Shown here one piece after another: positions 1-15,873 of a DNA stretch of 15,873 nt. The stretch is from the NCBI GenBank assembly GCA_049517415.1, contig JBEKSC010000037.1, positions 1 to 15,873 of the forward strand, written 5' to 3'. Each line of letters begins with the position of its first letter. Positions within the stretch are counted from its first letter, which is position 1. The translations under genes were made by a program, and so were the position numbers. This stretch comes from Candidatus Bathyarchaeia archaeon (GTDB taxonomy: Archaea > Thermoproteota > Bathyarchaeia > 40CM-2-53-6). The notes below the pieces were generated by a model, which was not told the origin of the DNA, made no database searches, and worked only from the letters and a program-made list of their open reading frames with translations.

Positions 1-1
1 G

Positions 2-931
2 TTAGTTCTCTTCTCAGCTAGTATCCTCAGAGTCAACGCTCAGACCACGACGATCGTTGACCTCCACTATCCTTCCCAAGTTGTGCTGCAGAACGGAGTG
101 GCTCAAGCGATTGTCACGTTTATTGTGGCTTACGGCGGGCTTCCATCGGGTGACGCGATAGTCTTCGCCGTAGTTTCGTTAGGCCCAATCCCAAGCTCTA
201 CGGGTATAGACGGATCGGGCAGCTCGACGCCTGACTCATGTCTGTCCTCGTGGGCCGGACAAAGTTGGCCTGGTAAGGCAGCGTGTGCTGTTGTTCCAAG
301 CTCAAGCTCAGGAACCGAATCCGTCACGTTAACAATCAAATCAGCCGCTTCGCCTCAACAGTACACTCTCGAGGTTATGGCTATTATCGTGGGTCCGTCG
401 GTTCCGTATAGCCCGATCAGCAGTTCAATGAGCCATCAGGTGTTCACGATCACCGTGGTTACAGCAGCCACGGATTGGGCGGTTCTTTCGGTTTCGTTGA
501 GTCCTTCTGCTCCGAATGTTGGTGACCCGGTAACATTCAGTATGGTGGTGACCGCGCTCTCGTCTACAGGATCATTTCCTCAGAGCTTCTCTGCACTTTG
601 CCAGATAGACGGAGTATCCTGTGGTGGTGGGTCCCTCTCCTACCCTGGACCAATGGGTACTCCTTTCACCGTAAGCACGCAAACGCCTTGGATTGCGACG
701 CCTGGTACGCACACATTGACCTGGGGAGTCGCGACGATTCCAGTGGATCTTGACCCGAATAAGAGTAACAATGCGATGAGCAAGAGCTTCACGGTTGCGC
801 CGCAGGTTTCCATATCGTCCACGACCACACCCGAATACCAGAACTATGTGCTGCCACTCATCGCATCTTTCGCATTAGTGATAATCATCCTCGCCAAGAA
901 AACGGGGAATGCGCCACACCAAGTAGTTTAG
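2..931 (+). CDS. Secreted cell-surface protein with CARDB/Ig-like domain and C-terminal membrane anchor (5'-partial)
   Basis: The frame is open from base 2 (LVLFSASILRVNAQTTT..., signal-peptide-like), so the start lies upstream of the window. It is Ser/Thr/Pro-rich, with CARDB-like 'DWAVLSVSLSPSAPNVGDPVTF...PGTHTL...DPNKSNN'. The tail is TPEY + hydrophobic helix + KK, resembling PEF-CTERM sorting signals. Confidence 0.75.
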   Translation, partial: LVLFSASILRVNAQTTTIVDLHYPSQVVLQNGVAQAIVTFIVAYGGLPSGDAIVFAVVSLGPIPSSTGIDGSGSSTPDSCLSSWAGQSWPGKAACAVVPSSSSGTESVTLTIKSAASPQQYTLEVMAIIVGPSVPYSPISSSMSHQVFTITVVTAATDWAVLSVSLSPSAPNVGDPVTFSMVVTALSSTGSFPQSFSALCQIDGVSCGGGSLSYPGPMGTPFTVSTQTPWIATPGTHTLTWGVATIPVDLDPNKSNNAMSKSFTVAPQVSISSTTTPEYQNYVLPLIASFALVIIILAKKTGNAPHQVV

Positions 932-1020
932 GTGTGTGACCGTCCAAAGTTGAACCGTCGTCCGTCGTCGTGCACGTAATTTGTGTGTGTGCGCACCACC
1001 ATACCCACCCACACACAAAA
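930..1020. repeat. Cassette-boundary element A: M1 (tRNA-end-like) + M2 (CGTCGTCCGTCGTCG) + M3 (TTTGTGTGTG) + GCACCACC + inverted M3
   Basis: ggtgtgtgaccgtccaaagttgaacc-gtcgtccgtcgtcg...tttgtgtgtg...gcaccacc...cacacacaaaa, overlapping the stop codon of the upstream gene. Confidence 0.8.
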
Positions 1021-1092
1021 CAATGACGTATGGTAGGGTTGTAAGTCGCCCACAACGAGTATACATCAGTCTGCGGACACTAGGCATCACGA

Positions 1093-2265
1093 GTGGGATC
1101 CGGTACGTCGCTCCTTGTTAAGCCGTTAGACGCAATTGTCGAAGCAGATTTGCAGTCTTTGATTGACAATAAAGTCGCTGAAGCCAAGTCTATCGAATAC
1201 AAATCGCTCTTGCCTGGTCCCACTGATGCTGAGAAAAGGGAATTCCTTTCTGATGTTTCATCGTTTGCTAACACAATAGGGGGGGACATCTTCTACGGAA
1301 TCCTTGAGTCTTCTGGTGTACCTACCGAGCTCAGGGGGATGCAGGTCGAAGACTCTGACGCACTCAAGCTTCGACTTGAAGACATAATGCGACACGGAAT
1401 TCAACCAAGAATAGCTGGCATTGCGTTACACGTCGTGCCCCTGCAATCCTCAGCCAAGGTAGTGATAATTCGTATTCCTAGAAGTTGGGCAGCACCACAT
1501 ATGGTTTCCTTCCAGAACTACTCTAGGTTCTTTGGCCGCAACTCAGCGGGAAAATACCAGCTTGATGTTACTGAAATTAGAGCTGCTTTCCTTCTTTCCG
1601 AGAATGCGTCAGAACGAATACGAGGATTTCGTGCTGATCGATTGGTTCGAATCCGTTCTGGCGATACTCCCGTACCATTGAAAGAGGGCGCCAAAATCGT
1701 ATTTCACATGATCCCACTAGGGGCTCTGGAAAGACCGACTAGCTTGAGTGTAGCTTCCTTGAAAGCAGTAGACTTGCAGCCTATGGCCGTCTCAAGCTGG
1801 AGCTATCGGTTAAATTTCGATGGAGCCCTTGGTTATTCACACCAATCATATCTTCAGGTATTTCGAAATGGTGTGCTAGAATCGGTGGAAGGGCTGCTTC
1901 TAGACGACGGTAAGATTCCATGTATAGCTTACGAGAAGGAACTGCTGGACGTGTTGTCTCAATATTTCTCAATCGGAAAGAGAATTGGAGTCGATCCCCC
2001 TAGTCTGGTGATGCTCAGCTTACTCGGCGTACGAGGATATACTATGGCTACCGGTCAGCCCTTCTCAGGGGAGGATCGGCATCAGATCGATAGACAGGAC
2101 CTTTTGGCGCCGCCCGCAATAATTGAGGATTACCAGTGCGATCCGCCAGAGGTGATGAGGCCCGCATTTGATTCAATCTGGAATGCCTGTGGATATCCTC
2201 GATCATTAAACTACGACAAGTCCGGAAAATGGGTGGGAATAGATAGGGTCAGCTCAACTAGCTGA
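1093..2265 (+). CDS. Schlafen/AlbA_2-domain protein (putative nuclease / nucleic-acid-binding)
   Basis: N-terminal 'EAKSIEYKS...EFLSDVSSFANTIGGDIFYGILE...VVIIRIPRS..APHMV...FFGRNSAG' is the AlbA_2 pattern; 390 aa. Confidence 0.85.
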   Translation: MGSGTSLLVKPLDAIVEADLQSLIDNKVAEAKSIEYKSLLPGPTDAEKREFLSDVSSFANTIGGDIFYGILESSGVPTELRGMQVEDSDALKLRLEDIMRHGIQPRIAGIALHVVPLQSSAKVVIIRIPRSWAAPHMVSFQNYSRFFGRNSAGKYQLDVTEIRAAFLLSENASERIRGFRADRLVRIRSGDTPVPLKEGAKIVFHMIPLGALERPTSLSVASLKAVDLQPMAVSSWSYRLNFDGALGYSHQSYLQVFRNGVLESVEGLLLDDGKIPCIAYEKELLDVLSQYFSIGKRIGVDPPSLVMLSLLGVRGYTMATGQPFSGEDRHQIDRQDLLAPPAIIEDYQCDPPEVMRPAFDSIWNACGYPRSLNYDKSGKWVGIDRVSSTS

Positions 2266-2300
2266 ATCATTGACAGCCTAGTCCTTTTGTTCGTTTCGTT

Positions 2301-2345
2301 TTTAGTGCGTGTGGTACTAATGGTGCGGGCAACCAAATTTGAACC
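2301..2345. repeat. Cassette-boundary element B: M3-N7-M1
   Basis: tttagtgcgtgtg-gtactaa-tggtgcgggcaaccaaatttgaacc, between two convergent stop codons. Confidence 0.8.
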
Positions 2346-2354
2346 GCTGAATCG

Positions 2355-3011
2355 TCAGTTGATCGGCGCGACGACTTTCTCGGCGATGTGAACTTTCGTC
2401 GATAACAATACCGACTTGCTGGTCACGTAACGTAGTCTCGCTCTCTCAAAGAGTGTCTGATATTCGATTGTTGAGTACAATTTCACATGAGCTGGTTCTT
2501 TCTTCTTGGCCAGTCTATCGAACATTCGTGTCATAAGCCCGTCTGCCGTCATGTCGAGGACATAGATTCTCCCGTTGGGCTTCAAGACTCGGTAGACCTC
2601 TCCAAGAACCTTGTCAGGACTGAAGTAATGATGAAACGAATTAGAGCAAATGACAAGGTCAAAGAAGTCATTGTCGAAGGGGAGTTCCTCAGCATTGGCT
2701 TTCCGAAAATGAACGTTGCTGTAACTCGTGGACCCTCCTTCCGCCTTCTCAATCATCTTAGATGAAATATCGACACCATAGAATTCTCCTCGTCCATCAG
2801 CCAAGCTGGCTGCGTAGTGCACAGCCCAACCAGTGCCACAGCCCAAGTCCAGAAAGCGGGGATTCCGGCCGAATTCTAAGAGGGAAAACAGTTTCTTTTG
2901 CATCCATCTGAGGTATCTGGACTCAAAGCTAAAGCGTGTATCAAACCAGCTCTCCGCCCTCAAATCCCACAATTCTTCGTTCAGCTTAGCATATTCATCC
3001 GCCTTTCCCAC
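2355..3011 (-). CDS. Class I SAM-dependent methyltransferase (UbiE/Methyltransf_11-like)
   Basis: Motif I FLDLGCGTG, GVDISSKM, AEELPFDNDFFDLV, EVYRVLKPNG. Confidence 0.92.
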   Translation of the reverse strand: MGKADEYAKLNEELWDLRAESWFDTRFSFESRYLRWMQKKLFSLLEFGRNPRFLDLGCGTGWAVHYAASLADGRGEFYGVDISSKMIEKAEGGSTSYSNVHFRKANAEELPFDNDFFDLVICSNSFHHYFSPDKVLGEVYRVLKPNGRIYVLDMTADGLMTRMFDRLAKKKEPAHVKLYSTIEYQTLFERARLRYVTSKSVLLSTKVHIAEKVVAPIN

Positions 3012-3119
3012 GTCTGGTGTTCCCCACTACACTCTCGCAGTGAGGTGTCTCACATTTACTTCTATTGACCGACCTAGCTCAGAATTCTCGCAAATGCTGG
3101 GAGAAAACGCGCCAGGAAC

Positions 3120-3206
3120 TGGTGTGTGGCGTCAGAATTTGAACCGTCGTCGTCCGTCGTCAAATGTGTGTGTGGATATGCTGGTGCGGGCACCTGAAAT
3201 TGAACC
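3120..3206. repeat. Cassette-boundary element C: M1-M2-M3-N7-M1
   Basis: tggtgtgtggcgtcagaatttgaacc-gtcgtcgtccgtcgtc-aaatgtgtgtgtg-gatatgc-tggtgcgggcacctgaaattgaacc. Confidence 0.85.
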
Positions 3207-3258
3207 GTCATTTTAGAGGCGTTTTGATGCCGACTTCCGGTTAGCCCATATTAGCGGA

Positions 3259-3645
3259 GTGGTTATGGGACTGATGCTGATTTTCTTGGAGATTCCAGTT
3301 ACAATTTACACGCTAAACCATCAACTGATCTACGATTTACTTGGAGAGAGTAGGGGAAGTCTAGGTACGCGGAAGCAATTGACAAGTGACTTGGCTGTTA
3401 GGTACGACAGCGCCAAAATTAGAACAGCTTTCGGACTTGCTGAAATGGTTCAGATAACGTTGATCGTAGCCGAAGATATCACTGAAGGAGTTGGGGCGAG
3501 TCTTATCGTCGATTGGCTGCTCAAGAAACTTAACACGAAGGAAGCCCAAGTAACCAAATTAGAAATCGACAAGGTTGCCGTGGAACTTGACGAAGACGAG
3601 ATCAAGAAAGCCGTGTTGGAGAGAATCACGAAGACAAGCCAGTAA
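3259..3645 (+). CDS. Hypothetical protein
   Basis: 128-aa ORF occupying most of the segment between elements C and D; no family recognised; start codon uncertain. Confidence 0.65.
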   Translation: MVMGLMLIFLEIPVTIYTLNHQLIYDLLGESRGSLGTRKQLTSDLAVRYDSAKIRTAFGLAEMVQITLIVAEDITEGVGASLIVDWLLKKLNTKEAQVTKLEIDKVAVELDEDEIKKAVLERITKTSQ

Positions 3646-3743
3646 AGCCCGTCCGGTCGCTTTGAAACTTGAGTCATTTAGGATACTTAGTCGCTATGAG
3701 AAATATGGCATTTTCAAGCATTGTATAGTCCGTCTGAGTGAGT

Positions 3744-3834
3744 TGGTGCGAACCTAGCAATTTGAATCGTCGTCCGTCGTCGTTCATGTAATTTTGTGTG
3801 TGGTACTAGTGGTGTGAGCACCAGAAATTGAACT
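3744..3834. repeat. Cassette-boundary element D: M1-M2-M3-N7-M1
   Basis: tggtgcgaacctagcaatttgaatc-gtcgtccgtcgtcg...ttttgtgtgtg-gtactag-tggtgtgagcaccagaaattgaact. Confidence 0.85.
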
Positions 3835-3910
3835 CAAAAAACTACGTTAACCTTAATCCTATGAGGTAGGCTCAGATGAGTATGCGCGCTCTGATAAAGA
3901 AGCTCGTCGA

Positions 3911-4588
3911 TTATCTTCCTGCTTTTAGTATCTTTTCTCTTCTCTCTTCTCCTTTCTCCTTCTCTTCTCCCTCTTCTCGCTTCTCTTCTTTGTCCTCTTC
4001 TCGTCTCTTTTCTGTTTTCTCCTTCTCTTGCTTCTTGTCTCTTTTCTCTTGTCGCTCCTCTTCTCTGTCCTCTTTCAGTCTATCTGTTCTTGTCGCTTCT
4101 CTTCTCTCTTCTCCTTTCTCCTTCTCTCCCAGTATCTGTAATCTCTCATTGTAAAAGCGAGAAGCTACTTCTAGAACATCTTCGATTCTTTCGCTCACAA
4201 ATTTACAGTCTTCAAGCGTTTTCACAAAGAAAACAACGCGGTCGGTGCGCCCTTCCTTCTCTACTTCTTCCTTCGCTCTCTCCGTCGCTTGTGCGGTCTT
4301 CGACAGGAGGTCCTGCATGACTTTGATGTACCTATCCTTTTCCTCTTGATGTTGAGTGGCTTCGAAGATAGCCTTGTTCACTACCAGTCTATATTTCCAA
4401 ACCGCTTCTTCAAAGTTTTCATCCTTGACACTTTTCTCCGCCTGCTCAATGAGGATCCCGAGGTCCTCTTTGGATATGGCGGCCATCGGATCTAAAGAGA
4501 GGCGTCTTGCGAGAAAATCATACAACTTTTCATCGTCTCCACATAGCTGCCGCAACCAACTTTCCTCTTCCTTCTCTTTTTCCCCCAT
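3911..4588 (-). CDS. Hypothetical alpha-helical protein with E/K/R-rich C-terminal tail
   Basis: 225-aa ORF, ATG start preceded by GGAGAG. The low-complexity charged tail explains the pyrimidine-rich + strand at ~3920-4130. Confidence 0.75.
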   Translation of the reverse strand: MGEKEKEEESWLRQLCGDDEKLYDFLARRLSLDPMAAISKEDLGILIEQAEKSVKDENFEEAVWKYRLVVNKAIFEATQHQEEKDRYIKVMQDLLSKTAQATERAKEEVEKEGRTDRVVFFVKTLEDCKFVSERIEDVLEVASRFYNERLQILGEKEKGEERREATRTDRLKEDREEERQEKRDKKQEKEKTEKRREEDKEEKREEGEEKEKGEERREKILKAGR

Positions 4589-4660
4589 GAGCAGTCTCTC
4601 CGGTTTATAGCACGAGTCTATTCCTTCTTATCTCTTCTGGGGGATTCCTCTCCAACCATT

Positions 4661-5011
4661 CCTAATGGAGCTAAGGAGAAAATCATTGGAGTGCTGGAGG
4701 CACGGTTCAACGAACAAGTACCCTACAAGGGTGAACGTCTGACGTGGTGTTCGGTGATTTCGGAGGAATGCGATGAGCTAGGCCGCTACTTGGTGGGCAA
4801 GTCTAGAACGATCGACTTCATGGAGCCTTCCCCAACTTTAGAGCGATTCGACAATAGGCGGTTGCGTTCTAAGATTTCCTCATTGAATGCCTCGGAAGCT
4901 AGACGTGTTGGCATTCCGAAACAAAGCCTTCAAGACTTGAAGGTGAAAGTTAGAAGCCCACAACCATTCAAACTACACGATGAGACCATGCGGAAATTGC
5001 TAGCAGTCTAG
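4661..5011 (+). pseudogene. cas1: Casposase (Cas1-solo) C-terminal remnant with HTH-like tail
   Basis: In-frame PNGAKEKIIGVLEARFNEQVPYKGERLTWCSVISEECDELGRYLVGKSRTIDFMEPSPTLERFDNRRLRSKISSL...GIPKQSL...PFKL resembles, from memory, the C-terminus of archaeal casposon Cas1. The N-terminal catalytic region is absent. Confidence 0.7.
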
Positions 5012-5026
5012 ATTCATTTAGCCAAG

Positions 5027-5822
5027 TCAAAGCAGGAGAGTGGCGCTCCTCCATAGACCTTCAAAGATATCCTTCATGATATCATAACTCTCGATGCGCA
5101 GCAGATATGTGGGCTTCATACCCGCATGCCTTATTGATTGGCCAAATACCCAACATGAGTCATCCACAAATGCGAATCTGTCATGACAATCGGTGGTTTT
5201 CCTCACTTCAAAATTGACTTCGGGTTTCTGTTTGAATTTCTGAGCTACCGTGACGAAGTTTGAGCTCGGACTCTTGGTGAGTATCCTAATGCTTACACCA
5301 TGCTGAACTTTGGTCCAAGTAGAGGTTCAGCACGTCCTCGCTTGCATATGCATCTGCGATCGCAAGCTCATTCGCAGCAGTTTGAACGAGTCTTAGGAAA
5401 TCCTTGTAGAAATCGTAAGGCGATGCTTTGGAGTAAATTCTTTCTTCAAAGGTGAACCCCCTAACAGCTGCCACACTTCTCGCATAGATTTCAGGAGGAA
5501 CCTTCATTCTCATATCCTTCTTGCTTCGGTTCAGGATATCAAGAACATACTTCGAGATCGGGGGATAGTCCGGTCTGTCGAATTCTGTTGTGTACACGGA
5601 ATACTCTATGATTGCGTCAATTAGCGAATTCATGACACGCCGGTAACCTATCGGGTAATTCCGTATTTCTGGAACAAGGTAACGTCCGACATTGTAAACA
5701 AAACTGGCGAGCGCACGCTGTCGGGCTGTTGTACCATATCTGTTGCGTTGGCGTGCCATTCGTAGTCGTAAGAGTTGCTGTCTGAATTCCGCATAACTTT
5801 GCTTGCCCTTTTTGAGAGACAT
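5027..5822 (-). pseudogene. Frameshifted gene with C-terminal PLD-like (HDRF-type) nuclease domain
   Basis: ORF 5822-5286 (...IADAYASEDVLNLYLD) continues after one extra base near 5312 as KVQHGVSIRILT...CHDRFAFVDDSCWVFGQSIRHAG...LWRSATLLL*, stop at 5027-5029. Confidence 0.75.
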
Positions 5823-5865
5823 GGTTCACACGAGTGACCTTACGTAGAGAGCTGGATGCCTTTGA

Positions 5866-5919
5866 ATGTGTGTGCACCACCAGACCAATCTCTAAGAACA
5901 AGGATGGTCACACACAAAA
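5866..5919. repeat. Cassette-boundary element E: M3 + GCACCACC + inverted M3
   Basis: atgtgtgtgcaccacc...ggtcacacacaaaa, same layout as the right half of element A. Confidence 0.7.
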
Positions 5920-5924
5920 GCTCT

Positions 5925-6689
5925 TCAGATCAAATTCTCAACAAACTCAAGTAGAACTTTCATGACATCGAGCTCTCTAGCAAGAACTTCCTGACAGTAT
6001 GGTGCAAGTTCGCGTTTCTTTTCATAAGTGAACGATGTCTCGCTAGGATTATCTGGAAGCATGAACAGGTTGATCTCAGTCGCCATACTCGGAGTATGAC
6101 TGAATCGTACTCGTGGACGGATTGCCGAGTGATGAGTAACAAAGTTTCTGTATTGCCGAAATTCGTAAATCCATCCTGTGTCGCAATCTTTCTTTAGTTC
6201 GGCGATCAGTGATCCTTCGAAGGGGCTTCTTGAGCTAGCTAGAAAATTCAATACAGTTGTGAAATACACGTTGCGTTTGTCGATCGCAGTTTCAACCAAC
6301 ATGGCGATTATTCCGCCGACAATGTCTAAAGCAGAATATGCAAAATAAAAGAAAAGATCTTCATAAAAGATGAAATCTTCCGGAATAGGGTCCATCAGGC
6401 CACGCATGGAGGCATCAATAGATCCCGTGTATTTTCCATATACTTTCAAAATATATTCCAGACCTCTAGCCGCCCAGCGCAGCTTGTAAAGGACTGATTC
6501 CATTCTGTAGGCAAAATCTCTTAGGTCGACAACAATTTCGTATCTTGTCTTGAAGCTCTGCTCAAAGTGGTTACTCGATCGATCCTTAACCTTGAAGGCT
6601 ATGCTGTTGTATGGTGTGAGCATTTCATCCCATTTTGTATGAATTATCTCTGGAAGATCGAGCCTTGTCTTGGGTGTTGAGTCGACCAA
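5925..6689 (-). CDS. HEPN-domain protein (Cthe_2314-like), putative RNase
   Basis: Helical 254-aa protein with 'FFYFAYSALDIVG' and the Rx4H motif 'YRNFVTHH'. Confidence 0.7.
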   Translation of the reverse strand: MVDSTPKTRLDLPEIIHTKWDEMLTPYNSIAFKVKDRSSNHFEQSFKTRYEIVVDLRDFAYRMESVLYKLRWAARGLEYILKVYGKYTGSIDASMRGLMDPIPEDFIFYEDLFFYFAYSALDIVGGIIAMLVETAIDKRNVYFTTVLNFLASSRSPFEGSLIAELKKDCDTGWIYEFRQYRNFVTHHSAIRPRVRFSHTPSMATEINLFMLPDNPSETSFTYEKKRELAPYCQEVLARELDVMKVLLEFVENLI

Positions 6690-6810
6690 TCATGAAGCCT
6701 CTGCATCTTGCGGTGGTATGACTTGATCAATTGAGCCTATCGGAGAGAGTCAAACGAAAATATCTATCGCTGACCTTGACCGCCTAAATCATGGAGATCA
6801 TGGAAAGTCG

Positions 6811-6878
6811 CTTTGTGTGTGACTCCGTTGGTGCAGGCAAGCGAATTTGAACCGGCCGTTCGTAGTTTGCGTGTGTGG
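6811..6878. repeat. Cassette-boundary element F: M3-N7-M1 followed by degenerate M2-M3
   Basis: ctttgtgtgtg-actccgt-tggtgcaggcaagcgaatttgaacc-ggccgttcgtag-tttgcgtgtgtgg. Confidence 0.8.
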
Positions 6879-6899
6879 TGTGTGTGCTGCGTGTAGGTG

Positions 6900-6973
6900 T
6901 GGGAGAGAGAGTATAGGGGAATAGAAGAATATGAAAAGAATGGGGCGTTAGCTAGGGCAGAAGAGAAGGGGGG
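6900..6973 (-). terminator. Pyrimidine-rich tract on the minus strand, possible archaeal terminator/trailer
   Basis: The + strand is strongly purine-rich here (gggagagagag...gaagagaaggggg), directly downstream of the minus-strand CCA at 6980. Confidence 0.35.
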
Positions 6974-6978
6974 TATCA

Positions 6979-6993
6979 ATGGTGCGGCCGCCG
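6979..6993 (-). repeat. 15-bp exact copy of the tRNA-Gly 3' end (att/TSD-like direct repeat of 13442-13456)
   Basis: atggtgcggccgccg occurs at 6979-6993 and 13442-13456. Confidence 0.85.
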
Positions 6994-7295
6994 AGAACCA
7001 TGATTCAAACGTGGTTCCCACGGTTCGGCCTAGGTCACAAATCTCAGACAATCATAGAATAGTAACTGCAGACATTTTTGCTTTGTTGTGAATTCAAATC
7101 CCGCCGAATCCGATCCATTTTCACTCCGAGATTTCGTCGGAGACATCGGAACGCTGGCCTGACCCGTCCAGTCCTTCTCAGTTCCGACGGCACAGTGATC
7201 TGGATCAACGCAAACGGATACTCAGAAGGAACAGCATCCGAGCTGCTCCCACGACGATTAGTCGTGAAACAAGTACCCCTCTAGGATGATGCCGC
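6980..7295 (-). ncRNA. Candidate structured RNA ending in a tRNA-like acceptor strand and CCA
   Basis: About six abutting helices in an intergenic region. It starts GCGGC and ends CGGCCGC-A-CCA, and the last hairpin has the T-loop-like loop TTTGAAT. Confidence 0.45.
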
Positions 7296-7382
7296 AAAGT
7301 ATCTGCGAGAAGTTCCTTGATTCATAGATCGGAATGGCGCTACTCTGTTGTACGAGGTTTTCGTTGCGAGAGCTTTAGAATA

Positions 7383-7907
7383 TTAGCCCGTGCGTGCTGT
7401 TTCGATCCCGACTTCGTTCCGGCGCATGAAACCCAGTGTCCAAGGCGAGTTGTACCTCATCAAAAACGGTTCACCAACCGTGGCAATTCCACTCTCCTTC
7501 AGCGTTGGGAGAAGTCTCGATTTGACTTCATTTACGGATTTGTCCCTAGCATAGCCCTTGAACCGTATCACTGCCAATCTCCTTGCTGGTATCCTCTCGA
7601 TCCTTATGCGGGACTCCAAGGGCTCAGGCACTTCTTCCAGCTTGAATTTAAGAGGCATCACGAATGAGAACGAGTTTGCACTCGAAATCACTGGTGCTGT
7701 CATCTCGATCTTCTCGGAGGTTATCACTGGGGCGGTCATCGGAATCTTCTTCCGCGTCCGGTTCTCACCAGAGATGTAGCTGAACAATAGTCTGAAGGCC
7801 GAGTTGTCCCCTTGGCCTGTAACCGTGGCCAACGTCAGCTCCGGGTAATCTCGAAGCTCTACCTCTCCGATGTGCCCTGCCACATCGTAACCAGCTATCT
7901 CGACCAT
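7383..7907 (-). CDS. SOUL family heme-binding protein
   Basis: 'ELRDYPEL...AFRLLFSYISGEN...KIPMTAPV...FVMP...RYNSPWT..FMRRNEV'. ATG at 7907 with GGAGG immediately upstream is preferred over the 7928 start. Confidence 0.93.
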   Translation of the reverse strand: MVEIAGYDVAGHIGEVELRDYPELTLATVTGQGDNSAFRLLFSYISGENRTRKKIPMTAPVITSEKIEMTAPVISSANSFSFVMPLKFKLEEVPEPLESRIRIERIPARRLAVIRFKGYARDKSVNEVKSRLLPTLKESGIATVGEPFLMRYNSPWTLGFMRRNEVGIETARTG

Positions 7908-8137
7908 GCCTCCAATGATGTGGCACAACTATTTCCGTTTGCTTATCCATGAGGTATTGAGAATTCAGTTGGATATCGCAGCTGGAATGCCTTCTGCCAA
8001 GATAGTTGCGATATTGCAGCTGGCAGCACCCTGCCATATTCGATGACGAACCAGACTCACCAAGCAAAGAGCTTCAGAACTCGACCATCGAAAGCAAATA
8101 GCTCAACCGCTTCACTAGCTCGCGCGAGAAGAGGACA

Positions 8138-9079
8138 ATGATCCACGTGCGCTTAGGATATGCGTGCGTTAATCTCACTCTTGGACCAGAAGGTCGGACC
8201 AGCCGTACGTGTCGTCTGCAAAATGCAACACCTCTTCATCTGAAGGAACTGGCACTGGCAAACCTCGCAGGTCTACACAAAGTCTTGAACTGGAATCTTT
8301 CACACGACATTATGCTATTCCGAATCTCATCCGAAATAATTCCACTCGCTTCTCATCCCAAAGCAAGATGGCCTTGGCGACAAGAACTCAGGCAGCAAAT
8401 CTCAACGCTCGGGGATTTTGCAAAGGAACATTCAATGCGACTATCAATGCACCCCGGCCAATACACTGTCTTGAATTCCCCGCGAACGGATGTTGCTGCT
8501 GCGGCAGCGGCTGAGTTATCCTATCATGCTGACTTTCTTGACGCAATGGGCTTGGCCATTGAGCATAAGATCATCCTACACGTTGGAGGGGTCTATGGCG
8601 ATCGACAGGCGTCATCACAGCGATTTACTGAGAGCTTCCGTAATCTCCCTGAGAATGTCAAGAATCGCTTAGTCATAGAAAACGATGAACACAATTACGG
8701 CGTAGACGACGTGCTTCACCTATGTGATTACCTCAGTATTCCGATGGTCTTTGATTACTTGCATTATCAAGCATACAGCAGGCGCCCCCTAAAACACGGC
8801 TTGATGGACCGAGTGTGTGGTACATGGTCGCAAATTGACGGCCTGCCGGAAATGCACTATTCAACGCAGAGGCATCGATCGAGAATTGGGGCCCACGCTG
8901 ACATGATCAATCCGAGAGACTTCAAGCGTTTCTTGAAGATTCTTCCAAAATGTGACATTGATGTTGTTCTTGAAGCTAAGGGTAAGGATATGGCGCTTCT
9001 GAAACTGCAGGAAGACCTGCATTCTGTAACGGGGGTGCTCAAGGTCACCGCTGAAGGTGACATCGTCGTCGCAAAATAA
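8138..9079 (+). CDS. uvsE: UV DNA damage endonuclease (UvsE/UvdE)
   Basis: RLGYAC, FRISS, RLSMHPGQYTVLNSP, LHVGG, RLVIENDE, VFDYLH, HYS, AHAD, LEAKGKD. Confidence 0.95.
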   Translation: MIHVRLGYACVNLTLGPEGRTSRTCRLQNATPLHLKELALANLAGLHKVLNWNLSHDIMLFRISSEIIPLASHPKARWPWRQELRQQISTLGDFAKEHSMRLSMHPGQYTVLNSPRTDVAAAAAAELSYHADFLDAMGLAIEHKIILHVGGVYGDRQASSQRFTESFRNLPENVKNRLVIENDEHNYGVDDVLHLCDYLSIPMVFDYLHYQAYSRRPLKHGLMDRVCGTWSQIDGLPEMHYSTQRHRSRIGAHADMINPRDFKRFLKILPKCDIDVVLEAKGKDMALLKLQEDLHSVTGVLKVTAEGDIVVAK

Positions 9080-9124
9080 ATAGTCAATATCTTGAGCGAG
9101 TTCAAGTGGAAATGCATGATCCAG

Positions 9125-10321
9125 TCAATAATGTAGCGGATCTGTTTTCATGAACTCTCTCAAGACTGTTGTCGCATACGCTGCCTTGGGCAGACTGAAT
9201 TGGACATCGACCAAGTCCCCATCATCCGTCGACTGATCATGTCGCAAGCTTACTTCTGGGTCAACATCAAGGAATGCTGCACGGGTCGACCCTTCAACGC
9301 CAAGTTCTGGTATCTTGCGTACTTGAAAGTCTTGCAACGTGATCCCTTCTTCATTAAGAAGAGACTTTTCGATCTCTCCAAGCATGCCGGTCGAAAACTC
9401 ACTTTGAGAACCGAGCAGGCGGATTGACATATTTCCAATGTCAATCTCGCGTTGAAGCAGTCGGCTTAGATTCTTGTTGAACAGGTAGGCTTGAAATGCG
9501 TGCACCAGCAGTCTCCGCAGAGTCGTTGGGAGCCGTCTAAGTGCTCCTGCATAGTCGAGCGGTCTACTTTGAAGTGCGACAAGCATCGTTCGTTCATATG
9601 TCAGTCTTCGAGGGAAAACCTTCAATGCTCCGCTAACATCATGGGTTGCATCATAGTAATTTCTCGCCTCTCTACACGGAGGACTTTCGGTTTCGTATGG
9701 AAATCCGAGGTACCTGTTTACGGCACCCTCAAGGTTGCCTTGGACGATCATCCGACCTACGATGTGGGTATTTGGCCTGGTAGTGCCGAATCTTTGGTAG
9801 CCAAAGTAGTTGGGGACTCCAACACAACTCAGCTCCTTCTTGATGTTGTTCAACGTTTTCGCCAGTTCCTTTCCGTTCAGCTTGGTCTTTCTGATTGTCA
9901 CGAGGAACCGATTTCCACTTAGGGATCCCAGGGTGATCCTAGCTTGACATCTATCGAAATCGTAGAGGGAGATTCCGGGCAAGCGGACAGTTCGTAATCG
10001 TTGCTCCTCCACATGCCAGGCAGAGATTCTTTGTCTGGTGACCGCGCGTCTATCCTTGTTGCCGGCGAACCCGAATCTCTTGTAAGAGACTCCAGTTGCC
10101 CTCGCAATTTCCCTCAAGGCGGTTATGCTGTCCCAGTTTCTCTTTTCCAAAGTGAAGTGCGTGTGCTCTCCATCAGGAGCTGATCGACTGTCGTCTTGTA
10201 TTTCTTCGACGGTGAAGTCCTCGATCCGCTCTCGGATTTTGCCACCTATGCCTTCTTGGCTGGTTGAGAAATATTCGAGGCCGAGGTCATTGTCAAGTTG
10301 ATATGGGCTTCGAGTTGGCAA
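9125..10321 (-). CDS. truD: tRNA pseudouridine(13) synthase
   Basis: EDFTVEE, FAGNKDRRAVTRQ (catalytic Asp), GNRF, VPNYFGYQRFG, AFQAYLFN, FSLPKAAYATTVLRE. Confidence 0.95.
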   Translation of the reverse strand: MPTRSPYQLDNDLGLEYFSTSQEGIGGKIRERIEDFTVEEIQDDSRSAPDGEHTHFTLEKRNWDSITALREIARATGVSYKRFGFAGNKDRRAVTRQRISAWHVEEQRLRTVRLPGISLYDFDRCQARITLGSLSGNRFLVTIRKTKLNGKELAKTLNNIKKELSCVGVPNYFGYQRFGTTRPNTHIVGRMIVQGNLEGAVNRYLGFPYETESPPCREARNYYDATHDVSGALKVFPRRLTYERTMLVALQSRPLDYAGALRRLPTTLRRLLVHAFQAYLFNKNLSRLLQREIDIGNMSIRLLGSQSEFSTGMLGEIEKSLLNEEGITLQDFQVRKIPELGVEGSTRAAFLDVDPEVSLRHDQSTDDGDLVDVQFSLPKAAYATTVLREFMKTDPLHY

Positions 10322-10336
10322 GTGGCTTGCTAATCC

Positions 10337-10780
10337 TTAGATGGATTCGCGCATCCGTTTGGTGTAGTCCCACATGAAGAAGCTTTTTGGGGTTATCTCA
10401 ATTGCGACTTCTAGCCGTTCTTTCTGGAGCAGTCTTCTTGCTAGTTGGGATGTTGTTCCGTGCAGGTAGCGTTCGAGAAGTTGTCTGAGTATTGCTCCGC
10501 CGAGTTGTGGTTTCAGTGTTGCGACGCCTTGTCCCCGTACGCCTATGTACGGCGGATTGTCGGTTGAAACTTCGAATGCGCAGTTCGGGTGTTTTGCTAG
10601 GTAGCTGATGACTTTGGCGGAGTTTGTTGAGGCGCAACAGAGCTTCTGTCCGGAACGCACATACCAGAGTGATAGAATGACCGGCCATCCTGAAGTTGAG
10701 GTGCAAGCCAAACGTAGCGGACCATGATGCTCCTCGAGGAATTGAATCATCTTCGACGTTAGCGTACTTTTCATCCTCAC
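10337..10780 (-). CDS. Pyridoxamine 5'-phosphate oxidase-like flavin-binding protein
   Basis: 'LRLACTSTSGWPVILSLWY...SAKVISYL...CAFEV...GVRGQGVA...ITP....WDY', split-barrel pattern; start may be the ATG at 10774. Confidence 0.85.
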   Translation of the reverse strand: MRMKSTLTSKMIQFLEEHHGPLRLACTSTSGWPVILSLWYVRSGQKLCCASTNSAKVISYLAKHPNCAFEVSTDNPPYIGVRGQGVATLKPQLGGAILRQLLERYLHGTTSQLARRLLQKERLEVAIEITPKSFFMWDYTKRMRESI

Positions 10781-10879
10781 TCGATAGCATGATTCAGAAT
10801 CTCAGTAATATGCTCATAGTGGCAACGGTTTTGAGTTCTGAAACAATTCGAACCATCGAGCCTCCGCCATTGATCCTCC

Positions 10880-11395
10880 ATGCATGTCGAAGTTCTTAGT
10901 AACGGGGAAAGACTTCGTGCGATGGACGTATTCAAGTCGAGAGAGCTTGATATCTTGATTCTTGCTGAAGTTGTCAGAGGTCTGGCGTCGGGTCTTGTTG
11001 CGACGGCAGGTATGTCACTAATTGAGTTTCCAATTTGGCGCAAGTGGGGAATGGAAGGCGTAATGGAATGGCATATGAATCAATCTCTAATGGCTCGGCT
11101 TCTAGGGCGACCTGCTCAATACCTGGTCAGTCAAGGATTGATTCTACATTTTCTTCATGGCGGACTGGCAGGGATCGTCTTCGTTCTCATGCTTCCAATC
11201 GTTCCGAGAATCCTCATCATATATGCTGGCGTGGCATTTGGGTTGATTCTCTGGATTATCTCACTGTTGATCATGAGACCCGTTACTGGCGTCGGATTGG
11301 GCGGTCACCCTTTGCGATGGTTGGCGCTTATTGTAGCTTTGGTAGGGCACCTTTTCTACGGCATTTTGCTTGCGTTTCTGGTGATTTCACTATGA
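10880..11395 (+). CDS. Small multi-pass membrane protein
   Basis: About four hydrophobic helices with 'GLVATAGMS', 'LHFLHG' and 'GHLFYG'. The stop overlaps the next ATG (ATGA). The true start is probably somewhat downstream. Confidence 0.8.
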   Translation: MHVEVLSNGERLRAMDVFKSRELDILILAEVVRGLASGLVATAGMSLIEFPIWRKWGMEGVMEWHMNQSLMARLLGRPAQYLVSQGLILHFLHGGLAGIVFVLMLPIVPRILIIYAGVAFGLILWIISLLIMRPVTGVGLGGHPLRWLALIVALVGHLFYGILLAFLVISL

Positions 11396-12288
11396 CCACC
11401 CGGAAGCTACTCGCGGTCACAGGAGCTACTGGCTTCATCGGCCGAAACCTGGTGAACAGCCTTCTCGCCGAAGGGCTCGAAGTACGAGCTCTGGTTAGGC
11501 ATCCGGAGGAATACGATGTGCAATTAGACGCAAGGCGAGCGGACGTGCTAGACCTGAGGTCATTGTCTATCGCCCTTGAGGGTGTTCACACCGCCTACTA
11601 TCTCGTTCACTCAATGAAGAGCAAGGGCCGAGACTTTGCCGAGACAGATCGATTAGGGGCAGAGAATTTTCTGAAGGCGGCTGAGAGCGCAAGCATCAGG
11701 CGAATTATCTACCTGGGCGGTCTCGGAGAGGCAGGCCCCGACCTCTCTGAACATTTGAGAAGCCGAGCTGAAGTGGGCAGAATCCTTCAGTCAGGCCATG
11801 TTCAGGCAACTGTTTTACGAGCAGCGATAATCATAGGCCCCGGAAGTGCTTCTTGGGACATGCTAAGACAGCTTGCAGACAGACTGCCAGTCATGACAAC
11901 TCCCAGATGGGTTGAAACAAGATGCCAACCCATTGCGCTTAGAGATGTTTTGGGTTATCTTATCGGTTGCGCCGAAGCCGAAGTAACTGCCGGTGGGACT
12001 TTTGACATCGGCGGTCCTGATATCCTAACCTATCGTCAGATGTTGATGCAGGTAGCTGAGGCTCTTGGGAAGCATGTGCGAATATATGGGATACCAGTCC
12101 TGTCGCCTCGACTTTCATCGTACTGGGTAGATCTAGTGACTGATGTGCCCTCAAGCATCGCAAGGCCGCTCATAGATGGACTTAGAAGTGAGGTTATCTG
12201 CCGTGACGACAGAATCAAATCTCTAGTCCCCATTCACCTCACCCATTTTCGTGATGCCGTTTCACTTGCGCTTGATGGAAAGATTTGA
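11392..12288 (+). CDS. NAD(P)-binding atypical SDR / epimerase (YbjT-like)
   Basis: VTGATGFIG, AYYLVHSM, IIYLGGLG, SEHLRSR, LRAAIIIG, QPIALRDV. The start is placed at ATG 11392, coupled to the upstream stop, not at 11035. Confidence 0.92.
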   Translation: MTTRKLLAVTGATGFIGRNLVNSLLAEGLEVRALVRHPEEYDVQLDARRADVLDLRSLSIALEGVHTAYYLVHSMKSKGRDFAETDRLGAENFLKAAESASIRRIIYLGGLGEAGPDLSEHLRSRAEVGRILQSGHVQATVLRAAIIIGPGSASWDMLRQLADRLPVMTTPRWVETRCQPIALRDVLGYLIGCAEAEVTAGGTFDIGGPDILTYRQMLMQVAEALGKHVRIYGIPVLSPRLSSYWVDLVTDVPSSIARPLIDGLRSEVICRDDRIKSLVPIHLTHFRDAVSLALDGKI

Positions 12289-13280
12289 AGATCCACGGGA
12301 GCGACCAGAAGATGAAGAGCTTTCCACGACCGAATGTTGTCCTGAGTAATTGCCTCGAACTTTCTGCATGCAGGTACAACGGGCAAGTAATTCATGATGA
12401 TTTTGTCAAGAAGCTGAGTAATCATGTGAATTACATTCCAGTCTGCCCTGAGGTATCCATCGGCCTCGGGGTTCCGAGGTTCCCTATCCGATTGGTCTCT
12501 CGAGAAAAGGACATCCGATTGGTTCAGCCTGCAACCAACATTGATCTAACTGACAAGATGCACAACTTCTGCAGTGATTTCCTATCGAGTTTGAAAGACG
12601 TCGACGGCTTCATACTGAAATTCAGATCACCTTCATGCGGACTCAAAGATGTCCGATTCTATCCGAAGGCTGAAAAATCGGCCGCGTTAGGTAAGACCTC
12701 TGGGCTATTCGGTGGCAAGGTCCTCGAAATGCTTCCTGGGCTTGCAGTCGAAGACGAGGGCAGGTTGAGAAGTCTGAAGATACGAGAATATTTCCTAACT
12801 AAACTCTTCACCCTAGCCAGTTTACGTGAAGTAAGAAGAAAAGGCAAGATTTCTGACCTTGCCAACTTTCACGCTGACAACAAGTTCCTCCTTATGTCGT
12901 ACAACCAGAAGGAGTTGAGAGTCCTTGGGAACATAGCTGCGAACAGAGATGACAAAGAGCTCCATCAAACACTCACCGAGTATGAAAATCACCTGAGAGA
13001 ATCAATGGCGGCTCCAGCCAGACGCGCTTCGAACATCAATGTCTTCATGCACATTTTCGGATATTTCTCAAGGCAGCTCTCCTCGAACGAAAAGCAATTC
13101 TTCTTCGAGACGCTGCAACTCTACCGTGACGGCAGAGTTCCATTCACATCTGCTTTGGGATTACTCAAAGGTTGGGCTATCCGGTTTCAAGACGAGTACT
13201 TAACCCAACAGACGTTCTTTGAACCTTTCCCGGTTGACCTTGTAGAATGGAGCGACGCAGGAAGACCCATAGAACTCTAG
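12285..13280 (+). CDS. DUF523 (TudS-like Fe-S desulfidase) + DUF1722 fusion, YbgA/RudS-like
   Basis: SNCL, CRYNG, PVCPEV.IGLGVPR, SPSCG Cys motifs; C-terminal 'FHADNKFLLMSY...HIFGYF...YLTQQTFFEPFP'; start may be the ATG at 12312. Confidence 0.9.
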   Translation: MKIHGSDQKMKSFPRPNVVLSNCLELSACRYNGQVIHDDFVKKLSNHVNYIPVCPEVSIGLGVPRFPIRLVSREKDIRLVQPATNIDLTDKMHNFCSDFLSSLKDVDGFILKFRSPSCGLKDVRFYPKAEKSAALGKTSGLFGGKVLEMLPGLAVEDEGRLRSLKIREYFLTKLFTLASLREVRRKGKISDLANFHADNKFLLMSYNQKELRVLGNIAANRDDKELHQTLTEYENHLRESMAAPARRASNINVFMHIFGYFSRQLSSNEKQFFFETLQLYRDGRVPFTSALGLLKGWAIRFQDEYLTQQTFFEPFPVDLVEWSDAGRPIEL

Positions 13281-13442
13281 AGAGCGACGAATGGATTGTA
13301 GTGTCTGCTGGGGAAGGTAGATGGGAGTTATTCTCTTCGGTTTTGTGCGAGCACGCATGTGGAAGTGGTTCTGCCAAGCGTTATAGAACGGAACAGGTTC
13401 TCAACACTGCAGCTTGCTAATGTTTAGACATTAATGTCTAGA

Positions 13443-13622
13443 TGGTGCGGCCGCCGGGATTCGGACCCGGGTTTCCTCGTTGCTGCTATCGCAGCTTTGA
13501 GGCTTGGGAAGCCCCCGTCATAGACCAGGCTATCCTTCCAACCTTTTCAGGCTGGGGAACTGGACCACGGCCTAATGGAGCAATCCGTGCTCACGCACTC
13601 AGAGTCCAGCCACGACGACCGC
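13443..13622 (-). tRNA. tRNA-Gly(CCC) with three introns (13567-13614, 13530-13559, 13473-13496) and encoded CCA
   Basis: Removing 48+30+24 nt gives a 78-nt cloverleaf: GCGGTCG TG GTC CAGCCTGGTCTAT GAC G GGGGC TTCCCAA GCCTC AAAC CCGGG TCCGAAT CCCGG CGGCCGC A CCA. Confidence 0.85.
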
Positions 13623-13646
13623 AAATCCGGAAAGCGTCGAGTTCAC

Positions 13647-13655
13647 AATAAAAAT
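13647..13655 (-). promoter_or_regulatory. TATA-like box upstream of tRNA-Gly
   Basis: Minus strand ATTTTTATT about 25-33 nt upstream of the mature 5' end. Confidence 0.5.
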
Positions 13656-13691
13656 CTCCCGACTTCCCGGAACAGATGGGCGCATGTGAAA

Positions 13692-14138
13692 TCAAAGGCC
13701 GCCTTCCCCGCCTGGGCCGCACGCTTCCCTCAGCCTTCTCAGCAGGGTTCTATCCTGTGATAGGTGCCGCAGCGTTTTGCTGGTTACGCCCGCGGATTCG
13801 AGCTTGTCGTATGGTAGAAGCTTCAGAATAATGTTCGTGCACATAGTCATCTCCTCTTGACTAAGCTGAGCTTCCGTTGTGGCCATGAGGACCGCTATGG
13901 TTGCGGTAACGAACGCGTCACCAATCGTCACATCCCGTAAACCAGCTCGCTTCGTGGCTTTGCTGAACAATTTCACAAGGTTACTTCCGATTCCGTCTCG
14001 TAGCTCGTCGGAAAGAATGTACCCCTGTATGGGAATGAAGGTTTCAGGATCCTTTGTTGTTTTTCTCACAACCATTCCCTGTTCAATCATCCAAGATAAC
14101 GCTGCAGGTATGTTCCCCTCGAATAACGCTTGTCGCAA
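13692..14138 (-). CDS. Hypothetical protein
   Basis: 148-aa ORF co-oriented with its neighbours; no family recognised. Confidence 0.6.
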   Translation of the reverse strand: MRQALFEGNIPAALSWMIEQGMVVRKTTKDPETFIPIQGYILSDELRDGIGSNLVKLFSKATKRAGLRDVTIGDAFVTATIAVLMATTEAQLSQEEMTMCTNIILKLLPYDKLESAGVTSKTLRHLSQDRTLLRRLREACGPGGEGGL

Positions 14139-14166
14139 GTGATTATTCCTTCAAAAACGGGTTGGC

Positions 14167-14667
14167 CTACGGATCGACTGTTCCTGCGTCTTGGTGTGCC
14201 TGAAATCGCAGGTGGCTTGTATGTGTCGGGAGATCGATTAGTAGCGCTCTCGCAACGTCGATTGTTTCCTCCTTCGCTTTGTCAGCTAGTCCATCGGCAA
14301 TTTTGGAAACCTGGCGTAGGGATGGTGAAATTTCGCATAGGGGGTCAATCGCGCCCTCGAACTCTTTGAAGATGAACCCGTCAGCGCAGATGCCCTTCAG
14401 CATCTCTTCCATAATTCGCTTCGAACGGTTCGTGACCACATACTCCGCCGAATCAATCTCTTCCAATAGAATCTCCAGCCCCTCGTCGTCTACGGAGAAC
14501 TGTTGAGCTGACCCTTCAGAGACCTTCATAGCCTGTTTGACGAGTTTGGGGTGGTATGCTGGTTGTCCCACGAAGCGCCTCACATATTTTTCAGTCTCTA
14601 GAATTGGGACTCTATTGATGAGGCGGACGCGTGGAAGGGATAGAAGCGTTTCAATCGGGCGCGGCAT
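14167..14667 (-). CDS. Hypothetical protein
   Basis: 166-aa ORF with ATG start just downstream of EF-2; no family recognised. Confidence 0.65.
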   Translation of the reverse strand: MPRPIETLLSLPRVRLINRVPILETEKYVRRFVGQPAYHPKLVKQAMKVSEGSAQQFSVDDEGLEILLEEIDSAEYVVTNRSKRIMEEMLKGICADGFIFKEFEGAIDPLCEISPSLRQVSKIADGLADKAKEETIDVARALLIDLPTHTSHLRFQAHQDAGTVDP

Positions 14668-14729
14668 TTCTAGTGGTAGGTGGCTATGGAAACGGGTTAA
14701 AACAGTTGCCCTTACGGGAGGGGCTTAGT

Positions 14730-15873
14730 TTAGGCTTCCATGAAGTCTTCTGCCTTCTGTGGTTCAGGCGGTAAGCCTTTGCGTTCGCGGATGCCGGTGA
14801 TGACCTGGGTTACTAGGGAATTCGGGACGGGTGCCCAACGGGAGAACTCCAATCCCCAGAATGCCCGCCCTTGGGAAGCGCCACGCATAACCTCCGAGAG
14901 GTCGAAGGTTTCAGCTGTTGGGAGTTCCCCAACCACGTAGACGAGGTGGCCGCGTTGGTCGACCGAGAGGATTTTCCCGCGTTTCTGTGAGATTACACTT
15001 GTCGCTGCACCTAGGAGCTCTGGTGGGACCTTGACCGTGATTTTTTGGACTGGCTCCAACAGAACAGGGTCTGCGCTGAGGAATGCCACGAAGAATGCCC
15101 TTCTGCTCATAGGCATGATTTGGGCCGGTCCTCTGTGCACGGGGTCTTCGTGGAGTGAGATATCTGTGACCTTTGCCCTGACGCCTCGAATCTGCTCATA
15201 CGCGAGGGGGCCTTCTTTTATTCCCCAGCGGTAACCTGCAATAACCATTTCCTTGACCTCTTGGACGTACTGAGCCCCTTTCGTCACTTCCAGGAGCATG
15301 TTGCTTCCCTCGTCAACGCTCCACACTCCACGGGCTTCGTCGGGAGGCCACCCTTCTTCTCGCAGAACCTTGGCCATTTCATGTTTGTCTTGGTATTCCC
15401 CGATCTTGCCTTCCTTGATCATGGTGACGATTTTGTCGGGTAGGGGTTCAACTTCCAGGTAGATCTTGTTGTGCTTGTTAGGTGACTTGCCTTCCACAGG
15501 CCCAGCGCGCCCCCTGACGCTTTCGCGGTAAATCACGATCGGTTTGGAGGTTACTATTTCCAAGCCGGTTTTCGTTATTAGCGTGTTCGCTATTTCCAAG
15601 TGCAGCGTGCCCATTCCGGCTATTAGGTACTCGCCGGTTTCTTCATTGATTTTCGTCACGAGGTTCGGGTCTTCGAGGCTCAACCTTCGCAGTACTTCCA
15701 CGAGTTTAGGAAGGTCCCTGCTGTATTTCGGTTCCACTGCCATCGTAACCACGGGTTCGGTGACATAGTGGACGGCTTCGAAGGGCGCGATGTCCTTTAT
15801 TGTTGATAGTGTTTCGCCCGCCTTCGCAGCATCTAAGCCTAGAAGGGCGGGTATATTGCCGGCGCTTATTGTG
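14730..15873 (-). CDS. fusA: Archaeal translation elongation factor 2 (5'-partial; gene extends beyond the window)
   Basis: AVEPKYSRDLPKL, EDP, GMGTLHLE, KSPNKHNK, diphthamide loop LHEDPVHRGPAQ, LLEPVQ. Confidence 0.97.
   Translation of the reverse strand, partial: TISAGNIPALLGLDAAKAGETLSTIKDIAPFEAVHYVTEPVVTMAVEPKYSRDLPKLVEVLRRLSLEDPNLVTKINEETGEYLIAGMGTLHLEIANTLITKTGLEIVTSKPIVIYRESVRGRAGPVEGKSPNKHNKIYLEVEPLPDKIVTMIKEGKIGEYQDKHEMAKVLREEGWPPDEARGVWSVDEGSNMLLEVTKGAQYVQEVKEMVIAGYRWGIKEGPLAYEQIRGVRAKVTDISLHEDPVHRGPAQIMPMSRRAFFVAFLSADPVLLEPVQKITVKVPPELLGAATSVISQKRGKILSVDQRGHLVYVVGELPTAETFDLSEVMRGASQGRAFWGLEFSRWAPVPNSLVTQVITGIRERKGLPPEPQKAEDFMEA

What the first reader, a model, noticed from the sequence alone, without database searches (positions are those of the whole stretch)
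930..6878. Integron-like gene-cassette array delimited by tRNA-3'-end-derived modular repeats
Seen: six intergenic sites (930, 2301, 3120, 3744, 5866, 6811) share three motifs. M1 is TGGTGYR-N-AAWTTGAAYY (7 copies, same orientation), M2 is CGTCGTCCGTCGTC and M3 is TTTGTGTGTG. Four of the five segments between sites hold a single unrelated gene in mixed orientation; the D-E segment holds three ORFs/remnants. Several stop codons fall within ~10 nt of a site (931, 2355, 5925). Inference: this is a gene-capture or shuffling platform analogous to integron attC arrays but with a different site architecture. No intact recombinase is in this window.
Basis: partly seen in the sequence, partly recalled or inferred. 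Interest (0 to 1): 0.9.

Follow-up and report, generated by a model that had tools for sequence, protein, structure and literature searches.

The report
Decayed Cas1-transposon cassette array
The repeated sites are the ends and landing sites of a polymerase-less family of Cas1-driven transposons in a peat archaeon, and this stretch is an old stack of their enzyme-less gene cassettes, which resembles an integron but is built by a CRISPR-type integrase.

Summary
Seven same-strand M1 copies, three exact M2 copies and eight M3 copies mark six sites, plus a seventh at 6973-7010, far above chance.

They are not integron sites. They are end and target modules of a Cas1 (casposase) transposon family in this Bathyarchaeia genome.
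- M1 is a tRNA-3'-end look-alike leader (GTTCAAAT-N5-NGCC) plus a 14-bp duplicated target (CGCACCA+N7).
- M3 is the CACACAC tip of the terminal inverted repeat.
- M2 is its subterminal GACGACG motif.

Five Cas1-bearing elements in five genomes have these ends and matching 14-bp duplications. None carries a DNA polymerase gene. The casposase is closest to PDB 6opm, which I recall as the Methanosarcina mazei family 2 enzyme.

The window holds a decayed stack of enzyme-less cassettes and a casposase remnant (4661-5011). One cassette recurs at 82-98% identity in 11 species whose core genes are 67-80% identical, so it spread laterally. How single cassettes move is unsettled, because their flanking 14-mers do not match.

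The gene-capture idea is partly right.

This scan reached the same reading earlier on other pieces of this genome and on other Bathyarchaeia genomes. I found no paper describing it.

The parts
931..955 (-). Degenerate M1 copy (leader plus 14-mer-like). It overlaps the stop codon of ORF 2-931 (929-931) and is the last, unoccupied target copy at the far end of the array.
   Evidence: Read; ORF end; part of direct-repeat families D3/D4.
956..991 (-). Solo inverted-repeat end: M2 (956-969) plus the GTGTGTG tip (980-991).
   Evidence: The same tip plus GACGACG motif forms the ends of Cas1 elements.
992..1005 (+). 14-mer CGCACCACCATACC lying between two outward-facing tips (a tip|14-mer|tip seam).
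   Evidence: The same seam type occurs 15 times genome-wide and in the C3 tandem array.
1006..2313 (.). Cassette with CACACAC-type tips at both ends, carrying ORF 1093-2265(+), Schlafen/AlbA_2 (390 aa).
   Evidence: PF04326, E 8e-11. Its flanking 14-mers are inverted relative to each other, not direct.
2314..2344 (-). Site B: 14-mer GTACTAATGGTGCG (2314-2327) plus leader GGCAACCAAATTTGAAC (2328-2344).
   Evidence: row C37 2327, class 'leader'.
2345..3119 (.). Cassette carrying the SAM-dependent methyltransferase ORF 2355-3011(-).
   Evidence: Paralogues lie next to sites in C4 and C41. A 78%-identical copy is at G030:C9.
3120..3174 (-). Site C, inner half: M1 copy (3120-3144), M2 (3145-3161) and tip (3162-3174). 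Together these form a long inverted-repeat end with a built-in target copy.
   Evidence: families D2, D3.
3175..3205 (-). Site C, outer half: 14-mer GATATGCTGGTGCG (3175-3188) plus leader GGCACCTGAAATTGAAC (3189-3205).
   Evidence: The leader travels with cassette 3 in other genomes, but the 14-mer does not.
3189..3802 (.). 'Cassette 3': leader, ORF 3259-3645(+) (128 aa, unknown function), inner M1 (3744-3767), M2 (3768-3783) and tip (3791-3802). It is the best-conserved mobile unit in the window.
   Evidence: Copies at 82-98% identity in 11 of 22 same-genus genomes. Edges defined by aligning the window with 9 copies. The protein has 194 clusters of homologues.
3803..3833 (-). Site D, outer half: 14-mer GTACTAGTGGTGTG plus leader AGCACCAGAAATTGAAC.
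3836..4639 (.). Module with ORF 3911-4588(-) (225 aa, low-complexity, unknown function).
   Evidence: 90% identical to G044:C69:12276-13085, where it ends in a tip plus 14-mer. Further copies at 74-82%.
4661..5011 (+). C-terminal remnant of a casposase (Cas1) gene. It aligns with residues 296-407 of the intact enzyme, so the catalytic part is missing.
   Evidence: 40% identity, E 3e-26. groups it with the 4 other Cas1 loci. One search reports G000:C37:4661-5002.
5027..5822 (-). Two ORFs of the D-E segment: 5027-5206 (59 aa, a fragment matching the C-terminus of PADLOC PDC-S05) and 5286-5822 (178 aa, no family match).
5861..5888 (+). Site E: tip TTTGAATGTGTGTG (5861-5874) followed by the 14-mer-like CACCACCAGACCAA (5875-5888).
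   Evidence: family D5. The G049 copy has a leader plus CGCACCACTATAGG at this place.
5895..6821 (.). Cassette with ORF 5925-6689(-) (254 aa, weak HEPN match), inverted CACACACAAA(A)GC repeats at 5909-5921 and 6810-6821.
   Evidence: PF18730, E 2.6e-4, below the family cut-off. Copies in G049:C18 at 88% and G044:C56 at 78%.
6822..6852 (-). Site F: 14-mer ACTCCGTTGGTGCA plus leader GGCAAGCGAATTTGAAC.
6853..6972 (-). Remnant of the first inserted element: M2-like CGGCCGTTCGTAG (6853-6865), tip-like run (6866-6886), then filler ending in a G-rich tip (6962-6972).
   Evidence: A G/C-rich tip flavour is seen in C9, C39, G045, G048 and G052.
6973..7010 (-). Outermost target. It consists of the 14-mer GTATCAATGGTGCG and a tRNA-end-like stretch. 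Thirteen nt (6980-6992) are identical to the 3' ends of real tRNA genes of this genome, but it has no T-arm.
   Evidence: GGCGGCCGCACCA at C37 6992(-), C1, C34 and C37 13455. No tRNA was called here.

Best explanation
The region 931-7010 is an old, partly decayed insertion array of a casposon-like transposon family (Cas1 integrase, no polymerase gene) in a peat Bathyarchaeia genome.

**How the three motifs map onto one system, read on the minus strand.**
- Leader: GTTCAAAT-N5-NGCC.
- 14-bp target: CGCACCA+N7. Leader and target together are M1. They have the geometry of a tRNA 3' end from T-loop to CCA, but no T-stem partner.
- An inserted element starts next, with a CACACAC (or C-rich) tip. 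This is M3.
- A subterminal GACGACG-rich motif follows. This is M2.

**Shown.** Autonomous members with these ends carry a full-length casposase and are flanked by matching 14-bp direct repeats placed exactly next to a leader.

**Inferred.** The casposase, made in trans from copies such as C3:145166-146398, cuts at the leader/14-mer boundary and duplicates the 14-mer. Many element ends contain their own leader+14-mer copy, and many cassettes end in a leader. Each insertion therefore creates a fresh landing site. Later insertions then stack or nest, leaving genes separated by leader/14-mer/tip composites and 65-nt 'empty' units.

In the window the process has stopped. The only casposase gene is a C-terminal stump, several modules are degenerate, and the arrangement is fixed in the population.
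For: **1. Anatomy of autonomous elements.**
- G000 C3:143156-151769 (8.6 kb; cas1 410 aa, PF01867 E 5e-52) has CACACAC/GTGTGTG tips. GGTATAGTGGTGCG lies on both flanks and the right copy abuts the leader GGCATCCAGATTTGAAC.
- The same 14-mer occurs 3 times in that tandem array.
- Matching 14-bp repeats plus a leader also flank Cas1 elements in G048 (7.1 kb), G076 (9.4 kb) and G045 (11 kb).
- In G052 (4.9 kb) the left copy is cut by the contig start and its 10 visible nt match.

**2. The enzyme.**
- The C3 casposase matches PDB 6opm_A over residues 9-404 at E 6.9e-71. The next best hit is a CRISPR Cas1 at 3e-25.
- The C8 copy is 72% identical to the C3 copy.
- No Cas2 gene is found in the genome.

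**3. Link to the window.**
- The same modules occur there.
- A casposase remnant lies at 4661-5011.

**4. Genome-wide association.**
- All 5 Cas1 loci lie within 2.8 kb of a site, while only 5.8% of the genome lies within 3.5 kb of one.

**5. Distribution across relatives.**
- The motif occurs in 34 of 105 genomes of the order; the reversed control occurs in 0.
- In the family (59 genomes): both motif and casposase 21, motif only 7, casposase only 2, neither 29 (my cross-tabulation).

**6. Not tRNAs.**
- 54 copies have fewer than 4 of 5 T-stem pairs, against 16 real tRNA ends with 5 of 5.
- There are 39 distinct pentamers among the 54 copies.

**7. Mobility of cassettes.**
- Cassette 3 is 82-98% identical in 11 of 22 same-genus genomes.
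- The window's UvdE+TruD genes find DNA matches in only 3 of 22, at 67-80%. The flanking SOUL gene is 77% identical to its G044 copy.

**8. Published parallels.**
- M. mazei family 2 casposons have 14-bp TSDs with an invariant 5' CGCA, use a tRNA-Leu 3' end or look-alikes as targets, form tandem arrays and leave solo TIRs (PMC4779613, passages read).
- The family 1 casposase accepts substrates from 7 nt to 4 kb (PMC8464041, abstract).
Against: - No intact casposase lies in the window.
- None of the window's cassettes has matching 14-mers on its two sides.
- Cassette 3 has mismatched 14-mers in all 4 copies where both sides could be read (window, L032, L033, L034).
- The Schlafen and HEPN-like cassettes are flanked by inverted, not direct, 14-mers.
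- Only one leader-to-tip cassette in this genome has identical 14-mers (C12:2171-3461), and its N7 is the commonest one, so chance is about 1 in 10.
- Twenty sequencing runs hold at least 98% of the array's words. Long contigs of 4 runs dated 2014-2025 match with no or almost no differences and show no credible excision joint. Contigs cannot show rare variants.
- The co-occurrence of motif and casposase follows genus lines, so it is not independent evidence.
- Seven genomes have sites without a detected casposase.
- Genomes G065 and G066 have 60-61%-identical casposases but no match to this motif.
- Casposase activity and target choice are inferred from sequence only.
Confidence: 0.8

Rival explanations
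1. Cassettes are not transposed one by one. The array is a mosaic made mainly by homologous (ectopic) recombination between the many 45-90-nt repeated end modules. Cas1 elements seeded the repeats, and the host recombination system shuffles what lies between them.
For: - Flanking 14-mers are mismatched or inverted around every short cassette examined.
- More than 50 repeat modules per genome provide substrates for recombination.
- C39 holds a 4167-bp segment bracketed by composite-module copies carrying two identical 14-mers each.
- Many sites lie at contig ends.
Against: - The conserved blocks of cassette 3 end sharply at a tip on one side and at the leader/14-mer boundary on the other. These are the two bonds a casposase acts on. 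They do not end at variable points inside the repeats.
- The homology available is short: conserved runs of 8-12 nt broken by variable N5 and N7.
Confidence: 0.25
2. An integron-like platform: a tyrosine recombinase captures circular cassettes at attC-like sites built from M1-M2-M3.
For: - Genes of mixed orientation are separated by a recurring composite site, and cassette order differs between genomes.
- One weak tyrosine-recombinase match lies inside the C9 island (C9:18957-19538, E 6.9e-5, below the family cut-off).
Against: - No PF00589 match on this contig. The 6 genome matches lie on C2, C3, C16 and C9, and none is beside an array except the weak C9 one.
- The sites are bounded by inverted tips and 14-bp duplications around Cas1 genes, which is the signature of transposition.
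Confidence: 0.03
3. Scars of successive tyrosine-integrase elements integrated into one tRNA gene, each leaving an att copy of the tRNA 3' end.
For: - M1 has tRNA 3'-end geometry.
- The C3 island is bracketed by tRNA-Ser and a 22/24 copy of its 3' end.
- A 13-nt real tRNA end lies at the array's edge.
Against: - The M1 copies differ from each other and from every real tRNA in the pentamer (39 distinct among 54) and lack the T-stem partner.
- Only 14 bp are duplicated, and they lie next to inverted tips.
- The segments are 0.6-2 kb and carry no integrase.
Confidence: 0.05
4. Dispersed REP/MITE-like or small-RNA repeats with a regulatory or structural role, unrelated to gene mobility.
For: Short 65-nt units occur in tandem without cargo (C2:800-1045). 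GTGTGTG...CACACAC pairs could form hairpins.
Against: - The units are clustered: 56 hits fall in 18 clusters, and 2.7% of the genome lies within 1 kb of a hit.
- No Rfam family matches.
- The units are tied to Cas1 loci.
- The hairpin-like pairs are explained as seams between two element tips.
Confidence: 0.02

Closest known systems
Family 2 casposons of Methanosarcina mazei and Methanosarcina spp. (PMC4779613, passages read; PDB 6opm)
   Same: - The casposase has the same architecture over its full length (6opm_A, E 6.9e-71).
- The TSD is 14 bp and starts with CGCA.
- Targets are a tRNA 3' end or look-alikes in intergenic DNA.
- Tandem arrays share one TSD, and solo TIRs lie next to CGCA.
   Different: - No family B polymerase and no HNH gene were found in the TSD-bounded elements scanned.
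- The ends are CACACAC or C-rich tips with GACGACG subterminal motifs.
- Ends and cassettes carry their own leader+target copies.
- Most units are enzyme-less single-gene cassettes.
- The host is Bathyarchaeia.
- That 6opm is the M. mazei casposase is recalled and stated in an earlier scan note. The tool labels the chain only as Cas1.
Tandem family 1 casposons of Thaumarchaeota (NitNF5-C1/C2 in the ef-2 gene; PMC6563490, passages read)
   Same: The same target is reused to give TIR-TSD-TIR arrays. Cargo includes HEPN and methyltransferase-type genes.
   Different: Family 1 elements encode a protein-primed PolB, lack the C-terminal HTH and mostly target the ef-2 gene. Here PF03175 is absent from the genome, and the ef-2 gene at 14730-15872 has no site.
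Proposed 'family 5' casposases from hot springs (PMC9755687, passages read)
   Same: A Cas1-solo with TIRs and mostly no polymerase gene, which the authors interpret as non-self-replicating transposons.
   Different: Family 5 enzymes lack the family 2 C-terminal HTH and branch near subtype I-A Cas1. The enzyme here aligns with 6opm to its C-terminus. That paper's passages describe no target-bearing ends or cassette arrays. I built no casposase tree.
Integrons (recalled; including archaeal integrons, not read here)
   Same: Works alike at the level of outcome: unrelated, often promoter-less genes accumulate at one locus, separated by a recurring site, and the set differs between strains.
   Different: - There is no IntI-type tyrosine recombinase.
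- The sites are not attC-like.
- Insertion duplicates 14 bp.
- Cassettes carry transposon tips.
CRISPR arrays (adaptation by Cas1-Cas2)
   Same: A Cas1-family integrase is guided by a leader and inserts DNA while duplicating the adjacent repeat, which gives leader-repeat-insert-repeat strings.
   Different: - The inserts are 0.6-9 kb gene modules, not 26-72-bp spacers.
- The repeats (14-mers) vary.
- No Cas2 is found.
- No effector genes were looked for beyond Cas1 and Cas2.

Membership tests
Casposons (as defined 2014-2017: Cas1 + PolB + TIR + TSD) | Element encodes a Cas1-family casposase | tested here: met
   The family's autonomous members meet this: C3 410 aa, C8 404 aa, and G048, G052, G076 and G045 (PF01867 E 1e-51 to 5e-56). 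The window itself holds only a C-terminal remnant at 4661-5011.
Casposons (as defined 2014-2017: Cas1 + PolB + TIR + TSD) | Terminal inverted repeats | tested here: met
   CACACAC... or CCGCCGCC... tips at both ends of 5 Cas1 elements. The G048 TIR exceeds 50 nt and includes GACGACG runs. In the window, tips lie at 1006/2313 and inverted repeats at 5909/6821.
Casposons (as defined 2014-2017: Cas1 + PolB + TIR + TSD) | Target site duplication flanking the element | tested here: inconclusive
   Met for Cas1 elements: 14/14 identical flanks in G000 C3, G048, G076 and G045, and 10 visible nt in G052. Not met for any cassette in the window, where the 14-mers differ or are inverted.
Casposons (as defined 2014-2017: Cas1 + PolB + TIR + TSD) | Family B DNA polymerase gene inside the element | tested here: not met
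   - No PolB domain in the ORFs of the C3 and C8 elements.
- None in 29 of the 41 ORFs of the G048, G052, G076 and G045 elements that I scanned. Twelve G045 ORFs were not scanned.
- PF03175 is absent from the genome.
- The 4 PF00136 genes lie outside site-bounded elements.
Family 2 casposons | Casposase with the family 2 architecture, including the C-terminal HTH region | tested here: met
   Alignment to 6opm_A covers query residues 9-404 and chain residues 22-411. No phylogenetic tree was built, so clade membership is not shown.
Family 2 casposons | 14-bp TSD beginning with CGCA at a tRNA 3' end or look-alike | tested here: met
   The TSDs are CGCACCA+N7 next to GTTCAAAT-N5-NGCC. Compared with passages of PMC4779613.
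Integron | IntI-type tyrosine recombinase next to the array | tested here: not met
   PF00589 has no match on contig C37. The six matches elsewhere are not beside arrays, except a sub-threshold one in C9.
Integron | attC sites: imperfect palindromes that fold as single strands | not tested
   I did not fold the sites. Their sequence shows an ordered direct arrangement (leader, 14-mer, tip, M2) and not an attC-like palindrome.
CRISPR array | Near-identical short repeats with short spacers and cas2 or effector genes | tested here: not met
   The repeats vary (39 distinct pentamers and 45 distinct N7 among 54 copies). The inserts are 0.6-9 kb. No Cas2 is found.
tRNA gene or pseudogene | T-stem pairing and cloverleaf | tested here: not met
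   No tRNA was called in the window. Fifty-four M1 copies have fewer than 4 of 5 T-stem pairs, against 16 real tRNA ends with 5 of 5.
REP/MITE-like dispersed repeats | Scattered through ordinary intergenic regions genome-wide | tested here: not met
   56 hits at E<=0.01 fall in 18 clusters, several at contig ends. Only 2.7% of the genome lies within 1 kb of a hit.

The most novel reading that the evidence does not exclude
A Cas1 integrase alone builds self-renewing gene-cassette arrays. Cassettes that begin with a transposon tip and end in a leader copy recreate a landing site each time they insert. The array therefore grows as leader / 14-bp repeat / kilobase insert / 14-bp repeat / leader and so on. 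This would be a living analogue of the proposed step from casposon to CRISPR array, and an archaeal counterpart of integrons that captures defence-type genes.
Probability: 0.35. Interest if true: 0.85.

Novelty: new variant of a known kind. Interest (0 to 1): 0.6.

Why it matters
Casposons are the proposed ancestors of the CRISPR adaptation machinery. The published examples are large elements that carry a polymerase gene.

Here a family 2-type casposase is tied to small, polymerase-less elements and to strings of enzyme-less gene cassettes separated by leader-plus-repeat modules. That is the array-building behaviour the CRISPR-origin scenario needs, seen with gene-sized inserts.

It also points to a second route, besides integrons and Tn7-like islands, by which prokaryotes gather accessory genes at defined sites. 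The cargo here includes Schlafen/AlbA_2, HEPN-like and methyltransferase genes.

The 31-bp target (17-nt leader plus 14-mer) and the intact enzymes give a directly testable in vitro system.

This particular window is a decayed example. The value lies in the family, which this scan has already met on other DNA.

Tried and rejected
- **tRNA gene at the sites or at 6960-7110.** ARAGORN found 0 genes. Rfam found nothing at E up to 10. Only 13-15 nt match real tRNA ends.
- **First guess of a Nitrososphaera host.** I dropped this. Earlier scan notes and source labels on homologues point to Bathyarchaeia.
- **Excision, circles or empty sites in public data.** Twenty runs hold at least 98% of the words. 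In the 4 runs I laid (contigs only), the listed joints have sides of 21-40 nt and are cross-matches between repeat units. This is no evidence either way, because contigs drop rare variants.
- **Empty-site comparison through the flanking SOUL gene.** Only 1 of 22 same-genus genomes has this gene (G044), and its neighbourhood is another casposon-site island and not an empty site.
- **Several simple models for the short cassettes.** I tried a 14-bp TSD around a leader-to-tip unit, a 7-bp or a 31-bp duplication, and a single reciprocal crossover with a circular cassette. Each predicts matching or conserved N7 that the copies do not show.
- **T-stem-like pairing of the variable pentamer with upstream bases.** It occurs only sporadically (C9, C47) and I did not pursue it.
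- **PADLOC and NCBIfam annotation of the cargo.** These added only a mad2-like methyltransferase match and a PDC-S05 fragment.
- **Scripts.** One search failed on a script bug and was redone. One search was an empty script.

Full report
**Observation.** The window is a whole 15,873-bp contig (C37) of a 2.65-Mb, 59-contig archaeal genome.
- The three motifs are real and non-random. M1 (GGTGYR-N5..14-AAWTTGAAY) has 6 matches, all on the + strand, against 0.01 expected. A degenerate seventh copy lies at 931-955.
- M2 has 3 exact copies against 0.07 expected. M3 has 8 copies against 0.95 expected, two of them inverted.
- Their order is fixed: M1, M2, about 10 nt, M3, 7 nt, M1. A site is therefore one to one-and-a-half turns of a ~65-nt unit.
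- To the right of about 7100 lie ordinary genes: SOUL, UvdE, TruD and others, ending with aEF-2.

**What M1 is.**
- Read on the minus strand, M1 is GTTCAAAT + 5 nt + NGCCCGC + A + CCA. This is the exact geometry of a tRNA 3' end from T-loop to CCA. This genome's tRNA genes do encode CCA.
- It is not a tRNA. No tRNA is called in the window.
- Genome-wide, 54 such copies have fewer than 4 of 5 T-stem pairs, whereas 16 genuine tRNA ends have 5 of 5. The pentamer is hypervariable, with 39 different pentamers among the 54 copies.
- The nearest real tRNA ends (GGCGGCCGCACCA; tRNA-Arg(TCT) on C1, one on C34 and one in this window near 13455) differ from the M1 consensus at 2 of 19 constrained positions.

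**Genome context.**
- A profile of the unit finds 84 hits at E<1, and 56 at E<=0.01. These fall in 18 clusters, several at contig ends.
- All Cas1 matches of the genome lie in these clusters. Two are full-length genes (C3:145166-146398 and C8:20750-21964) and two are fragments (C3, C9).
- A fifth lies in the window. Positions 4661-5011 encode the last ~110 residues of a casposase (40% identity, E 3e-26).
- All five loci are within 2.8 kb of a site, while 5.8% of the genome is within 3.5 kb of one.
- No Cas2 and no protein-primed PolB are found. Four PolB genes exist, but outside site-bounded elements.

**The key anatomy.**
- The C3 cas1 gene sits in an 8.6-kb element (143156-151769). It starts CACACACAC and ends GTGTGTGTG.
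- It is flanked on both sides by GGTATAGTGGTGCG. The right copy is followed at once by GGCATCCAGATTTGAAC.
- On the sense strand this reads: leader (GTTCAAAT-N5-NGCC), 14-bp duplicated target (CGCACCA+N7), tip.
- The same 14-mer stands at three seams of that array, and a 3-mismatch variant stands at a fourth. C3:135-152k is therefore a tandem array of three elements.
- Relatives repeat this. Matching 14-bp flanks next to a leader bound Cas1 elements in G048 (7.1 kb), G076 (9.4 kb) and G045 (11 kb). In G052 (4.9 kb) the left flank is cut by the contig start and its 10 visible nt match.
- Tips come in two flavours, CACACAC and CCGCCGCC. The inverted repeats run on into GACGACG-rich subterminal motifs, which are M2.
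- So M3+M2 is the inverted-repeat end and M1 is leader plus target duplication.
- Of 52 genome matches to '14-mer + tip', 25 are preceded by a leader, 15 directly by another element's tip (tandem seams), and 12 by neither.
- Window sites A (980-1019) and E (5861-5921) are seams of the second kind. Sites B, C, D, F and a newly noted outer site (6973-7010) are of the first kind.

**The enzyme and the family.**
- The C3 protein matches PDB 6opm_A over its whole length (E 6.9e-71), well ahead of CRISPR Cas1 structures (3e-25 and weaker). I recall, and an earlier scan note states, that 6opm is the Methanosarcina mazei family 2 casposase.
- Passages of PMC4779613 report for M. mazei a 14-bp TSD with an invariant 5' CGCA, targets in a tRNA-Leu 3' end or similar intergenic sites, tandem arrays sharing one TSD, and solo TIRs. 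All of these are matched here.
- Unlike those casposons, none of the TSD-bounded elements has a polymerase gene. This holds for the C3 and C8 ORFs and for 29 of the 41 ORFs listed for G048, G052, G076 and G045 that I scanned.
- Polymerase-less Cas1-solo elements have been suggested once in print, as 'family 5' from hot springs. Those lack the family 2 C-terminal region (PMC9755687, passages).
- The 2023 review still defines casposons by cas1-polB islands (PMC9939771, passages).
- Searches for casposon/casposase together with Bathyarchae* gave 3 papers. Judged by title and abstract start, none concerns such elements.

**Distribution.**
- The motif GGTGCGRGC-N5,6-AAWTTGAAC occurs in 34 of 105 genomes of the order, and its reversed control in none. 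By genus: g1 18 of 22, g5 9 of 10, g2 0 of 22.
- Casposase matches at E<=1e-10 occur in 45 of 105 genomes. By genus: g1 14 of 22, g5 8 of 10, g2 0 of 22. Some weak ones, at about 30% identity, are probably CRISPR Cas1.
- Within the family (59 genomes including this one): both 21, motif only 7, casposase only 2, neither 29.
- The pattern follows genera, so it supports the link but does not prove it.
- G065 and G066 have 60-61%-identical casposases but no match to this motif.

**The window as an array.** Reading the minus strand from the right:
- Outer tRNA-like leader and 14-mer (7010-6973).
- Remnant of a first element (6972-6853), which ends in leader F.
- 14-mer F, then the HEPN-like cassette.
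- Seam E, then a segment holding the casposase stump and three other ORFs.
- Leader and 14-mer D, then cassette 3, whose end carries M2 and an inner M1.
- Leader and 14-mer C, then a second long end followed by the methyltransferase.
- Leader and 14-mer B, then the Schlafen cassette with tips at both ends.
- Seam A, then a last solo end with an unoccupied, degenerate target that overlaps the stop codon of ORF 2-931.

The same grammar (tip, body, leader, 14-mer, tip and so on) recurs on C12, C39 and C53.

**Are the cassettes mobile?**
- Copies of single cassettes occur in other species in other contexts. Cassette 3 occurs in 11 of 22 same-genus genomes at 82-98% identity.
- The 3836-4639 module occurs at 90% in G044 and at 74-82% in four more genomes. 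The HEPN-like cassette occurs at 88% (G049) and 78% (G044). The methyltransferase occurs at 78% in G030.
- By contrast, the window's UvdE+TruD genes find DNA matches in 3 of 22 genomes at 67-80%. SOUL is 77% identical to its G044 copy.
- The cassette 3 protein has 194 clusters of homologues, the top 120 at 82-98% identity, all unnamed. Three of the listed ones are labelled Candidatus Bathyarchaeia.
- In G052 the two cassettes that are adjacent here lie 3 kb apart in the opposite order.
- I aligned the window with 9 copies of cassette 3 from 8 genomes. Two partial copies, L041 and L042, were left out. The shared block ends sharply at the tip on one side and at the leader/14-mer boundary on the other.

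**What does not fit.**
- In the 4 copies of cassette 3 where both flanks could be read, the two 14-mers differ.
- The Schlafen and HEPN-like cassettes have inverted 14-mers.
- One leader-to-tip unit with identical 14-mers exists (C12:2171-3461), but its N7 is the commonest one.
- So autonomous elements transpose with a 14-bp duplication (shown). Short cassettes are either moved by the same enzyme using a tip and a leader junction as their two ends, or are reshuffled by recombination between the many end modules (both inferred, unresolved).
- Public metagenome contigs give no sign of current movement here. Twenty runs hold at least 98% of the words. Long contigs of four runs from 2014-2025 match with no or almost no differences. 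The listed joints are repeat cross-matches.

**Verdict.**
The integron reading is replaced by a casposon-type mechanism, while the idea of a site-directed cassette-accretion locus survives.
- Earlier notes of this scan reached the same reading on other pieces of this genome (e1-7819944, e1-7819958) and on other Bathyarchaeia genomes (e1-6434672, e1-6885877). I had written the casposon reading into my notebook before opening them.
- The family is a new variant of a known kind. This window is a decayed member of it.

Noticed in passing
window ~13431-13600 (-): A genuine tRNA 3' end with 5/5 T-stem pairing (CCCGGGTCCGAATCCCGG + CGGCCGC + ACCA) that ARAGORN and Rfam missed. It is probably an intron-split tRNA gene. 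Its CGCACCA+N7 end looks like an unoccupied natural target for the casposase.
   Followed up: partly
G000 C3:128103-151890 (L001/L002): The C3 casposon array lies inside a 23.6-kb stretch bracketed by tRNA-Ser(GGA) and a 22/24 copy of its 3' end at 151867. This may be a tyrosine-integrase-type integrated element that carries the array.
   Followed up: no
window 3259-3645 (+): The 128-aa protein of cassette 3 has 194 clusters of homologues at E<=1e-3. The top 120 are 82-98% identical, many sit on very short contigs, and all are unnamed. It is a very abundant mini-element protein of unknown function.
   Followed up: partly
window 2-931 (+) and G000 C39:412-1749 (-): The ORF cut by the contig start shares a segment of 112 residues at 79% identity with an ORF next to casposon sites on C39. 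No family matched it.
   Followed up: no
G000 C4:127650-128432, C41:9675-10334: Paralogues of the window's methyltransferase (32-36% identity) also sit next to casposon sites, so this enzyme type is recurrent cargo.
   Followed up: no
G000 C8:27130-28287: A family B polymerase gene (870-aa frame) lies about 4 kb from the C8 casposon array but outside any site-bounded element. I did not check whether it is cellular.
   Followed up: no
G000 C9:18957-19538: A sub-threshold tyrosine-recombinase match (E 6.9e-5) lies inside the C9 island, between a Cas1 fragment and a casposon site.
   Followed up: no
window 802-1068, 2137-2403, 3739-4005, 6943-7209: Summed contig depth in metagenome runs spikes 2-6 fold at the sites. 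The end modules are therefore multi-copy in the community (table 2).
   Followed up: no

Follow-up and report, generated by a model that had tools for sequence, protein, structure and literature searches.

Casposons have been proposed as the source of CRISPR adaptation, and are known as rare, single elements bearing a family B DNA polymerase (PolB). In the CRISPR leader-repeat arrays extended by Cas1-Cas2 a leader motif sets the insertion point and the repeat is duplicated with each insertion, while in integrons and composite transposons one- to three-gene cassettes accrete at recombination sites and genes between two ends are captured. The mapped casposase target consists of an 18-bp leader and a target site duplication (TSD) (PMC5137440), with TCAAATC at positions -15 to -9 (PMC6614799); furthermore, CGCA starts a 14-bp TSD in a mapped target (PMC6977970). 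The family 2 casposons of Methanosarcina mazei (MetMaz; casposase structure 6OPM) rely on a Cas1-solo enzyme with a C-terminal HTH region, generate a 14-bp TSD starting with CGCA at a tRNA 3' end, need an upstream motif, occur in both orientations, re-use their target in tandem and have look-alike intergenic targets. AciBoo-C1 of Aciduliprofundum boonei is a single PolB-bearing element in tRNA-Pro with a minimal target of an 18-bp T-loop leader and TSD and a 15-bp TSD starting with CC; it is not known to have arrays or internal targets.

The window, which is the complete 15,873-nt stretch of archaeal DNA analysed, contains the 25-nt motif M1, for which the exact pattern TGGTG-N13-TTGAAYY was found at positions 2321, 3182, 3744, 3810 and 6829, all on a single strand. 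Only 0.01 such matches are expected, and none of 200 shuffles reached at least five. The five 15-nt-spaced copies described in an earlier note are thus confirmed, as are the variants with 16-nt (3120) and 17-nt (930) spacing, and the register and orientation of M1 are those of the 3' 25 nt of the tRNA-Gly in the window. The claim that the ends are fixed and the middle varies was borne out without circularity, using 164 sites picked solely by CGCACCA and the terminal repeat: fixation is 83-90 % at positions -16 to -12 and at -10, but at most 39 % at -8, -7 and -5. Among M1 mimics the CCA is kept in 94-97 %, at positions which were used in the search itself. M1 includes TCAAAT at -15 to -10 in an 18-bp leader, and its CGCACCA opens a 14-bp segment. 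The functional unit exceeds 25 nt: the leader (18 bp) is followed by the segment that is duplicated (14 bp), which in turn adjoins the inserted element with its CACACAC end. Judged on sequence, this anatomy is that of the mapped casposase targets in terms of leader and TSD, TCAAATC offset and CGCA start; the TCAAATC block of AciBoo-C1 equals the conserved block of M1 in both motif and offset. M1 is very probably the insertion target of a family-2-like casposase (Cas1-solo, a Cas1-type transposase). The proposal of a maintained protein-recognition site in tRNA register, as opposed to decayed att copies, is retained, but its 'half-site' picture is not: no inverted-repeat relation exists between the two blocks of M1, which represent the leader motif and the start of the target duplication.

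Within the window, a 17-nt-spaced M1 variant (930-956, minus strand) lies within an element end and is empty, with no terminal repeat at +15. It is followed by an element end (957-991, plus) with a GTCGTC-rich subterminal motif and a tip (...GTGTGTG) joined directly to CGCACCA at the leader-proximal ('D') junction, and by the 14-bp target segment CGCACCACCATACC (992-1005, plus) flanked by two element ends. The latter shows two mismatches against 5873-5886, a pairing to be taken as suggestive at most, since 11 % of sites lie within one mismatch of its last 7 nt. A terminal repeat tip (1006-1020, plus) opens the AlbA cassette, which encodes a 390-aa Schlafen/AlbA_2 domain protein (1093-2265, plus; PF04326, E 8e-11) and ends in a second tip (2304-2313, minus) at +15 of M1(2321). 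The corresponding occupied target (2314-2345, minus) scores 41.0 of 41.8, with M1 at 2321-2345, the leader at 2328-2345 and the 14-bp segment at 2314-2327. Next are a class I SAM methyltransferase of 218 aa (2355-3011, minus), an empty 16-nt-spaced M1 variant within an element end (3120-3145, minus), and an element end comprising subterminal motif and tip (3146-3174, minus) at +15 of M1(3182). The latter occupied target (3175-3206, minus; M1 3182-3206) belongs to a cassette shared with genome G004, where the insert and last 7 nt differ. A 128-aa protein with no Pfam family (3259-3645, plus) precedes a weak M1 with 15-nt spacing (3744-3768, minus; score 19.5), which is empty both here and in G004 and lies within the end whose tip is at 3802 (3769-3802, minus). 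This adjoins the occupied target at 3803-3834 (minus; M1 3810-3834), beyond which are encoded a 225-aa protein with a charged C-terminus (3911-4588, minus), with a homologue (82 % at the DNA level) that is flanked by end-like motifs in G003, and a casposase gene remnant (4661-5011, plus; 39 % over 106 aa, E 2e-23) retaining the C-terminal part including the HTH region, with the catalytic domain absent. A terminal repeat tip and the 14-bp segment TGCACCACCAGACC form a D junction (5867-5886, plus). The HEPN cassette is opened by a tip (5909-5921, plus) with a decayed flank and an inverted match to the tip at its other end (6809-6821, minus), which lies at +15 of M1(6829); its cargo is a 254-aa Cthe_2314-like HEPN protein (5925-6689, minus; E 2.6e-4, below Pfam's curated cut-off). 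The occupied target (6822-6853, minus; M1 6829-6853) is nested within a decayed element end which carries it (6854-6877, minus). Stacked ends were observed at 2313, 3174 and 3802.

The terminal repeat (CACACAC) begins at +15 in 114/165 exact sites, with the first CACAC at other offsets in 18/165 and none in 33/165. An exact 7-nt match to the downstream partner was found for 30/151 sites, against 5.5 and 9.0 expected in 2000 shuffles (maximum 20). As in casposons, terminal inverted repeats are present, with CACACAC or CCGCC tips pointing inward at both ends of duplication-bounded units, although these are shorter and less perfect than published ones and differ from the MetMaz tips (...TATATCCC). 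Target site duplications of 14 bp also occur, and include the encoded CCA, unlike in MetMaz, yet they are absent from most small units, no window unit has an exact one, and exact duplications bound just 7/53 innermost units with canonical flanks (median innermost unit size 1.2 kb). Two leader-distal flanks are found in 54 units and two leader-proximal flanks in 19, which are the proportions of random pairing (p 0.32). Given the few exact duplications and randomly paired flanks, the arrays call for more than one-step insertion, and as most units lack matched duplications, their ends may have been re-paired, which also distinguishes most flanks here from MetMaz. End-linked leaders are occupied in 43/63 cases with a perfect core, 12/25 with one change, 2/17 with more changes and 0/20 with off-spacing. 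Occupancy and motif quality may both track age. On contigs C3 of G000 (the genome of the window), C1 and C4 of G017, and C1 and C3 of G014, inserts alternate with identical 14-mers, three to four per run. There are dozens of sites per genome, versus one to three for MetMaz, and the 159 natural occupied targets (140 distinct) can serve directly as a map of how mutations affect casposase specificity. A TATA-like motif that precedes unlinked M1s (18/92 versus 2/67) was not taken as a promoter, as it derives partly from one homologous site family.

The 638-bp cassette at 3165-3802 is 97.6 % identical to its counterpart in G004, which belongs to another species. The identity breaks exactly at the repeat tip (3802), marking the tip as a mobile boundary, and in G004 the cassette is joined to another target in the opposite orientation. 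When UvdE was considered as a synteny anchor, just one of the 22 other genomes in the genus had a match. Over long stretches, contigs from four DNA runs share the window arrangement; their joints, however, are short-sided and fit other repeat copies, and were not counted as signs of excision. Three viral-contig matches were also seen. The last 7 nt of M1(3182) differ between G000 and G004 at five places despite the near-identical flank, and this bears on an alternative in which the same enzyme employs other chemistry: elements would leave as circles in which the two tips enclose a single 14-bp segment, and would reinsert through exchange at CGCA, such that the last 7 nt can arrive with the element, like transposon coupling sequences, possibly beside plain duplication. 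A circular intermediate carrying its target has been proposed (Gehlert 2023, PMC10359463), which counts in its favour, as does the recurrence of a small number of 7-mers between species (CTAGACC in 33 and TTAGACC in 32 of 402). Furthermore, the 7-mers resemble the consensus at occupied tRNAs (median score 5.2; eight rows, one a mimic) but not at empty ones (-5.2; 15 rows). However, this consensus could also reflect target preference, one element end at different leaders nearly always occurs with a different 7-mer, one leader within one genome retains its 7-mer under different inserts (0-1 mismatch; C39, G013 and G017 pairs), and rare 7-mers are exactly duplicated. Exchange from circles is thus considered unlikely, if the strongest of the alternatives.

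Under the preferred reading, insertion with target duplication, the casposase would read TCAAAT at -15 to -10 and CGCA at +1 to +4, the element 3' ends (...GTGTGTG) would be joined to the target strands with a 14-bp offset, and filling of the gaps would duplicate CGCACCA and the following 7 nt; the middle of M1 could drift because it acts as a fixed-length spacer. M1 itself is carried inside element ends, often 30-55 nt from the tip and facing inward. By strict match only 94/534 ends carry an inward-facing M1 and seven an outward one, and by profile match 141/522 ends carry an inward M1 and 13 an outward one, with a distance peak at 35-54 nt. Other cassettes have an M1 behind their gene. Each insertion would accordingly add landing pads in which later elements may nest, and the carriage of insertion sites by small mobile cassettes would account for their piling into one another at many places in the genomes of these archaea. 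Any two facing tips could be mobilised together, and such joint movement would strip partner ends, capture intervening genes and leave stacked ends. Tentatively, the genus may possess an integron-like, Cas1-run system of gene capture, in which cassettes carry selected tRNA-mimic acceptors, the casposase re-pairs any two ends and the duplicated segment may be swapped. Each genome would thereby collect host and defence genes at dozens of places, nesting and reshuffling them in arrays that outlast loss of the enzyme. If so, the system would constitute a present-day intermediate linking casposons to CRISPR arrays, with the leader-repeat unit itself mobile. The fixed inward orientation and distance of the internal M1s, and the presence of M1 in both ends of 5/30 exact-duplication units, are also what might be expected if M1 were mainly a subterminal site by which the casposase grips the ends, with use as a landing pad a by-product. 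This is improbable, as 17/30 exact-duplication units have M1 in neither end and still moved cleanly, and 92/159 occupied mimics do not adjoin a recognisable tip.

Accretion of cassettes and capture between ends are shared with integrons and composite transposons, from which this system differs in its Cas1-fold enzyme, target duplication and terminal repeats, and in the absence of attC hairpins and IntI. It resembles CRISPR leader-repeat arrays in its leader-set insertion point and repeat duplication, but the repeats are 14 bp rather than 25-50 nt, the inserts are kilobase, repeat-ended gene cassettes rather than short spacers, the leaders are many and mobile, and no cas2 or effector genes were found in the scanned units (no cas2 among 87 proteins). 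Relative to published casposons, the absence of PolB, the many natural Cas1-less cassettes and the M1 targets built into cassettes are distinctive, and a literature search found no description of the present system. In this genus of archaea, abundant in peat and sediment, one casposase lineage appears to serve a network of targets and Cas1-less cassettes that spans the genome. With their gene-sized inserts, the leader-repeat arrays open both the transition from casposon to CRISPR and the unsolved excision step to testing, and a site-specific integrase that acts on a 32-bp target and short ends and carries cargo of 0.6-17 kb may be a useful tool.

M1 clusters contain stand-alone Cas1-solo genes encoding 404-410 aa, and 7/10 close full-length Cas1 genes lie within units with exact duplications. 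The EGR, FLH/FFH and YDL(Q/E)EPF motifs, which we take to be the Cas1 catalytic residues, are conserved in 8/8 full-length proteins. The Cas1 matches PF01867 (E 5e-52), and among solved structures 6OPM is the closest relative (E 7e-71, residues 9-404), with an alignment that extends through the C-terminal HTH extension as far as residue 404 of 410. Against the casposase reading, His-Gln/Asn is found where the M. mazei enzyme has the two arginines that read CGCA. The Cas1-bearing elements are 7-17 kb in size and, unlike MetMaz, contain neither PolB nor a conserved HNH and HTH core: no PolB was found among 87 of 109 ORFs from eight units (22 short, overlapping or duplicate Cas1 ORFs being left out), the four PolB genes of G000 are all outside the units, and HNH occurs in 1/8 units. 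The core that they share consists instead of an ATPase-like protein, a small wHTH-like one and two further small proteins. A 109-130-aa core protein bears DxD, GxH and GDD motifs, and its nearest named Atlas cluster is AEP-like (0.89), no more than a lead towards self-synthesis by another replication module. No Cas1 match occurs in 22/30 exact-duplication units, and Cas1-bearing elements would supply the enzyme in trans to Cas1-less cassettes. Counting against the reading, a Cas1 match is absent in 6/18 genomes with junctions, two of them nearly complete. The data favour the casposase among the enzymes previously proposed, but not the tyrosine integrase, for which M1 would represent att sites or half-sites for circular cassettes inserting at a 7-bp CGCACCA overlap. 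Tyrosine recombinases are present in the genome, and unmatched flanks would require no extra explanation; however, 0/30 exact-duplication units match any of three host integrases, 0/87 proteins from Cas1 units match an integrase of that family, the 7-mer tracks the target more than the element, the same end is found in both orientations, and neither a linked integrase nor inverted core sites around an overlap were found, which makes this reading very improbable. One tyrosine recombinase adjoins a Cas1 fragment on contig C9.

M1 shares the T-loop motif and CGCA, with their offsets, with the real tRNA 3' ends that also serve as targets; seven rows in four genomes (G004, G011, G013 and G015) have a repeat at +15. 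The closeness of M1 to tRNA-Gly, and the notion of the latter as donor, were not upheld, given 7-10 mismatches. Alignment to 32 distinct host tRNA ends gave at best 5-8 mismatches and no donor tRNA. With no tRNA match for any copy, and with divergence that varies along the motif, neither independent insertions nor uniform decay is indicated. Mimicry of the T-arm does not extend to structure, as the T-stem is not kept: 14 % of 159 mimics have C at tRNA position 61, and five T-stem pairs occur in 8/167 occupied sites, seven of which are real tRNAs. That M1 acts as RNA, serving as a tRNA-like 3' end in processing, in CCA addition or in the priming of reverse transcripts, is scarcely credible despite its terminal CCA, with the search-dependent retention noted above, and tRNA register, as both the paired T-stem and the acceptor partner strand are absent, no reverse transcriptase was found among the 87 proteins and the DNA junctions lie at a fixed +15. 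ARAGORN and Rfam detected no tRNA or RNA family in the window, both missing tRNA-Gly(CCC) (13443-13596, minus), which was read by hand and has three introns, a GCGGCCG/CGGCCGC acceptor and a CCC anticodon. Its 3' end is a natural target, empty in the window; in the G011 orthologue, the exons of which are conserved while the introns vary, it is occupied at +15. A 15-bp exact copy of this 3' end at 6979-6993 (minus) is not an M1, as it has no TCAAAT leader, and is likely the att of a separate island.

Five copies of M1, the 25-nt look-alike of a tRNA tail, are present in the window as exact matches to TGGTG-N13-TTGAAYY on a single strand, against a chance expectation of 0.01, and the variants with 16-nt (3120) and 17-nt (930) spacing are likewise found. 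The window order reappears over long tracts in contigs of four public DNA runs, which may be the source of the assembly (one covers 800-3964, another 4098-13472), and the M1 cluster is thus not an assembly slip. The alignment to tRNA 3' ends proposed in the earlier note yielded no donor: M1 differs from the local tRNA-Gly at 7-10 positions and is not a copy of it, and even the best match among the 32 distinct tRNA ends identified in the genome leaves the window copies with 5-8 mismatches. Of the genome's 24 occupied mimics, those with an element's terminal repeat (CACACAC) at +15, none lies closer than three mismatches to a tRNA end. Among 159 mimics, 14 % have C at the T-stem pairing position 61. 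Since the end blocks had served to find the 159 mimics, the pattern of conserved ends around a variable middle was also examined in 164 sites picked by CGCACCA and a downstream repeat alone, and was borne out. Numbered from the start of the 14-bp CGCACCA-N7 segment (TSD; +1) and backwards into the 18-bp leader, positions -16 to -12 and -10 are fixed at 83-90 % and -3 is G in 90 %, with at most 39 % at -8, -7 and -5. M1 is therefore a sequence motif whose spacer keeps a constant length.

Published work describes a minimal target in Aciduliprofundum boonei of an 18-bp T-loop segment plus TSD (PMC5137440), a casposase target motif TCAAATC 9-15 bp upstream (PMC6614799) and, in M. mazei, a 14-bp TSD that begins with CGCA and requires bases 12-17 upstream (PMC6977970). 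M1 matches these descriptions in detail; judged by its sequence it consists of the casposase leader and the opening half of the TSD, and is very probably a casposase target. In the window the copies at 2321, 3182, 3810 and 6829 are occupied, while those at 930, 3120 and 3744 are damaged and unoccupied. The source genome carries two full-length genes of the putative casposase (Cas1-solo) and three fragments, one of them at 4661-5011 of the window, all within M1 clusters. Among solved structures 6OPM is its best relative (E 7e-71, residues 9-404), followed by CRISPR Cas1 proteins (E 3e-25 and weaker).

M1 occurs throughout the source genome. A junction search returned 110 rows there versus seven in the reversed sequence, and 520 sites versus 21 in the control over 4.18 Mb of this genome and fetched loci, the latter picked because they held sites or Cas1. 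Three joints recur in the tRNA sense, namely leader-CGCACCA-N7-CACACAC (P), GTGTGTG-CGCACCA (D) and both combined. In 114 of the 165 exact leader sites CACAC first appears at +15, in 18 at another offset, and the other 33 lack it. A 36-nt junction pattern matches in 18/31 genomes (15/18 for the others of the genus), with no match to the reversed control in the same genomes, and five of the six loci with the closest Cas1 relatives are in records titled Bathyarchaeia. Twelve of the 31 genomes have both junctions and Cas1, six junctions only, five Cas1 matches only and eight neither, these genomes being related by descent and some incomplete. In the nearly complete G016 and G018, end and target sites are numerous and lie among metabolic genes, with no Cas1 match to the query used (orphan arrays). 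Three viral contigs (L122, L123, L124) carry a target-plus-end junction, one with a tyrosine-integrase-like gene near.

Duplication of the target was assessed at 151 P sites, each having a D site on the same strand no more than 30 kb away. The variable 7 nt match exactly in 30, versus 5.5 (global shuffle) or 9.0 (within genome), with a maximum of 20 in 2000 shuffles. These 30 units contain a full Cas1 in six, a fragment in two and none in 22, and none matches the three host tyrosine integrases. Seven of ten close full-length Cas1 genes lie between exact duplications, including a unit with CCGCC tips (G004 C45); of the others, one lies at the edge of a contig, one is partnerless in the DNA fetched and one is rearranged. 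No PolB was found in 87/109 ORFs scanned from eight Cas1 units. Cas1 units share a small conserved protein of 109-130 aa (L117:14846-15172 and homologues), encoded beside an ATPase-like gene; its DxD, GxH and GDD motifs are primase-like, a lead only, and most of the Atlas clusters nearest to it are viral and unnamed. Cargo of Cas1 units includes defence-like AIPR, TIR, HerA, Mrr-N, DndB-like proteins and DNA methylases (L039-L041, L037); G002 adds a metabolic block with an aldehyde ferredoxin oxidoreductase and a permease. A second family of tips (CCGCCGCC / CGCCCCC; L041:8079-19058, L044:10591-17749, and the source genome's C9 near 21025 and C39 near 5163) pairs with a separate Cas1 subgroup (76 % mutual identity, 57-60 % to the CACAC group), shares the M1 target with the CACAC group and also occurs in hybrid units, where each family contributes one tip.

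Element ends themselves carry M1, inward in 94/534 and outward in seven by strict match (141/522 and 13 by profile), and 93 of the 94 inward copies lie 30-59 nt from the tip. Occupancy of end-linked leaders drops as damage rises, from 43/63 (perfect) through 12/25 (one change) and 2/17 (more) to 0/20 (off-spacing). Window 3165-3802 (end, weak M1, gene, M1) shares 97.6 % identity with G004 C15, ending at the repeat tip, which forms a P joint in the window and a D joint in G004 C15, and the insert at M1 (3182) differs between the two. The tip is therefore the mobile boundary and M1 moves with the cassette. Since 17/30 exact-duplication units lack M1 in either end, movement does not depend on an internal M1. 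Identical leader and 14-bp segments occur twice per array with different inserts at G018:C2:871089 and 871705, and at 283 and 4450 of the source genome's C39. At G017:C4:642059-642120 and G017:C1 near 294947-294982, two facing M1 targets have their 14-bp segments separated by 8-10-nt TG tips only, as though bare fragments of ends had inserted there or remained. A pyrimidine-rich low-complexity repeat (window 3900-4160) codes for the E/K/R-rich tail of a 225-aa protein.

One-step insertion does not accommodate every unit. The 126 innermost units comprise 53 D-P, 54 P-P (including the window AlbA cassette) and 19 D-D, which fits random flank pairing (p 0.32), and exact duplications occur in 7/53 D-P units versus 2.2 % for random pairs. 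The window's element ends at 2313, 3174 and 3802 are without partners of their own. Nested ends were probably mobilised later in new pairs, which would leave inner flanks from separate events. Segments at 992 and 5873 (two mismatches) may bound a composite unit, 11 % of sites being equally close by chance. The 7-mer at M1 (3182) has five differences from that of G004, and the 7-mers of occupied tRNAs resemble the consensus, which leaves room, beside plain duplication, for exchange through a circle that brings its own target along, a mechanism proposed for M. mazei (PMC10359463). The full account of M1 as casposase target, including nesting and re-pairing of ends, is likely, if less firmly so than the target assignment itself.

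Re-use of one target in tandem and intergenic look-alike targets are described for casposons in PMC4779613 and PMC6563490, and PolB as universal in family 2 in PMC9939771. The M1 target system works like that of family 2, but differs in PolB and core-gene content, and is therefore set down as a casposon variant. A literature search that took in few subscription papers listed no publication that treats casposons of Bathyarchaeia, natural casposon cassettes devoid of Cas1, or casposon ends with targets inside them, a point on which published element tables could bear.

In four relatives real tRNA ends bear the repeat at +15. One of these tRNAs is orthologous to the tRNA-Gly of the window, and two stacked ends with M1s follow it. 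The tRNA-Gly(CCC) (13443-13596, minus strand) has three introns, read by hand, and was detected by neither ARAGORN nor Rfam; its G011 orthologue keeps the exons with changed introns. One intron interrupts the acceptor stem behind position 3; the T-loop is TCCGAAT. A 119-bp segment (6972-7090), with 91-95 % identity in G004, G014 and G017, ends in the tRNA-Gly 3' 15-mer (cf. 13442-13456). Because the bases after it in G004 and G017 almost match those after tRNA-Gly in the window, the arrangement suggests that 6980-13443 is an island bounded by att sites, whose arrival moved the cassette array 6.5 kb away from tRNA-Gly. No integrase was found within 6980-13443, where the genes include SOUL, UvdE, TruD, an epimerase and YbgA.

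Follow-up and report, generated by a model that had tools for sequence, protein, structure and literature searches.

Judged by its sequence, a short reading frame in an archaeal contig is what remains of a casposase gene of a Bathyarchaeia casposon lineage, a pseudogene and not an active gene. It lies in an array of gene-sized cassettes separated by short repeats, on a stretch of 15,873 nucleotides (hereafter the window) that forms an entire contig (C37) of a 2.65-Mb archaeal assembly. We consider it probable (roughly 75%) that the fragment is a relic of decay, and that the array was built by intact casposases at tRNA-mimic targets carried by the elements themselves and was then trimmed by deletion.

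The fragment comprises 116 open codons in frame +2 of the plus strand (4661-5008), closed by a stop codon at 5009-5011. The initial annotation had described it as ~116 codons resembling the casposon Cas1 C-terminus and had proposed a family search. That description was borne out: a phmmer search of PDB had a single match, the M. mazei casposase 6OPM, aligned over chain residues 300-409 at E 7.5e-14, and three longer PF01867 proteins of 405-407 aa, drawn from 179 candidates, were 62-66% identical to the fragment (E about 1e-37 to 1e-39). The fragment and these three proteins clustered in a tree of C-terminal regions with a support of 0.999; over the same regions, the other casposases compared were only 31-48% identical to the fragment. 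Homology thus places the fragment with casposon Cas1 of Cas1-solo group 2 (family 2 type). Searches of the fragment alone against Pfam, NCBIfam, PHROGs and PADLOC gave no match, because nearly all of it is downstream of the region that the Pfam Cas1 model covers.

Profile positions 288-404 are covered by the fragment, which amounts to the complete helix-turn-helix (HTH) preceded by ~60 catalytic-domain residues. The alignment runs through the region removed in an HTH-less M. mazei construct described in PMC6977970, which also set the HTH border used here, and it points to a predicted C-terminal HTH fusion. The catalytic residues E171, H240 and E257 (numbering of the copy on contig C3), whose M. 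mazei counterparts are E162, H232 and E247, were invariant in 16/16 full-length proteins, and all three lie upstream of the break. Because the fragment retains no catalytic residue, it was not the builder of the array; the alternative once offered for it, a passenger relic, holds for this copy, which is without an active site. There is no ATG at the break, and in-frame start codons occur at 4691 (GTG) and 4820 (ATG). No piece of the missing 290 5' codons, frameshifted pieces included, was found by tblastn anywhere in the window, nor was an intact parent of the fragment's subclade recovered among the genome contigs or viral contigs searched. A sigma-70 promoter scan, using a model unsuited to archaea, gave no promoter excess.

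Table 1 Features of the window, with positions numbered from its first nucleotide.
Feature	Position	Strand	Basis or remark
Terminus-core-terminus junction, core 992-1005	934..1016	+	Left terminus has an internal leader on the minus strand
Schlafen/AlbA_2 cargo gene	1093..2265	+	Pfam PF04326, E 8e-11
Filled target: leader and core (2327-2314)	2314..2345	-	Site pattern
SAM methyltransferase cargo gene	2355..3011	-	Pfam PF13847, E 1e-27
Filled target (core 3188-3175), then element end with decayed internal target (core near 3126)	3113..3206	-	
128-aa cargo ORF of mobile cassette 3188-3802	3259..3645	+	ORF listing
Element end with CACACAC terminus (3802), CGACGACG tract, internal leader and unfilled core (3750-3737)	3737..3802	-	
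Filled target: leader 3817-3834 and 14-bp core 3816-3803	3803..3834	-	
Cassette and upstream region, 225-aa charged ORF (3911-4588)	3836..4661	-	Element end missing in window
Deletion junction, upstream cassette / cas1 interior	4655..4666	.	Relative's alignment to 4661, element end 6 bp on
Casposase gene 3' remnant, family-2-type	4661..5011	+	Last catalytic-domain helices and HTH; E/H/E absent
C-terminal helix-turn-helix part	4841..5008	+	Aligned to M. mazei residues 342 onward; border per PMC6977970
178-aa ORF, downstream cargo of relic element	5286..5822	-	ORF listing
Eroded terminus GTGTG and core (5873-5886)	5868..5886	+	12/14 identical to core at 992
HEPN-like cargo gene, Cthe_2314 type	5925..6689	-	PF18730, E 2.6e-4, below Pfam cut-off
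Filled target: leader and core (6835-6822)	6822..6853	-	
112-bp unit (6979-7090), tRNA-Gly-like 3' end, core 6986-6973	6973..7090	-	Array's right border
Intron-split tRNA-Gly(CCC)	13443..13620, 5' border approximate	-	Read by eye; natural model of target

The array extends at least 3 kb to the left of the window on a longer metagenome contig, which joins the end of contig C8 to the window start with 7 bases between them (L101:3354-3362). The core at 3188 is identical to the core at C8:86439, and the longer contig sets the two 3.4 kb apart. Because identical partners are absent for most cores in the window, the placing of element borders is in part guesswork; the element that carried the fragment's cas1 probably had its downstream end at the eroded terminus and core (5868-5886). 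The 178-aa ORF matched no family better than E 0.003 in the family libraries, and the HEPN-like gene has homologues in two relatives. The 112-bp unit at the right border gave 11 matches (80-95%) in seven other genomes. One copy precedes a CACACAC terminus, and another precedes sequence resembling the flank of the window's real tRNA-Gly. The unit may represent the end of another, tRNA-integrating element, an end that once regenerated came to serve casposases as a target. ARAGORN and Rfam reported no tRNA in the window, both missing the eye-read tRNA-Gly, which seemingly contains several introns, one of which may lie close to the acceptor stem's 5' end.

We compared the DNA beside the fragment with that of relatives. 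The sequence at 3836-4661 has homologues in five other genomes (74-90% identity). Three of these genomes have an element end (GTGTG, then a CGCACCA-type core) 6 to ~14 bp past the point where the match stops; in the relative that aligns up to 4661, the distance is 6 bp. Since the window has cas1 interior in place of the relatives' element end, one deletion took out this end together with the target there and the gene's first 290 codons. Contigs from 4/4 sequencing runs, which may include the source sample, spanned the junction without a difference, and it is therefore no assembly error. Two same-strain metagenome contigs also spanned it unchanged. Read joints with 25-40 letters on the short side, lying inside repeats, were taken for repeat artefacts and rejected as excision products. 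The 225-aa protein of the adjoining cassette has a repetitive tail rich in E, K and R and no family match; the cassette is kept in five relatives.

Loss from the 5' side recurred among casposase genes of 23 genomes. A search with residues 1-120 of the C3 casposase returned 16 matches: 13 complete genes, a whole gene with a frameshift, a copy that begins at residue 66 and a 30-aa piece from the interior. Its last 120 residues gave 44, namely 14 whole genes and 30 matches from 29 other loci: 16 with catalytic-domain sequence and the C-terminus, six with the HTH only, six without both ends and one cut by a contig end. We set aside the six HTH-only matches because family 2 PolBs bear a similar HTH, as PMC4046053 indicates. 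Relics retaining the C-terminus thus stood at 16:0 against relics retaining the start only, six of the 16 coming from a single genome, and the N-terminal part of the protein was no less conserved than the C-terminal part. As the replication module lies mostly upstream of cas1, deletions that take it out would trim the 5' side of cas1 and spare the downstream cargo, which is our proposed reason for the polarity. In one relic locus, an element terminus lies 9 bp past the cas1 stop codon (L103:1510-1570).

The polar retention could also reflect a domesticated mini-gene, in which the HTH C-terminus is made from the GTG at 4691 or the ATG at 4820, binds leaders or element ends and damps or steers transposition by the intact enzymes. 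Along the window branch, compared with the two nearest relics, metagenome copies that match 4814-5008 at 87-89% identity and were shortened further at a separate junction, there were eight replacement and seven silent changes (omega about 0.33) and no stop, which is less decay than expected of a long-dead gene and counts against the pseudogene reading. However, the low omega includes the time spent as part of a working gene, and dN/dS against paralogues of the genus was saturated. In two relics of the same subclade, the break falls four codons ahead of the internal ATG and leaves exactly the HTH. Across the relics, by contrast, breaks fall anywhere between profile positions 62 and 361, mostly with no start codon at the break, and some relics have stops or frameshifts within the retained part. 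The HTH is required for M. mazei integration, but the isolated M. mazei HTH did not bind DNA (both from PMC6977970), and HTH-only matches may derive from other HTH-bearing genes (PMC4046053). We therefore consider a mini-gene unlikely and retain the pseudogene relic as our reading of the fragment.

The repeats follow a fixed grammar. On the tRNA-like strand, a site consists of the leader GTTCAAAT-N6-GCY, a 14-bp core CGCACCA-N7 and the terminus CACACAC; in an alternative form, the core lies between GTGTGTG and CACACAC. The genome contains 55 such composite sites (28 leader-core-terminus, 24 terminus-core-terminus and three with both), compared with none in either of two order-3 Markov simulations. 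Seventeen further leader-core sites, real tRNA ends among them, compare with two and zero in the simulations. Over the 28 sites, leader positions -16 to -10 and -3 were 75-100% conserved, partly through site selection, and the T-stem positions varied freely. The terminus begins at offset 14 in 8/13 strict junctions. Site patterns occurred in 19/22 and 21/22 genomes of the same genus and in 3/18 and 2/18 more distant ones; reversed control patterns were absent from all of them. Taken at the level of sequence, the repeats imitate tRNA 3' ends, with a T-loop-like leader, and are not copies of tRNAs.

On contig C3, three identical 14-mers flank two 8-kb inserts, the first of which (8.6 kb) has an intact casposase, so that the parent elements show the 14-15 bp CGCA-type duplication made at tRNA 3' ends. 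CACACAC/GTGTGTG at both ends forms terminal inverted repeats, shorter than the 25-602 bp given in published accounts. Real tRNA ends followed by a terminus were found in loci L104, L112 and L116; in L104, a matching tRNA-Gly end abuts a similar array, one holding a further-cut cas1 relic. Many element ends also contain a CGACGACG tract and, 50-65 bp further in, a fresh leader-core, and on contig C39 the unit of element end plus internal target is repeated (98 bp at 99%). The A. boonei leader motif is TCAAATC (PMC6614799), and M. mazei integration produces a 14-bp duplication starting with CGCA (PMC6977970, PMC4779613). Because the leader and core positions fit this motif and this duplication, we read the repeats as casposase footprints.

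Cassette 3188-3802 provided a view of mobility. It was found in four relatives, with the aligned part (3601 onward) 91-99.5% identical, and its terminus at 3802 was joined to a different 14-mer in each of the four, in forward or reverse orientation. The other border, shown by three relatives, had a similar leader and cores unlike the window's in the last 7 bp. A constant leader with a changed core end suggests that sequence was exchanged or excised between cores. A single empty target is what excision leaves behind in M. mazei, where chromosomal Cas1 moves mini-casposons (PMC10359463); by analogy, the cassettes here may be excised, and moved in trans, in the same way.

Next to the composite sites stand casposase genes. 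Of the five casposase copies in the genome, two (on C3 and C8) are intact and three are cut at the 5' side; both full-length genes retain the conserved triad, and all four Pfam Cas1 matches of the genome are casposase-type. Four of the five copies have a composite site no more than 2.5 kb away, as does 4.5% of the genome; the remaining copy, on C9, has a variant site 2.8 kb away whose terminus is C-rich. None of the five tyrosine recombinase loci lies within 2.5 kb; four are more than 39 kb from sites, and the fifth is in the C9 stretch, on a contig without a composite site, where it adjoins a cas1 relic. The window contig has no tyrosine recombinase, and hence no linked integrase of the integron kind. 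Intact paralogues elsewhere in the genome are plausible builders of the array. Casposase matches were present in 15/22 same-genus genomes, and 27 of the 29 loci returned for casposase relatives were labelled Bathyarchaeia. The co-occurrence comparison across genomes first proposed for this array failed to discriminate: site number gave rho 0.58 with cas1 hits, 0.52 with tyrosine recombinases and 0.54 with genome size over 23 genomes that include non-independent kin and incomplete assemblies. Genome-level counts do not separate the two enzymes. Sites are also numerous in genomes G007, G016 and G018, which gave no cas1 match.

These counts bear on an integron-like array, in which a tyrosine recombinase acts on tRNA-end att sites and the cas1 piece is unrelated cargo. 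Such recombinases occur in 18/22 relatives with a similar genome-level correlation, one lies 1.5 kb from the C-rich variant site on C9, the 112-bp unit resembles the end of a tRNA-Gly-integrating element, and the chimeric cores, which combine an unchanged leader with a different last 7 bp, imply that exchange took place inside CGCACCA. The distances given above speak against it, as do the joining of the same end in both orientations, the fixed 14-bp offset, the inverted termini and the free T-stem. Moreover, G007 and G018 have many sites but no PF00589 match. We regard a tyrosine recombinase as a very unlikely builder and casposases as the preferred one.

Casposons are defined by Cas1 plus PolB. 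The initial annotation had also suggested PolB as a possible companion of the arrays, and this expectation failed, as the intact elements are without it. Among the full-length cas1 loci of the 23 genomes, 13 in number, none has a PF00136 match of its own. Pfam scans found no PolB inside an element in the ORFs around intact loci (129 proteins) and the C3 element, or in 30 of the 85 long ORFs listed for further loci. The 8.6-kb C3 element between identical 14-mers encodes none, and the nearest PolB, an 869-aa protein on C8, is encoded among host genes on the far side of a junction. For want of PolB, we file the parent elements as a variant of family 2 casposons and not as members. Titles and opening parts of abstracts, in a library with few subscription journals, held no description of such PolB-less casposons, cases of which could still stand in supplementary tables of casposon papers.

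A different module accompanies about half of the intact copies. An ATPase gene (230-370 aa) lies within ~4 kb of 9/17 intact loci, upstream in seven and downstream in two, and a small conserved ORF stands beside it in eight of these nine. The other 8/17 intact loci have no such gene, and it was found at 0/13 relic loci. All Foldseek hits listed for the ATPase model (pLDDT 79) were MCM/CMG chains (best E 6e-8), consistent with a predicted MCM AAA+ fold from which the N-terminal MCM domain is absent. The MCM-like protein had no locus in viral contigs and no PDB sequence match. MCM genes are known from other integrated archaeal elements, and the casposons of the same paper have PolB (PMC6563490). 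A 109-aa protein encoded beside intact cas1, with D10/D12 and G49/H51 (DxD, GxH) conserved in 89 sequences, is probably a minimal AEP: 25 of the 89 matched the AEP-TOTE family weakly, and the top nine Foldseek rows were the LigD polymerase domain, also weak (E about 0.01-0.04). An unspecific wide fold search, in which families beyond those listed may also match, placed an unrelated fold first (Z 6.0), with AEP chains at Z 4.6-4.7. Among 11 stretches around intact copies, an HTH gene lay upstream in three, an HNH gene in one and a HEAT-repeat gene in one; Pfam detected no HNH nuclease or HTH core genes in the C3 element. A 102-aa ORF ahead of the MCM-like gene (G000:C3:147158-147463; L002:7158-7463) is without a Pfam or PHROGs match and possibly encodes a single-strand DNA-binding protein.

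A graveyard of classical PolB casposons, with PolB deleted or missed and the internal targets accidental leftovers, is highly improbable: tandem casposons and solo termini are known (PMC4779613) and an HNH or HEAT-repeat gene lies upstream of two intact loci as in family 2, but against it stand the PolB-less full-length loci and matched-14-mer element, the alternative module conserved at intact loci, and the nearly letter-for-letter repetition of end plus internal target.

Under the preferred reading, intact casposases would recognise a tRNA-3'-like target, with a TTCAAAT leader at -16 to -10 and a core starting CGCACCA, and would join CACACAC termini to it while duplicating 14 bp. With a fresh mimic target ~50-65 bp inside many element ends, each insertion could seed the next, and elements would pile up. 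Core-to-core excision and ordinary deletions would then remove the MCM-like ATPase gene and the primase-like gene along with the 5' portion of cas1, leaving cargo genes between sites. The window copy would have arrived within such an element, and its deletion would have begun at the end of the neighbouring cassette. We more tentatively envisage, at somewhat less than even odds, a Cas1-driven analogue of integrons in this Bathyarchaeia genus: trans-acting casposases would move cas1-less cassettes between self-propagating tRNA-mimic targets and so build leader-directed arrays of genes, and autonomous helper elements would replicate with an MCM-like helicase and a minimal primase in place of PolB and turn into cassettes through polar loss of the helper module, as in the fragment.

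The parent elements share with family 2 casposons (MetMaz of M. mazei and AciBoo-C1 of A. boonei) a Cas1 with C-terminal HTH, tRNA 3' targets, a 14-bp CGCA duplication, a leader motif at the T-loop position, insertion in both orientations and tandem reuse of sites. Unlike those casposons, they have no element-borne PolB, and about half of the intact copies have the MCM-like ATPase and the small AEP-like gene; their termini are simple repeats of ~7-11 bp compared with at least 25 bp, mimic targets lie inside their ends, and each genome holds dozens of sites. The window copy, in turn, is a 3' remnant of such a gene. Integrons consist of one- or two-gene cassettes between short recombination sites, with attC hairpins and a tyrosine integrase. 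The array resembles them, as well as tRNA-anchored tandem islands and Tn7-type pile-ups, in its rows of cassettes, short sites and defence-type and metabolic cargo. It differs from integrons and islands in that most arrays have no linked tyrosine integrase, and its grammar is that of a transposon (duplication and inverted termini) and not of attC hairpins or attP/attB cores.

Likeness to CRISPR adaptation by Cas1-Cas2 lies in a Cas1-family integrase, leader-directed insertion and a duplicated repeat between inserts. In contrast to CRISPR, the inserts are gene-sized with defined termini, sites lie 50 bp to several kb apart where CRISPR arrays have near-identical repeats and short even spacers, cores vary and face both ways, and no Cas2, guide RNA or interference is shown here. 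The array is thus CRISPR-like in integration geometry and integron-like in layout, and by definition neither. An early proposal had repeated Cas1 integration at tRNA ends producing gene-sized inserts in a CRISPR-like architecture. The repeats fit repeated integration, but the targets are mostly separate mimics and not one tRNA end duplicated; the CRISPR likeness extends to geometry, and nothing shows an RNA guide or immunity.

The fragment alone represents ordinary decay. The lineage as a whole retains the integration grammar of family 2 with a different replication module and with targets inside its own ends. Its arrays are natural cases in which the duplicated target of a Cas1 enzyme lies between successive inserts, as proposed for the origin of CRISPR repeats (PMC6977970), and this arrangement thereby becomes testable with short defined substrates. 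The arrays may also be a main route of accessory genes for this peat and soil archaeal genus.

Two further observations concern the arrays of the genome. Array regions on contigs C8, C12, C50, C53, C11 and C47 contain extra TBP, BON-domain, AsnC, CMD and luciferase-like genes, so that the cargo there includes host-type accessory genes and not defence genes alone. A second type of terminus, CCGCCCCCGCCG and also CACCCCCC, occupies the same +15 position at the same cores (G000:C9:21031, G000:C39:5157, L044, L047, L048 and L056), which suggests that several casposase lineages share these targets.
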